From: Acidimicrobiia bacterium
Lineage (GTDB): Bacteria > Actinomycetota > Acidimicrobiia > Spongiisociales > ZC4RG35
DNA: 62,358 nt
Direction: 5' to 3'
NCBI GenBank assembly: GCA_050329955.1
Contig: JBHJOH010000050.1
Span: 1-62,358, forward strand
The notes under the pieces are model-generated. The model made no database searches and was not told the DNA's origin. It saw nothing but the letters and a program-made list of their open reading frames with translations. The position numbers were made by a program, and so were the translations under genes. This document shows, in pieces, positions 1-62,358 of this stretch; position 1 is the stretch's first letter; each line of letters opens with the position of its first letter.

Positions 1-576
1 CGGCGCTTTCGGCGGTTCCGGCGGGGCGACCGGAGCAGTTGGTGCCTGTGCGGTCGGGGCCTCGGGCAGGCTCGTTGCCTCGGCATGTCGTTTCACGTCG
101 AGCGGTGTCACCTGCCCGCGGGCGCCGCTCGGGGTCACGGCTTCCAGCTCCACGCCCAGTTCCCGGGCCATCTTGCGGGCCGGGGGAGAGGCGGGAACGA
201 TGCCAGACGGCCTGGGAGTTGCGCCGGGCTCTTCGGTGGGGACCGGCTGCTCCGCCTCGGTGGTGGCCGCTGCTTCGGCCGGCGCCGGAGTCGACCCACC
301 ACCGAGGTCGAGTCCGCCCAGCAGATCTTCGCTCTCGGTGGCGGCGGTGGCCATCAACCCTCCGAGGGCGACGGTCATACCCGGTTCGGTATCGAGGGTT
401 TCGATCACCCCGTCGAAGGGGGCTTCGAGGTCCATGTCGACCTTGTCGGTGGACACCTCGGCGATGGGCTGGCCCTGCCTCACGGAGTCGCCCACCGCCA
501 CCTTCCACTCCAGCAGCACCGCCTCGGTCATGGTGGCCGACAGCGCCGGGAGTCTGATCTCGCGGGTGGTGCTCAT
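1..576 (-). CDS. 2-oxo acid dehydrogenase E2 (dihydrolipoamide acyltransferase), N-terminal part; runs off the window edge
   Basis: Own translation from ATG 576-574: MSTTREIRLPALSATMTEAVLLEWKV...EVSTDKVDMDLEAP (lipoyl-Lys TDK motif), Ala/Pro linker, then PASPPARKMARELGVELEAVTPSGARGQVT (peripheral-subunit-binding domain). ATGA overlap with the E1-beta stop. Absent from the ORF track because it is edge-truncated. Confidence 0.85.
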   Translation of the reverse strand, partial: MSTTREIRLPALSATMTEAVLLEWKVAVGDSVRQGQPIAEVSTDKVDMDLEAPFDGVIETLDTEPGMTVALGGLMATAATESEDLLGGLDLGGGSTPAPAEAAATTEAEQPVPTEEPGATPRPSGIVPASPPARKMARELGVELEAVTPSGARGQVTPLDVKRHAEATSLPEAPTAQAPTAPVAPPEPPKAP

Positions 577-1577
577 GCCTTCATCAGCTCCTTGGCGGCG
601 TCCACCACGTCCTCGGTCTGGGGGATGGTCGCCTTCTCGAGGGCTCGGGCGTACGGCATGGGGATGTCCCTACCGCACACTCGGCGGACGGGTGCCAGCA
701 GGTAGTCGAGGGCGTCGGACTCGACGACACCGGCCACCACCTCCGCACCCACGCCCACCGGAGTGGGGGCCTCATGGGTGACCAGCAGTCGGCCGGTCCT
801 GCGGACCGAGTCCCGCACCGTCCCGATGTCGAGTGGGCGGACGGTACGGAGATCGACCACCTCGGCGGAGATGCCGGCCTCGGCGAGCTGCTCGGCTGCT
901 TCCAGTGCCCGCATCGCCATGATCGAATGGCCCACGATGGTGAGGTCGGTTCCCGCACGGGTGACGGCTGCCTGGCCGATCCGGGCCGGGGTGTCGGCCA
1001 TCCGCTGGCGAACCACGAGTGGTCCTTCGGTCTTGTAGAGCAGCTTGTGTTCGAGGAAGATCACCGGGTTGGGGCTGAGGATCGACGCCAGCAGCAGGTC
1101 GTGGACGTCCTGGGGTGTCGACGGCATCACCACCTCCAGGCCCGGGATGTGGGCGAACCACGCCTCCAGGCTCTGGGAGTGCTGGGCGGCAGCTCCGGTG
1201 CCGCCGCCGCCGGGTGCGCGGATCACCATCGGAACCTCGACGTTGCCGCCATACATGAAGTGCAGCTTGGCGGCCTGGTTGACGATGGCGTCCATGGCGT
1301 TGACGATGAAGTCCGAGAACTGCATCTCCACCACCGGTCGCATGCCGGTGATGGCGGCGCCGATGGCGAGGCCGGCGATGACGTCCTCGGAGATGGGGGT
1401 GTCGCGGATGCGCTCCTCGCCGAACTCGGCCAGCAGACCGTCGGTGACGCCGAACGCACCGCCGTACACGCCGATGTCCTCGCCCGCCATGAACACGGCG
1501 GCGTCTTCGCTCAGGGCCAGCCGGAGGGCTGCCGCCACCGCCTTGGCGTAGGTGCTGGTTTCGGTCTGCTCAGGCAT
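573..1577 (-). CDS. 2-oxo acid dehydrogenase E1 beta subunit (pyruvate/acetoin/branched-chain type)
   Basis: 334-aa ORF with a typical transketolase-like E1-beta sequence (GEDIGVYGGAFGVTDGL, DTPISE). Overlaps both E1-alpha and E2. Confidence 0.9.
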   Translation of the reverse strand: MPEQTETSTYAKAVAAALRLALSEDAAVFMAGEDIGVYGGAFGVTDGLLAEFGEERIRDTPISEDVIAGLAIGAAITGMRPVVEMQFSDFIVNAMDAIVNQAAKLHFMYGGNVEVPMVIRAPGGGGTGAAAQHSQSLEAWFAHIPGLEVVMPSTPQDVHDLLLASILSPNPVIFLEHKLLYKTEGPLVVRQRMADTPARIGQAAVTRAGTDLTIVGHSIMAMRALEAAEQLAEAGISAEVVDLRTVRPLDIGTVRDSVRRTGRLLVTHEAPTPVGVGAEVVAGVVESDALDYLLAPVRRVCGRDIPMPYARALEKATIPQTEDVVDAAKELMKA

Positions 1578-2544
1578 AGGCTGCCCCCTCGAGGTCGTGG
1601 ATGGTGGCGTCGGGCTGGGCGTAGGCCTCTGTGATCGCCCGACGGATGTCGTCCTTGGCCTGCTCCTGGGCGGCGACGATGCCGTCCTGGTCGAGCAGCC
1701 CCGATTCCAGGCAGCGACCCTCGTAGCGCACCAGCGGGTCGCGGTGGCTGCGCCAGTCCTCGATCTCGTCCTGGGTCCGGTAGAGGTTGCGGTCGGACTT
1801 GGAGTGGCCCCGATAGCGGTAGGTGATGGCCTCCACCAGCGTGGAGCCGCCCCCGCTGCGGGCCCGTTCCACCGCCTCCGAGGTCTTCTCGAAGACGTCG
1901 ATCACGTCGTTGCCGTCGGCGGTGACGCCGGGCAGCCCGTAGGCGTCGGCCCGCCGCGCCACCGATCCTCCTGCGGTGGAGCGGTCCTGGGACATCGACA
2001 TGCCGTACTGGTTGTTCTCGCACACCCACACCACCGGCAGGTCCCACACGCCCGCCAGGTTGAGGGCCTCGTGGAACGACCCTTCGTTGGCGGCGCCGTC
2101 GCCGAAGAAACACACCACCACCTTGCCGCTGCCCTGCAGCTTCTGGCTGAGGGCGGCACCGGCGGCGATGGTCATCGAGCCTGCCACGATGCCGTTGGCG
2201 CCCAGGTTGCCCTGCGAGACATCGGCGATGTGCATCGATCCGCCCCGACCCCGGCAGTAGCCGGTGTCCTTCATGAGCAGCTCGGCCATCATCCGCATCG
2301 GGTCGCCGCCGTGGGCCAGGGTATGGCCGTGACCGCGGTGGGTGGAGGTGATGAAGTCCCCTTGGTCGAGCGCCGAACACACTCCTTCGGCCACCGCTTC
2401 CTGGCCGATCGACAGGTGCATGGTGCCGTGGAGCAGGCCCCGGGTGAACAGCTCTTCGAGCCCTTCCTCGAAGCGGCGGATCCGCCACATGCCGGCCAGC
2501 ACGGCGCCGGCGTCGGCAGGGGAGCGAGGGTCACGTCTGGGCAT
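1570..2544 (-). CDS. 2-oxo acid dehydrogenase E1 alpha subunit (TPP-dependent)
   Basis: 324-aa ORF with the TPP-binding motif FFGDGAANEGSFHEALNLA and YRYRGHS. 8-nt overlap with E1-beta. Confidence 0.9.
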   Translation of the reverse strand: MPRRDPRSPADAGAVLAGMWRIRRFEEGLEELFTRGLLHGTMHLSIGQEAVAEGVCSALDQGDFITSTHRGHGHTLAHGGDPMRMMAELLMKDTGYCRGRGGSMHIADVSQGNLGANGIVAGSMTIAAGAALSQKLQGSGKVVVCFFGDGAANEGSFHEALNLAGVWDLPVVWVCENNQYGMSMSQDRSTAGGSVARRADAYGLPGVTADGNDVIDVFEKTSEAVERARSGGGSTLVEAITYRYRGHSKSDRNLYRTQDEIEDWRSHRDPLVRYEGRCLESGLLDQDGIVAAQEQAKDDIRRAITEAYAQPDATIHDLEGAAYA

Positions 2545-3499
2545 CGATGGTCTCCCTGGGTTCGGGGGTGTCGCGGGGGTCGGGGGTGTCGGGCGTGTCG
2601 AGGGCGGCTGCGGCCGCCGATTGGTCGCAGACGAGGGTGTCGATCAGCCCGCCACGGAGGGCGGCGGCGATGGCCGGGCCCTTGTCGGCGCCGGCAGCGA
2701 CACCGATCACGTGGGGGATGGCTTTCAGGTCTTCGAGTGAGATGGCGATGACGCGCTCCGAGAGCGGGCCGCTCAGCTCGGCTCCGTCGGCGTCGATCAG
2801 CCGGGCGCACACCACCGCGGCGGGCGTTTGGCGTCCGGTGTAGGAATCGGCGATCGCCTTCTCGGCGAAGCCAACACCAGGATTGCCGATACCCACCAGC
2901 GCGGTGTCGGCTGCCCGGGCGTGGCGGAGCGCTTCGGCGATGTGGGAGTCGGCGAGCAGTTCGTTGGCCGTTGCCTCCGAGCTGACCAGCGCCGGGGCGT
3001 GGAGGAACCGGTGGCGCCCCCCGAGCTGCTGGGCAAGTCGCCGCACCAGCTCGTGCCCGGAGGCTGCCGGTGCCATGGTGAGGTCGCCGCCCACCTGCAC
3101 CACTTCGACATCGACCGGGGCGTCGGAGACGGCATGGGAGATGACCGCCTCGACCGTCCGGCCCCATCCGATGGCCAGCGTCCCCCGCAGGTTCTCGAGC
3201 AGCGTTGTGGCCGCAACCCGACCCACCAGGTCGAGCGCCGACTCGGTGCCGGCCACCACCGCCGCCTGTTTCAGGGCGAAGCGGTCACCCACGGCGGCTT
3301 CCAGCGGACCGTGGCGCCGGAGAGGATGGTCGATGACGAATCGGACGATGCCCTCGCGTCGAGCCGTCTCCAACAGTCGCGAGACGTTCGATCGGGAGGT
3401 CGCCAGCAGTTCCGCCACCTCGTCTTGGGACCATCCGTCGACGTAGTACCGCTGCGCCGCCTCGGCCAGCCGGATGCGACGTTCGAGTGCGTCGCTCAT
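2531..3499 (-). CDS. SorC/DeoR(CggR)-family sugar-binding transcriptional regulator
   Basis: N-terminal HTH (EVAELLATSRSNVSRLLETARREGIV) plus a SorC-type sugar-binding C-domain. Overlaps the E1-alpha start. Confidence 0.85.
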   Translation of the reverse strand: MSDALERRIRLAEAAQRYYVDGWSQDEVAELLATSRSNVSRLLETARREGIVRFVIDHPLRRHGPLEAAVGDRFALKQAAVVAGTESALDLVGRVAATTLLENLRGTLAIGWGRTVEAVISHAVSDAPVDVEVVQVGGDLTMAPAASGHELVRRLAQQLGGRHRFLHAPALVSSEATANELLADSHIAEALRHARAADTALVGIGNPGVGFAEKAIADSYTGRQTPAAVVCARLIDADGAELSGPLSERVIAISLEDLKAIPHVIGVAAGADKGPAIAAALRGGLIDTLVCDQSAAAAALDTPDTPDPRDTPEPRETIDAQT

Positions 3500-3515
3500 G
3501 AACGATTGTGAGTAG

Positions 3516-3533
3516 GCATCACATGAGTGATGC
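3516..3533. promoter_or_regulatory. Candidate operator: perfect 7-4-7 palindrome GCATCAC-ATGA-GTGATGC, 17 nt upstream of the SorC regulator start
   Basis: Read directly. It is AT-richer than its surroundings and positioned for autoregulation. Function is inferred only. Confidence 0.35.
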
Positions 3534-3622
3534 TATGGCACAACCGTGAGAACCTCAAGGGGAGCACCGAACGGATGTGAACTCGAAGCAAGGGGCTGAG
3601 CGCGTGGGGCGATGAGCCAGAG

Positions 3623-3683
3623 GGAGGCTAGCCCGATCCTGGCCTGGGTATCCGGGGCTTCCGGCTTCTGGCTTCTAGCCTCC
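3623..3683. repeat. Hairpin GGAGGCTAG/CTAGCCTCC enclosing the heptamer tandem GGCTTCC-GGCTTCT-GGCTTCT
   Basis: Read directly. GGCTTCT is the reverse complement of the AGAAGCC words at 30788-30835 and 27979-27985. Confidence 0.6.
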
Positions 3684-3701
3684 TGCTTTCCTCTGCGGGC
3701 C

Positions 3702-4421
3702 CTACCGCCATGCGCCCTTCTCCCACTCGGTGGCGTACTCCTCGGCCGAGAAGAAGTCCTCCACGAAGGTGACCTTGATGTTGCGCGGGTCACCAGGGAC
3801 GATCCGCACCTCGAGGTCGGTGAACCGTTCCACCGTTTCGGCCGTGTCCACACCCTCGAATCCCGCCTCGAGTGAGGCCTCGTAGGCGTGGAGCAGTGGC
3901 AGGGCATGGAACACCTGAGGTGTCTGCACCCGTCGCAGGCTGCTGGGCGGCAGCATCGTCACCCCTTCAGGGCTGGTGCGGTACAGCGGCTCTTCGATCG
4001 GCAAGCCGGGAATGGCGCCACCGTATTCGACCGCGGTGTCGATGAGCGTGTTCAGCAGCACGAGCGTCATGAACGGCCGAGCGCCATCGTGAATGGCGAC
4101 GATATCGATCTTCCCGTCCTCTATGTCGGACTGGAAGGCACGGAGGCCGGCGATCTCCGACAGATGACGGCTGGCCCCGCCCACCACAACGTGGCTCAGC
4201 TTGGACGTCATCGTCCCACCGATCAGCATCTCGGCGCGGGCCTCGTCGTCCTCGCGCACCACCAGCGCCACCTGGGAGATGCGTGGAGAACGATCCATTG
4301 TCTCCAGCGAATACTCCAGCATGTCGCGGTCGCCGATCGGCAGATACACCTTGTTCACATCGCGCTGCACCCGCGACCCGGACCCCCCGGCGAGAACGAT
4401 GGCGGCAACCGACATGGACAT
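3702..4421 (-). CDS. IspD/TarI-family cytidylyltransferase (MEP cytidylyltransferase-like)
   Basis: MSMSVAAIVLAGGSGSRV (nucleotide-binding loop), HDGARP, VQTPQVF. Start moved to ATG 4421, because the upstream part of ORF 3702..4580 lies in repeat-rich non-coding sequence. Confidence 0.75.
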   Translation of the reverse strand: MSMSVAAIVLAGGSGSRVQRDVNKVYLPIGDRDMLEYSLETMDRSPRISQVALVVREDDEARAEMLIGGTMTSKLSHVVVGGASRHLSEIAGLRAFQSDIEDGKIDIVAIHDGARPFMTLVLLNTLIDTAVEYGGAIPGLPIEEPLYRTSPEGVTMLPPSSLRRVQTPQVFHALPLLHAYEASLEAGFEGVDTAETVERFTDLEVRIVPGDPRNIKVTFVEDFFSAEEYATEWEKGAWR

Positions 4422-4440
4422 CCCACGACGATACTGCTCG

Positions 4441-4640
4441 CCTGGCGGCTCGCTGTATCCGCTCGCCCCAGCGAGCGCCAGCGAGCGGATACGTGAGAGC
4501 CCCCGAGCGGCGCCTGTACGCGTCCGTTTGGATCCGAGCTTCAGGACGCACGAAGTTACGTGGGGCGTCGAAGACCCCAACCCGCGTACCGGTGGCCTGT
4601 ACAGGGAGCGAGCCCCCAGGCGAGCGAATACGTGGAGGCC
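4441..4640. repeat. Composite palindromic intergenic element (family B: GTATYCGCTCGCC / GGCGAGCGAATAC arms)
   Basis: 12-bp perfect hairpin GTATCCGCTCGC...GCGAGCGGATAC (4455-4492). Tandem CCAGCGAGCG x2. Distal inverted copy GGCGAGCGAATAC at 4619-4631. 30 of 32 nt match a copy at 38975-39005 on the opposite strand. Confidence 0.7.
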
Positions 4641-4748
4641 CCCGAACAGCGGTCCCGTCGACGCTGTCGACTAGCGGTAGGTGACAGGGCCGTTAACCTG
4701 CGATGGTCATCAGGAGGCATCCCCGCCGGGTCATCCCAGGCATTCATC

Positions 4749-5264
4749 ATGATGAGTCCGCATCTTCTTCGCCCGTTCAGCTCGCGCCAGCTCAGCCTCG
4801 TCGAGGGTGACGGTCAGGTGGTTGCCTTTGGGGTTCTCGGGGCACGGTATGCCGGGCCGTCGGTCGAAGTGCACGCTCCCACCCTCATCAAGCGGGTGCA
4901 GGAGTTGCCACGATCGATCCGGACGGTGGTGTTCTTCGACGAGCCGGTCCCCGACGGTGCCACTGTGTCGACCATCGACGACATGCTGGCCGTGTTCGAG
5001 GAGTTGGGTGTCGACGCCCTCACCCAGTATGTCGCTGCCACCGAGGCGGTGAAGCGGGTGGAAGGCGACGTGGTTGCGGAAGGGATCGACCGTTCGGCGC
5101 TGGTGGCCATCCGCTGCCCGGAGGTGATCACCCGCCTGGCGCTCGACATTGCTGTTGCGGCCCTCACCGACGAGCTGTGGGTGAATCCCACTGCCCGGGT
5201 GGCACAGGTCGGCGGTTCGGTGGCGCTGTACGGTGGGCCGCTCGTCCCGGTTCGGCGACGCTGA
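4749..5264 (+). CDS. Hypothetical protein resembling only the C-terminal half of IspD-type cytidylyltransferases
   Basis: GC3-rich ORF. VDALTQYVAATEAVKRVEGDVVAEGIDRSALVAIRCPEVITRLAL parallels the IspD ...DTxK...dR..L...QTPQ.F segment, but the N-terminal GxGxR loop is missing. Start ATG 4749 chosen; uncertain. Confidence 0.45.
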   Translation: MMSPHLLRPFSSRQLSLVEGDGQVVAFGVLGARYAGPSVEVHAPTLIKRVQELPRSIRTVVFFDEPVPDGATVSTIDDMLAVFEELGVDALTQYVAATEAVKRVEGDVVAEGIDRSALVAIRCPEVITRLALDIAVAALTDELWVNPTARVAQVGGSVALYGGPLVPVRRR

Positions 5265-5273
5265 CCGGGGCGT

Positions 5274-6104
5274 TCAGGCGCTGGTGCGTTTACGGGCCTT
5301 CAGTGCCCACACGGTGAGTGCGGCGGCGATGCCGCCCGCCACGGCCGCTCCGCTGATCACCGGTACCGGGGCGGGGACTGCGGCCAGTCGGGTCCGGAGT
5401 GTGACCGGGCGTTCGAAGTGCACGATCAGCCAGTCGCGCTCGAGGGCGATCGCTTCGAGTTCCTTGTCGGGGTTGACCGCCACCGGGTGTCCGACGACTT
5501 CCAGCATCGGGACGTCGGTGATCGAGTCGGAGTAGGCGTAACACTCGGAGAGGTCGAGGCCGTCACGTTCGGCCACTTCGGTGATGGCGACCGCCTTGCC
5601 CGGGCCATAGGCGTAGAAGTCGAGCTGGCCGGTGTATTTGCCGTCGGCGTCGATCTCGGGGCGGGTGCCGATCACCTCGTCGACGCCCAGATAGGAGCCG
5701 AGCGGGGCGACGATTTCGACCGGGCTGGAGGAGATGACCACCACCCGGCGACCGGCCCGATGGTGCTCGTCGATGATTGCCAACGCCTCGGCGAACACCA
5801 GCGGCGATACCACCTCGTCGACGGTTTCGGCGACCAGTTCCTCGATCTCGCGTTTGTCCCAGCCTTTGGTCATCTCGCCCAGCTCCTCGCGGACCTTTTC
5901 GAGCTGGTCGTGGTCGGCGCCGAACATCGAGTAGTAGGCCTGGGCGATGCCGGCCTTGAGCATCGCCCGCCTCGACAGGATCCCGGCACGGGACAGCGGT
6001 CGGGCGAACGCCAGTGTCGAGGACTTGGCGATGATGGTCTTGTCGAGGTCGAAGAAGGCGGCAGCGCTCACAGCGGAGAGTGTACGCCTCGATGCGCAGA
6101 CCAC
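5274..6104 (-). CDS. HAD-IB family hydrolase (SerB-like) with a C-terminal transmembrane tail
   Basis: FFDLDKTII motif I and a GDSITD-like motif (SDSITDVPML). Hydrophobic C-terminus. Alternative GTG start at 6071. Confidence 0.8.
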   Translation of the reverse strand: MVCASRRTLSAVSAAAFFDLDKTIIAKSSTLAFARPLSRAGILSRRAMLKAGIAQAYYSMFGADHDQLEKVREELGEMTKGWDKREIEELVAETVDEVVSPLVFAEALAIIDEHHRAGRRVVVISSSPVEIVAPLGSYLGVDEVIGTRPEIDADGKYTGQLDFYAYGPGKAVAITEVAERDGLDLSECYAYSDSITDVPMLEVVGHPVAVNPDKELEAIALERDWLIVHFERPVTLRTRLAAVPAPVPVISGAAVAGGIAAALTVWALKARKRTSA

Positions 6105-6201
6105 CAGCAGGGGTAGTAGTCGCAGGTGGCGTCAACAGGCCCCCACGCCAACGGGGCCACGGGTCGACACGCCGACTGGTCGGGCCAGCAGCCGAGTCCG
6201 G

Positions 6202-6234
6202 CCTTGTCGGCCTGTTGACCTGTTGACCTGTCGG
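6202..6234. repeat. Tandem octamer array CCTTGTCGG-CCTGTTGA-CCTGTTGA-CCTGTCGG upstream of the tad locus
   Basis: Read directly. Contains two TTGAC (-35-like) hexamers. A reverse-complement copy lies at 10561-10576. Confidence 0.6.
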
Positions 6235-6275
6235 CCCCCTGTTTTCTGTCTCAGCGGTGGTGTACGTTTGTCGAC

Positions 6276-6815
6276 GTGACTCTTCATTCAGTGTTGGCGG
6301 TTCGGTGCGACACCGATCTGCTGTTGCATCACCTGGCCGGTATCGGATTGGCTGCCTCGCGCGGTACTGCGTTGCTGGTCGACCTCGACCCGGCCTCCCC
6401 CTCCTACCCGGGGCGGCTGACGGTGGCCGACCTGGTGCGCGACGGCCTGCGGAAGGCGGACCTGGCCCCTTCGAAGAAGGGCGTGGCGGTGTTGGGCAAC
6501 GGGGGTGCCGACATCGAGCGGGCGGTCGAGTTGGTCGATGCTCTCGCCGAGGGCTGGCCGGCGGTGGCGGTGCGGGCAGGATCCGATCCTCTTCCCTATC
6601 CGGTGGTGCCCGTGGTCCCGGCCTTTCCCGCCGCCTGGGGGATTGAGGCCGAAGGTGCTGTCCGCCAGCCGGTGATGAGGGCGGGCATCGAGGGCGGTCT
6701 GGTGCTGCCGGTGCTGCGACGTGGCCAGGTGCAGTCGATGCTGGCCGGGAGGGTTCGGCCGGCCTGGCGGTGGGTGAGGGCGTGGTCGCAGGTTTGGGAA
6801 CGACCATGGGGTTGA
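6276..6815 (+). CDS. Short TadZ/CpaE-like (helicase/secretion-neighbourhood) protein lacking a recognisable Walker A
   Basis: Sits immediately upstream of, and overlapping, tadA, as in actinobacterial tad loci. Weak ParA/MinD-like pattern (LLVDLDP...VAVLGNGG) with no KGGxGK loop. GTG start. Confidence 0.5.
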   Translation: MTLHSVLAVRCDTDLLLHHLAGIGLAASRGTALLVDLDPASPSYPGRLTVADLVRDGLRKADLAPSKKGVAVLGNGGADIERAVELVDALAEGWPAVAVRAGSDPLPYPVVPVVPAFPAAWGIEAEGAVRQPVMRAGIEGGLVLPVLRRGQVQSMLAGRVRPAWRWVRAWSQVWERPWG

Positions 6816-7846
6816 TCGATCGTCTCTCCGAGACCCTCATCGCCAGCGGGGTACCCATCGAACGGAGCGCCCTCGACCGGGCGTTGGCGGGCATGGTCGA
6901 CGATGAGGCACCGCTGGCGTCGGCCACCGATCTGCAGTCGGTGGTCGATGGTCTGGTGGGGTTGGGGCCGGTCGAGACCCTGCTGCGGGACGCCGAGGTC
7001 ACCGACGTGCTGGTCAACGGGCCGGGTGAGGTCTGGACCGAACGCCGGGGTGTGCTGGAGCGCAGCGACGTCACCTATCCCGACGACGACGCCGTGATCG
7101 CGGCGGTGGAGCGGGTCATTACCCCGCTCGGGCTGCGTTTCGATCGGGCGGCGCCGATGGTCGACGCCCGGCTCGTCGACGGCAGCAGGCTCCACGCGGT
7201 GATGCCTCCGGCGTCGGTCGGTCATCCGGTCATGGCGGTGCGGCGTTTCACCCAGGCGGTCGGAACCCTCGACGAGATGGTGTCGGCCCGTACGCTCGAC
7301 AACGACCAGGCCGAAGAGTTGCGTGGGTTGGTCGTCGACCGGGCCAACCTGCTCATCGCCGGCGGCACCGGTGCCGGCAAGACCACGTTGCTCAATGTGA
7401 TGTCGACCGAGATACCGGCCGGTGAGCGGGTGGTGGTCATCGAGGACGCCTCCGAACTGGCCATGGCCGGGCATGTGGTGCGCCTGGAGGCGCGCCCCGC
7501 CAACGCCGAAGGTGCCGGCGAGATCACTCTCCGACACCTGCTTCGCTCGGCGTTGCGCCTGCGACCCGATCGGATCGTGGTGGGTGAGGTTCGGGGCCCC
7601 GAAGCCCTCGACCTGGTCAATGCGCTCAACACCGGTCACGCCGGATCGATGGCGACCATCCACGCCAACGCCCCCGAGGAGGCGCTGTGGCGTCTCGAAA
7701 CGTTGGCGTTGTCGGGGGATTCCCGGGTGGGAGAGGAGGCGGTTCGTCGCCAGTTGCGAAGTTCGATCCACGCCGTGGTCCAGATCGAACGCCGGGATGG
7801 GCTGCGGCGGGTGACCGGGATCCACCGGGTACAGCCATGGAGTTGA
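6806..7846 (+). CDS. tadA: Tad/CpaF-type pilus assembly ATPase (TadA)
   Basis: Walker A GGTGAGKTTLLN, Walker B VVVIEDASE, GHAGSMATIHAN. Start at MGLIDRL; the ORF extends to 6770. Confidence 0.9.
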   Translation: MGLIDRLSETLIASGVPIERSALDRALAGMVDDEAPLASATDLQSVVDGLVGLGPVETLLRDAEVTDVLVNGPGEVWTERRGVLERSDVTYPDDDAVIAAVERVITPLGLRFDRAAPMVDARLVDGSRLHAVMPPASVGHPVMAVRRFTQAVGTLDEMVSARTLDNDQAEELRGLVVDRANLLIAGGTGAGKTTLLNVMSTEIPAGERVVVIEDASELAMAGHVVRLEARPANAEGAGEITLRHLLRSALRLRPDRIVVGEVRGPEALDLVNALNTGHAGSMATIHANAPEEALWRLETLALSGDSRVGEEAVRRQLRSSIHAVVQIERRDGLRRVTGIHRVQPWS

Positions 7847-8511
7847 CCTTCTTCGTCGGTGTCGTGCTGGGCTGGGCCTCGGGACGGCATCCGGTCGAGC
7901 AACTGGCCCTCCTGGCGACCGTGGTGGCGCCCGTTCCCGCCGCCGTCGTCATGCTGGCGCTCGCCGTGCATCAGGTCCGTACCTCGCGTCCGGTCGACCG
8001 GCGCAGTGCCGGTGTGCTGTTGCTGGTGCGCCTGGCGGCCCAGCTGCGCTCCGGTTCCACGCTCCGCATGGCGATCGGCGAGGTGGCCTCGGGCGATCCA
8101 GACCTGGCGTCTGCGGCCCGTCTGGCCGAGGCCGGGCGGCCGATGGGACACGTCGTCGACGCCATGGCACCCGGTCTTGGGCGTTTCGCTCACCTCACGG
8201 GAGCGTCGATCAGGATGGCGGCATCGAGCGGTGGTCCCCTGGCCCCGGTGGTCGAGCAGCTCGTGGTACAGGCGATGGCGCTCGACGATCTCCAACGGGA
8301 GCGACGCTCGGCCATGGCTCCGGGTCTGCTGCAGGCGGTGGTGGTGGGAGGGGTGCCGGTGGTGGTGTTGGGGTCGATGCTCGCCACGGGCCGGTTGATC
8401 GACCTGATGGCCTCTGGTCCGTTCCAGGCGGCTGCCGCTCTGCTCGGTTCGGGGTTGACGCTCAGCGGGGTGGCAGTGGTGGGCAGGATCGTGTGGAAGG
8501 ACGTGCGATGA
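7837..8511 (+). CDS. tadB: TadB-like type II secretion system F-domain membrane protein
   Basis: Polytopic membrane protein directly after tadA with a 10-nt overlap. ATG at 7837 within ORF 7687..8511. Confidence 0.7.
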   Translation: MELTFFVGVVLGWASGRHPVEQLALLATVVAPVPAAVVMLALAVHQVRTSRPVDRRSAGVLLLVRLAAQLRSGSTLRMAIGEVASGDPDLASAARLAEAGRPMGHVVDAMAPGLGRFAHLTGASIRMAASSGGPLAPVVEQLVVQAMALDDLQRERRSAMAPGLLQAVVVGGVPVVVLGSMLATGRLIDLMASGPFQAAAALLGSGLTLSGVAVVGRIVWKDVR

Positions 8512-9068
8512 GCAGGTGGGGCTGGCTCGTCATGGCGTCGGCCGGGCTCGGTTGGCGGGGGCTCGGTGCCGCTCTGGTGCTGCTCACCATCGGGCGTCTG
8601 CGGCGACGTCGTCGGCGCCACGACGTGGTCGGCGACGAGGCGGTCGACCACCTCGCCGCGTTGGTGGTGATCGGGTTGTCGGCATCGATGACCCTGCCTG
8701 CCGCCCTCGAGAGTGCGGCTTTGGAGACCGGCGGTGCGGTGGCGGATGAGGTCGCCGACGTGCTGCGTCGGGCCAGACACCGGGGTGTTGCCCGTGCCCT
8801 CGCCGAGACCGAGGGCCCACTCGCCGACCTCGCCACCCAACTCGCCCAGGCCCAGGTGACCGGCGCCCCCATGGTGGGGGCAGTCACGGCCTTCCTGGCC
8901 ACCCGCCGTGCCACCGCCCGCTCCAAGCTGCTGGAACGGGCCCGCACGCTGCCGGTCAGGCTGATCGTCCCGGTGGCGTTGTTGCTGCTGCCTGGATTCA
9001 TCGTGCTGGTGATGGGTCCCTATGTGATCGAGCAGGTGGGCGACCTCATCGTCTCGCCGATGCCATGA
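8508..9068 (+). CDS. tadC: TadC-like type II secretion system F-domain membrane protein
   Basis: ATGA overlap with tadB. Hydrophobic N- and C-termini around a soluble helical middle, typical of TadC. Confidence 0.7.
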   Translation: MSRWGWLVMASAGLGWRGLGAALVLLTIGRLRRRRRRHDVVGDEAVDHLAALVVIGLSASMTLPAALESAALETGGAVADEVADVLRRARHRGVARALAETEGPLADLATQLAQAQVTGAPMVGAVTAFLATRRATARSKLLERARTLPVRLIVPVALLLLPGFIVLVMGPYVIEQVGDLIVSPMP

Positions 9069-9118
9069 CCGCACTTCCCCCCGTCGCCGGCCGGATGCCG
9101 TGCCGAGAAAGGAGTGGC

Positions 9119-9322
9119 ATGTTCGCCACCACGTTGCGCAGGATCGATTCGGAAGAGGAGGGACAGGGCACCATCGAGTACGTGCTCGTGATGCTGGCGG
9201 TGGCGGCGGTGGCCGTCGTGCTCATCGCCTGGGCCCGGAGCGGAGCGGGCAAGGCGGCACTCGAGGGGTTGTTCACCAACGTCATCTCCTGGGTGTCGGC
9301 GGCCGCCGCCAGGTTCCGCTGA
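9119..9322 (+). CDS. flp: Flp-family type IVb prepilin
   Basis: MFATTLRRIDSEEEG/QGTIEYVLVMLAVAAVAVVLIAW matches the G/XXXXEY Flp processing motif followed by a hydrophobic helix. RBS GAAAGGAG lies upstream of ATG 9119. Confidence 0.85.
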   Translation: MFATTLRRIDSEEEGQGTIEYVLVMLAVAAVAVVLIAWARSGAGKAALEGLFTNVISWVSAAAARFR

Positions 9323-9323
9323 C

Positions 9324-9677
9324 ATGGAACGGGGATCGTTGACCGTCGAGGCGGCCTTCGTCATCCCCTTCATCCTGGTTGTGCTGATGGCGGTGGTCGA
9401 AGTGGTCGCCGCCATCGGCACACACCTCGAACTGGTTGCGGCCGCCCGCGAGGGGGCGAGGGTGGCGGCCACCGCCCCCGACCCCGCCCAGGCGGCGACG
9501 GCGGCCAGATCGGTGGTGGGATCCGGGATGAGGGTGCAGGTACTGGTGGTGCGTCCCGACGTGGTGGGCCGCCAGGCGCAGGTGACGGTGTCCTACGACA
9601 AGCCGCTGATCTCGCCGTTGCTCTCGGCCATCACGGTGCCGATGCGCGCCCGCGCCGTCATGAGGGTGGAACGGTGA
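9324..9677 (+). CDS. TadE-like pseudopilin
   Basis: N-terminus ERGSLTVEAAFVIPFILVVLMAVVEV is the TadE N-terminal signature. Confidence 0.8.
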   Translation: MERGSLTVEAAFVIPFILVVLMAVVEVVAAIGTHLELVAAAREGARVAATAPDPAQAATAARSVVGSGMRVQVLVVRPDVVGRQAQVTVSYDKPLISPLLSAITVPMRARAVMRVER

Positions 9678-10057
9678 ACCAGCGCGGCACCACCACGGTG
9701 CTCGCCGCCGCCATCGCCGCCCTCACCGTGTTCGCCGGACTGGTGGGAGTCGAGGTGTACCGCCTGGTGACGGCCAAAGCAGTTGCCCAGACCGCGGCCG
9801 ATGCCGCCGCCCTGGCCGCCGCCCCCCTCACCTTCGCCGCTTTCGGGTCGGAGGGCGGCCCGGAGGCGGAAGCCGCCACGTACGCCGCTGCCAACGGGTC
9901 GGCGCTGGTGGAGTGCCGCTGCCCGTTCGACCCGGTGTGGCGGTCCCGGATCGTGGTGGTCACGGTGGCGGTGGAGGTCGACTCGTTCGTCGGCCTCTCC
10001 CACGTGCGGGCCATGGCGGCAGCCGAGTTCGACCCGACCGTGTGGCTGACACCGTGA
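9674..10057 (+). CDS. Helicase/secretion-neighbourhood TadE/TadG-like protein
   Basis: QRGTTTVLAAAIAALTVFAGLVGVEV hydrophobic N-terminus followed by AAQTAADAAALAAA. 4-nt overlap with the preceding gene. Confidence 0.7.
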   Translation: MNQRGTTTVLAAAIAALTVFAGLVGVEVYRLVTAKAVAQTAADAAALAAAPLTFAAFGSEGGPEAEAATYAAANGSALVECRCPFDPVWRSRIVVVTVAVEVDSFVGLSHVRAMAAAEFDPTVWLTP

Positions 10058-10078
10058 TGCGATGGCATCATCCCGAGC

Positions 10079-10558
10079 ATGGCCAAGCCTGCGAGTGGAA
10101 CACCGGCGATCGTTGCGCTCGAGGCGGCGGGCGTGCCCTTCTCGATCCACCCCTACGAACTCACCGAGAGTGCCGACACCTACGGCGAGGCGGTGGCCGC
10201 CGTGCTCGGAGTCGACCCCGACCGGCTCTTCAAGACGTTGATCGCCGAGGTCGACGGACACCCAACGGTGGCGATCGTGCCGGTGTCGTCCCGGCTGTCG
10301 ACCAGGTCGCTCGCCCGAGCCGCCGGAGGCAAGAAGGCCGACATGATCGCCCCGGACATCGCTGAACGCCTCACCGGCTATGTGACCGGCGGTATCAGTC
10401 CGTTCGGTCAGAAACGACCGCTCGCAACCTTCGTCGACGAGACCATCGAGCTGTGGGACACCGTGTATGTGAGCGCCGGCAAGCGCGGTCTCCAGGTGGA
10501 GGTCGCACCGGCCGATCTCATCCTGCTGTTGGAAGCCGGCGTGGCCGATCTGATCTGA
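10079..10558 (+). CDS. ybaK: Cys-tRNA(Pro)/Cys-tRNA(Cys) deacylase YbaK
   Basis: 159 aa. GTPAIVALEAAGVPFSIHPYE...GYVTGGISPFGQK is typical YbaK/EbsC. Confidence 0.85.
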   Translation: MAKPASGTPAIVALEAAGVPFSIHPYELTESADTYGEAVAAVLGVDPDRLFKTLIAEVDGHPTVAIVPVSSRLSTRSLARAAGGKKADMIAPDIAERLTGYVTGGISPFGQKRPLATFVDETIELWDTVYVSAGKRGLQVEVAPADLILLLEAGVADLI

Positions 10559-10560
10559 AC

Positions 10561-10576
10561 GTCAACAGGTCAACGG
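10561..10576. repeat. GTCAACAG-GTCAACGG: reverse complement of the octamer array at 6211-6234
   Basis: Read directly. Confidence 0.6.
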
Positions 10577-10596
10577 GAGGCGATGCTGAGACCGAA

Positions 10597-10636
10597 CGAA
10601 AAAGAGTCGGCCGGAGGAGCGAACTCCTCCGGCCGA
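10597..10636 (-). terminator. Rho-independent terminator for glnII, possibly bidirectional with ybaK
   Basis: 13-bp perfect stem TCGGCCGGAGGAG / CTCCTCCGGCCGA with loop CGAA. On the minus strand it is followed by CTCTTTTTCG. Confidence 0.8.
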
Positions 10637-10690
10637 TGCCTCAATCGCTGTCTGGTCGACTTGTCGACCAGTGGACCCGTCGACGCTTGG

Positions 10691-11698
10691 TCAGAGATCG
10701 CCGGCGGCTGAGCCGCAGATGGTCTCGGTGATCAGCTTGGTCACCACGTAGGGGTCCATGTTGGCGTTGGGACGCCGGTCCTCGAGGTAGCCCTTGCCTT
10801 CCTTGGCGCACTGCCACGGGATGCGCACCGAGGCGCCGCGGTCGGACACTCCGTAGGAGTAGTGGGTCCAGGGGGCGGTCTCGTGCAGACCGGTCAGGCG
10901 GTGCTCGATCTCTGCTCCGTAGTTGGCGACGTGCAGGTCGTGGCGCTTCCCGAGTGCTTCGGCGGCGGCGATGATCGGGTCATAGCTCTCGCGCATGGCC
11001 TTGGTCGAGAAGTTGGTGTGCGCACCGGCGCCGTTCCAGTCACCCTTGACCGGCTTCGGATCGAGGTGGGCGGAGATCCCATGGTCCTCAGCCAGGCGGT
11101 AGAGCAGGTAACGGGCCAGCCAGATCTCGTCGGAGGCCTCGATTGGGCTTGCCGGGCCGATCTGGAACTCCCACTGACCGATCATGACCTCGGCGTTGGT
11201 TCCCGAGATGGTGAGACCGGCGTCGAGACAGGCGGTGGTGTGGGCCTCGACGACCTCACGACCGAAGATCTCGTCGAATCCGACGCCGCAGTAGTAGCCG
11301 CCCTGCGGGGCCGGGTACCCGCCCATGGGGAAGCCGTATGGCCGGCCTTCTTTGAAGAAGGTGTACTCCTGCTCGATACCGAACCAGGGCTCCTGATCGG
11401 CATACTTTTCGGCGACGCCCACCAGGGCTGCACGGGTGTTGGACGGGTGTGGCTCCATGTCAACGGTCAGAACGTCGCACAGGACGAGGACGTCATCCTT
11501 GCCGCGGATCGGATCGGGGACGATCCGGACCGGGTTGAGCACGCAGTCGGACTGGTTGCCGGGGGCCTGGTTGGTGGAGGAACCGTCGAAGCCCCAGATG
11601 GGTGCTTCGGTGCCGTCGGCGACGACCTTGGTCTTCGTGCGCAGGCGGTTGGTGGGCTCGGATCCGTCGATCCAGATGTATTCGGCTCTATACGGCAC
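10691..11698 (-). CDS. glnII: Glutamine synthetase type II
   Basis: VPYRAEYIWIDG N-terminus and about 335 aa are typical of GSII. GTG start at 11698 preceded by AGAGAGGGAG. The ORF track start at 11764 is probably too far upstream. Confidence 0.85.
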   Translation of the reverse strand: MPYRAEYIWIDGSEPTNRLRTKTKVVADGTEAPIWGFDGSSTNQAPGNQSDCVLNPVRIVPDPIRGKDDVLVLCDVLTVDMEPHPSNTRAALVGVAEKYADQEPWFGIEQEYTFFKEGRPYGFPMGGYPAPQGGYYCGVGFDEIFGREVVEAHTTACLDAGLTISGTNAEVMIGQWEFQIGPASPIEASDEIWLARYLLYRLAEDHGISAHLDPKPVKGDWNGAGAHTNFSTKAMRESYDPIIAAAEALGKRHDLHVANYGAEIEHRLTGLHETAPWTHYSYGVSDRGASVRIPWQCAKEGKGYLEDRRPNANMDPYVVTKLITETICGSAAGDL

Positions 11699-11915
11699 GT
11701 CGCTCCCTCTCTTGGTGGGTGACCTGGGGATGGTCACTGACGAACAGTGTGTGACCTGACGCAACCACGGACCGGTTTCCCTCGGATTATGCGAATGTGA
11801 ACACCGTGTTTCGGGGGTGGTTTCGGGGGGTGGCAGATGAGATCGCCCGTACCAGGGTGGGTCGAGCGGACGGATGCCTGCCTGGGGCCGATTTCCCGGG
11901 AGGTGGACCCTCTGC

Positions 11916-12272
11916 TCAGGTGACAGCCAGGTGCGGTTCCCGTTCGGTAGCAGAGTCCTCCCCGGCGGTCATCATCACCGACGCCCGCCATGCCGCGATC
12001 GTGCCGGAGAACTCCATGTGCACCCGTTCCGCATTCCAGTCGACCTTCACCGACTGGCCACGCCGACTGACCACGCGCACCGCGGACTTCGGGACGAGCA
12101 TCGAGCTGCCGTCGGGAAGCCACAATCGCAACGAATCGCCGGCGTCCTCCAGCGCGGCCGAACCCAGTCTCGGCAAGACGATCTCGACCTCCACCGCATC
12201 GGTCGGCGGACCTCCGCCAGCACCTCGTGGGGGGTGGAACAGCGACGCGACATCCAGTCCCTGATAGCCCAT
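11916..12272 (-). CDS. Hypothetical protein (118 aa)
   Basis: Only GC3-rich codon usage and an intact ORF support it. No family recognised. Confidence 0.4.
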   Translation of the reverse strand: MGYQGLDVASLFHPPRGAGGGPPTDAVEVEIVLPRLGSAALEDAGDSLRLWLPDGSSMLVPKSAVRVVSRRGQSVKVDWNAERVHMEFSGTIAAWRASVMMTAGEDSATEREPHLAVT

Positions 12273-12392
12273 ACGTACCTCGGCCCTGCCCCGGGCCGCC
12301 CTCCTTGGCCTGCACGATAACGGCTGAAGCGGTACCGATCCAGTGTCCTGCCGTCCCGATCGAGCGGGAACGTCGGAGCCCGAGCGCGTGAG

Positions 12393-13019
12393 TCAGAGTC
12401 CGAGCTCCGACTCGATCCGGGTGAGGCGGTCCTCGAGCGAGGCGATGCGTGCCAACAGCTCGGTGGTGTCGGCAGCGTCGGTGGCGGAGGAGCTGGCGGG
12501 CGCCGGACCGGTCCATGATCCGTCCCAGGCCAGTAGCAGCGTCCGGTACCGGTGCTCCTTCTGGCCGGGGGCGCGCTCGAGGCGGGCGACGAGCGGGTCG
12601 TTGCGGGTGATCAGGTCCTCGAGGGTCTCCTCCACCGCCTCCGTTGAGGAGAACTCGCAGTAGCGATCGGTGCGTTGCCGTAACTCCCCGGGGGTCTGCG
12701 GTCCGCGCAGGAGCAGGATGGCGAGCAGCGCCAGTTGCCGGGAGTCGACCTCGAGCACATCATCGGCCTTGTGGACGTATTTGAGGGCGCGGGCGCCCGG
12801 GGTGCGGGTGAAACGGGACAGGCCCTTGTCGTTGAGTTTGGCGAGCGCTCCCTCCACCAGCTCCTCGTCGTAGGTCGAGACCGGCTCGCGATTGGTTTTT
12901 TGGCTGGCCGCAGCAACCAGGGCATTCACGGTCATCGGGTAGTACTCGGGGGTCGTCATCTGCTTTTCGATCAGGCAGCCAAGGACCCGCGCCTCCTCGG
13001 CCGAGAGCGTCGGCATCAT
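12393..13019 (-). CDS. DUF480 (YceH-like) family protein
   Basis: LSAEEARVLGCLIEKQMTTPEYYPMTVNAL...LRGPQTPGELRQR matches the YceH family. Start at MMPT (13019/13016), abutting the stop of the upstream hydrolase. Confidence 0.8.
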   Translation of the reverse strand: MMPTLSAEEARVLGCLIEKQMTTPEYYPMTVNALVAAASQKTNREPVSTYDEELVEGALAKLNDKGLSRFTRTPGARALKYVHKADDVLEVDSRQLALLAILLLRGPQTPGELRQRTDRYCEFSSTEAVEETLEDLITRNDPLVARLERAPGQKEHRYRTLLLAWDGSWTGPAPASSSATDAADTTELLARIASLEDRLTRIESELGL

Positions 13020-13786
13020 CAGTTGACGAACCCGGCAACGCGATTCACGAAGCGCTCGGTCTCGTTCAGGTGCGGGTAATGGGCGTTGCCGGGCCACACC
13101 TCCACTTCTGCGTGGGGTATCAACGACGTCAGCCAGGTCCGGTACTCATCGCCGGGGTCGTCGCCGTGAATGGCCAGGTACGGGGCGTCGATTCCGCCGA
13201 CCAGTGCGCGGACCATGGTGTCGAGATCCTCGAGCGAATGGGTGAAGATCGGATCCCACACCCCTAGGACCACTTCCTGGACCGGTCGACGAAGCGCCGT
13301 GAGCCGCTGGCGCTCGGCCTCGGGCAGCGGTGCCATCATCCCGTCGAACATCATGCCGATCACACCGGGGAAGGCTTCGCTCCGCAGCATCGGTTCCACC
13401 TGGGTTAGGCCCTCCTTGAAGGCGGCGAGCGACAGGGGCTGGTCGATGTTGACCACCGTGCGGGTGGGGTAGGCGGCGGCGTACACCGAGGCGACGAAGC
13501 CCCCCAGCGAGTGTCCGACCAGCGTGGGGAGGCCGGCGCCCACCTCGTCAGCCACTGCCTTCACGTCGGCCGCCATGGCGTCGAGCGCATAGGTGTCGGC
13601 CGGGTCCGAGTCGCCATGTCCACGGAGGTCGACTGCGATCACTCTGCCCAGGCGGGCGAGACGCTGACGGGTGGCTCCCCAGGCGGTGCGATTCTCGGTG
13701 ATGCCATGCATCAGGATGAGGTCGGGGCCGTCGCCCTCGACTTCGTAGGCGATTCGATTGCCTTCGGCTCCGGTTGCGTGCTGCAT
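13019..13786 (-). CDS. Alpha/beta-fold hydrolase
   Basis: HGITENRTAW oxyanion region, nucleophile elbow GHSLGG, C-terminal AHYPHLNE. Confidence 0.8.
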   Translation of the reverse strand: MQHATGAEGNRIAYEVEGDGPDLILMHGITENRTAWGATRQRLARLGRVIAVDLRGHGDSDPADTYALDAMAADVKAVADEVGAGLPTLVGHSLGGFVASVYAAAYPTRTVVNIDQPLSLAAFKEGLTQVEPMLRSEAFPGVIGMMFDGMMAPLPEAERQRLTALRRPVQEVVLGVWDPIFTHSLEDLDTMVRALVGGIDAPYLAIHGDDPGDEYRTWLTSLIPHAEVEVWPGNAHYPHLNETERFVNRVAGFVN

Positions 13787-13931
13787 GGAGCGACGCTACC
13801 GCACCGAGCCGCATCGGGGGTGTCGGACACGCAACCGAGCGCCCAACGACCGGTGGGTTGGGCGGTGGTACCGTCCGGCAAGTTGCCGCCGTTTAGGGCA
13901 GGCGCCGCCAGTACGCTGACTTCAGATACCC

Positions 13932-14543
13932 ATGAAGAGACTGAACCCGCTCCACCAATGGCGTGCCCATCCCTGGCACGGCCTCGGCCCCGACGCCGGA
14001 GCACCCGACATCGTCACCTGCTTCATCGAGATGACGCCCTTCGACCTCATCAAGTATGAGATCGACAAGGAGAACGGCTACCTCAGGGTGGACCGGCCGC
14101 AACGTTCGTCGGCGGTGCTTCCGGCGCTGTACGGGTTCATCCCCCAGACCTACTGCGCAGAACGCGTGGCCGGCCTCTCGCCCAAAGCCACCGGCGGCGA
14201 CGGTGATCCCCTCGACATCTGCGTGATCTCGGAGCGGCCCATCCAGAAGTCCGAGATCCTGCTCCGGGCGCGAGTCGTGGGCGGCCTGCAGATGGTGGAC
14301 GACTCCGAGGCCGATGACAAGATCGTGGCGGTGCTTGCCAACGACGATGTGCACGGTGATGCCCGCGACATCACTGACATTCCCCCGGCGATGGTCGAAC
14401 GTCTCCACCACTACTTCGCCACCTACAAGCTGTTGCGCGGCAGTGACGTCTCGGTCTCGATCGAGGAGATCTACGGGGCCGAACGGGCCCGCCAGGTCGT
14501 CCTCGCCGCAATGGCCGATTACGAGGAGCACTACGGCCTCTGA
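13932..14543 (+). CDS. ppa: Inorganic pyrophosphatase (family I, soluble)
   Basis: KYEIDKENG, GDGDPLDICV, VDDSEADDKIVAV motifs. Confidence 0.9.
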   Translation: MKRLNPLHQWRAHPWHGLGPDAGAPDIVTCFIEMTPFDLIKYEIDKENGYLRVDRPQRSSAVLPALYGFIPQTYCAERVAGLSPKATGGDGDPLDICVISERPIQKSEILLRARVVGGLQMVDDSEADDKIVAVLANDDVHGDARDITDIPPAMVERLHHYFATYKLLRGSDVSVSIEEIYGAERARQVVLAAMADYEEHYGL

Positions 14544-14594
14544 CGGCGCCGCATCTGCCCACCGGCCCGCGCGGTGGAGGGATCGACGGGGGTT

Positions 14595-16844
14595 TCAGGC
14601 GAGCACCGCGTCCAGCAGCCGGACGGCTCCCGCCTTGTCGAGCGGGTCGTTGAAGTTGCCGCACTTGGGTGACTGCACGCAGCTGGGACAACCTGACAGG
14701 CAGGGACAGGTGCGTATCGCCTCGACCGTTGCCTGCAGGTGGTCGCGACCGGCGGTGAAGGCAACCGGTGAGATGCCGGCGCCGCCGGGGAAGGCCTCGT
14801 AGATGAAGATGGTTGCCACCCCGGTCTGGGGGTGCCAGTTGGTGGAGAGGCCGCCGATGTCCCAGCGGTCACAGATCGCCATGAGCGGCATCATCCCGAT
14901 CCCGGCATGCTCGGCGGCGTGCAGCGCCCCGGGGATCGAGGGCTGGTCGAGTAGGGCAACATCGAGCAGGTGGTCGGGGATGGTGAACCAGATTCCCTCG
15001 GTCTCGAACACCGTCGGGGGCAGATCCAGGTACACGGTGTCGAGCACCTCGCGCGATCCGAGCTTGCGCTTCTGATAGGCCACCACGTGGGTCTCGACCC
15101 TGACCACGCCATGGTGGTGGCCGACCTCGCCGATCCGGTCCTTGGCGAGCAGGTCGATGATCTCGAGGTCCTTCTCGGTCTTCGGCTGCGTGTAGTAGTC
15201 CACGTCCTCGGGGTGGACGCGCACCTCCCGTCGTGCCAGATCGAGGCGTTCCACCACGTGGGTCTCGCCCTGATGCAGGTACACGGCGCCGGGATGGGCG
15301 TCGCGGAAGGCCCGCTCCTCGTCGAAGGTGCCGAGCGGCTCGCCCTCCGACACGATCACATAGGTGGGTCCGCCACTCGAGCGGATGTTCACCCGTGCCG
15401 CCGGGCGTTGGCGGTGCGACCAGAACAGCCTTCCGTCCTTCAGGCGGAGCAGGCCCTCCTGCACGAGGCGATTGGCCGCCTCCTCGATCGCTTCGCCCAG
15501 GATCTCCCGGTCCTCGATGTGCAGCGGAAGTTCGTGGGCGGCGCAGGCGGCGTGAGCCTCGGCCACGAGGGGGTTCGACGGGTTGATCACCGCCGCTTCG
15601 GGGGTGCGGCTGAACAGCTCGCCCGGGTGGGTCATGAAGTACTGGTCGAGGGCGTCCTCGCCGGCCACCAGCGCCACCAGTGAGGCTTCCCGACGCCGTC
15701 CCGCCCGACCGGCCTGTTGGCGGAACGACGAGATCGTCCCGGGAAAGGTGGTGAGCACGGCGGCGTCGAGACCGCCGACGTCGATGCCCAACTCGAGGGC
15801 GTTGGTGGCGATCACACCCGCCAGCCGTCCCGAGAACAGCCGGGCCTCGATCTCGCGCCGTTGCGTGGCCAGATACCCGGCCCGGTAAGGGGCGATCCGT
15901 TCCCGCTGATCCTTGGGCATCCGGTCGGAAGCCATCCGGTACATCAGTTCGGTGGTCTTGCGGCTGCGGGTGAAGGCGATGGTGTTGAGGTCGGCCCGCA
16001 CCAGGTCGAGGAACAGGTCGGTGGAATCGGCCAGGGCGGAGCGGCGCCGGTTGAGCTCCTCATCGATCACCGGCGGGTTCCACATCGCCACCCACTGCTC
16101 CCCCCGGGGGGAGGCGTCGTCGTCGATCACCTCGACCGGTTTCCCGCACAGCGCCGAGGCCAGCTCGCCGGGATTGCCGATCGTGGCCGAGCCGAACACG
16201 AAGGTCGGGTCGGAGCCGTAGTGACGGCAGATGCGGCGGAGTCGGCGCAGCACCATCGCCACGTGGGTGCCGAAGATGCCCCGCAGCGTGTGCATCTCGT
16301 CCACCACCACGAACTCGAGGCGGTGGAAGAAGTCCCCCCACGGCCCGTGATAGGGAAGCATCCCCACGTGGAGCATGTCGGGGTTGGTGAGGATCACGTT
16401 GGCCTGGCAGCGGATACGGGCCCGTTCTTCGGGCGGGGTGTCACCGTCGTAGGTGGCGGCTTTGACGTCGGGGATGCGCAGGTCTGTGAAGCTGCGCAGC
16501 TGGTCCTGGGCGAGCGCCTTGGTGGGGTAGAGGCACAGGGCGGTGGTCTTCGGTTGGGCTAGGATCGCCTCGATGATGGGCGCCTGATAACACAACGTCT
16601 TCCCGGAAGCCGTACCTGCCACCACCACGGTGTCGGTGTGCCGGCGAAGCTGCGCGATCGCCCGAGCCTGATGGCGGTAGAGCCGTTCCACCCCCCGGTC
16701 CTCGAGCCGGGCCGCCAGCAGCGGATGCAACGGAGGGTCGAGGCTCATGAACATCCCGGCCCGTTCCGGTCGGTGCTCCACATGAACCATCGAGCCATCC
16801 TCGTCCTCGGCCCAGTGTGCCAGCACCTCGTCGATGGCACTCAC
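14595..16844 (-). CDS. DExH-box helicase with a C-terminal DUF1998 zinc-ribbon domain (MrfA/YprA-like; 'helicase/secretion neighbourhood' helicase)
   Basis: Motif I AGTASGKT, motif II VDEMH, C-terminal CPCLSGCPSCVQSPKCGN four-Cys cluster. 749 aa, GTG start. Confidence 0.85.
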   Translation of the reverse strand: MSAIDEVLAHWAEDEDGSMVHVEHRPERAGMFMSLDPPLHPLLAARLEDRGVERLYRHQARAIAQLRRHTDTVVVAGTASGKTLCYQAPIIEAILAQPKTTALCLYPTKALAQDQLRSFTDLRIPDVKAATYDGDTPPEERARIRCQANVILTNPDMLHVGMLPYHGPWGDFFHRLEFVVVDEMHTLRGIFGTHVAMVLRRLRRICRHYGSDPTFVFGSATIGNPGELASALCGKPVEVIDDDASPRGEQWVAMWNPPVIDEELNRRRSALADSTDLFLDLVRADLNTIAFTRSRKTTELMYRMASDRMPKDQRERIAPYRAGYLATQRREIEARLFSGRLAGVIATNALELGIDVGGLDAAVLTTFPGTISSFRQQAGRAGRRREASLVALVAGEDALDQYFMTHPGELFSRTPEAAVINPSNPLVAEAHAACAAHELPLHIEDREILGEAIEEAANRLVQEGLLRLKDGRLFWSHRQRPAARVNIRSSGGPTYVIVSEGEPLGTFDEERAFRDAHPGAVYLHQGETHVVERLDLARREVRVHPEDVDYYTQPKTEKDLEIIDLLAKDRIGEVGHHHGVVRVETHVVAYQKRKLGSREVLDTVYLDLPPTVFETEGIWFTIPDHLLDVALLDQPSIPGALHAAEHAGIGMMPLMAICDRWDIGGLSTNWHPQTGVATIFIYEAFPGGAGISPVAFTAGRDHLQATVEAIRTCPCLSGCPSCVQSPKCGNFNDPLDKAGAVRLLDAVLA

Positions 16845-16866
16845 CGTGGTCGCCTCGCCAACCGCA

Positions 16867-16940
16867 CCTCACCACCTTTTGCACATTGTGCAGAACGCAC
16901 GCGAAACGCTTGCGTTCTGCACAATGTGCAAAAGGTGAGG
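16867..16940. promoter_or_regulatory. 25-bp perfect (30-bp with bulge) inverted repeat between the FtsH paralogue and the helicase
   Basis: Arms CCTTTTGCACATTGTGCAGAACGCA (16875-16899) and TGCGTTCTGCACAATGTGCAAAAGG (16911-16935), 11-nt loop. Each arm contains the sub-palindrome TGCACAWTGTGCA. No U-tract follows. Confidence 0.6.
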
Positions 16941-16944
16941 GGGG

Positions 16945-19002
16945 TCACTCCGCCTTGGCGGGACGATCGATGCCCGCCACCTGGTAGGCGTCGGCCTCTT
17001 CGAGGGTCTCCTTGATCAGCAGCGCCTCGGTCAGCGCATCGAGCTTGTCCCGATACTGCTCGAGCTGCTCGACGGCGGCGATGTAGCACTCGTCGATGAT
17101 GCGGCGGATCTCGGTGTCGACCAGCTCCATGGTCGACTCCGACACCTGTGGCCGTCCGAAGGCGTCGACGGTGCGTTCATCGAACACGGTCACCGGTCCG
17201 ATCGCCTCGGACATGCCCCACCGCCCGACCATGTTCCGGGCCAGGCCGGTGGCCTGCACCATGTCGGATTCCGAACCGGTCGAGACGTTGCCGTACACGA
17301 CCTCCTCGGCGGCCCGACCACCCAACATTCCGGTGATCTTGCCGAGCAGGTACTCGGTGCCGTACGAGTACTTGTCGGAGTCCGGGGACTGGAAGGTGAC
17401 ACCGAGCGCCCGGCCGCGGGGGACGATCGAGATCTTGCGCACCGGGTCGGCCCCTTCCTGCAGCATTCCGAGCAGGGCGTGGCCGGACTCGTGGAACGCC
17501 GTGCGCTCCTTCTCTTCCTGGCTCATCATGATCCGGCGCTCGGTCCCGAGCACGATCTTCTCGAGGGCGTCGGTGAAGTCGCCCAGCATCACCTTGTCGT
17601 GGTCGCGGCGGGCCGCCATCAGGGCGGCTTCGTTCACCAGGTTCTGGAGGTCGGCGCCCACCATGCCCGGGGTGGTGGAGGCGATGGCGTTGAGGTCGAC
17701 GTCATCGCCCAACGGCACCCCGCGGGTGTGGACCTCGAGGATGGCCCTTCGGCCCACCTGATCGGGCGGGCTCACCGGCACCTGCCGGTCGAAGCGGCCC
17801 GGACGGAGCAGGGCCGAGTCGAGGATCTCGGGGCGGTTGGTGGCGGCGATCACGATCACGCCCTCGGCGCCGGTGAACCCGTCCATCTCGGTGAGGATCT
17901 GGTTGAGGGTCTGCTCGCGTTCGTCGTGCCCGCCCAGCGACATGCCGCCACCACGGGCCCGGCCGATGGCGTCGAGCTCGTCGATGAAGATGATGGCCGG
18001 GGCCACCGCCTTGGCCTGATTGAACAGGTCTCGCACCCGGCTGGCGCCAACACCCACGACCATTTCGATGAACTCGGACGCCGACATAGAGAAGAACGGG
18101 ACGTTGGCCTCTCCGGCAACCGCCCTTGCCAGCAACGTCTTGCCGGTGCCGGGCTGGCCCGACAGCAGCACGCCCTTGGGGATACGCCCGCCGAGCTTGG
18201 TGTACTTGCCGGGGTTCTTGAGGAAGTCGACGATTTCCACCAGCTCTTCCTCGGCATCTTCGATCCCGGCGACATCGGCGAAGGTGGTTCGCTGCTCGGT
18301 GGCCTCGTAGCGCTTGGCCTTGCTGCGTCCAAGGCCCCCGATGCCGCCCATGGCCGACCCGGCCCGCTTGTACATGTAATAAATGAAGAAGGCGATCAGC
18401 AGCCACGGCCCGAAGTTGAACAGCACGAGCTGCCAGGTGGGAAGCGGCTGATCGGGGTCCTCGGCGTTGACCTCGACATCCAGTTCCACCAGCGTGGACA
18501 GCAGGTCGTCCTCGGCGAACGACGGCCGCTCGGTCTCGATGCGGCTGCTCGTCAGATCCTCCACGTCGGGATCGGCGATCTCCTCGACCAGGCGGGCGGT
18601 GATGGTCTGCCCGGTCGACGTGACCGACTCGACGTTGCCGCTCCGCAGCTCCTCGAGGAAATCGGTGTACGAGACCCGGATCGCCTCCTCGGGCTGGAGC
18701 AGGGCGTTGGAGACGACGATGTTCACCACCAGCAACCCGGCGAGGATGATCCACAGCCAGCGGGCTCCGGGGGGAGTCGGGAAGCGCCCCTTTGCCTTTT
18801 CCTCGGTCTGGGGTGGATCCTTGGGCATGCCCTCGACACGCCATCCAGGCGGGCTCGGGGGTGTGTCTGGCTTCTGCGGGCTTCGTGTCGTCATGGCTGT
18901 GCAGTCAATGGTACCGATGGCGCCGACTTGGGAGAAGGCACCCGTGGGGGCGTCTGAAGCAGTGCTTGCCCAGGGTGCCAGCGAAGACGGGTGAGGAGAC
19001 AT
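16945..19002 (-). CDS. FtsH-family ATP-dependent zinc metalloprotease (second paralogue)
   Basis: [14 protein letters not shown] (Walker A), IIFIDELD (Walker B), HESGHAL (HExxH). The first ~36 codons have poor GC3, so the true start is more likely ATG 18894 or ATG 18828 ([11 protein letters not shown]...). Confidence 0.85.
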
Positions 19003-19048
19003 CCCCCGGGAGGATCGCGGAACGCCGACCCGTCCGGTTCGCAGACCC

Positions 19049-19100
19049 GACCCCGGGCCGGGTGGAGGGAGAGAGAGGAGAACGATCCCGGCCCGGGGTC
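19049..19100. other. 14-bp perfect GC hairpin with a purine-only 24-nt loop in the divergent ftsH-like/polX intergenic region
   Basis: GACCCCGGGCCGGG - TGGAGGGAGAGAGAGGAGAACGAT - CCCGGCCCGGGGTC, read directly. Confidence 0.5.
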
Positions 19101-19217
19101 CTGGTCTGTCGATGGGGACAAGCTACGGGAGCGGGTGTAAAGGTCGTCTCAAGCCATTCGCAGGATGGTCTGAGTGTTCGGGACGGCAGCCTGCCGGTGC
19201 CCGGATAGTCTGGACCG

Positions 19218-20948
19218 ATGCCCACCAATCGAGACGTTCTGGCCATGCTGGCCGAACTGGCCAAGCTCACGGTCCTCGACGAGGAGAGTCCGCAGAGCTT
19301 CAAGGTGCGTGCCTACGAGAACGCCCTGCACGGGATCGAGGGTGCCACCGGCGACGTGACGGCCATGGCGATCGCCGAGTTGGTGAAGCTGAAAGGGGTC
19401 GGCAAGTCCATCGCCGAGAAGATCCGAGAGTTCGTCGACACCGGCTCGGTGGCCAAGCTCGAACAACTCCGGGCCGCCTATCCGCCTGCCTTCGTCGAGC
19501 TGACCAAGATCCCCGGCCTGGGTCCCAAGACCCTCAAGCTGATCCGGCGCGAACTGGGTGTGGAGACGCTCGAGGACCTGCAGGCGGCGATCGCCGGCCA
19601 GACCCTGCGTACGCTGCCTGGCCTGGGAGCCACCAGCGAGGAGAAGATCTCGAAGGCCATCGAACGCCTCGGTCTGCACGGCAAGGACCGCCGCACCCCG
19701 ATCTCGGAGGCGATGCCGTTGGCGGAACGTCTGGTCGCCGACCTGACCGCCCTGCCGGGCGTGACCGCCACCGAGTACTGCGGCAGCCTGCGCAGGCTGT
19801 CGGAGACGATCGGAGATGTCGATGTGACGGTGGCCTCCAACGACCCACAGCCGGTCATGGACTTCGTCGCCACCCATGGGGTGGTTTCGGAGGTGATCGC
19901 CCACGGTGCCACCAAGACCTCGATCCTGACCCGCGAGGGGCTCCAGGTGGACGTGCGGGTGGTTGCACCCGACCAGTTCGGCTCGGCCACCCTCTACTTC
20001 ACGGGATCGAAGAGCCACAACATCGCCCTCCGTCAGAAGGCGATCGACCGGGGCTGGCTGCTCAACGAGTACGGGCTGATCGACAAGGAGTCGGGCACGG
20101 TTATCGCCTCGGCCACCGAGCAGGAGATCTACGCCGCCCTGGGACTGGCCTACATCCCGCCTCCGATGCGGGAGGCCACCGGTGAGATCGAGGCTGCCGC
20201 CGGGGACATGATCGACCTGGTCACCGTGGATGCGATCCGTGGCGACCTCCACTATCACACCACCCGATCGGGCGACGGGCGATCCAGCCTGGAGGAGATG
20301 GTCGAGGCGGCGATCGACCGTGGCTACGAGTATGTCGCCATCACCGACCACGGCGAGGACCTCTCGATCAACGGGTCGACCCGAGAGCAGATGCTGGCCC
20401 ACCGTGACGCCATCGCCCGCATCCAGGAGTCCCACCCCGAGATTGCGCTCCTGTTCGGGTGTGAGCTCAACATCGATGCCAAGGGTGGCCTCGACTAAGA
20501 CCCGGACTTCCGGGCGCTGTTCGATTTCACCGTCGCCTCTGTCCACTCGCACTTCGATCTGGCGGCTGCCAAACAAACCGAGCGGTTGCTGACCGCCATG
20601 GCCGATCCCTCGGTGAACGTGATCGGTCACCTCACCGGCCGGTACATCGGCCGACGACCCGGGATCGAACTCGACCTGGACGCGGTGCTGGAGGGTCTCG
20701 CCATCAGCGGGGTGGCGCTCGAGGTGAACGGCGCCCTCGAGCGGCTCGACGCCTCGGCCGAGGTCATCCGCAAGGCCGTGGCCCGGGGAGTCAGTCTGAC
20801 GATCTCCACTGACAGCCACCACACCTCCGAACTGGGGCGCATGAAGTACGGCGTCCTCAACGCCCAGCGGGGGTGGGCGCCGGCGGCGTCGGTGATCAAC
20901 ACGTTGCCGTCCGCCCAGTTCCTGGAGTGGGCATCCCGACGCGGCTGA
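19218..20948 (+). pseudogene. polX: Family X DNA polymerase with a C-terminal PHP domain (PolX), interrupted by one in-frame TAA at 20496-20498
   Basis: ORFs 19218..20498 and 20586..20948 are in the same frame. The codons right after the TAA read DPDFRALFDFTVASVHSHFDL...GHLTGR...TDSHH, which continues the PHP domain begun at DLHYHTTRSGDG...ITDHG. Confidence 0.8.
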
Positions 20949-20975
20949 TCCGACCTCCGCTGGGACGCCGGTCGA

Positions 20976-21440
20976 TCAGTCGGCGAGTCGGGGCGGGAAT
21001 CCGCCGGTGGCGATCGGCCCCCAGGCGGTTGGCTCGATGGTGATGAGGCTTTTGTGCTGGGTGCGCATCGCCTGGCGGTACTCGTCCCAGTCGGGGTGCT
21101 CGCCGGAGATGCAGCGGAAGTACTCGACGAGTCCGTCCTCCGCCTCGGGCATGTCGGTGACGGTGGCGATGCCGTCGACCTGGACCCAGGCTCCACCGAA
21201 GTCGTCGCTCAGGACGCACACCGAGGCTCGGGGGTTCCGGCGCAGGTTCCGGATCTTGTCGCGCTCGGGATAGGTGGAGATCACCAGCAGGCCGTCGCCG
21301 TTCACCCCGCCCGTGACCGGCGACATCTGGGAGATTCCCCCGGAACGCACCGTGGACAGGATCCAGTGGTGGCGTGGGCGTACGAACTCGAGCAGTCCGG
21401 CCCGGTAGATTGCGGTTGTGGTGGCGATGCTTCGTGCCAT
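20976..21440 (-). CDS. PPOX-class (pyridoxamine 5'-phosphate oxidase-like), probably F420-dependent, enzyme
   Basis: 154 aa from MARSIATTTAIYRAG...VISTYPERDKIRNLRRNPRASVCVL, a split-barrel family pattern. The upstream part of ORF 20976..21860 is rejected. Confidence 0.7.
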   Translation of the reverse strand: MARSIATTTAIYRAGLLEFVRPRHHWILSTVRSGGISQMSPVTGGVNGDGLLVISTYPERDKIRNLRRNPRASVCVLSDDFGGAWVQVDGIATVTDMPEAEDGLVEYFRCISGEHPDWDEYRQAMRTQHKSLITIEPTAWGPIATGGFPPRLAD

Positions 21441-21509
21441 GACCCGACCATAGGCCGCGGCCGGCAACGAAACGCTCGCACTGCATCCCATATCGGGGAC
21501 AATGGGCGA

Positions 21510-22079
21510 ATGCGGACCCGACGACTCGCCGTGCTGGTGGCGCTGGTGCCAGGCCTGATGGTGATGTCGGCTGCCCCCGCCCACGCCTGTGAGCCCCTCC
21601 CCGACCCGTCGTTCGAACAGGCGGTCGCCAACGACGGGGTGGTGGGGGTGGTCGAACGGGAGACGCTGGCCTCGAATCCGCTCCCGTGGGGAACGTCGGT
21701 CTCGGTGGTGACCCGCATCTGGGGGGGCATCAGGGCGGATCGGTGGAAGGTGAGCAACATGGGCTTCAACGACTGCCCCGACGACCCGGTGCGATCGCCC
21801 GGGAGTTTCGAGTACGACTTTCGTGGTGCCGAGGCGGAGTGGGACGGTGTCCAGTCGCACATCGGCTCACCGCTGGAGCTGCCGGAGAACGACCTGGCGT
21901 TGGTGGTCGCCGAGTTCGGCCCGTCCGAGGCGTTCACCGTGGGAGGTGTCGACCGGTTCATGGCCCACGTGAGGGTCTTCGGGTTCGAGTTGACGGTTGC
22001 CATCGCCGTCCTCATCGTGGCGATAGTGGCGTTGATCCGGCGTCGGATTCGCAAGCGGTACGACCGCACCCTGTTCTGA
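21510..22079 (+). CDS. Hypothetical secreted protein with a C-terminal membrane anchor
   Basis: Signal peptide MRTRRLAVLVALVPGLMVMSAAPAHA and C-terminal TM FELTVAIAVLIVAIVALI followed by RRRIRKR. Confidence 0.6.
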   Translation: MRTRRLAVLVALVPGLMVMSAAPAHACEPLPDPSFEQAVANDGVVGVVERETLASNPLPWGTSVSVVTRIWGGIRADRWKVSNMGFNDCPDDPVRSPGSFEYDFRGAEAEWDGVQSHIGSPLELPENDLALVVAEFGPSEAFTVGGVDRFMAHVRVFGFELTVAIAVLIVAIVALIRRRIRKRYDRTLF

Positions 22080-22107
22080 ACGTCCCGTGAAGGTCCGCCG
22101 GCCGGGA

Positions 22108-23310
22108 TCAGTCGAGCGTGCCGTCGGCCAGGTCGGCGAAGGTTGCCTCGGCGAAGGACTCGTTGAGCCTCACGACCGATGCTCCACCCGAGGTGGTGGC
22201 GTTGGAACCCTCGAGCACCAGGTTCGAGATCCCGGTCAGATTCACCTCGTTGGCGGCGAGGGCGAACCGGAGCATCCGGTCGGGAGTGAGGTCGGTGATG
22301 AGCCACTCCTCGGTGCTGGCGATGATCTCGGGGAACGCCAGCGGGCCCCGCAATTTGGCGCCGCCCAGGGCGGCGATCAGCACCAGCCCGCCGTTGAACT
22401 GGCGCTGGAAGTCGCCGCTCGTGAACGCCTTGCGGGTGCGGGCGAAGGCAAGGGCGTCACGCCCGTCGACCACCTGGACACCGGCGGTGAAGTCGGCCTT
22501 GGCCGAACGGTCGCGGAAGGTGTACGGGATGTCGATCTCGAAGGGGCCGAGGGCGTCGTCGACCATCCGCTCAAACCCTTCGAAGCCGGTCACTGCATAG
22601 CCATCCAGTTCCAGCCCGCTCAGCTCCTCGAAGGTGGCCATCATCATCTCGGGTCCACCCTCGGACAGCGCCGCGTTGATCTTGGACGTTCCATAGCCGG
22701 GGATCGGCACCCAGGAGTCCCGGGGGATGCCGACGACTGCGGCCCCACCGCGACCGTCCATGCCGACGATGTGGATCGAGTCGGCCCTGGTGGCGGCGAC
22801 GTCCTCGCCCTTGCGGGCATCCGAGCCGACCACCGCAAGAAGGATCGGGTCGTCGCTGTACCACGGGTCGACGCCGATCGAGGGGGCACGCCCGGCGACG
22901 AGCTGCCAGCCATCGCCGTCGTCGACGAGCCCGAGCAGGTCATCACCCGACTCGAACACGGCGATTCGTGATCCCTGGTAGTCGGCCAACGCCGCCACGC
23001 CCTCGACGGTGGGAAGCTCCGGATGGGAACCGGGCTGGGGGAGCAGCGGCGCCTCCACACCGGCCGGCTCTCGGGCTTGGTTACCGTTGGCGTAGCCGTA
23101 GTACGACGCTAGGTACTGTTGAAGAGCGTCATCCGCACCTTCAACCTCAACTACAGGTTGAAGAGTTGTGGTAGTGGTTGGAGCGGTTGTGGTGGTGGTC
23201 GGAGCCGTGGTGCTGGTGGTTGCAACCGTGGTCACGGCTGCGTCGGCACCGGTGCAGCCGGCCAGCAGTACGACCACCATCGCCAGCGATATGAGTCTGG
23301 GCATGGACAC
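22108..23310 (-). CDS. LytR-CpsA-Psr (LCP) family cell-envelope phosphotransferase, lipoprotein-type signal
   Basis: LLAGC lipobox, Thr/Pro-rich linker, LCP core LLAVVGSDAR...RADSIHIVG...GIPRDSWVPIPGYGTSKINAA. Confidence 0.85.
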   Translation of the reverse strand: MSMPRLISLAMVVVLLAGCTGADAAVTTVATTSTTAPTTTTTAPTTTTTLQPVVEVEGADDALQQYLASYYGYANGNQAREPAGVEAPLLPQPGSHPELPTVEGVAALADYQGSRIAVFESGDDLLGLVDDGDGWQLVAGRAPSIGVDPWYSDDPILLAVVGSDARKGEDVAATRADSIHIVGMDGRGGAAVVGIPRDSWVPIPGYGTSKINAALSEGGPEMMMATFEELSGLELDGYAVTGFEGFERMVDDALGPFEIDIPYTFRDRSAKADFTAGVQVVDGRDALAFARTRKAFTSGDFQRQFNGGLVLIAALGGAKLRGPLAFPEIIASTEEWLITDLTPDRMLRFALAANEVNLTGISNLVLEGSNATTSGGASVVRLNESFAEATFADLADGTLD

Positions 23311-23352
23311 TCCCCCGAGTCGGTACCCCTCCGCCGCCGGGCAGCGTAGCGC

Positions 23353-23807
23353 TCAGTCGAGCTGGAAGATCCACCAGTCCCCGGCCCACATACTGCGCAC
23401 AGCCAGCACGGCGCCGCCCACCACCCGGGATGTGATGACGAAGTTGTTGTCGGGCCCCGCCACCACCGCCGGATGCTCTCCCGCCGCCACCAGATCAACG
23501 GCCCCGATCGTCCATTCGAGGTGTTCCGGCAGGTCCACCTCGAGCCGTCGGGACTCCGGTACACGGCGAGGTCGGGGTCCCGCGCCCAGTTCAACCCCAC
23601 CCGGTAGACCAGCCGGGCTGGTTGTTCATCCAACGCACCGTTCGCCACCGCTCGAAGGCCCGGGCCATGGCCTCATCGGCCGCTTCGGCGCCCAGCGTGC
23701 GGTCGCGCAGCGTGATGGCGAGGGCGGTGCGCCACCGGTTCGCGGTGGGTTCGATAGAAGTCCTCGAACCGCTCGTGGCGGGCTCTGGTGATGGTCTGAT
23801 CGGGCAC
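23353..23807 (-). pseudogene. ECF sigma-70-like remnant broken by several frameshifts
   Basis: From GTG 23807: VPDQTITRARHERFEDFYRTHREPV (frame a), then RWRTALAITLRDRTLGAEAADEAMARAFERWRTVR (frame b), then QPARLVYRVGLNWARD (frame a). Together these give a sigma region-2 pattern readable only by switching frames. No region 4 recognised. Confidence 0.4.
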
Positions 23808-23955
23808 GGTCTCTCATATGGTTGTCGACAGACGGATCGCGACGCGAAAAGGTTCCCGTGGTTGGGTGGGCAGGTCCCGGCCGGGCGGGTTCGAAACCCG
23901 GGGGCGGCCTGCATATACTCCCGCCCACACAAACGACCCCTGGGAGAGAACCGCG

Positions 23956-26049
<2,094 letters not shown>

Positions 26050-26067
26050 TCCGAACAGAACCGGTCG

Positions 26068-26108
26068 AACGGCGGGGGACCACTCCGGTCACCCGCCGTT
26101 GGCCTTTT
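26068..26108 (+). terminator. Rho-independent terminator after hppA
   Basis: AACGGCGGGGGACC-ACTCC-GGTCACCCGCCGTT (14 bp, 1 mismatch) followed by GGCCTTTT. Confidence 0.7.
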
Positions 26109-26140
26109 CAACCCTGACCGTGTCGTAACCTCCCACTCGC

Positions 26141-27367
26141 ATGTCTGTCTCCATCACCCTCGTCCGCCATGGCCGTTCCGAGGCCAACGAAGCCAACCTG
26201 TGGCAGGGCCAGGGCGACGCCGCCCTTTCGCCCGCCGGCCGTCAACAGGCAGAGGCTCTGGGGCGCCGCCTCGGTGGCCGCTCCTTCGACCTGGTGGTAT
26301 CTTCCGACCTCGAGCGTGCCCACGCCACCGCCCGGGCGGTCGACCCGACGGCCGAAACCGATCCCGCCTGGCGCGAGATGGACCTGGGAAGCTGGGAGGG
26401 CCGCAGCTTCGAAGAGGTGGCGGCGCGTCACCCCGATCTGCTCGGCGCCATCCGCAACGGTGAGGCCGTTGCCTTCGGCGAGACCGGGGAGACGATCTCC
26501 GACTTCGAACAACGAGCCTGGGCCGCGCTCGACCTGCTCGCCGGGAGGCTCGAGGATGGAGCCTCGGCGATGGTCGCCACCCACGGGGGCATCATCGACG
26601 CCATCCTCGGTCGCTACCTGGGGCGGGTGCAGGGCAAGCGCACCTATCCGATCGTCACCAACACGTCGCTGACGGTGCTTCAGGGGGAGCCCGGCGCCCT
26701 CCGTCTCAAGTCCTTCAACGACGCCACCCATCTCGGCATCGACGTCGGTTTCCTGGGAAGGATGCGTGAAGACGGCATACCCGTGGTGGCCTTCGTCCGC
26801 CACGGGGTGACGGCCGCCAACAAAGAAGGCCGCATCCAGGGCCAGTCGTGTTGGGGGCTCGACCGGGAAGGCCTCATGCAGGCCAAGCGGCTCGCCAAGT
26901 GGTACCCGCGACCCGATCGGGTGGTCTCGTCCCCGCTGCAACGGGCTCTGGAAACCGCCATCAGCTTCGGACGGCCGATCGAAGAGGCACCCGAGGTGAT
27001 GGAGATGGCGTTCGGGGAGTGGGAGGGCACCACCAGCGCCAGCCTGGCGGGCGACGACGCCGCCGTGCGGATCTACCGGCACGGCGAGGATCTGCCCCGG
27101 GGCGGCCACGGTGAGACCTTCATGCAGGTGGTGGAGCGAATGGGCTCGTTCCTGGGTGCCATGGCGGTCGAGCCCGACCAGCGCACGGTGGTGGTCTCGC
27201 ACGGCGCCGCCATCCGGGCGCTCGTCGCCGCCGTCCACGAGCGGGGCAACGACATCAACGACAACCTGGCCGTTCCCGACAACACCAGCGTCACCCACGT
27301 CGTCCTCAGCCCCGACGGACCCGTCCTCGCCGACTATGCGCTCTCCCCGCACCTGGAGGTCATATGA
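26141..27367 (+). CDS. Tandem (duplicated) histidine phosphatase / phosphoglycerate-mutase-family protein
   Basis: Two RHG motifs: LVRHGRSEAN (N-terminal domain) and FVRHGVTAAN (C-terminal domain). Confidence 0.8.
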   Translation: MSVSITLVRHGRSEANEANLWQGQGDAALSPAGRQQAEALGRRLGGRSFDLVVSSDLERAHATARAVDPTAETDPAWREMDLGSWEGRSFEEVAARHPDLLGAIRNGEAVAFGETGETISDFEQRAWAALDLLAGRLEDGASAMVATHGGIIDAILGRYLGRVQGKRTYPIVTNTSLTVLQGEPGALRLKSFNDATHLGIDVGFLGRMREDGIPVVAFVRHGVTAANKEGRIQGQSCWGLDREGLMQAKRLAKWYPRPDRVVSSPLQRALETAISFGRPIEEAPEVMEMAFGEWEGTTSASLAGDDAAVRIYRHGEDLPRGGHGETFMQVVERMGSFLGAMAVEPDQRTVVVSHGAAIRALVAAVHERGNDINDNLAVPDNTSVTHVVLSPDGPVLADYALSPHLEVI

Positions 27368-27948
27368 GCACGTCCTACGACTCGCAGCGCTACGCCCGCG
27401 TCAACCGGTGGGATCGCCGCCACGAACAGACGGTGAAGCGGCACCTCGACCCCCGCCCCGGCGAGCGTGTGCTGGAAGTGGGCTGCGGCCGTGGGCATCT
27501 CACCAGGGTGCTGGCCGAATCGGGGGTCGACGTGGTGGGCATCGACGCCAACCCCCGCGCCGCTGAGGTGGCCGTCTCGGACCGGGTGCAGCACATGTAC
27601 GGCGAGGCGCTCGACTTTCCCGACGCCTCGTTCCAGAAGATCGTCTCGGTGCACGCCATCGAACACATCCCCGACCTGGAAGGCGCCCTCGATGAGATGT
27701 CGCGGGTGTTGGAGCCGGGTGGGCGGGCGCTGTTCATCTACCCCGCCGAGCCCATCCAGGGGATCTGGGCGGTGCCGACCGCGGTCATCCTGCACCGCAA
27801 TCCCTTGAAGGCCCGTCAGGTCCACTGCCAATGGTTGTGGCCAGCCAAACTGCGGAGGATGACCGAGAGTCGCGGCTTCGTGCATGTGCACTCCGAGTTC
27901 AATCTTCTATCGACGCCGCAGTTCGTGACCCTGGTCGAGCGGAGATAG
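27364..27948 (+). CDS. Class I SAM-dependent methyltransferase
   Basis: VLEVGCGRGHL motif I. ATGA overlap with the upstream phosphatase gene. Confidence 0.8.
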   Translation: MSTSYDSQRYARVNRWDRRHEQTVKRHLDPRPGERVLEVGCGRGHLTRVLAESGVDVVGIDANPRAAEVAVSDRVQHMYGEALDFPDASFQKIVSVHAIEHIPDLEGALDEMSRVLEPGGRALFIYPAEPIQGIWAVPTAVILHRNPLKARQVHCQWLWPAKLRRMTESRGFVHVHSEFNLLSTPQFVTLVERR

Positions 27949-27951
27949 CCA

Positions 27952-27985
27952 CCAGCTTCCAGCTGCCAGCTTCCAGCCAGAAGCC
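27952..27985. repeat. Heptamer word array CCAGCTT-CCAGCTG-CCAGCTT-CCAGCCAGAAGCC directly after the methyltransferase stop
   Basis: Read directly. Shares words with 44788-44803, 44949-44975 and 30788-30835. Confidence 0.6.
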
Positions 27986-28063
27986 GATCGCGAACGCCGC
28001 GCCCCCCGGAACCGGATGGCGGGCGTGCGACGTCCTATTGCCATCCAATCGCAAAGGACAGCC

Positions 28064-28564
28064 ATGAAGCATCGATTCGTACTCATTCCGGCGTTTGCCA
28101 TTGCTCTGGCGGCGTGTGGGGGTGGGGACACCGTCACCGAGCCGACCGAGCCGCCCGCCACGACCACGCCGACGGCTCCTCCGACGACGGTGGCGCCTGG
28201 GGGCGGGCAGGCGATCGGCACCATCGACATCACCATCACCCATCCTGACGCCGATCCGGTCGGCTACACCATCGGGTGCACCGGCGACGCCTTCCCGGTG
28301 ACTCCGGAGGTGCAGGGAGTGGACGGGGCGGCGGCCTGTGACCGCCTGGCCGACCCGGTCGTGCTCGACCGGCTCGTCAACGGGGTCCCGGCCGATCAGG
28401 TCTGCACCGAGATCTACGGCGGTCCCGACGTTGCGGTGATCACGGGATCCATCAACAACGAGGAGATCGACGCCACCGTCGACCGTGCCAACGGGTGCGG
28501 CATCGACGACTGGGACACGCTGCTGGCCGGAGTTCTCCCGCCTGCACTCGGATTCCAGGGCTGA
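28064..28564 (+). CDS. Lipoprotein with a Streptomyces-subtilisin-inhibitor (SSI)-like domain
   Basis: Lipobox LAAC, Thr/Pro linker, then a four-Cys pattern (YTIGCTGD...AAACDRLAD...QVCTEIYGGPDVAVITG...DRANGC) that parallels SSI-family spacing. Assignment made by eye only. Confidence 0.5.
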   Translation: MKHRFVLIPAFAIALAACGGGDTVTEPTEPPATTTPTAPPTTVAPGGGQAIGTIDITITHPDADPVGYTIGCTGDAFPVTPEVQGVDGAAACDRLADPVVLDRLVNGVPADQVCTEIYGGPDVAVITGSINNEEIDATVDRANGCGIDDWDTLLAGVLPPALGFQG

Positions 28565-28632
28565 GCGCCCGGGCCAAGAAGCGAAGCGCCCGGCCGCAGT
28601 GTGCGGTCGGGCACATCCGCCTTCGGGCACGA

Positions 28633-29241
28633 TCAGCCGACGAGTGGCCCGAAGAACCCCGCCGCGAATCGGACCGCCTCATCGAGGGGGAAGAGGCCGA
28701 CACCGTCGACGTCGCCGGCCTGCCAGGTTTTGGCGGCTACCTCGTCTGCGAAGAACACCATCGCCTGACACATCGACAGGGCGGCGTGGCCGTCGGGGTC
28801 CTGCCACCTGATCCCGATCCACGGCTCCGGTGGGTCGGCGAAGAGCACCGTATCGCCGTCCTGCTCGATCACGATCGGCACACCGGTCACGGCGCAGCGT
28901 GACTCGACACGCGTCCTCGACCAGAACACCGGGGCGATGGCAAGTGCGTCGAGCGAGCACATGGCATTGGTGGTGCCCCGGGGCAGGATCACCAGATGGT
29001 CGGTGGCAGCGGTGGTGAACGGGTAGGCGCCCACCACCACGGCGTCCTCGCCGAGGACGAGCAGGTCGAGCGCGGCGAGCTTGCGGGCGTCGGGCGGGTC
29101 GAGGCGTGGTGGGGCACCGGTGTTGGCGAAGGCGTGGAGCACGCTGCGGTGAACCGAGCGGAGGTGGTCGTCGAGAGCGGCCTGACGCGGGGCCAGAGGG
29201 AGGTGTGTGTTGAGGCGGTCGACGGCCGCAGCGGTGTTCAT
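28633..29241 (-). CDS. Alkylmercury lyase (MerB)-family protein, orphan
   Basis: NAMCSLDALAIAPVF and SMCQAMVFFADEVAAKTW resemble the two catalytic-Cys regions of MerB. No merA/merR/merT nearby. Confidence 0.55.
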   Translation of the reverse strand: MNTAAAVDRLNTHLPLAPRQAALDDHLRSVHRSVLHAFANTGAPPRLDPPDARKLAALDLLVLGEDAVVVGAYPFTTAATDHLVILPRGTTNAMCSLDALAIAPVFWSRTRVESRCAVTGVPIVIEQDGDTVLFADPPEPWIGIRWQDPDGHAALSMCQAMVFFADEVAAKTWQAGDVDGVGLFPLDEAVRFAAGFFGPLVG

Positions 29242-29396
29242 GCCCCCAGTCTGGTCGGCCCGAACCGCCCCTGCGTCGGGCGCAAGTTTCCCGCCCGCTG
29301 GTCGTTGGCCTGTTCATCGGGCGTTCATCGGGGGTCCTCGCGTTTCTCCACCGAGAGGGCAATACTGGCGAGGCTGGCAACGAAGGAGTCGAACAG

Positions 29397-30707
29397 GTGT
29401 CGCGCACCTACGTCCTGGACACGTGTGTCCTGCTCGCCGATCCGCACGCAACGCTGCGATTCGACGAGCACCGGGTAGTCCTCCCGCTGGTCGTGATCGA
29501 GGAGCTAGATCGCAAGAAGACCCGGATGGACGAGGTGGGCACCAACGCCCGGCTGGCCATCCGATCTCTCGAAGAGTTCGGCGCCTCCCGACCCGGCGGC
29601 CTTCGCGAGCCGGTCGTTCTCCCCGGTGGCGGGACGTTGCGGATCGAGTTGAACGGGATCGTCTCGGAGCGGCTGCCCAAGGTGCTCGACCCCACCAGCC
29701 CCGACCATCGCATCCTTGCGACCTGCCTCAATCTCGCCGATGTCGGCGAGGATCCGGTGCTGGTGACCAAGGACGCCTCCCTGCGGATCAAAGGCGCCCA
29801 GCTCGGCGTCGAGGTCGAGGACTATCGGGCCGACACCGTCCAGGCCAGCGAGCTGCGCACCGGAGTGGTGGAGTTCGAGACCGGGGGAGATGTGATCGAC
29901 CGGCTCTTCGACCAGGGCAAGATCACCGTCGAGGGTGTGACCGCCGAGGTCAACGAGTTCGTGGTGCTGAAGTCGGGACCGTCCCGGTCGGGGATGGCAC
30001 GCGTGATCGAGTCCCACCCCCAGGTCACGGTGGAACGGGTGTCGGGCACGCCCCGGGCCTTTGGTGTCGAACCGAAGAACATGCGCCAGAACGTGGCGCT
30101 GCACCATCTGCTCGACCCGGACATCCCGGCGGTGTCGCTGATGGGGACGGCCGGCTCGGGTAAGACCTTCCTGGCGTTGGCCGCGGGGCTGGAGCAGGTT
30201 CTCGAACAGGGCCGGTACCGCAAGGTGTCGGTGTACCGACCGCTGGTGGCGGTCGGTCGTCAGGAGGTCGGGTATCTGCCCGGCGACCTCAACGAAAAGC
30301 TCGCCCCCTGGATGGCTGCCGTCCACGACAACCTCCACGCGCTGTTCCATGACAGCGGCGTCGACGGTGCCAAAGCCGCCATCAACGAGCTCACCGATCG
30401 CGGCGAGCTGGAGATGGCCGCCGTCACCTACCTGCGGGGCCGATCCATCACCGGCGAGTTCGTCATCGTCGACGAAGCCCAGAACCTGGAGCTTCCCACC
30501 CTCAAGGTGATCCTCACCCGGATGGCGAAGGACTCGAAGGTGGTGTTCTGCGGCGACCTGTCCCAGGTCGACAACCCCTACATCTCCCCGTACGGAGGCA
30601 TGGCCGCCCTCATCGAGAAGTTCCGCGACAACCCGTTGTTCGGCCACGTCATCCTGGAGAAGTCGATCCGCAGCCCGCTGGCGGAGATGGCGGCGCGAGT
30701 CCTTTAG
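29397..30707 (+). CDS. PhoH2 (PIN domain fused to a PhoH-like ATPase; YlaK-like)
   Basis: PIN N-terminus YVLDTCVLLADP, Walker A GTAGSGKTFLALAAG, Walker B FVIVDEAQN. GTG start after GAAGGAG. Confidence 0.88.
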   Translation: MSRTYVLDTCVLLADPHATLRFDEHRVVLPLVVIEELDRKKTRMDEVGTNARLAIRSLEEFGASRPGGLREPVVLPGGGTLRIELNGIVSERLPKVLDPTSPDHRILATCLNLADVGEDPVLVTKDASLRIKGAQLGVEVEDYRADTVQASELRTGVVEFETGGDVIDRLFDQGKITVEGVTAEVNEFVVLKSGPSRSGMARVIESHPQVTVERVSGTPRAFGVEPKNMRQNVALHHLLDPDIPAVSLMGTAGSGKTFLALAAGLEQVLEQGRYRKVSVYRPLVAVGRQEVGYLPGDLNEKLAPWMAAVHDNLHALFHDSGVDGAKAAINELTDRGELEMAAVTYLRGRSITGEFVIVDEAQNLELPTLKVILTRMAKDSKVVFCGDLSQVDNPYISPYGGMAALIEKFRDNPLFGHVILEKSIRSPLAEMAARVL

Positions 30708-30816
30708 CGGCTGCTGGCAGGGAACGTCCGACGTCCGACGCAACACGCAGGAACAAGCGTTCTGGCCAGCAGCCAGCAGCCAGGAGCCAGAAGCCAGAAG
30801 CTAGGGGCTAGGAGCT
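30708..30816. repeat. Family-A structured intergenic repeat (core GACGTCCGACGCAACACGCA at 30730-30749) with heptamer-word arms
   Basis: GGCTGCTGGCAGGGAACGT ... AGCGTTCTGGCCAGCAGCC form a stem around the core. Followed by GCCAGCA/GCCAGAA word arrays. Confidence 0.7.
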
Positions 30817-32367
30817 CTAGGAGCCAGAAGCCAGCCCCGCTCTGTTGAGAAAGGCGGCCATCTGGCCGCGGGTGACCGTGTCGTCGGGGCAGAACCGGTC
30901 GGGTGCGCATCCCAGGGTGATGCCGGTGGCGGCGAGCCATTCGATGTCGGTTTCGAACACCGAGGTGTTGTCGTCGCCGAAGGTGATGGCGGCGCCCGCT
31001 GGGATGCTTCCTTCCATCGCCCGTCGGAGGAAGGCGGCCATCTGGCCGCGGGTGACGGTGTCGTCGGGGCAGAAGCGGTTTGGTGCGCAGCCGAGGGTGA
31101 TGCCGGTGGCGGCGAGCCATTCGATGTCGGTTTCAAACACCGAGGTGTTGTCGTCGCCAAAGGTGATGGCGGCGCCCGGCTGGATGCGCCCTTCGAGGGC
31201 TCGCCGCAGGAAGGCGGCCATCTGGCCGCGGGTGACGGTCTCGTCCGGGCAGAACCGGGTGTTGAACGGCGGGTTGCAGCCGAGCGTGATCCCAGCGGCG
31301 GCGATTGCCTCGATGTCGGCCTCGAACGGTGACCCATCGTCGTCGGCGAACGTACCCTCGGTGGCTCCCGCCTCCCAGGCGCCCGCCATCGTCACCGTGT
31401 AGTCGTGCGAGGTGGGAGAACCGTCGATGTCGACGCCCGTCACCTCGATCTCGAAGGTCAGGTCGCGTCCTTCTTCGAGCCAGTCGTCGAATCTGGGGTC
31501 GGTCACATCCCAGGACACGGTGGGCAGGAAGCCGTAGTTGGTGGCGTCGTTGTACTGGCTGATCTGAACGCGGCTGCCCTCGAAGCTCATCGAGACGTCC
31601 GCCCCGGTCAGGTCGGCCTCGAGGAACCGGCTGTGCGACAGCGACCAGCGGGTGGTCGAGAGCTCGATGGGGAAGAACCCGGCCGTGGGCCAGGCGATGT
31701 GCTCGGGAGCGCCGACGTGGCCGTCGTCGGGGTAGCCGCCGGTGACCCACATGGCGTAGGACCGTCCGGTGACACCGAACCCGAACGGCCTGGGTGCCGG
31801 CGACAGGATCCACCGTCGGTGACCGACGGCGGTGTTGCCACTGCCCGGGTCGTCCATGAAGCCCTTGGACGCTTCGATCAGGAAGTCCGTCTGGCCGGGT
31901 GGGAACAGGTACAGGTTGGAGTTGGCGGCTCCGTCGTAGCCGCTCTGAGTCCAGCAGTCCCACGAGGATGGCGGTTGATGGGAGAGCGCTCCGTTGGCGT
32001 CCATGATGAGGGCGGCGGCCTGGGCGTCGGCGTCGAGGCCGCTGTCGCGGGTGACGGGGGCGAGGTCGGCCAGCGCCCGGTAGAAGTTCACGGCCGCCAG
32101 CAGATCGTCGCGCACCGAGGCGGGAACCGATCCCGGGTCGCATCCGGCCACCGAACCGGTCCAGGGGGAGGATGGGAAGGTGAGCGAGTCGATCAGGGGG
32201 ACGTAGTCCTGGTCGTAGGCGGCTCGGACCGAGGCGCGGTCGTAGGAGTCGATCGACGAATCGGTCAGGGTTACGGCCGACCAGGGGGCCGGGTCCGGCG
32301 ACGGGGTCGGCTCGGGAGCTGCTGCCGCCGGTGCCGCCATCAGCATCGCCAGGGCGGCGGCGACCAC
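30817..32367 (-). CDS. Secreted CAP/SCP-domain protein with three C-terminal SLH-like cell-wall-binding repeats
   Basis: Signal peptide AALAMLMAAPAAAA, CAP-like LLAAVNFYRALADLAPV...ALSHQP, and 3 x 60-aa repeats F(A/G)DD..S.FE.DIE..AA.GIT.GC....FCPD.TVTRGQMAAFLRRA. Confidence 0.7.
   Translation of the reverse strand: MVAAALAMLMAAPAAAAPEPTPSPDPAPWSAVTLTDSSIDSYDRASVRAAYDQDYVPLIDSLTFPSSPWTGSVAGCDPGSVPASVRDDLLAAVNFYRALADLAPVTRDSGLDADAQAAALIMDANGALSHQPPSSWDCWTQSGYDGAANSNLYLFPPGQTDFLIEASKGFMDDPGSGNTAVGHRRWILSPAPRPFGFGVTGRSYAMWVTGGYPDDGHVGAPEHIAWPTAGFFPIELSTTRWSLSHSRFLEADLTGADVSMSFEGSRVQISQYNDATNYGFLPTVSWDVTDPRFDDWLEEGRDLTFEIEVTGVDIDGSPTSHDYTVTMAGAWEAGATEGTFADDDGSPFEADIEAIAAAGITLGCNPPFNTRFCPDETVTRGQMAAFLRRALEGRIQPGAAITFGDDNTSVFETDIEWLAATGITLGCAPNRFCPDDTVTRGQMAAFLRRAMEGSIPAGAAITFGDDNTSVFETDIEWLAATGITLGCAPDRFCPDDTVTRGQMAAFLNRAGLASGS
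30851..31390. repeat. Three tandem 180-bp coding repeats (SLH-like modules); the first two are nearly identical at DNA level
   Basis: Anchor AAGGCGGCCATCTGGCCGCGGGTGAC recurs at 30851, 31031 and 31211. Confidence 0.85.
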
Positions 32368-32553
32368 CGATCTGAGGATCGACCACTCGTATGGTCGCCG
32401 CTTGGTGTTAATGGGTTCCCCTCCGGATTTTCCACCGGTGATGGCTCACCGGGATCGAGCGGTCATCTTGGGTGTGGCGGCGGCGGTCGTCAACCCCGAG
32501 TAGCGTGCTGGCGCCGGTCGATCGGGAGGACATCGGTGGATTCGCGTTGTGTC

Positions 32554-32979
32554 ATGTATCCGGGGAGCGCTTCACCGCTGTTCCACTTCATCGGGCGTCA
32601 GCTCGAGGCTGCCGGTCGCGAGGTGGTGACGGCCGGTCTCGGGGTTCCACCGGGAGAGGCGAGCATGGTGGTCGCCTTCGGCGAAGCCTGCCAGCTGGCG
32701 GCCGCGGTACCCAATACGCCGGGAGTGTGGCTTTCGCCCGACTTCGGTGACGACGCCACCGCGCAGGCGCTGGCCGCCTCGTCGGGACCGGGTTTGGTGG
32801 TGGGCAGCTTCCTCGACCCTGGCTGGGACCGGGCGGCCGCGGCCCGGTTGCGGCAGTTCGAGATCCTTCAGGTCCCCCATGTGGACCGACACTTCGAGGT
32901 GATCGGGGACCCCGCTGCCACTCTGCAGGTCTACGCCCGCATCATCGAACGGGTGGCTGCGCTCGTCCGCCGGCTCTGA
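32554..32979 (+). CDS. Hypothetical protein (141 aa)
   Basis: Only the last 141 codons of ORF 31405..32979 lie outside the opposite-strand gene, and they show coding-like GC3. No family recognised. Confidence 0.45.
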   Translation: MYPGSASPLFHFIGRQLEAAGREVVTAGLGVPPGEASMVVAFGEACQLAAAVPNTPGVWLSPDFGDDATAQALAASSGPGLVVGSFLDPGWDRAAAARLRQFEILQVPHVDRHFEVIGDPAATLQVYARIIERVAALVRRL

Positions 32980-32999
32980 CGCTCCGATAGAGTCGGCCC

Positions 33000-34517
33000 A
33001 TGTTCAGGGGGAGACTCGCGTTCGCGGCCGCCATGGCCCTGGTCCTGCTCGCATCCACCGTGCCCGTCGCCGCCGATGCCGCCGCTCCCGGAGGCACCTT
33101 CCGGGATGACGATGGCAACGTCCACGAGGGAATGATCGAGGCGGTGGCAGCCGCCGGGATCACCCGGGGATGTAACCCGCCCGCCAACGACCGTTACTGC
33201 CCCGATGACACCGTCACCCGCGGGCAGATGGCAGCGTTCCTGGTGCGGGCGCTGGGGCTGGCACGGACGAGCGGGGATACCTTCACCGACGACAACGGGT
33301 CGGTGTTCGAAGACGACATCGAGCGACTGGCGGCGGCAGGGGTGACGACGGGATGCGCACCGGGCCGGTTCTGCCCCGACGACGTGGTGACCCGCGGTCA
33401 GATGGCGGCCTTTCTGGTCAGGGCCTACGGATACACCGGATCCACCGACGCCAACCCGTTCACCGATGACGACGGGTCGGTGTTCGAGAACGACATCGAG
33501 ATCCTCGCCCAGGCCGGCGTGACGGTCGGCTGCAATCCACCCGACAACGACGCTTTCTGCGGCGACGATCCGGTCAGGCGCGACCAGATGGCCTCGTTCC
33601 TGGGTCGGGCCGAGGGACTCACGGCCATCGCCCCTCCCGCGCGCTGTCCGATCCTCCCGGCCGACAACATCTGGAACACCCCCGTTGACGATCTCCCCGT
33701 TCACCCCCGTTCCGCCGACTACATCGCCTCGATCGGCGCCGGAACCACCATGCACCCCGACTTCGGTTCGGGGGTGTGGCCGCCCGGATCCGACGGTCCC
33801 ATCGGAATCCCGTTCGTGGTGGTGGAAGATGAGCAGCCCGACGTCCCGATCGTGTTCACCGCCTACGGCGATGAGAGCGACCCCGGCCCCTATCCGGTGC
33901 CCGCCGACGCCCCGGTCGAAGGCGGCCCCGACGGTGACGGCGACCGCCACGTGCTGGTGCTCGACAGCGCCGACTGCATGCTCTACGAGCTGTACCGGGC
34001 ATTCCCACAGGACAATGGCTCCTGGACCGCCGACTCGGCCGCCCGCTACGACCTGACCTCGAACCAGCTCCGCCCGGCCGGATGGACCTCGGCCGATGCC
34101 GCCGGCCTGCCCATCTACCCGGGCCTGGTCCGCTACGACGAGGTGGCCGCCGGTGAGATCGCCCACGCCATCCGTTTCACCGTCTCCCAAACCCAGCGCG
34201 CCTACGTCTGGCCCGCCCGCCACTTCGCATCGTCGAACACCGACACGTCACTCCCACCCATGGGCCAGCGCTTCCGGATGCGCGCCGACTATGACATCTC
34301 CGACTTCTCCCCGCAGATCCAGGTGATCCTGACCGCCTTCAAACGCTACGGCCTGATCGTCGCCGACAACGGCTCCGACTGGTACGTCTCCGGCGCCCCT
34401 GACGAGCGCTGGGACAACGACATGCTCCGCCAGCTCAAGGAAATCCCCGGCTCGGCCTTCGAAGCCGTCGACGTGACATCGTTGATCGTCGACGAAGACT
34501 CGGGCGAAGCTCGATAA
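33000..34517 (+). CDS. Secreted protein: three N-terminal SLH-like repeats plus a conserved C-terminal domain of unknown function
   Basis: Signal peptide, then 3 x F.DD.G..(H/F)E.DIE..A.AG(I/V)T.GC....(Y/F)C(P/G)DD.V.R.QMA.FL.RA. The C-terminal ~330 aa (RHVLVLDSADCMLYELY...GWTSADAAGLPIYPGLVRYDEV...ADNGSDWYVSG) is not assignable by eye. Confidence 0.7.
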   Translation: MFRGRLAFAAAMALVLLASTVPVAADAAAPGGTFRDDDGNVHEGMIEAVAAAGITRGCNPPANDRYCPDDTVTRGQMAAFLVRALGLARTSGDTFTDDNGSVFEDDIERLAAAGVTTGCAPGRFCPDDVVTRGQMAAFLVRAYGYTGSTDANPFTDDDGSVFENDIEILAQAGVTVGCNPPDNDAFCGDDPVRRDQMASFLGRAEGLTAIAPPARCPILPADNIWNTPVDDLPVHPRSADYIASIGAGTTMHPDFGSGVWPPGSDGPIGIPFVVVEDEQPDVPIVFTAYGDESDPGPYPVPADAPVEGGPDGDGDRHVLVLDSADCMLYELYRAFPQDNGSWTADSAARYDLTSNQLRPAGWTSADAAGLPIYPGLVRYDEVAAGEIAHAIRFTVSQTQRAYVWPARHFASSNTDTSLPPMGQRFRMRADYDISDFSPQIQVILTAFKRYGLIVADNGSDWYVSGAPDERWDNDMLRQLKEIPGSAFEAVDVTSLIVDEDSGEAR

Positions 34518-34814
34518 CGAGAGCTGCCAGCGACAGCGCCGTGAAAAGCCTTGTCCCCCTCGAGCTTGCGAGAGGGGGAAGGGGCCCCCGTGAGGAACGA
34601 GCGGGGTAGGGGGGGCCTCTCCCTCGCGAGCATGATCACGCGTTCCGGACGCGTGCGAGTTCATCTCGCGGGCTCTCAACCCCCCTACCCCGCTCCTCCG
34701 TCGCGGGGGCCCCTTCCCCCACTGCGTGGGGGACAATGCTATTCCCTGATGCGCGATCCCAGTGCGCAGAACGTGAAGCTCGACTGCGTGTTGCGTGTTA
34801 CGTCGGACGTCATC
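34518..34814. repeat. Convergent-gene spacer holding a ~147-nt nested palindrome (34574-34720) and a reverse-orientation family-A core (34785-34811)
   Basis: Perfect sub-arms 34574-34589/34705-34720 (16 bp) and 34599-34613/34681-34695 (15 bp). Inner hairpin CACGCGT-TCCGG-ACGCGTG (34637-34655). Core TGCGTGTTGCGTGTTACGTCGGACGTC ends 3 nt before the GGDEF/EAL stop codon. Confidence 0.7.
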
Positions 34815-37295
34815 TCACGCCAATCGCAACCTCGCCGGTGTGCGTTCGGAGGCGAGCAGTTCCATGAGCTGAGGTTCGGGGAGGGGCGTGGCGAGGTGGT
34901 AGCCCTGGCCGAGGTCACAGCCCAGTCGTTCCAGGGCGGAGAGCTGGTCGCTGGTTTCGATGCCCTCGGCGATGGTGGTGAATCCCATGGTGTTGCTGAT
35001 GCCGAGCATCAACTCGACCAGCCGGTGCACGCGGGGGTCGCCGACCCGTTCGACGAACGATCGGGCGAGTTTGATGGTGTCAACGGGGAGTCGGTCGAGG
35101 TAGGCGAGGGAGGAGTAGCCGGTCCCGAAGTCGTCGATCGCCACCCGGACGCCGTGACGGCGGAGCTCGTCGAGCACTTCGGTCCCGCCGGACATGATGG
35201 CGCCTTCGGTGATCTCGATCTGGAGCAGTGCCGGGTCGAGGTTGCGGGCTGCCAGCACGTCGAGCACCGTTCGCACCAGGCCGGTTCGGGACAGCTCGGT
35301 CGCCGACAGGTTGATCGACATGGTGGGTGTTGCCTGGGGGAACGACCGGTGCAACCGCTGGAGGGTGTCGGCGGCGTTGCGGAGCACCCAGTCGCCGATC
35401 TCGGCGATCACCTGGCGGCGTTCGGCCAGTGGCACGAAGTCGTCTGGACCGATCAGTCCCCTAACCGGGTGCCGCCACCGGACCAGTGCCTCGACCCCGA
35501 CGATGCGCCCGCTGGAGAGTTCGAGGATGGGCTGGTGGTGCAGCTCGAGCTGGCCGTCCCTGATGGCGGCGCGTAGCTCGGTGACCGCCCCCAGCTCGCG
35601 ACTGTGGGTGGAACGCAGTCCGGGGCTGTGCACCCGGTAGGTGCCCTTGCCCTCGCCCTTGGCGACATACATGGCCTCGTCGGCTTCCTTGAGTACGTCG
35701 TCGGGCTGGGATCCCGGCTCGATCATCGCCACTCCGATGCTGGCGTGGGTTTCGATCGGCACCCCGTCGAGGTCGAAGGGGCGGGCGAGGGTGGCGATGA
35801 TCCGTTTGGCGACCGCCACGGCGTCGTCGGGCGAAGTCATGTCCACCAGCAGCAGTGCGAACTCGTCTCCTCCCAATCGGGCCACCGTGTCGCCGGGACG
35901 ACAGCACGACTCCAGCCGGCGGGCCACATGGATGAGGAGACGGTCGCCGGTTTCGTGTCCGTGCCCGTCGTTGACCGTTTTGAAGTCGTCGAGGTCGAGG
36001 AAGAGCACCGACGCCGGTGCGGCGGGGGAGGAGGTGACGGCCACCAGGCGTTCGAGCAGCAGACTGCGATTGGCCAGTCCGGTGAGGGCGTCGTGGAGGG
36101 CCTGATGGCGCAGCTGGTCCTTCAGCTCGGTGAGTTTGGCCAGTGACTCTTCGAGCCGGCCGTTCTCGAGCGACACCCCGACGTGGCCGGCGAGCGTGGC
36201 CAGCAGCTGCAGGTCGCGTTCGCCGAAGCTGCCGATGTCGCTGAGAGGGCTCATCACCTCCAACGTGCCGCTTCCCGGCGAGGCGATCGGGACGATCATG
36301 CCGACCACCCTGCCCCCGGTGCGAACCAGATGGCCTTGACCGTCGCTCGCGACCGCCCGGATCTCGTCGTCGGCGGCGGGGGACGGCACCATCACCTCGG
36401 TCTCGCGATCCACCTGCGAGATGGTGAGGAGGCCGGGTGCGTCCACCCCGTCCGGATGGAGCACGATGCGGGCCGATTCGGCGTCGAACATGGTCCTCGC
36501 CCGATCCACCGCCGCGGCCAGCGCATCCTCGATCCTGGGCAGTCGGTGGAGCTCCCCGCTCACCTCGTACAGCGACTGGAGGCGTTCCCGCTCGAGCCTC
36601 TGGGCGAGATAGGCCCGATAGGCGAAGAACAACACCGCCGACGGCACCGCCGCGATCCAGGCGGCCTGTGGGCGTGCCCACAGCACGGTGGCGGCGACCA
36701 GTCCGAGGGCGGCGTTCATGAACCCGGCACCGACCGTGAGGGCGTACATGGTGCGCCGCTCGGCCTCGGTCAGCGAGCCCCCGGACATGCGGATTGCCGC
36801 CGATATGAGAACGTTCGAGGTGACGAGGGTGGCGGCGATACCGGCCGACACCGCCAGCCAGCCCCTCGGCCCCAGCGGGTCCGACGAGCCCACGATCATC
36901 CAGAAGACCCCGATCATCACCGAGGTCTGCAGGCTGAGCTGGGCCAGGTTGAAGACGAGCTTGACCGGGCGTTGCCGCCGGGTCAGCCCGAGCGCGATGG
37001 CGCTGCCGACCAGTTGGGCGGCGAGGATGAGGGGAGGTGGCAGGAAGAAGATGGCCAACACCAGCGGCATCTCGCTCATCGAGAACGAGTGGGCGTCCCG
37101 ACGGAACTTGATGTGGACGACGGTGATTTCGGCCAGATAGAAGAGGCCGGCGAAGAGAAGCCAGTGGAGCTGGACCGGCGGCTGGGGCGCCCCGATTTCC
37201 CACACCGCCAGAGCGCTGAACACCGCGCCCGGGATGACGAGCGCGGTGAGCACCCAGACTCTGTTGAAGCCGGAGATGCGGTGGGGGCGGGCCAA
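34815..37295 (-). CDS. Membrane-bound GAF-GGDEF-EAL protein (c-di-GMP cyclase/phosphodiesterase)
   Basis: Multi-TM N-terminus, RLGGDEFALLL (GGDEF), QPILEL...VEALVRW and DDFGTGYSSL (EAL). TTG start 2 nt after the S8 peptidase stop. Confidence 0.88.
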   Translation of the reverse strand: MARPHRISGFNRVWVLTALVIPGAVFSALAVWEIGAPQPPVQLHWLLFAGLFYLAEITVVHIKFRRDAHSFSMSEMPLVLAIFFLPPPLILAAQLVGSAIALGLTRRQRPVKLVFNLAQLSLQTSVMIGVFWMIVGSSDPLGPRGWLAVSAGIAATLVTSNVLISAAIRMSGGSLTEAERRTMYALTVGAGFMNAALGLVAATVLWARPQAAWIAAVPSAVLFFAYRAYLAQRLERERLQSLYEVSGELHRLPRIEDALAAAVDRARTMFDAESARIVLHPDGVDAPGLLTISQVDRETEVMVPSPAADDEIRAVASDGQGHLVRTGGRVVGMIVPIASPGSGTLEVMSPLSDIGSFGERDLQLLATLAGHVGVSLENGRLEESLAKLTELKDQLRHQALHDALTGLANRSLLLERLVAVTSSPAAPASVLFLDLDDFKTVNDGHGHETGDRLLIHVARRLESCCRPGDTVARLGGDEFALLLVDMTSPDDAVAVAKRIIATLARPFDLDGVPIETHASIGVAMIEPGSQPDDVLKEADEAMYVAKGEGKGTYRVHSPGLRSTHSRELGAVTELRAAIRDGQLELHHQPILELSSGRIVGVEALVRWRHPVRGLIGPDDFVPLAERRQVIAEIGDWVLRNAADTLQRLHRSFPQATPTMSINLSATELSRTGLVRTVLDVLAARNLDPALLQIEITEGAIMSGGTEVLDELRRHGVRVAIDDFGTGYSSLAYLDRLPVDTIKLARSFVERVGDPRVHRLVELMLGISNTMGFTTIAEGIETSDQLSALERLGCDLGQGYHLATPLPEPQLMELLASERTPARLRLA

Positions 37296-37297
37296 GG

Positions 37298-38863
37298 TCA
37301 GCTCCAGCCGGCGACCGACCAGGTGCCTCCGCTCCAGGTGCCTCCGCTCCAGGTGCCTCCGCTCCAGGTGCCTCCGGACCAGGTGCCTCCGGACCAGGTG
37401 CCTCCGCTCCAGGTGCCTCCGGACCAGGTGCCTCCGGACACGTCGACCTCGCCGGTCAGGGGCTCGCCATCGCGGTACACGTGGTACGACCCACGGGACG
37501 CCTCGATCGATCCCGACCCGTCGGAACGATCCCAGTCCTGGGTGGCGGCTCGAGGGCGGGCCGCCACCGCCCGGTGCAGGTCGAGCGCCCCGGCGTCGGC
37601 GCAGTGGCCTGGTGCCGATCGGACATCACCGGCGGTGCGCAGCAAGGCGGCCTTCACCTGGTCGGGGGTCATGTCGGGGCGGTTGTCCAGCATGAGAGCC
37701 ACCGCTCCCGCCGCCACCGCAGCCGCCTGTGAGGTACCGGTCCCGCGGAAGAAGCGATCACCGTCGGCTGCGTCGGGGAACTGGTCGTCGATGAACGAGC
37801 CCGCCACCCGCAGGCTCGACACCGACCGACCCGGTGCGAGGATGTCGACCGGCCGCTGGCTGGTCCCGCAGTTCGAAAAGTCCATCACCCGGTCGTCGGA
37901 GAGGCGTGCGGTACCCCTCGGATCGGTGGCGCCCACCGCGATCACGAACGGGTCGTTGGCCGGGTCACGTAGCGGTGAGCGTCGACCATCGTTGCCGGCC
38001 GCCACCACCACCACGATCCCGGCGTGCCAAGCCGACTCGGCGGCATGGGCCAGAGGATCGATCCGGTAGTCCTGGGTGCTGTCGGTCCCGAACGCCAGCG
38101 TCAGCACCCGGATGTCGGCAGGACCATCGTCCTTGTGCTCGATAACCCACTGGATCCCGGCGATCACCTGGGAGACGTCGGCGGTACCGGTGGCATCGGC
38201 AACCTTCACGTTCACGATGTGGGCACCGGGGGCGATCCCGGCGAAATTGGACCGCAGCCAACGGTCGGTGGGACGGGCGGGCATAGCCGGATCGGAGCCG
38301 GCGATGATCCCCGCCAGATGGGTTCCATGGCCGTACATGTCCAGATGGCGCAGGTTGTCGAATTCTCCGTCGAACGACAGGTCAGGCCCGTTCAGGATCT
38401 TGCCGTCGGCATCGAGACCGCCGACCGGAGTCACCCCCGAGTCGATCAGGGCAACGCCCACACCCTCGCCGGTGATGCCACGGCGCCACACCGCATCCAC
38501 ATCCAGCACGCGACCCGTGAGCACCGACATCGGCACCCCCGACGCCGACCCGGCAGCGCTCGCCAGCTCGATCCGGGTATCCGGCGTGATGTGGCGAACC
38601 CCATCGGCCGCTTCCAGCAACTCCACCACATCGGAGCCGATCGTCGCCGAGAAACCGTCGATGATGGGAAGCTCGGTGATGACGCTCCCACCGAGAGCCT
38701 CCACCCGTTGCCGCACCTCGGCCACCCGGTCCGCCTCCGCCTGCACGATGACCTGCACATCGGTCTTCGTCGGTGTCGCACCAACCGGAACCGCAGACAT
38801 CATCAATCCGACGGCGACCCACGCACCCAACACACGCGATCTCGACCTCGTCGCCAGGGACAT
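37298..38863 (-). CDS. Secreted S8 (subtilisin-like) serine peptidase with a C-terminal (GGTWS)8 tail
   Basis: Catalytic triad contexts ALIDSGV, GHGTHLAGII, GTSQAAAVAAG. Signal peptide from MSLATRSRSRVLGAWVAVGLMMSAVPVGA (ATG 38863). The upstream part of ORF 37298..39205 overlaps topA and is rejected. Confidence 0.85.
   Translation of the reverse strand: MSLATRSRSRVLGAWVAVGLMMSAVPVGATPTKTDVQVIVQAEADRVAEVRQRVEALGGSVITELPIIDGFSATIGSDVVELLEAADGVRHITPDTRIELASAAGSASGVPMSVLTGRVLDVDAVWRRGITGEGVGVALIDSGVTPVGGLDADGKILNGPDLSFDGEFDNLRHLDMYGHGTHLAGIIAGSDPAMPARPTDRWLRSNFAGIAPGAHIVNVKVADATGTADVSQVIAGIQWVIEHKDDGPADIRVLTLAFGTDSTQDYRIDPLAHAAESAWHAGIVVVVAAGNDGRRSPLRDPANDPFVIAVGATDPRGTARLSDDRVMDFSNCGTSQRPVDILAPGRSVSSLRVAGSFIDDQFPDAADGDRFFRGTGTSQAAAVAAGAVALMLDNRPDMTPDQVKAALLRTAGDVRSAPGHCADAGALDLHRAVAARPRAATQDWDRSDGSGSIEASRGSYHVYRDGEPLTGEVDVSGGTWSGGTWSGGTWSGGTWSGGTWSGGTWSGGTWSGGTWSVAGWS
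37319..37438. repeat. Eight tandem copies of a 15-bp unit (CCAGGTGCCTCCGCT / ...GGA) encoding GGTWS x8
   Basis: Counted directly. In-frame, since 15 bp equals 5 codons. Confidence 0.95.
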
Positions 38864-38939
38864 CGTCACCCCGTTCCCACTCACCAACACAGCACTTCTA
38901 ACCGCAGCATCGGCGCCCCCGACCAACCAACTTGAGGGT

Positions 38940-39023
38940 GGTTCCCCGCATGGCCCCTGCTCGCCCGAGCCCCTCTGGGGCGAGCGAATACGGCGAGCCG
39001 CCAGGCGAGCCCGCCAGGGCGAG
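38940..39023. repeat. Family-B intergenic repeat between topA and the S8 peptidase
   Basis: Minus-strand reading CCTGGCGGCTCGCCGTATTCGCTCGCCCCAG (38975-39005) matches 4441-4472. GCTCGCC/GGCGAGC words are repeated, and there is a hairpin GCTCGCCC-N11-GGGCGAGC. Confidence 0.7.
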
Positions 39024-41651
39024 CTACTTGCCGAGGCGTTCGCGGCGGTCGGCGAGGAGCTCGGCGGCGCGTTCGACGGAGATGGTCTCGGGCTCGTCGC
39101 CCTTGCGGAGGGAGGCGTTGACGTCGCCGTCGGTGACGTAAGGGCCGAATCGCCCGGAGCGGACGGTGACGGGCTTCTTGGAGACGGGGTCTTCGCCCAG
39201 TTCACGCACGGGTCCGGCGGCCTTGGCCTGGCCGCGGCGGCGGGGTGGCTGGGCGAGGAGAACGAGGGCGTCGGCCTCGGTGACGGTGAAGAGCTGGTCT
39301 TCGGATTCGAGGCTGCGGGAGTCGTCGCCGCGTTTGATGTAGGGGCCGTACTTGCCGTTGAGGGCTTGAATCTCGGCGCCGTTCTCGTCGTGGCCGACGA
39401 CGCGGGGGAGCGAGAGGAGTTTGAGGGCGTCGTCGATGCCGAGCTGGTCGATGACCATGCCCTTGAGGAGGCTGGCTCGGCGGGGCTTCTCCTTGGAGCC
39501 CTCCTCCTGTTCGCCCAGCTGGACGTAGGGACCGAAGCGCCCCACGCGGGCGAGGATGACCAAACCGGTGTCGGGGTCGGTGCCGAGGATCTTGTCGCCT
39601 TTGGACTGGTCGTCGATCAGCTCGGTGGCGCGTTCGACGCTGAGCTCGTCGGGGGGGAGGTCGTCGGGGATGGAGCCCTTGTCTTCGCCCCGTTCCAGGT
39701 ACGGCCCGAACTTGCCGACCCGAACGACGATCTCGCGTCCCTGGTCGTCGGTGCCGATGGGGATGGAGTTGATGGCGCGGGCGTCGATCTCGCCGAGGTT
39801 GCGCTCGATGGTCTGTTTGAGGCCGGCCTCGCCCAGGTAGAAGCGGGTGAGCCAGGGCGTGCGCTCTTCCTCGCCGTAGGCGATGCGGTCGAGGTCGTCT
39901 TCCATCCGGGCGGTGAAGGCGTAGTCGACCAGGTCGGGGAAGTGCTGCTCGAGGAGGGTGACCACCGAGAACGCCACGAACGAGGGAACCAGGGCGCCGC
40001 TCTTCTTCCACACGTAGTGACGGTCGAGGATGACACCGATGATCGAGGCGTAGGTGGAGGGTCGACCGACCCGCAGCTCTTCCAGGCGCTGGACGAGTGA
40101 AGCCTCGGTGTAGCGCCGGGGGGGTTTGGTCTCGTGCCCGGTGGCAACCAACCGTTGGGCGGCCAGGTCGTCACCTTCTGTCAGTGCCGGGAGTCGACGC
40201 TCGGAGTCGTCGGTGTCGTCGTCGGGGTCGTCGGTGGATTCGACGTAGACCTTGAGGAACCCGGGGAAGTGCAGGACCCGACCGGACGTGGCGAAATCGG
40301 CGTCGCGGGCATCGGAGGCGGTGGCGCCAAAGCGCACCGAGACGGACTCCCCGCGCGCATCGGGCATCTGCGATGACAGGGTGCGCTTCCAGATCAGGTC
40401 GTAGAGGCGGGCGGCGTCGGCGGATTCCGACCCGAGCTCTTTCTCGACCTGGGCGGGAGTACGCCAGGTTTCGCCGGCCGGTCTGATCGCCTCATGCGCT
40501 TCCTGGGCGTTCTTGGCCTTGGCGTAGCTGCGGGGTGTGGCGGGGACGTAGTCGTCGCCGTAGAGCTTGCGGATGGCGTCACGGGCGGTGATGACCGCCG
40601 ACTCCGACAGCGAGGTCGAGTCGGTTCGCATGTAGGTGATGTAGCCGTTCTCGTAGAGACGCTGCGCCACCTGCATGGTTCGGGCCGACGAGAACCGGAG
40701 TTTGCGGCCCGCCTCCTGCTGCAACGTCGAGGTGCGGAAGGGACCGTAAGGCTTGCGGGTGTACGGCTTGGTCTCGGTGGATCTGACCGAGAAGGCGGCA
40801 CCGTCGAGGGCGGCCACCAGTCCTTCGGCAGCGGATCGGTCGAGGGCGACGGCGCCGGCGGTTTCCAGCACGCCGAGGGAGGAGTAGTCGCGGCCCGAGG
40901 CGACCCGGGCGCCGTCGACGGCCACCAGAGAACCGGTGAACTGGTCGGCGTCGGCTCCGGTGGTCGAGAAGGTCCCCTCGATGTCCCAGTATCCGGCGGA
41001 GCGGAACGCCATCCGTTCCCGCTCGCGTTCGACCACGATGCGCACCGCCACCGATTGCACCCGGCCGGCGGACAGGCGGGGAGCCACCTTCATCCACAAC
41101 ACCCGGGAGACGTCGTATCCGACCAGCCGATCGAGGATGCGGCGGGTCTCCTGGGCGTCGACCAGGCGGTCGTCGACATCACGGGGATGGGCGAAGGCGT
41201 CCTTGATGGCGGCGTCGGTGATCTCGTGGAACACCATGCGCTTCACCGGCACCTTGGGCTTGAGTACCTCCAGGAGATGCCAGGCGATGGCTTCGCCTTC
41301 GCGGTCCTCGTCCGTCGCCAGGTACAGCTCGTCGGAGTCCGCCAGCAGCTCCTTCAACTTCTTGATCTGGGCCTTGCTGCGGGTGGAGGGGATGTACACC
41401 GGCTGGAAGCCGTGCTCGACGTCGACCGCCAGATACGCCCAGGGTTCTTTCTTGAATTTCTCGGGCAGCTCCTTGGAACTCCCCGGCAGATCCCGGACGT
41501 GACCCATCGACGCCTCGACCTTGATGGTGGGGTCCAGGGCACGCAGGAGCTGGCCGATCGATTTGGCCTTGGTGGGTGATTCGACGATGACGAGAGGTCC
41601 AGGCACGGACCGGCAAGCTACGCCACCTGTGGGAGTGGTGTCAAGGTGCAT
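39024..41651 (-). CDS. topA: DNA topoisomerase I
   Basis: Toprim start LVIVESPTKAKSI and catalytic region GYITYMRTDS. Long repeat-containing C-terminal domain of actinobacterial type. Start could be the GTG at 41606. Confidence 0.92.
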   Translation of the reverse strand: MHLDTTPTGGVACRSVPGPLVIVESPTKAKSIGQLLRALDPTIKVEASMGHVRDLPGSSKELPEKFKKEPWAYLAVDVEHGFQPVYIPSTRSKAQIKKLKELLADSDELYLATDEDREGEAIAWHLLEVLKPKVPVKRMVFHEITDAAIKDAFAHPRDVDDRLVDAQETRRILDRLVGYDVSRVLWMKVAPRLSAGRVQSVAVRIVVERERERMAFRSAGYWDIEGTFSTTGADADQFTGSLVAVDGARVASGRDYSSLGVLETAGAVALDRSAAEGLVAALDGAAFSVRSTETKPYTRKPYGPFRTSTLQQEAGRKLRFSSARTMQVAQRLYENGYITYMRTDSTSLSESAVITARDAIRKLYGDDYVPATPRSYAKAKNAQEAHEAIRPAGETWRTPAQVEKELGSESADAARLYDLIWKRTLSSQMPDARGESVSVRFGATASDARDADFATSGRVLHFPGFLKVYVESTDDPDDDTDDSERRLPALTEGDDLAAQRLVATGHETKPPRRYTEASLVQRLEELRVGRPSTYASIIGVILDRHYVWKKSGALVPSFVAFSVVTLLEQHFPDLVDYAFTARMEDDLDRIAYGEEERTPWLTRFYLGEAGLKQTIERNLGEIDARAINSIPIGTDDQGREIVVRVGKFGPYLERGEDKGSIPDDLPPDELSVERATELIDDQSKGDKILGTDPDTGLVILARVGRFGPYVQLGEQEEGSKEKPRRASLLKGMVIDQLGIDDALKLLSLPRVVGHDENGAEIQALNGKYGPYIKRGDDSRSLESEDQLFTVTEADALVLLAQPPRRRGQAKAAGPVRELGEDPVSKKPVTVRSGRFGPYVTDGDVNASLRKGDEPETISVERAAELLADRRERLGK

Positions 41652-41755
41652 CCTCTTCAGGGCGGCCCGATCCGGCCACTCGGAGACCGGTCCAGCGCTC
41701 CGCCGGGCTACCGCCGAGGGCCCGATATCTCGTCAATCGGGAGTAGATTTGCGAG

Positions 41756-43150
41756 GTGGACCTGTCGATCGAACGCATCACCGGTCGTGACCTGGTCCGG
41801 AGGGGGCCCTTCGCCCGGCTCTGGTGGTCACAACTCATCTCGAGCCTGGGGGATTGGGCGACGTTGTTCGCAACGTTCGCACTGGCGGCGCGCATCTCGG
41901 GTGGTGGGGCGGCCGCCACCGTGGGCATCCTGGTGGCACTGGTCGCCCGCATCCTCCCCGGCCTGCTGATCGGTGTGCTGGCGGGCGTCCTGGCCGACCG
42001 GTGGGACCGCAAGAGGACGATGATCATCGCCGACTTCGGACGGGCCATCCTCGTGTTCCTGCTGGTGTTCGTGGACACCTATCGCGATCTCTTCATCCTC
42101 ACGTTCTTCATCGAGACGCTGTCGCTGATCCGTCAGCCGGCTCGTGAGTCGGTCATGCCGCAGTTGATCCCGGAACGGCACCTGATGGCGGCCAACGGGC
42201 TCAACCTGATCGCCAGTTACGGCACTGCACCACTCGGCTCGGCGCTGTTCGCGCTGCTGGCGGCATACGGCGAGCGGTACCTCCCAGATGCCGTCGACAA
42301 CCCGGGGGTGGCGGCGGCGTTCGTGTTCGATGCCATCACGTTCGTCGTGTCGGGATTCGTGGTCCTCACGACGCGGATACCCAAACTCGAGATCGCCCGG
42401 GAGCGGGTCGCCCGCGGGTGGATGGACGTGAGGGCTCCCATGCGGGACATGTTCGACGGATTCCGGTTCGTCGGTTCGTACCCGACCGTGCGCCGGCTGG
42501 TGTCCGGAATGGCGGCCGGTCTGTTCGGCGGTGGCGCCCTCTTCGTGCTCGGCCAGCCGTTTTCCGAGCAGGTGTTGCAGGGCTCGGACTCGGGCTATGG
42601 GATCGTGGTGACCGCACTCGGAATCGGTGCCGGCCTGGGAATGGGTGCCATGACGTTCTTGGGCAAGACGATCCAACGGCGCGAGCCGGTGTTCGCGGTG
42701 TCGCTCCTGATGACCGGACTGGCGATCGTGGCCACCGGACTTGCCTCCACCGTGTGGGGGGCAGCCGGATGGGTGCTGGTGGCGGGTTTCGGCACCGGGG
42801 TCGCCTATGTCACCGGGTTCACGGAGCTTCACTCCGTGGTCACCGACGACATCAGGGGTCGGACCTTCGCTGCCTTGTTCGCCTCGGCCCGTCTGGCGCT
42901 GCTGATCGCGTTCGGGTTGGCCTCGGTGGGCGCCGCCGCCCTCCAGGGTGTGTTGCCGGGATTCCTGGGCAGCGGTGTCCGTCTGGTGATCGTGTTGAGC
43001 GGTGCCTTCATCTTCGCCTCGGGCGGAGCAACGATGTGGTCGGTACGGTCCCAGCTTCGGGGCGGGCCCATCGACGAAGAGACCTACCGCACCCTTCACG
43101 ACGCCGGCAGCGCCATCGGGTGGTTCCGTGGAGATCGGCGCCCCAAGTGA
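41756..43150 (+). CDS. MFS transporter
   Basis: About 12 predicted hydrophobic segments and the typical LADRWDRKR loop 2-3 motif. Confidence 0.8.
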   Translation: MDLSIERITGRDLVRRGPFARLWWSQLISSLGDWATLFATFALAARISGGGAAATVGILVALVARILPGLLIGVLAGVLADRWDRKRTMIIADFGRAILVFLLVFVDTYRDLFILTFFIETLSLIRQPARESVMPQLIPERHLMAANGLNLIASYGTAPLGSALFALLAAYGERYLPDAVDNPGVAAAFVFDAITFVVSGFVVLTTRIPKLEIARERVARGWMDVRAPMRDMFDGFRFVGSYPTVRRLVSGMAAGLFGGGALFVLGQPFSEQVLQGSDSGYGIVVTALGIGAGLGMGAMTFLGKTIQRREPVFAVSLLMTGLAIVATGLASTVWGAAGWVLVAGFGTGVAYVTGFTELHSVVTDDIRGRTFAALFASARLALLIAFGLASVGAAALQGVLPGFLGSGVRLVIVLSGAFIFASGGATMWSVRSQLRGGPIDEETYRTLHDAGSAIGWFRGDRRPK

Positions 43151-43748
43151 GCGTCTACGTCGGTCTCGAAGGGGTGGACGGGTCGGGCAAGACGAGTGTT
43201 GCAGCCGCCATGGCGACCACATTGTCCGCCCAGGATTTCGAGGTGGTGCTCGTGAGGGAACCGGGCGGCACCGGGCTGGGTGAGGAGATTCGCCGCCTGC
43301 TGCTGCACTCCGACGACATGGTGCCGTGGGCCGAGGCCGCCCTGTTCGCCGCCCAGCGGGCACAGCTCGCAGCCGAGGTGATCGCACCGGCCCTGGCGCG
43401 GGGGGCATGGGTGATCTCGGACCGCACCTATTACTCGTCGCTCGCCTACCAGGGGGCGGCTCGGGGCCTGGGTATCGAACCGGTGCGATCCCTCAACGAG
43501 ACGGTGCTGGGGGGTGTCCTCCCCGATCTGGTGGCCGTCATCGACGTGGACGCCGAGGTCGGTCTGCGACGACAGCACGGCGAGGACCGCATCGGTGGGG
43601 CCGGTCTGGCGTTCCAACAGGCGGTGTCCGATGCCTACCACCGGCTCGCTACTGCCGACCCGGAGCGGGTGGTGCTGGTCGATCCATCCGGAGGCATCGA
43701 GGACGTGGCGGCCCGGGTGCTCGCTCTTGCTGCCAGCATGACATCGCA

Positions 43749-43752
<4 letters not shown>
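43147..43752 (+). CDS. tmk: Thymidylate kinase
   Basis: P-loop EGVDGSGKTS, REPGGT, DRTYYSSLAYQG. GTGA overlap with the MFS gene stop. Confidence 0.88.
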
Positions 43753-44786
<1,034 letters not shown>

Positions 44787-44975
44787 AGCTGCCAGCTGCC
44801 AGCTTCAGGACGTCCGACGCAACACGCAACAGAGCACGCGTTCTGGCTGGTAGCGGGAGCGAGTTACGAGTTACGAGCTACGAGCTACGAGCTACGAGCT
44901 TCAGGACGTCCGACGCAACACGCAACACGGAGGAGAGAGAGCGTTCTAGCTGGCAGCTGGCAGCTGGCAGCTTCC
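44787..44975. repeat. Composite family-A structured repeat: duplicated 31-nt core plus complementary heptamer microsatellites
   Basis: AGCTTCAGGACGTCCGACGCAACACGCAACA occurs at 44801-44831 and again at 44897-44927. (GCTGCCA)2 at 44788-44803 is complementary to (GCTGGCA)3 at 44949-44971. (GYTACGA)5 at ~44865-44900. Confidence 0.8.
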
Positions 44976-44985
44976 AGCTGTCTCG

Positions 44986-45057
44986 AGCCGAGGGGGGGAT
45001 TTGAACCCCCGACCTACGCATTACGAGTGCGTTGCTCTACCCCTGAGCTACCCCGGC
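44986..45057 (-). tRNA. tRNA-Thr (anticodon CGU)
   Basis: Folded by hand: GCCGGGG-TA-GCTC-AGGGGTA-GAGC-A-ACGCA-CTCGTAA-TGCGT-AGGTC-GGGGG-TTCAAAT-CCCCC-CCTCGGC plus discriminator. All four stems pair, with one G-U. CCA is not encoded. Confidence 0.9.
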
Positions 45058-45139
45058 GACGGTGGCGACAGGGTAGCGGCTCCAGCCCAGGGGTGAACCG
45101 GGATACGTTCTCGGCGGCGGGCTTGCTACCGTCCCATCG

Positions 45140-45718
45140 GTGGCAGATCAGGCGACTTTCGAACGGGACGCGATGGAGTACGCGCCGCAGTTGTTCACTG
45201 CGGCCATGCGTATGACCCGCAATGCCGCCGATGCCGAGGATCTCGTCCAGGAGACGTTTCTGAAGGCGTACCGGGCGTACGGCACCTTCGAGCAGGGCAC
45301 CAATCTCAAGGCGTGGCTGTACCGGATCCTGACCAACACCTTCATCAACAAGTACCGCCGGGATGCCCGTCGCCCACACGAGACCGATCTCGGTGAGGTC
45401 GAGGACCTGTACCTGTACCGACGCATCGGCTCGGAGCATTCGGCGGGTGCGGCTCGCAGCGTCGAGGATCTGGTGCTCGAGGGACTGGTCGAGGCCGACA
45501 TCAAGCGGGCGGTGGAGGATCTTCCAGAAACCTTCCGGATCCCGGTGCTGCTGGCCGATCTCGAGGGTTTCTCGTACAAGGAGATCGCCGACATCCTGGA
45601 CATCCCGATCGGGACGGTGATGTCACGGCTGCATCGGGGAAGAAAGGCGCTCCAGAAGGCGTTGTGGGAATTCGCACGGAGCAGAGGATTGCTCCCCGAC
45701 GAGGTCACCGATGTCTGA
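45140..45718 (+). CDS. sigH: ECF sigma factor, SigH/SigR-like
   Basis: Region 2 [42 protein letters not shown] and region 4 [25 protein letters not shown]. Followed by a ZAS anti-sigma gene. Confidence 0.8.
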
Positions 45719-45953
45719 TCACTGCGACGAAGCGCTCGCCCATCTCTACACCTACCTCGATGGCGAACTCGACGACGATCTGATCGCCGAGCGGATTCGT
45801 GTCCACCTGGTCCAGTGTCCACCCTGCGATGATGTCTTCACGTTCGAGGAGCGCCTCAAGATCGCGGTCCGGACGAGGCTCCGTGAGGATGTCCCGGTCG
45901 AGGTGATCCAGCGGATCCAACTCGTGATCCGTTCCCAGTCGATCGAGGGGTGA
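45711..45953 (+). CDS. rshA: Zinc-binding anti-sigma factor (ZAS; RsrA/RshA-like)
   Basis: 80 aa. Contains C-x25-HLVQCPPC, i.e. the HxxxCxxC ZAS motif. 8-nt overlap with the sigma gene. Confidence 0.8.
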
Positions 45954-46018
45954 GGACCAGCTGGTCAGACCCGGCGACGACCATCACCTTCGGGGCAGCG
46001 GCTACTCTGTTTTCTCCC

Positions 46019-46333
46019 ATGCGCAGAACTCGTCTCCTGTCACTCGCCGTTCTCGTCGGAATGCTCGTCGTGCTCGCCCTTCCGGGGCTGGCGGTCGAGG
46101 AGACCCCCGAGCAGGCGTCGACAACCGAGACCACGGTCGCCGGCGAGTCCGGTCCGGCGCCCAAGCCACCTGCGGTGGTGCTGGTGGACGAGCCCGAGCC
46201 CGAGGTCCTTCAGCCATGGACCATCCGATACCTCATTCCGGCCTCGATCGTGATCGCAGGGCTGCTCACGTTCGGCACGGTGGTGCAGTACTTCCTCAAG
46301 GTGGTCCGGACCCGCTACAAGACGGTCGAGTGA
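46019..46333 (+). CDS. Small exported/membrane-anchored hypothetical protein
   Basis: Signal-like N-terminus MRRTRLLSLAVLVGMLVVLALPGLA and C-terminal TM IPASIVIAGLLTFGTVVQYF. Confidence 0.55.
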   Translation: MRRTRLLSLAVLVGMLVVLALPGLAVEETPEQASTTETTVAGESGPAPKPPAVVLVDEPEPEVLQPWTIRYLIPASIVIAGLLTFGTVVQYFLKVVRTRYKTVE

Positions 46334-47373
46334 CCGACGAGAGCCCCTGGCCGTTCGCCGGCCGGGTGGCTGGTGTCGTCGCCCGCACCTACGGGCTGGC
46401 GGATTCCTATCACTCCGACCATCTGGCTTCGGAGATGCCCGCCATCGTCGCATCCGCCAACGACATGGTTGCTGCCGAGACCGGGTTGGTGGTGCCGGGT
46501 CGCCCCGATGTCATCATCGTCGACCGCCGTGAGTGGGTGGCGCGCAACCTCGGCTCGTTCTCCGAATTGATCGAACCGGCCGAGCACCGCCTGGCCGACC
46601 GGATCGGAGTGGTTGATGACGACACCGCCCGTGATGTGGCCCGACGTCTGATGGCGGCCGAGACCGGCGCCATGCTCGGCTTTCTGGCTCGGCGGGTGCT
46701 CGGTCAGTACGAACTGGTGGTGCCGAGCGGTGGTGACGCCGATTCGATCGCCTTCGTCGGCGCCAACGTCCTGCAGATGGAGCGGGCCCAGCAGTTCCGT
46801 CCGTCCGAGTTCCGCATGTGGATCGCCCTCCACGAGGCGGCCCATCGGGCCCAGTTCGTCGGTGTCCCGTGGATGCGCCCGTACTTCATGGGTCTGGTCA
46901 AGGAGTTGGTCGAGTCTTCGGTGCCCGATGAGCGCCGTCTGTCGCGGCTGGTGGGGGAGCTGCGCTCGGCGCGTCGTGGCGGTCGTCCGATGATCGACGA
47001 ACGGGGATTGCTCGGCGTGTTCGCCACCCCCGGTCAGCGTGAGGCGCTCGACCGTGTGCAGGCTCTGATGAGCCTGCTGGAGGGTCACGGCCACGTTGTG
47101 ATGGACCGGCTCGGTGAACGGCTTCTGCCGGGGCAGCGGCGCATGTCCGCCCTGCTCAAGGCACGGAGGGCGGACCAGAAGACCGCACTGTTCTTCCGTC
47201 TCACCGGTCTCGAGATGAAGATGCGGCAGTACGAGACGGGCGAACGGTTCGTGATGGCGGTCGAGCGCCAGGCCGGATGGCATGCACTCGACGCCGCCTG
47301 GGCGGGGCCCGGGGCGCTGCCCGATCTCGCCGAGGTCGAGGATCCGACACGGTGGCTGAGACGCGTCGGCTGA
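46330..47373 (+). CDS. Zinc-dependent metalloprotease of the DUF2342 family
   Basis: HEAAH (HExxH) motif. Position upstream of tilS, as in other actinobacteria. GTGA overlap with the upstream gene. Confidence 0.7.
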   Translation: MTDESPWPFAGRVAGVVARTYGLADSYHSDHLASEMPAIVASANDMVAAETGLVVPGRPDVIIVDRREWVARNLGSFSELIEPAEHRLADRIGVVDDDTARDVARRLMAAETGAMLGFLARRVLGQYELVVPSGGDADSIAFVGANVLQMERAQQFRPSEFRMWIALHEAAHRAQFVGVPWMRPYFMGLVKELVESSVPDERRLSRLVGELRSARRGGRPMIDERGLLGVFATPGQREALDRVQALMSLLEGHGHVVMDRLGERLLPGQRRMSALLKARRADQKTALFFRLTGLEMKMRQYETGERFVMAVERQAGWHALDAAWAGPGALPDLAEVEDPTRWLRRVG

Positions 47374-48683
47374 GCCGGCTGGCCGAGCCGGCGATGACGG
47401 CGATGGCGGCGGTCCCGAGCGGTCCGGTGGTAGTGGCGCTGTCGGGGGGTGCCGATTCGGCTGCGGCCGCCTGGGTGTCGCAGGCCTCGAACCGGCCGAC
47501 CAGAGCGGTCCACGTCCACCATGGTCTCGCCCACTCCGACATGCTGGCCGGCGCGGCCGCCGGGGTGGCCGATCGCCTCGAGATCGATTTCGATATGGTG
47601 CGGGTCGAGGTCCCGGCGGGCGCATCGATGGAGCTGCAGGCCCGTCGGGCGCGGCTGGGGGCGTTGGAGGCCGCCGCTCGCTCGGGGGAGTGGGTCGTCA
47701 CCGGTCACACCCGCGATGATCAGGTCGAGACGCTGCTGATGCGGCTGGTGCGGGGGACGGGGCTCGACGGCCTGGCCGGCATCCCGGCCATCCGTCACCC
47801 ATTCGTGCGGCCCCTGCTGGGGTTGACCCGCAGCAGCACTCGGGAACTGGCCACTCTGGCTGGTCTCGCCTGGCGGGATGACCCCGAGAACCTGGCGCCG
47901 TATCACTTGCGCAACCGGATTCGCACCTCGCTGATCCCGGCCATGGAGGGGACGTTCGGGACCGCTCCCGCCGAGTCGTTGGTTCGGATGGCGAGGTTGA
48001 TCGCCGATGACGTAGCCGTGCTCGAGGAGGTGGCGCGCTCGCTTCCTTTCGAGCGACGCCCCGGGGAGGTGCGGCTGGCGATTGGGGCGATGTTGGCGGT
48101 TCCGCCGGCTGTGGCAGCTCGGGCGATCCGGGCCGCCTTCGTCGAGTTGGAGCCTCCGTACCCGCCGTCGGCGGCGGTCGCGGCGGATGTACTGGCCGTG
48201 GCGGGTGGTCGGCCGGGCTCGGCCGGAGCCGGAGGGGTGTCCGCCCGACGGTCCGGCCCGTGGTTGGTGCTGTCGGTGCCCGGGCCGGCCGAGCCGCCCG
48301 CGTCGTGCTCGATCCCCGTTCCGGGTAGCGGCTCATGGGGTGGGATCCGGATCGATGTGACGGTGGGGCCGCGGCCGGCGGTCATACCGCTCTCGTCGCT
48401 CGCTCTTGTGATGCCCGCACCGGGCGTTTCCCATCTGACGGTACGGGCGGCTACCCGTGATGACCTGATCCCGCTGGTCCGAGGCCACAAGCGGGTGACG
48501 GATGCCCTGGCCGAGGCGGGCGTCCCCGTCGAGGCCAGAGGCTCGCATCCGGTGGTCGTGGCGGGCGATAAGGTGGTGTGGATCCCAGGTGTGAGGCGGG
48601 CGGGTTGGGCCGTGGAGCCCGAAGGCAGCTACCTTTGCGCCGTCGCGATGGAGGAAGCCCAGTGGCAACGATACGAACGCTGA
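47352..48683 (+). CDS. tilS: tRNA(Ile)-lysidine synthase
   Basis: PP-loop VVALSGGADSAAAA. Start is GTG 47352 or ATG 47394. Confidence 0.85.
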   Translation: MAETRRLSRLAEPAMTAMAAVPSGPVVVALSGGADSAAAAWVSQASNRPTRAVHVHHGLAHSDMLAGAAAGVADRLEIDFDMVRVEVPAGASMELQARRARLGALEAAARSGEWVVTGHTRDDQVETLLMRLVRGTGLDGLAGIPAIRHPFVRPLLGLTRSSTRELATLAGLAWRDDPENLAPYHLRNRIRTSLIPAMEGTFGTAPAESLVRMARLIADDVAVLEEVARSLPFERRPGEVRLAIGAMLAVPPAVAARAIRAAFVELEPPYPPSAAVAADVLAVAGGRPGSAGAGGVSARRSGPWLVLSVPGPAEPPASCSIPVPGSGSWGGIRIDVTVGPRPAVIPLSSLALVMPAPGVSHLTVRAATRDDLIPLVRGHKRVTDALAEAGVPVEARGSHPVVVAGDKVVWIPGVRRAGWAVEPEGSYLCAVAMEEAQWQRYER

Positions 48684-49189
48684 TCTCTGCGGAGGAGATC
48701 GAGGCGAAACTCACCGAGATCGGTGCCCGGATCACCGAGGATTACCGCGACAAGGATCTGCTGGTCGTGGGCGTCCTCAAGGGTGCGTTCATGGTGATGG
48801 CCGATCTGTCACGCCACATCGGCCTGAACGTCGAGTTCGACTTCATGGCGGTGAGTTCGTACGGCGCTTCCACCCAGACATCGGGCGTGGTTCGGATCCT
48901 CAAGGACCTCGATCAGGAGATCGCCGATCGTCATGTGCTCATCGTCGAGGACATCATCGACTCGGGACTGACACTCAACTACCTGATGAAATCGCTGCGG
49001 GTGCGGAAACCGGCATCGATCGAGATAGCCTCGCTGCTGGTGAAACGCGGCATCCAACGTGTCCCCATCGAGGTGAAGTACCCGTGCTTCGAGATCGGCC
49101 CCGAGTTCGTGATCGGGTACGGTCTGGACTACGCCGGGAAGTACCGGAACCTCCCGTACGTGGGTGTGCTGGAAGGCGAGTTGGATTGA
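48662..49189 (+). CDS. hpt: Hypoxanthine-guanine phosphoribosyltransferase
   Basis: VLIVEDIIDSGLTL PRPP-binding motif. GTG start overlaps the tilS end. Confidence 0.88.
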   Translation: MATIRTLISAEEIEAKLTEIGARITEDYRDKDLLVVGVLKGAFMVMADLSRHIGLNVEFDFMAVSSYGASTQTSGVVRILKDLDQEIADRHVLIVEDIIDSGLTLNYLMKSLRVRKPASIEIASLLVKRGIQRVPIEVKYPCFEIGPEFVIGYGLDYAGKYRNLPYVGVLEGELD

Positions 49190-49356
49190 GCTGCCGCCAC
49201 CCGGGTGCGCTCCGAGGTTTCCTTTGCGTTCAGCTCGCCGTACCATGTTCAAACGGAGGAGGTCTTCGTCTCGGTTGCGTCCGGGCACGGCACTCCGCCT
49301 TCAACTCGACGCCGATCGCCTCATGGCGATGCCCTGAACCCAAGTAGAGACAAACC

Positions 49357-51282
49357 TTGAACCGCACGTTTCGCACCCTGCTGATCTATGGCCTCGTGTT
49401 CGTGGTTCTGGCGGTGGTCGCCCAGCAGTGGTTCGACCAGATCGCGGCGCCGGCGGAGATTTCGCTTTCCGAGTTCGAGAGCCGTCTCGACGAGGGCAAC
49501 ATCGAATCCGTGGTGATCCTGGAACGGAGCGACCGGGTCCAGGGTCGCATGGTGGACTCCGACGCAGCGGAGAGTGCTTTCGACTTCATCGCTCAGTACC
49601 CACCCGAGTACGAGGACGACATCACCCAGCGGGTGATCGCCTCGGGGATCGAGGTGGAGAACGACACCGAGCCGCCATCGTTCTTCGAGATCCTGATCGG
49701 GTTCCTGCCGTGGCTTTTCCTGATCGGCTTCATGATCTTCATCTTCATGCAGATGCAGGGGTCGGGAAACCGGGTCATGCAGTTCGGCAAGGCCAAGGCC
49801 AAGACAGTCAACAAGGATCAGCCCAAGGTCACGTTCAAGGACGTGGCAGGCATCGACGAGGCCATCGAGGAGCTGGAGGAGATCAAGGACTTCCTTTCCA
49901 GCCCTGACAAGTACCGGGCGTTGGGCGCCAAGATCCCCAAGGGCGTGCTTCTGTTCGGGCCTCCGGGGACCGGCAAGACCCTGCTGGCCCGTGCCATCGC
50001 CGGGGAGGCAGGGGTGCCGTTCCTTTCCATCTCCGGGTCGGACTTCGTGGAGATGTTCGTCGGCGTGGGAGCCAGCCGCGTCCGCGACCTCTTCGACCAG
50101 GCGAAGCAGACGGCGCCCGCCATCGTCTTCATCGACGAGATCGACGCCGTCGGGCGTCACCGTGGCGCCGGCCTCGGTGGTGGCCACGACGAGCGCGAGC
50201 AGACGCTCAACCAGCTGCTGGTGGAACTCGACGGCTTCGAGGGCAACACCGGCGTGATCGTGATGGCGGCCACGAACCGCCCCGACATCCTCGACCCGGC
50301 CCTGCTGCGCCCGGGCCGCTTCGATCGGCAGATCATCATCGATGCGCCGGACATCAAGGGCCGTGAAGGGATCCTCTCGGTGCACGCCCGCGGCAAGCCG
50401 TTCGACTCCGATGTCGAGCTGGCGTTGTTGGCGCGGCGGACGCCCGGTTTCACGGGTGCCGACCTCGCCAACCTGATCAACGAGGCTGCCCTCCTCACCG
50501 CCCGGCGCCGTAAGACCAAGATCGGCATGTCGGAGCTGGAGGAGGCGATCGATCGTGTCATGGCCGGTCCGGAGCGCAAGACCCGGGTCATGTCCGAACA
50601 GGAGAAGAAGCTGACCGCCTACCACGAGGGAGGTCACGCACTGGTCGGGTTCGCCATGCCGCATCTCGACCCGATCCACAAGGTCACCATCATCCCCCGC
50701 GGGCGGGCCGGCGGATACACCCTGGCGCTGCCCACCGAGGACCGCTACTACAAGCGCCGCTCCGAAATGGTGGATGAGCTCGCCTACGCCCTCGGTGGGC
50801 GCACCGCCGAGGAGATCGTGTTCGGTGACCCGTCCACCGGTGCATCCAACGACATCGAGAAGGCCACCCGGCTGGCCCGCCGCATGGTCATGGAGTTCGG
50901 AATGAGCGACCGTCTCGGCCCGATGAAGTACGGCCATGGTGGCGGTGAAGTGTTCCTGGGGCGGGACTACTCCCGACAGGCCGACTACTCCGACGAGGTG
51001 GCTTCGTGGATCGACGAAGAGGTGCGGGCGTTGATCAATGCCGCCCACGAAGAGGCCCGTCAGATCATCAACTCCCACATCGAGGCCCTGCACCGACTGG
51101 TCGACGAGCTGATGGAGCGCGAGACGCTCGGCCGGGACGAGGTCGCCGAGATCTTCCACGACGTGCCCAAGTGGGAGCACGCCAACGGTGGTGCCCTCAG
51201 AATCCAGCGTCCGACCGAAGTGGCACCGCCGAATGGGGGCATCGCCGCGGCGCATCAGAGCGAGCCGACCCGTTCCCACTGA
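49357..51282 (+). CDS. ftsH: ATP-dependent zinc metalloprotease FtsH (canonical copy, tilS-hpt-ftsH context)
   Basis: [33 protein letters not shown] start. Confidence 0.92.
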
Positions 51283-51301
51283 CGTCCGGGGGGGTGAGGA
51301 C

Positions 51302-52162
51302 GTGAGCGCATGGCGCCTGGCCGATCGCTCCATCGAGCTGGACCATCCGGTGATCATGGGGGTGCTCAACGTGACCCCCGACTCGTTCTCCGATGGCGGA
51401 GCGTTTTTCGGTATCGACAGCGCCCTCGAGCGGGCCGCCCGTTTGGTCGCCGACGGGGCCGAGATCATCGACATCGGTGGTGAGTCCACCCGGCCCGGCG
51501 CCGACCCGGTCTCGGCCGACGTCGAGATCTCCCGGGTGGCGCCCATCATCGAGCAGGTGTCCCGGACCGGGGTGGTGGTGTCGGTCGACACCATGAAACC
51601 CGAGGTGGCGAGAGCGGCGGTCGAGGCCGGAGCCCGGATCATCAACGACGTCACCGGCTTCGTGAACCCCGCCATGCGCCGGGTGGCGGCCGACACCGGT
51701 GTGGGAGTCGTCATCATGCACATGCAGGGCAGCCCCCGCACCATGCAGCTGGACCCCCACTACGACGATGTGGTGACAGAGGTGTGCGACCATCTCGCCG
51801 CTCGAGCGGCCCTGTGCGTGCTGGACGGGGTGGCGTCATCATCGATCTGTGTCGATCCCGGGATCGGATTCGGCAAGACCGTCGAGCACAACCTGGCGTT
51901 GCTCGACCGGCTCGACCGGCTGGTCGCACTCGGGTACCCGGTGATGCTCGGAGCGTCCCGCAAGAGCTTTCTCGGCAGGATTCTCGGCATCGAGGAGCCG
52001 GAGCTGCGCGACGGGGCGACCGCAGTGACCACCGCGCTGGGCGTCGACCGGGGAGCGATGGTGTTTCGGGTCCACGATCCGGCCCGTTCGAGGGAAGCGG
52101 CGGCACTCGCCTGGGCTATCGTTGAATCTCGCGTTCTCCGCCGTCACCCAGGCATGACATGA
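51302..52162 (+). CDS. folP: Dihydropteroate synthase
   Basis: IMGVLNVTPDSFSDGG, DIGGESTRPGA, DPGIGFGK. GTG 51302 after GGGGGGTGAGGA. Confidence 0.9.
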   Translation: MSAWRLADRSIELDHPVIMGVLNVTPDSFSDGGAFFGIDSALERAARLVADGAEIIDIGGESTRPGADPVSADVEISRVAPIIEQVSRTGVVVSVDTMKPEVARAAVEAGARIINDVTGFVNPAMRRVAADTGVGVVIMHMQGSPRTMQLDPHYDDVVTEVCDHLAARAALCVLDGVASSSICVDPGIGFGKTVEHNLALLDRLDRLVALGYPVMLGASRKSFLGRILGIEEPELRDGATAVTTALGVDRGAMVFRVHDPARSREAAALAWAIVESRVLRRHPGMT

Positions 52163-52647
52163 TCACCGGACTCAAGCCCAAAGGATTCACGTGGATCATC
52201 TCCGATCGTCTCGCTGTATCCGAACGGATCGGGGGGAACGGATTCCAGCATCGGAGGGTGCGACGCGAGGAAGAGATCAACTGGCTGGTCCGTGAGGCGC
52301 GTATCGCCACGGTGGTGAACCTGTTGCCGGGCAACCAGAACGTCCAGGCCTATGCCGCCGCTGGGATCGAGACGGTGTCGGTGCCGATCGGTCCCGATGT
52401 CGAGCGGGGAGATCCCGCCCGCCTCTATCGGGCCCTCGACGCCGCCCTCCGCGACCCGCATGCCCGGGTGCTGGTCCACAAGGAGACGATCGACGACGAG
52501 TTGGCCGGGATGCTCGGCGGGTACCTGATCTACTCGGGGCTCCTCAAGGACCGCATCATCGCCACCGCCGTCATCCAGGAGATCCTGGGCCGCGCCCTGG
52601 GACCGGAAGGGCGTTCGCTCATCCCGGAGCCTCCGGCGTCTTCGTGA
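52159..52647 (+). CDS. Dual-specificity-phosphatase-fold protein lacking the catalytic Cys/Arg P-loop, embedded in the fol operon
   Basis: The overall DSP pattern is present, but where HCxxGxxR(S/T) is expected the sequence is VLVHKETIDDELAG. ATGA overlap with folP and GTGA overlap with folB. Confidence 0.5.
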   Translation: MITGLKPKGFTWIISDRLAVSERIGGNGFQHRRVRREEEINWLVREARIATVVNLLPGNQNVQAYAAAGIETVSVPIGPDVERGDPARLYRALDAALRDPHARVLVHKETIDDELAGMLGGYLIYSGLLKDRIIATAVIQEILGRALGPEGRSLIPEPPASS

Positions 52648-53003
52648 CCGATACGATCGCCATCACCGGTTTACGGGTCTTCGCCCGGCACGGGGTTTTG
52701 GACCACGAGGAGGCAGCCGGCCAGGTGTTCGTGATCGACCTCAGGGTGCATGTCGACCTCTCCGAAGCCTGTGAGTCCGATCGTCTCGATGCCACGGTCG
52801 ACTACGGCACGCTGGCGAGCCGGGTGAGCGCACTGGTAGCCGGGGAGCGCTGGGATCTGATCGAGCGGGTTGCCCAGCGCATCGCCGATCTGGTGCTCAC
52901 GGATCCCCGGTGTGAGGCGGTCGATGTCACCGTTCACAAGCCCTCCGCCCCCATCAAATTCCCGTTCGGGGATGTGGCGGTATCGATTTCGAGGCATCGG
53001 TGA
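52644..53003 (+). CDS. folB: Dihydroneopterin aldolase
   Basis: ITGLRVFARHGVLDHEEAAGQVFVIDL...DYG...VTVHKP is the typical FolB pattern. Confidence 0.88.
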   Translation: MTDTIAITGLRVFARHGVLDHEEAAGQVFVIDLRVHVDLSEACESDRLDATVDYGTLASRVSALVAGERWDLIERVAQRIADLVLTDPRCEAVDVTVHKPSAPIKFPFGDVAVSISRHR

Positions 53004-53953
53004 CGCGGGCTGTCATCGCCCTCGGATCGAATCTCGGTGATCGTCTGGGGCTGCTGCGTTTGGCGGTGGCGGGTCTGGAGGAGTTGGGTACGGTGATCTC
53101 GGTCTCATCGCTGTACGAGACCGAGCCGGTCGGAGGTCCCGACCAGGGTCGGTACCTCAACGCCGCCGTGGTGCTCGACACCGATCTCGAACCGAGACCG
53201 CTGCTGGAGGCGTTGCTGGCGATCGAGAAGTCGGCTGATCGCATCCGCCATGTCCGGTGGGGGCCGCGCTCGCTCGATCTCGATATCGTCGCCTACGGCG
53301 CCGTGACCGTCGACGAGCCCGATCTGACCATCCCTCATCCCCGCGCCAGGGACCGCCGCTTCGTGCTGGACCCGGTCTGCGAGATCGCCCCCAACACGGC
53401 CGTCGCTGCCGGTATCACCGCCCAGCAGGCCCGACAGGATCTGGCGGCGGGAGGTGTGTTCCGCTGGGAGGGGGACTGGGTCGAAGGACACCCGAGGCTG
53501 GGATGGCGCGGCCAGGCGCTGGTGGCCGGGCAGTTCACCCTGTTCGTGGTGTTGGCGGTGGTGGCGGTGAGCACGGCCGACACCAGCCCGGTGATCTGGG
53601 CGGCGGCGGTGGGCATCGCCATCGCCCTGGTCGGGGGCCTGCTCGTGGTTGGTGCGGTGCTGGGGCTGGGCACCCAGCTCTCGGCGCTCCCCGACCCTCG
53701 ACCGGGTGGTGCCCTGTCCGATCGCGGCGTGTTCGGACTCGTCCGCCATCCGATCTACGGAGGTCTGTTCCTGGGTGGGATCGGGACGTCGATCACGCTG
53801 CAGACGTGGTGGCCACTCCCGGTCCTGGCCGTTCTGGCCGGGCTGCTCACGGTGAAGGCTGGGTTGGAGGAGCGGGCGCTCACCCTCATGTACCCGGACT
53901 ATCCCGAGTACGCCGCCCGGGTGCGTCGTCGCTTCATCCCATGTGTGTGGTGA
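53000..53953 (+). CDS. folK: HPPK (FolK) fused in frame to a membrane ICMT/PEMT-family methyltransferase-like domain
   Basis: N-terminal AVIALGSNLGDR...YETEPVGGPDQ...GPRSLDLDI...IPHPR (HPPK). C-terminal 4-5 TM segments with GLVRHPIYGG...EERALTLMYPDYPEYAARVRRRFIP (ICMT-family signature). Confidence 0.8.
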   Translation: MTRAVIALGSNLGDRLGLLRLAVAGLEELGTVISVSSLYETEPVGGPDQGRYLNAAVVLDTDLEPRPLLEALLAIEKSADRIRHVRWGPRSLDLDIVAYGAVTVDEPDLTIPHPRARDRRFVLDPVCEIAPNTAVAAGITAQQARQDLAAGGVFRWEGDWVEGHPRLGWRGQALVAGQFTLFVVLAVVAVSTADTSPVIWAAAVGIAIALVGGLLVVGAVLGLGTQLSALPDPRPGGALSDRGVFGLVRHPIYGGLFLGGIGTSITLQTWWPLPVLAVLAGLLTVKAGLEERALTLMYPDYPEYAARVRRRFIPCVW

Positions 53954-53980
53954 CGGCCCTGCCGGTCGGCTCCCGTCCCG

Positions 53981-54027
53981 AACTGGGGTCAGAATCGACC
54001 GCCAGGCGGTCGATTCTGACCCCAGTT
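53981..54027. repeat. 47-nt perfect palindrome (23-bp arms, 1-nt centre) flanked by 9-nt direct repeats GCCGGTCGG
   Basis: AACTGGGGTCAGAATCGACCGCC-A-GGCGGTCGATTCTGACCCCAGTT. Direct repeats at 53961-53969 and 54036-54044. Confidence 0.85.
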
Positions 54028-54136
54028 GGGTTCCGGCCGGTCGGTGGTCTGGCGGGCGGTGTGCTCGCTGTCGCAAATTGTTCATTCCCACGCTGTGGCG
54101 TTGCTGATACGCTGCCGGTCGGGAATGGAGGGGTCA

Positions 54137-57100
54137 ATGGGGCAGGAGTGGGCAACCCCTCGGCGTGCCGTAGTGGTGGCGCTGACGGTGGGAATGATCG
54201 CAACGCTGGCGTGGCCGCCGCGGATGGCTGCAGCCGACACCACCGAGGTGGTGATGGCGGCCGGCTCGACGTGGCGCTACGACGACTCGGGTACCGATCT
54301 GGGCACGGCTTGGCGCGAGCCCGGGTACGACGACGCGGCCTGGAGCGAGGGCCCGGGTCAGCTCGGTTTCGGTGACGGGGACGAGGCAACCGTCACCGCC
54401 AACAACGGCATCACCACCTATTTCCGCAAGGCCGTCACCATCACCGATGTGGCCTCGGTCGGCTCGGTCGACGTCGGGATCCTCCGCGACGACGGCGCCG
54501 TCATCTACATCAACGGTATCGAGGCGGCCCGTACCAACATGCCGGCGGGGGCCATCTCGTTTTCCACCCTCGCCCCCTCGGTCGTGAACGGCGCCGCCGA
54601 ATCGGTTTACCACGCCATCTCGGTCGAGTCGTCACTGCTGGTCGAGGGGACCAACGTCGTGGCGGTCGAGGTCCACAACAACAGCGTCTCGAGCTCGGAC
54701 ATCTCCTTCGACCTCTCGATGTCGGTGGTGAAGTCCGACGTGCCGCCGCCCCCCGACGAGGAGGGGACGCTGGTCGCCACCGCCGGCGATATCGCCCTGT
54801 GCAACAACATCTGGGACGAGCTGACGTCCGACGCCATTGACACCGTCTTTGCGGAGCGGCCCGGGATCGTGCTCATGCTCGGAGACGCCGCCTACCCCAA
54901 CGGTACGGCCGAGCAGTTCCAGTGCTACGACGACTCGTGGGGGCGGCACAAGGCGTACACCTATCCGATCCTCGGCAACCACGAGTACGACCAGCCCGGA
55001 GCCGGTCCCTACTTCGACTATTTCGAGGGCGCGGCGGGCGATCGGGCTCTCGGGTACTACTCGTTCGCCATCGACGAGCACTGGCACGCCATCATGCTCA
55101 ACTCCAACTGCAGCCAGATCGCCGCCGGTGGAACCGCCAACGGGTGTGCGGCCGGGTCACCTCAGGAACAATGGTTGCGCGGGGACCTGGCTGCCAACGG
55201 CCACAAGAACCTGATCGTGGCGCTGCACCACCCTCGCTGGACGTCGAACCAGTACACCGACCACCTGAACGTCGCCCCACTCGTCAACGCCGTCCACGAG
55301 TACGGCGCCGACATCCTGCTCGCCGGGCACGAGCACCACTACGAGCGGTACCGTCCCTTGAACGGCGCCGGGCAACCGGACGAACTTCATGGCATGCGCC
55401 AGTTCATCGTCGGGAGCGGCGGCGTGACGCTGCGTAGCGAGGTTCGCCCCGCCTCCCCCAACTCGGTGACGAGACAGTTCACCGAGCACGGGATACTCGA
55501 GTTGGAGCTGTTCGCGGAGTCGTACACGTGGCGATTCGTCCCGGTGGCCGGTGGCGTCTTCAGCGATGTGGGTTCGTCGGCCGTCGTCGATCCACCACCG
55601 GCGGCCGCCTATGACGCCGTGGTGCTCTCCGACACGCCGGTGGCGTACTGGCGGCTGGGAGAGTCGGCGGGCACGTCGGCGCTCGACTCGGCCGGCTCGG
55701 TGGTCGGGACGTATGCGAACGGGGTCACACTCGGGGTTCCCGGCCTGGTGGCCGGCAACACGGCGGCCTCGTTCGACGGGGTCAACGATGTGGTCCGCAT
55801 TCCCGACTCCGGCCTCATCAACCTTCGGAACCGCCGGCAGGAGACGATCGAGGCGTGGTTCCGTGCCGACACCACCACCAACCGCGCCGTCATCGTGGAA
55901 CAGGGTGGCACCTCGCGCGGCCTCAACATGTACGTCGAAGGCGGAAGCCTGTACTTCGGGGGCTGGAACACCGTCAATGACCCGTCAGCCGACACCCCGT
56001 GGGCATCGGGGCCTGCCTTCGTGTCGACACCGATCAGCGCCGGCGTGACGTACCACGCCGTGCTCGTCTACGACGCTGACGCCGACGCGCTCCGCGGATA
56101 CCTCGATGGCGTTCTGGTCGGAACGGTCACAGGGATCGGGCAGCTCTACAACCACGCCGCCGACACCGGGATCGGCGCCATGAACGACGGGACCAGGTTC
56201 GTGGCCGGCCCGTTCGGCGGGGCCGGCTTCTCCTTCGACGGCACCATCGACGAGGTGGCGATCTACAACGCTGCACTCAGCGCCTCCCGGGTGGCTGCTC
56301 ACCATGCCGCCGGCGTCGGCGAAGCGGTGAACGCGTCGCCCACAGTCGCCTTCCAGGAGCCCGCTGCAGGATCGGTCGTGTCGGGCACGGTGGCCGTGCG
56401 CCTGCTGGCGGCCGACGCAGAGACGGCCCCGGCGAGCCTCACCGTGGAGGTGTCGGCCGATGGGGGTGCCACCTGGGTGCCCGCCGTCTACGACGACGAT
56501 TCGGGCGTTCATGGCTTCGATCTCGACACCACGGCACTCGCCGACGGCGCCCTCATACTGACTGGCCGCGTGGCCGATGGCGACGGCGGTGTTGCGACCA
56601 CCGATGTGTCCGTGTCCGTCTCCAACGTCGCCGAAGGTGACTACGGGCCGGTGGTGGCCGCCGACAACCCGACCGCGTGGTGGAGGCTCGGCGAGTCCGG
56701 GGGCACGGCTGCGGCCGACTCGGCCGGCACCGCCACCGGCAGCTACACGGGTGGTGTCACCCTTGGATGGGCGGGACTGGTGGCGGGCCCTGACACCGCC
56801 GCCCGCTTCGACGGTGTGAACGATCGTGTGGCGATCCCCAACACCAACCTCATCAATCTGGGACCGCCGCGTGCCACCCATTCGGTGGAGCTGTGGTTCG
56901 AGGCAACCGATGTCACCCGACGGCAGGTGCTGTTCGAGCAGGGCGGTGTGACCCGGGGACTGTCGATGTACCTCGACGGGGGACGGTTCTACGGCGGTGC
57001 ATGGAACACCGCCAACGACCCGTCGACCGACACCCCGTGGGTGTCGGGGCCGGCGTTCGTGTCGGCGCCGGTCACGGTCGGAGCTCGCCATCATGCCGTG

Positions 57101-57355
57101 GTGGTGCTCGACCAGCCCTCCGGCGCCCTGGTCGTGTACCTCGACGGTGTCGAGGTCGGTCGTGTCTCCGGGGTTGGGCTGCTCTACGCCCACGGTTCCG
57201 ACGGATCGATCGGGTCGGCGTTCAATGCAGTGAGGTTCCACACCGGTGCCGTCAACGGCAACGGCTTCTTCTTCGGCGGCGTCATCGACGAGGTCGCCAT
57301 CTATCGGCGAGCGCTGGACGCCGCCACGGTTGCCACACATCACCAAGCAGGCTGA
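54137..57355 (+). CDS. Large secreted protein: N-terminal beta-sandwich, calcineurin-like metallophosphoesterase, 2 LamG-type jelly-roll modules separated by an Ig-like module
   Basis: Signal peptide. MPE motifs GDAAYP, GNHEY, GHEHHYER. LamG modules each contain YWRLGE...FDGVND...EAWF/ELWF...DTPW.SGPAFVS...IDEVAIY. ATG 54137 after GGAGGGG. Confidence 0.8.
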   Translation: MGQEWATPRRAVVVALTVGMIATLAWPPRMAAADTTEVVMAAGSTWRYDDSGTDLGTAWREPGYDDAAWSEGPGQLGFGDGDEATVTANNGITTYFRKAVTITDVASVGSVDVGILRDDGAVIYINGIEAARTNMPAGAISFSTLAPSVVNGAAESVYHAISVESSLLVEGTNVVAVEVHNNSVSSSDISFDLSMSVVKSDVPPPPDEEGTLVATAGDIALCNNIWDELTSDAIDTVFAERPGIVLMLGDAAYPNGTAEQFQCYDDSWGRHKAYTYPILGNHEYDQPGAGPYFDYFEGAAGDRALGYYSFAIDEHWHAIMLNSNCSQIAAGGTANGCAAGSPQEQWLRGDLAANGHKNLIVALHHPRWTSNQYTDHLNVAPLVNAVHEYGADILLAGHEHHYERYRPLNGAGQPDELHGMRQFIVGSGGVTLRSEVRPASPNSVTRQFTEHGILELELFAESYTWRFVPVAGGVFSDVGSSAVVDPPPAAAYDAVVLSDTPVAYWRLGESAGTSALDSAGSVVGTYANGVTLGVPGLVAGNTAASFDGVNDVVRIPDSGLINLRNRRQETIEAWFRADTTTNRAVIVEQGGTSRGLNMYVEGGSLYFGGWNTVNDPSADTPWASGPAFVSTPISAGVTYHAVLVYDADADALRGYLDGVLVGTVTGIGQLYNHAADTGIGAMNDGTRFVAGPFGGAGFSFDGTIDEVAIYNAALSASRVAAHHAAGVGEAVNASPTVAFQEPAAGSVVSGTVAVRLLAADAETAPASLTVEVSADGGATWVPAVYDDDSGVHGFDLDTTALADGALILTGRVADGDGGVATTDVSVSVSNVAEGDYGPVVAADNPTAWWRLGESGGTAAADSAGTATGSYTGGVTLGWAGLVAGPDTAARFDGVNDRVAIPNTNLINLGPPRATHSVELWFEATDVTRRQVLFEQGGVTRGLSMYLDGGRFYGGAWNTANDPSTDTPWVSGPAFVSAPVTVGARHHAVVVLDQPSGALVVYLDGVEVGRVSGVGLLYAHGSDGSIGSAFNAVRFHTGAVNGNGFFFGGVIDEVAIYRRALDAATVATHHQAG

Positions 57356-57367
57356 GACGGAGGAAAT

Positions 57368-60300
57368 GTGACGAGGATCGATCGGACGCGACGCCGGACA
57401 TTGGCCGGGGTGCTCGTCGTGGTGATGATGGCCACGGCCGCTCCGGCGGCCGCCTTCGACCAGGTGCTCCCACCCGATCTGGGGACGACGGCGTCTGTGA
57501 CCCAGTCCTCCACCGCCTCGGCGGCCACCGGGCCTGAGAAGGCGATCGACGGCCGCGTGGCCGGATTCCTGGCCGAAGGCTCCATCGCCGCCACCACCAA
57601 CTCGGCGAACCCGTGGTGGCAGGCCGATCTCGGTTCGGTGCAGACGATTCCCCGCATCAAGGTGTGGGACCGCAAGGATGGCTGCTGTACCGACACCCTG
57701 GTGAACGCCTCGGTGTTCGTCTCGGACGCACCGTTCACATCGACCGACCCCGCCGTCACCCGCGCCCAGCCCGGGGTCTCCGAGTATGTCATCACCGGGC
57801 CGGTGCCCGACAGCGTGCTGCTCACCGTCGACCGGACCGGCCAGTATGTGCGGGTCCAGCTCAACGGGACCGGCGCCCTCGAACTGGCAGAAGTGCAGAT
57901 CGGCGGCCCCTTCTTCGAGATCTCGCCGTCGGTCACGCCCTCCTGGGGTGTGCGCGGCATCGTCGGCTCGGCCATCACCGACATCGACGCCGAGGTGTTC
58001 GCCATCGAACAGATCGGTGGCATCCTGTATGTCGGTGGCCGGTTCGGGGAGGCGGTTCCCACCCGGTTCGGCGTAGGACAGGACCAGCCGTTCCTGATGG
58101 CGCTCGACGCCGAGACCGGCGACTTCCTCGATTGGTGGCGCCCCCGCCTCGACGGGGCGGTCTACGCGCTGGAGGCATCGCCGGACGGTTCGCGGCTGTT
58201 CGTGGGAGGTGAGTTCGCCTCGGTCAACGACGAGCCGCTCACCGGAGGTCTGGTGGCGCTGGACCCCGCCACCGGAGAGGTCGACGCCAACTGGACGGCA
58301 CACGTGCAGCGCTTCTTCTCCGCTGGCCCTGCGATCGTCCGGGACCTGGAGGTCGCGGGGAGTTGGGTGTACGCGGTAGGCGTGTTCACCAACGTGACCA
58401 CCGCCGCCGAAGCCCGCCTGTCCTTCAACAGGGCCGCCAGGATGTCGCTCAGTAGTGGCAACGTCGATCCGAACTGGCGTCCCGACATCACGGGTGGCGA
58501 CGCCGCCGCGGTGGCGGTGGACACATCCCGCAATCGCGTCTACCTGTCCGGTACCTTCACCGCGGTCAACGCCGCTCCCAACTCCGGCAACTTCTTCACG
58601 GTGGACACCACCACCGGAGCCACCGTCCCTGGTATGCCCGCCTTCCCGTGGAACTCGCCGTTCCGTGAGACGTGGGCCGTCGAGGTCGTCGGCGACCTCC
58701 TGTTCGTGGGTGGGAGCCAGCACATCCTCACGGTGCTCGACGCTGACACCTTCGGGATCGTCAACCGCGTCGTCACCGAGGTCGGCGGCGGGGACTTCCA
58801 GACCATCGAGGTGGTGGGTGACCGCGTCTACGCCGGATGCCACTGCCGGCTGTTCATCTACGACGACGACCAGGCCACCCGGGTGTTCAAGGGAGAGGTG
58901 CGCGGAACCGTGGCGCTCGACGCCGCCACCGGCGCCTTCATCGACACCTTCCCCAACGATTGGCTGGATTACCAGCTGTCGGCGGGCCCGTGGGCGATCC
59001 ACGGCGCTCCGGACGGCTGCCTGTGGATCGGCGGAGATCTCAATCGCCGAGTGAGCGGTGACCCCTACGTGAACGGCTTGGCGAGACACTGTCCCGAGGA
59101 AGGGCGGACACCAACCGGCATGCCTGCTCCGACCAACCCGCCGCGGGACACCACGCCACCCGGCACCGCCGGGGTGCCGACGGGCGCGGTCAGCGGCGAC
59201 AGCGTGACGTTGAACTGGTCGGCGGCCACCGATAACCGGGCCGTCGCCTACTACCTGGTCACCCGCAATGGGACGGCGGTCGCCAAGGCGCCGCGCACCA
59301 CCATCACACTTCCCCGCCAGCCTTCCGGGACGCACGCCTACCGGGTGGCGGCGGTCGACCATGCCGGCAACACCGGCCCGGCTTCCGGGGCCTCCAGCGG
59401 CATCACGGTGGCACCGGCGCCGGGTGGGTTCGCCCGGTTCCTCGACGAGGACTTCGAGAAGTGGCTGCTCGGCGACCGGTTCGGAGGCTTCACCTTCGTC
59501 GACAACGTCCTCGACGGACCAAACACCGGACGCTCGTTCGGAGTCTTCACACCCACCGGCATGCCCCGCGACGACGCCGGCATCCTGATCCGGGTGGGCG
59601 GCTCCATCGACGCGGGCGTCACGCTCGTCGATCAGTCGGCTGGCTATGAGCAGACCTTTGTTCTCGAGGAGCCGACCCCGGTCGAGGTTCGTCTCGACCA
59701 TCAGATGTTCGGGGCCGGCAACGCCAACGTCCTCCAGACCGTGCTGTTGGTGAACGGCGTTCGCTACGGCACCAACGGTCAGGACTACGTCGACCAGGTC
59801 CCGGAGTTCGGGGTGACCGCCTTGCGCACCTCCACCGTCGAGATCGGCATGCTGGCGGCCGGGACCCACACGCTCACGATCGCCGGGTTCGTGGGATCCC
59901 AGACCCGGCGGCTCACGAACCGCTTCACCGGGGTGGCCTTCGACGATGTCACGGTGGCTTCGGCCGCCCCCGGGATCGAAGTGGTCGCCCCCCTGGCTGA
60001 GACTGTTGCGGCGGGGTCGATGGCGGTGTCGGTGGCTTCCGAGGACCTCGTTGATCTGGCCTCTGCTCTCGTGGTGGAGCTTTCAGTCGACGGCGGCGCC
60101 ACCTGGTCGCCAACCATCTACGACGCCGTCGACGATCGATTCGAGGCAACCCTGGCGCTGGCTTCGCTCCCGGAAGGCCCGGCGACGCTCCTCGCCCGAT
60201 CGACCGACAGCGACGGTCATGTCACCACGTCGGCACCCGTGCCCTTCAACGTGCAGAACCTCGGCCCGCCGGTGGTGACCATCACCGCCCCGGCCCCCGA

Positions 60301-62358
60301 TGAACGGGTCGCAGGGACCGTGGCGGTGACGGCGACGGCAGTGGACGCCATCGATGCGGTCACCGACCTGATCGCCGAGGTCAGCATAACCGGGTCGGCA
60401 GCATGGAACCCGATGAGCTACGACGCCGATCTGGGCCGCTTCGTCGGCACGGTCGACGTCTCGACCCTGCCGGAAGGACCGACCTCGATCACGGTCCGGA
60501 GCACCGACAGCGACGACCTGGCGGGTTCGGCCACGGTGCCGGTGGTGGTGGACAATGTGACCGACTACGACGAACTCGTCGTGGGTGACGGTGCCGACGT
60601 GTACTGGAGGCTCGACGAGAGCTCCGGCACCGTCGCCGACGACGCCATCGGATCCGTGAACGGGACCTACAGCGGCGGACCGGTGCTCGGCGTCCCGGGT
60701 CTGATCGCCTCGGGTGGCACGGCCGTGTCCTTCGACGGCACCAACGACGTGGTGATCCTGCCCGACTCCAACCTGTTGAACACCTTCACGCGCCGTGCCC
60801 AGACGGTGGAACTGTGGTTCCAGGCCGACGCAGTCACCAACCGCCAGGTCCTGTTCGAGACGGGCGGCACCTCGCGTGGCATGTCGATGTACCTGTTCCA
60901 GGGCCGGGTGTACGTCGGAGCGTGGAACACCGCCAACGACGCCTCCGCCGACACACCGTGGGCGTCCGGCCCGGCCTTCGTGTCGACGCCGGTCGAAGCC
61001 GGTGTGATCCACCACCTGGCGATGGTCTACGACGCCGACGCCAACCGGTTGCAGGGATTCCTCGACGGGGTGTCGATCGGCACGGTTGCGGGCATCGGCA
61101 CGTTGCACACCGCCACTGCCGACAACGCCATCGGCGCCATGCGAGAGGGGGCGCGTTTCCACGACTCGCTCACCGGCGGCCAGGGGTTCTTCTTCGACGG
61201 TGTGATCGACGAGGTGGCCGTGTACTCCGAGGCGCTGCCGACGGCGCGCATCGTGGCGCACCACCGCTCCGGGAGCGGATTGGCCGATACCGCTCCGACC
61301 ATCTCCTTCCAGGCTCCGGGCAGCGGAGCGTTGGTGTCGGGATCGGTGACAGTTGCCCTGACCGCAGCAGATGTCGAGGACGATTCGTCGTCGTTGAGCG
61401 TCGACGTATCGACCAATGGAGGAACGAGCTGGGCGCCGGCGGTGTTCGATGCCGGCTCGGGCGAGCACCGCCTGGTGATCTCGACCTCTCCGTTGGGCGA
61501 CGGCCCCCGAACCATCTCGGCGCGCGTCACCGACTCGGGGGGTAACCGGGTCACGGCGACCCGTTCGATCACAGTCGACAACACCGCGCCCGTTGTCAAC
61601 ATCGTTGCCCCGTTGCAGGGAGCCACGGTCTCGGGAGTGGTGCCGGTTTCGGTCACCGCCGTCGATACGGTGGCACCGCTCGGGACCCTCACCGTCGAAG
61701 CATCGCTCGATGCCGGCGCCAACTGGACGCCGCTCCCCTGGGAGCCCGGGGTGGGACGTTATGTCGGCCCGGTCGACGTGTCGTCGCTGGTCGGTCAGAG
61801 CGTGACGATCCTGGCCAGGGCCATCGACGGCCGGTCGAACACGGCAACCAACTCGATCACCGTGACCGTGCCGTCCTATGAGGCGGGCGTCATCGCCGAC
61901 GGCGCCGACGCCTACTGGCGACTGGGTGAGAGCGGCGGGAGCCTCGCCGACGACCGTATCGGTCTCGTCGACGGAACCTATCTGGGTGGCCCCACGCTCG
62001 GCGTGCCGGGTCTGGTGTCCGGGGCGAACACCGCTGTCTCCTTCGACGGCGTCGACGATCGTGTCTGGCTTCCTGACTCGCTGGTCACGAACCTGGCCAT
62101 CCGACGGGCCCAGACGGTGGAGTTGTGGTTCGTCGCCGATGACGTCGACGGGCGACGGGTCCTCTACGACCAGGGCGGCACGTCGCGTGGCTTGTCGATG
62201 TACCTCCGTTCCGGTCGGGTGTACGTGGGGGGATGGAACACCATCAACGACCCCTCGGCGGACACCCCCTGGAGCGGTGGCCCTGCCTTCGTCTCCGCAC
62301 CGGTGAGCGTCAACACCAGGTACCACCTGGTGCTGGTGTACGACGCCGACGGCAACCG
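57368..62358 (+). CDS. Giant secreted multidomain protein (>1663 codons, open at the window end): Tat-like signal, discoidin/F5-8-C, propeller-like repeats, FN3, Ig-like pairs, at least 2 LamG modules
   Basis: Own translation from GTG 57368 (RBS GGAGGA) runs to 62358 with no stop. Starts VTRIDRTRRRTLAGVLVVVMMATAAPAAA. Discoidin-like QSSTASAATGPEKAIDG...NPWWQADLG...IKVWDR. FN3 VSGDSVTLNWSAATDNRAVAYYLV. LamG modules at ~60560-61270 and from ~61880. Not in the ORF track because it is edge-truncated. Confidence 0.85.
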   Translation, partial: MTRIDRTRRRTLAGVLVVVMMATAAPAAAFDQVLPPDLGTTASVTQSSTASAATGPEKAIDGRVAGFLAEGSIAATTNSANPWWQADLGSVQTIPRIKVWDRKDGCCTDTLVNASVFVSDAPFTSTDPAVTRAQPGVSEYVITGPVPDSVLLTVDRTGQYVRVQLNGTGALELAEVQIGGPFFEISPSVTPSWGVRGIVGSAITDIDAEVFAIEQIGGILYVGGRFGEAVPTRFGVGQDQPFLMALDAETGDFLDWWRPRLDGAVYALEASPDGSRLFVGGEFASVNDEPLTGGLVALDPATGEVDANWTAHVQRFFSAGPAIVRDLEVAGSWVYAVGVFTNVTTAAEARLSFNRAARMSLSSGNVDPNWRPDITGGDAAAVAVDTSRNRVYLSGTFTAVNAAPNSGNFFTVDTTTGATVPGMPAFPWNSPFRETWAVEVVGDLLFVGGSQHILTVLDADTFGIVNRVVTEVGGGDFQTIEVVGDRVYAGCHCRLFIYDDDQATRVFKGEVRGTVALDAATGAFIDTFPNDWLDYQLSAGPWAIHGAPDGCLWIGGDLNRRVSGDPYVNGLARHCPEEGRTPTGMPAPTNPPRDTTPPGTAGVPTGAVSGDSVTLNWSAATDNRAVAYYLVTRNGTAVAKAPRTTITLPRQPSGTHAYRVAAVDHAGNTGPASGASSGITVAPAPGGFARFLDEDFEKWLLGDRFGGFTFVDNVLDGPNTGRSFGVFTPTGMPRDDAGILIRVGGSIDAGVTLVDQSAGYEQTFVLEEPTPVEVRLDHQMFGAGNANVLQTVLLVNGVRYGTNGQDYVDQVPEFGVTALRTSTVEIGMLAAGTHTLTIAGFVGSQTRRLTNRFTGVAFDDVTVASAAPGIEVVAPLAETVAAGSMAVSVASEDLVDLASALVVELSVDGGATWSPTIYDAVDDRFEATLALASLPEGPATLLARSTDSDGHVTTSAPVPFNVQNLGPPVVTITAPAPDERVAGTVAVTATAVDAIDAVTDLIAEVSITGSAAWNPMSYDADLGRFVGTVDVSTLPEGPTSITVRSTDSDDLAGSATVPVVVDNVTDYDELVVGDGADVYWRLDESSGTVADDAIGSVNGTYSGGPVLGVPGLIASGGTAVSFDGTNDVVILPDSNLLNTFTRRAQTVELWFQADAVTNRQVLFETGGTSRGMSMYLFQGRVYVGAWNTANDASADTPWASGPAFVSTPVEAGVIHHLAMVYDADANRLQGFLDGVSIGTVAGIGTLHTATADNAIGAMREGARFHDSLTGGQGFFFDGVIDEVAVYSEALPTARIVAHHRSGSGLADTAPTISFQAPGSGALVSGSVTVALTAADVEDDSSSLSVDVSTNGGTSWAPAVFDAGSGEHRLVISTSPLGDGPRTISARVTDSGGNRVTATRSITVDNTAPVVNIVAPLQGATVSGVVPVSVTAVDTVAPLGTLTVEASLDAGANWTPLPWEPGVGRYVGPVDVSSLVGQSVTILARAIDGRSNTATNSITVTVPSYEAGVIADGADAYWRLGESGGSLADDRIGLVDGTYLGGPTLGVPGLVSGANTAVSFDGVDDRVWLPDSLVTNLAIRRAQTVELWFVADDVDGRRVLYDQGGTSRGLSMYLRSGRVYVGGWNTINDPSADTPWSGGPAFVSAPVSVNTRYHLVLVYDADGN

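Follow-up and report, generated by a model that had tools for sequence, protein, structure and literature searches.

Heptamer-built intergenic repeats at gene 3' ends in Acidimicrobiia, with a probable local duplication between holB and tRNA-Thr

The window, by which we mean the whole stretch of DNA analysed, comprises 62,358 nucleotides of an Acidimicrobiia bacterium (GenBank assembly GCA_050329955.1, contig JBHJOH010000050.1); the homologues of its HolB protein are labelled Acidimicrobiia, and this places the host organism there. The holB gene ends with the stop codon TAG at 44784-44786 and converges with a tRNA-Thr gene. The repeat fills the whole spacer between the two and so forms the 3' trailer on either side. 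From left to right, the locus contains the following features.

43755..44786, plus strand: holB, DNA polymerase III delta', the 5' neighbour of the repeat; homologues are named DNA polymerase III subunit delta' (PF13177)
44787..44804, plus strand: left arm, heptamer array (AGCTGCC)x2.6 found by TRF, beginning at the first base past the holB stop
44801..44831, plus strand: core copy 1, the 31-mer AGCTTCAGGACGTCCGACGCAACACGCAACA, made of the units GACGTCC, GACGCAA and CACGCAA; its left junction, AGCTTCAG, is specific to this locus
44838..44859, plus strand: right inner module of unit 1, GCGTTCT and then degenerate GGCTGGTAGCGGGAG; the GCGTTCT at 44838-44844 pairs with AGGACGT, including G-U
44860..44900, plus strand: central array (CGAGYTA)x5.9 (CGAGCTA in TRF), acting as the left arm of unit 2
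44897..44927, plus strand: core copy 2, the identical 31-mer AGCTTCAGGACGTCCGACGCAACACGCAACA, with the same left junction AGCTTCAG as copy 1
44941..44947, plus strand: GCGTTCT of unit 2, from reading the sequence
44948..44980, plus strand: right arm, array (AGCTGGC)x4.7 found by TRF, complementary to the left arm and stopping 4 nt short of the tRNA-Thr 3' end
44985..45057, minus strand: tRNA-Thr(CGU), convergent with holB (ARAGORN; Rfam RF00005, 71.8 bits)

The first-pass annotation of this DNA had described a perfect 31-mer occurring twice in direct orientation, a GCGTTCT after each copy, tandem heptamers on the flanks and outermost arrays that are reverse complements of each other, and all of this was recovered. 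The two 31-mers lie 96 nt apart, GCGTTCT follows them at 6 nt (copy 1) and 13 nt (copy 2), TRF places the heptamer flanks at 44787-44804, 44860-44900 and 44948-44980, and a repeat search finds the outer arms 44787-44804 and 44948-44965 to be 100% complementary over 18 nt. The repeat search also gives a direct repeat of 46 nt, 91% identical, with a spacing of 96 nt. There are five period-7 arrays inside 44787-44980 according to TRF, and the core itself is 7-nt periodic, (GACGTCC)n(GACGCAA)(CACGCAA)n, being of the same sequence type as its flanks. The junction AGCTTCAG combined with a single GACGTCC unit is present in both holB copies and in 0 of the 25 other copies known to us; this unique shared junction and the 96-nt periodicity point to local tandem duplication of a unit of ~96 nt and not to two insertions.

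With a 22-mer of the core and at most 3 mismatches, the window yields four matches, at 30730(+), 34790(-), 44809(+) and 44905(+), against 0.00 expected from 100 shuffles. Two of them belong to copies outside the holB spacer, and these are listed here with related arrays and fragments.

30709..30834, plus strand: second family copy, with a GGCTGCTGGC arm, a core reading GGAACGTCC-(GACGTCC)-GACGCAA-CACGCAGG, GCGTTCT at 30757-30763 and a complementary (GCCAGNA)x9.7 array
34785..34814, minus strand: third family copy, armless, 3 nt past the stop of a GGDEF/EAL gene
27952..27977, plus strand: core-less (CCAGCTK) heptamer array, 3 nt past a stop codon, of the array class seen in the holB left arm
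3656..3676, plus strand: core-less (GGCTTCY)x3 array; the orthologous spacer of a related genome (locus L019, below) has the core instead
4536..4548, plus strand: the 13-mer GAGCTTCAGGACG, equal to the left junction of the holB copies; it is without core, so no true family copy

The second copy sets in 1 nt after a PhoH/PIN gene has ended, and on its other, degenerate side it covers the stop codon of the convergent gene (30817-30819). The earlier claim that the core recurs within the window was thus right for 30730(+) and 34790(-) but not for 4538-4560, where only the 13-mer is found.

The recurrence extends beyond the window. The 20-mer core GACGTCCGACGYAACACGCA was found at 21 loci across 185,579 species genomes (one genome per species), and 20 of these loci, with 23 exact copies, are all in one MAG, MFD09779.bin.1.245; the species genomes beyond this MAG contain one match only, a chance coding one. 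A search of 241 M metagenome records returned two matches, both to the same chance coding match, and viral contigs returned 0; in phage and plasmid collections the core was absent, the matches being (CGAGCTA)n arrays in Streptomyces and Natrialba plasmids. Over the syntenic 8-kb locus L019 the MAG and the window show about 84-87% nucleotide identity, which makes the MAG a congeneric species. Leaving out three chance coding matches (L020, L022 and L023, within coding sequence of ~60% GC genomes), we have 27 true copies, 4 from the window and 23 from the MAG. The latter were fetched via an exact 20-mer match, by which diverged copies would be missed, so their uniformity is partly built in and we discount it as evidence.

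In anchored alignments, the family consensus reads ...GGCTGCTGGCTCGGAACGTCC GACGTCC GACGCAA CACGCAA CACGC..GGAACGCGTTCTGGCTGG..., with a conserved central module GGCTCGG-AACGTCC-(GACGTCC)n-GACGCAA-(CACGCAA)n...GCGTTCT and flanking heptamers that are AGCTNCC, GAGCNAC and GGCTNCT on the 5' side and NAGCTGG and AGNAGCC on the 3' side. The core consists of two short arrays, (GACGTCC)1-3 and (CACGCAA)2-5, with copy numbers varying among copies; the arms vary from copy to copy in their unit, their length and even their presence, the copies at 34792(-), L001, L006, L007 and L019 being armless. The class of the central holB array, GAGCNAC, stands 5' of the core also at the MAG loci L005, L009 and L013. 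Of 10 copies with a GGCTNCT arm on the left, 9 have arm and core in the same 7-nt phase. A 7-nt register throughout the whole element was considered and dropped: it holds from the left arm through the core, and the phases on the right side are scattered.

The placement of the arrays was surveyed in 222 kb of DNA, the window and the MAG loci together, of which 13% is intergenic, with genes called by a codon-usage (log-odds) caller trained on these data. All 64 period-7 arrays are intergenic, as are the true cores (27/27); arrays of periods 6 and 9 are all coding and those of the remaining periods few or mixed, so that period 7 alone is strictly intergenic. The rule includes many arrays unrelated to the core, such as (GTAGAAC)n paired with (GTTCTAC)n, (GCAGAAC)n and (GAGCGAC)14. 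Arrays lie close to stop codons, at a median distance of 19 nt and at 9 nt or less in 16 of 39 cases, with several arrays overlapping the stop, which bears out the earlier remark that the elements sit just past stop codons; from start codons the median distance is 130 nt, an approximate figure since the gene caller is crude. Occupied spacers number 11 of 33 among the convergent, 21 of 140 among the co-directional and 3 of 31 among the divergent ones. The 46 genes that flank the elements are ordinary housekeeping genes (e.g., alaS, an RNA-polymerase subunit, ispD, truA, msrA, uppP), and no recurrent gene family was found among them. A second repeat family forms REPIN-like inverted pairs beside some cores.

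The orientation of the core itself does not follow the upstream gene, as had been proposed: in co-directional spacers, 5 cores are sense and 8 antisense. All three loci of the window lie in convergent spacers, in which a core is bound to be sense to one of the two genes whichever way it points, and the orientation there is thus uninformative. The arrays, on the other hand, obey a strict rule. Where two complementary arrays are paired within a spacer, they appear in the order X..X' in 14 of 14 cases (AGCTNCC..GGNAGCT, GGCTNCT..AGNAGCC, GTASAAC..GTTSTAC) and never in the reverse order, and among arrays within ~40 nt of a stop codon one orientation prevails 25 to 2, unpaired arrays such as GAGCNAC (4:0) and GCAGAAC (2:0) included. 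An X..X' inverted repeat reads alike on both strands, and the polarity rule is therefore one of inverted-repeat handedness. Elements with defined termini show such fixed handedness, and it is the chief finding for which slippage alone gives no account; the fixed arm polarity and the one-way unpaired arrays could also reflect a transcription-linked function that went undetected in our analyses. We also considered whether the heptamers serve to place stop codons in all three frames, and dropped this, since GTAGAAC and GCCAGTA would do so but AGCTGCC, GGCTGCT and GAGCGAC would not.

The holB loci of four relatives (L024-L027), fetched via HolB homologues, show how differently the same spacer can be filled. 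In L024 (HolB 96% identical in amino acids, ~88-90% in nucleotides), the holB-tRNA spacer is 390 nt long and contains (GGCTGCT)4(GGCTTCT)4, (GCAGAAC)n and two G-rich hairpins, without core. The spacer of L025 (HolB 86%) has GCCAGAG and GCCAGAA arrays and a G-rich hairpin as in L024; that of L026 (HolB 80%) is only ~40 nt, the arrays lying on the far side of the tRNA, and the units carried by this relative include GGCCGGT and GGCCACR; and L027 (HolB 73%) has different units again, including ACGTATT. The core is absent from the holB spacer in all four and the arrays differ in each. Outside the spacer, the genes on either side and the tRNA can be aligned at 88-99%; the composite of the window is therefore young and has taken the place of other hairpin elements. 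Turnover is seen at other sites as well: the core at L019 in the MAG has no counterpart in the orthologous spacer of the window, which has (GGCTTCY)3. The armless copy at 34.8 kb, on the other hand, is kept at the orthologous site of L024 with one heptamer unit exchanged (GACGTCC-GACGTAA-CACGCAA versus GACGTCC-GACGTCC-GACGCAA). The family is thus strictly intergenic, packed at gene 3' ends and subject to fast turnover among congeners.

The presence of the same 20-mer in species diverged by ~16%, at sites that are at least partly non-orthologous, points to ongoing copying or homogenisation, or else to selection on the sequence. Judged by the string itself, an independent origin of the shared core is not credible; purifying selection on a protein- or RNA-binding site would also fit its exact conservation.

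With moderate confidence, we explain 44787-44980 as two tandem, locally duplicated copies of a genus-specific heptamer mosaic intergenic repeat belonging to an uncultured lineage of Acidimicrobiia (Actinomycetota), having at most a generic, two-way effect. The repeat is junk-like and not a regulatory RNA selected for its fold. The arrays would lengthen, shorten and mutate through replication slippage and unequal exchange, filling unconstrained DNA up to the stop codons and being purged from DNA on the promoter side. The central module and the left arm may be copied between loci as one unit, either by a trans-acting enzyme or through gene conversion where two loci had similar arrays beforehand, and such unit copying would preserve an identical core in different species in spite of the turnover of its flanks. 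Dispersal as a unit would be in keeping with the invariant X..X' order and the one-sided orientation next to stop codons, both of which resemble elements with defined termini. Any effect of the repeat would be generic and the same for both strands: where the holB and tRNA-Thr transcripts converge, it would place a long stem-loop or cruciform, which could help to end or to protect both of them.

It is rather unlikely, in our view, that the elements are protein-recognised mobile DNA of a REP/REPIN- or MITE-like kind, moved by an enzyme encoded elsewhere such as a RAYT or an IS200-type Y1 transposase. Orthologous sites do differ among congeners in the presence of the element while the core is exact, complementary arms keep a fixed X..X' polarity (14/14), and the strict intergenic placement with depletion from divergent, promoter-only spacers has a parallel in REP/BIME elements, which are similarly distributed; the REPIN-like inverted pairs beside some cores can be counted on the same side. 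The core is, however, non-palindromic and lacks a conserved hairpin, the arms vary in length and sequence and some copies have none, and in ~220 kb from two genomes neither a target-site duplication nor a clean pair of filled and empty sites was found. The 46 flanking genes match 75 Pfam families, and the top 25 of these include no transposase; the plasmid and phage collections, furthermore, hold nothing similar beyond (CGAGCTA)n.

Distinctly unlikely, too, is a variant of this idea in which the repeat would be an undescribed non-autonomous mobile element with heptamer-microsatellite termini, aimed at gene 3' ends across an Acidimicrobiia clade. A dedicated enzyme would then recognise or copy the heptamers, the candidates being a transposase, a primase-polymerase or an RT-like activity, and it would explain the X..X' polarity, the 7-nt phase, the exactness of the core at ~16% divergence and the stop-abutting placement. 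Were this reading true, it would offer a mechanistic handle on why heptamers dominate the long SSRs of many bacteria.

The first-pass annotation had proposed a structured cis-acting RNA. Transcribed together with the upstream gene, it would form a hairpin with the C/A-rich core as its loop and with arms under selection for pairing, and would stabilise the 3' UTR, terminate transcription or load Rho. We consider this very improbable. The local fold is strong indeed (-95.4 kcal/mol, z -4.7 on the plus strand), the elements lie directly past stop codons with a 25 to 2 orientation of the stop-proximal arrays, and the sense strand of the core is rich in C and A and poor in G. The minus strand folds strongly too, though (-89.8 kcal/mol, z -3.6), and with strong folds on both strands the advantage that G-U pairs give to the holB-sense strand is real but small, 5.6 kcal/mol; what holds at holB does not hold for the family, in which no more than 12 of the 27 copies have the stabler fold in the sense RNA and the mean difference is 0.17 kcal/mol. 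An RNAalifold run over the 27 copies yields no fold common to them (-0.66 kcal/mol, with 2 trivial pairs and 0 compensatory ones). The two flanks of one copy pair with each other no better than with flanks of other copies, the averages being -47.5 kcal/mol for own and -45.9 kcal/mol for swapped flanks (permutation p=0.14). Complementary but non-conserved arms had been read as a sign of selection on structure; they pair because all copies use one small vocabulary of quasi-palindromic heptamers with CAGCTG and CTGGC/GCCAG cores, and not through co-evolution of one arm with the other.

The core is partly paired in the predicted folds, with 5-13 of its 20 nt unpaired, and the strand on which it is C/A-rich and G-poor is antisense to transcription in 8 of the 13 co-directional cases and sense in 5. 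The proposed terminator fares no better, as there are 0 candidate sites for an intrinsic terminator in 44300-45400 and the hairpin there has no T-run after it; a promoter scan found nothing. At gathering thresholds, an Rfam search of the full window reports tRNA only, at this locus the tRNA-Thr; in a permissive search of 44700-45100 it reports only the tRNA, with nothing in 44787-44980 better than E=0.79, far under threshold. Nor does the element match any annotated IS, phage or plasmid feature, and the earlier statement that no Rfam family was recognised in it is upheld. Close relatives, moreover, have no core at the holB locus. We infer from all this that the element is not a sequence-specific structured RNA.

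Scarcely probable at all is pure in-situ microsatellite growth, in which arrays and core would have evolved locus by locus through slippage, with neither copying nor function: heptamer arrays of many unrelated units do occur across the clade, and statements in PMC4692102 and PMC4679880, both citing Mrazek 2007, name heptamers as the commonest long SSRs in many bacteria, but the non-repetitive junction GGCTCGGAACGTCCGACGTCCGACGCAACACGCA, of 20-46 nt, is identical at about 27 loci in two species and has one chance coding match elsewhere in 185,579 species genomes, so that the explanation is effectively refuted for the core and viable only for the arms.

Seen as a heptamer mosaic repeat, the family has its closest known analogues in the cyanobacterial STRR and SDR repeats and in the heptamer repeats of Xanthomonas and Nostoc, though by analogy only. 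The cyanobacterial STRR heptanucleotide repeats and the Nostoc small dispersed repeats SDR4-6 were reportedly described by Elhai et al. in 2008 (Genome Res 18:1484, cited here through PMC3116915 and PMC5861425). They resemble our family in consisting of intergenic tandem heptamers with several related units and of a conserved sequence of ~20-30 nt, which is dispersed in many copies, confined to a narrow lineage and found at only part of the orthologous sites; for neither system do we know of an enzyme. The core is, like an SDR, a short conserved sequence that is dispersed and polymorphic at orthologous sites, and the arrays, like heptanucleotide SSRs of the LSSR/STRR type, have at least ~2.5 head-to-tail copies, are intergenic and vary between relatives. 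The hosts belong to different phyla, being Nostocaceae in one case and high-GC Acidimicrobiia in the other, however, and the sequences are unrelated; here, furthermore, the core is built of heptamers and 7-nt phased with its left arm, and the arrays abut stops. Without a sequence relationship to the Nostoc SDRs, the likeness is one of analogy and not of membership. Among the latter, SDR5 is reportedly linked to heptamer repeats and hairpins. A passage in PMC5861425 names only HIP1 as a possible SDR5 insertion site.

The GGGAATC and GGGGAYT SSRs that Rehm et al. (2015, PMC4692102) treat in Xanthomonas and Nostoc are likewise heptamers strongly over-represented in intergenic DNA that vary extensively in length and sequence among close species and in part form inverted pairs capable of a stem-loop or cruciform; they differ in their G-tract units, for which G-quadruplexes were proposed, whereas there are no G-tracts here, and a conserved non-array core is not described there. 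The TAACTGA direct repeats of marine Beggiatoaceae and of cyanobacteria (MacGregor 2015, PMC4679880) are also abundant intergenic heptamers with a consistent orientation to genes, but they are mostly upstream of start codons and of a single unit, whereas ours are of many units, at gene 3' ends and in paired inverted arrays. The REP, BIME and REPIN elements of proteobacteria (Bertels & Rainey 2011, PMC3116915) share with the family a lineage-specific, extragenic, mosaic and hairpin-capable nature and are often found between convergent or co-directional genes; a REP, in contrast, is a short, imperfectly palindromic sequence that has a RAYT gene associated with it, whereas the core here is non-palindromic, the arms are microsatellites and the 25 best-represented of the 75 Pfam families of the 46 flanking genes, drawn from the window and the 8-kb loci, include no RAYT.

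Other classes can be set aside because their testable defining features are not seen. A repeat-unit palindrome, as in REP/REPIN, does not emerge from the RNAalifold consensus (-0.66 kcal/mol, 2 trivial pairs); the fixed terminal inverted repeats and target-site duplication of a MITE are missing, as the arms vary, pair with foreign arms about as well (p=0.14) and have no duplication at their ends; the hairpin has no U-tract, as an intrinsic terminator would; and no Rfam family but tRNA comes near its threshold. A generic structured cis-regulatory RNA was rejected on the 0 compensatory pairs, the sense strand being better in 12/27 and p=0.14, and CRISPR, attC and retron on the lack of spacers and of integrase or RT neighbours and on the wrong unit length. 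In Mycobacterium tuberculosis, MIRU units are 40-100 nt long, lie within operons and are in some cases coding, while TRIT is a fixed hairpin motif; some repeats at gene ends there have been proposed as terminators. These are, as here, actinobacterial intergenic repeats concentrated at gene ends, but neither MIRU nor TRIT is built of heptamers.

The family extends the poorly understood intergenic heptamer microsatellites, known before from cyanobacteria, Xanthomonas, Burkholderia, Beggiatoaceae and a few Actinobacteria, to uncultured soil Acidimicrobiia; the intergenic excess of heptamers is unexplained also in Xanthomonas, Nostoc, Burkholderia, some Actinobacteria and Beggiatoaceae (PMC4692102, PMC4679880). 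It is an unusually informative case, with arrays reaching up to stop codons, a fixed polarity and an identical, heptamer-phased core amid remodelled surroundings, and such features can discriminate between slippage alone, gene conversion and active copying as the origin of bacterial heptamers. For annotation, the elements are lineage-specific repeats and should not seed an Rfam-type family. The arrays should serve as highly variable strain markers. The repeats probably add to the short contigs in short-read assemblies of the clade. The holB contigs of several relatives are only 2-4 kb long, and among the relatives fetched only the contig of L025 ends inside the holB spacer, in the G-rich hairpin and not in an array.

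Across the window and loci L001-L021, which come mostly from the congeneric genome MFD09779.bin.1.245, complementary heptamer arrays sharing a spacer follow the order X..X', the array and then its complement, without exception (14 of 14 cases), and the arrays close to stop codons are strongly polarized, 25 having one orientation and 2 the other. Slippage alone leaves both this order and the polarity of the stop-proximal arrays unexplained. At window positions 30802-30834, the degenerate end of a (GCCAGNA) array crosses the stop (30817-30819) and the final codons of a convergent minus-strand gene and thus supplies C-terminal codons of that gene. The heptamer unit of the central array after holB also occurs in distant taxa, one such array being:

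L028:616-655, Streptomyces sp. NBC_01768 plasmid NZ_CP109116.1: intergenic (CGAGCTA) array, 5 copies

A 5-copy intergenic array of the same unit is found on the Natrialba magadii plasmid NC_013923.1, and single heptamer units thus recur independently of the core family.

Relative to the orthologous spacer of the congeneric genome (L019), the window carries an insertion of ~140 nt at 4523-4662, bounded by an imperfect direct duplication of ~35 nt (GCGAGCGRATACGTGRAG.CCCCCGA) and containing the 13-mer GAGCTTCAGGACG that is common to the holB copies.

Repeats that form G/C hairpins are also present:

Window 34547-34745: second dispersed repeat with G5/C5 hairpins, TTGTCCCCCTCGAGCTTGCGAGAGGGGGAAGGGGCC...GGGGTAGGGGGG
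L024:11230-11265 and 11385-11415, and L025:3630-3661: G6/C6 hairpin repeat CCGGCGGGGGGTYSARGGGGGGTCGSCCCCC, adjoining tRNA-Thr in these relatives

The G5/C5 repeat, which in the window forms an inverted, REPIN-like pair and has no match in Rfam, lies immediately 3' of the core in several loci of the congeneric genome; beyond the window it was seen in L001, L007, L008, L015, L016, L018 and, in a relative's holB locus, L024:1270-1520. The G6/C6 repeat is absent from the window, where the composite repeat occupies its place beside tRNA-Thr. On the far side, the tRNA adjoins a gene pair whose synteny is kept in the holB loci of two relatives (L026 and L027) and which is a SigR/RsrA-like redox pair:

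Window 45140-45953: ECF sigma factor gene overlapped by the next gene, a small anti-sigma gene with zf-HC2 (HxxxCxxC)

Other tandem repeats in the window are the following:

Window 30847-31258: 180-nt repeat, 2.3 copies, 90% identity, within the minus-strand gene 30820-32367
Window 37301-37439: 15-nt coding repeat (CCAGGTGCCTCCGCT)x7.9, close to the C-terminal end of a homologue of Peptidase_S8
Window 6211-6231: 8-nt repeat (CCTGTTGA)x2.6

The peptidase repeat aligns to relatives L024 and L027 at several offsets, which suggests that its copy number is variable. The 8-nt repeat lies just upstream of 6251-6325, where ARAGORN calls a 'tRNA-???' whose anticodon (catt) has 4 nt; this call is probably a false positive because the segment falls below the threshold of the Rfam tRNA model.
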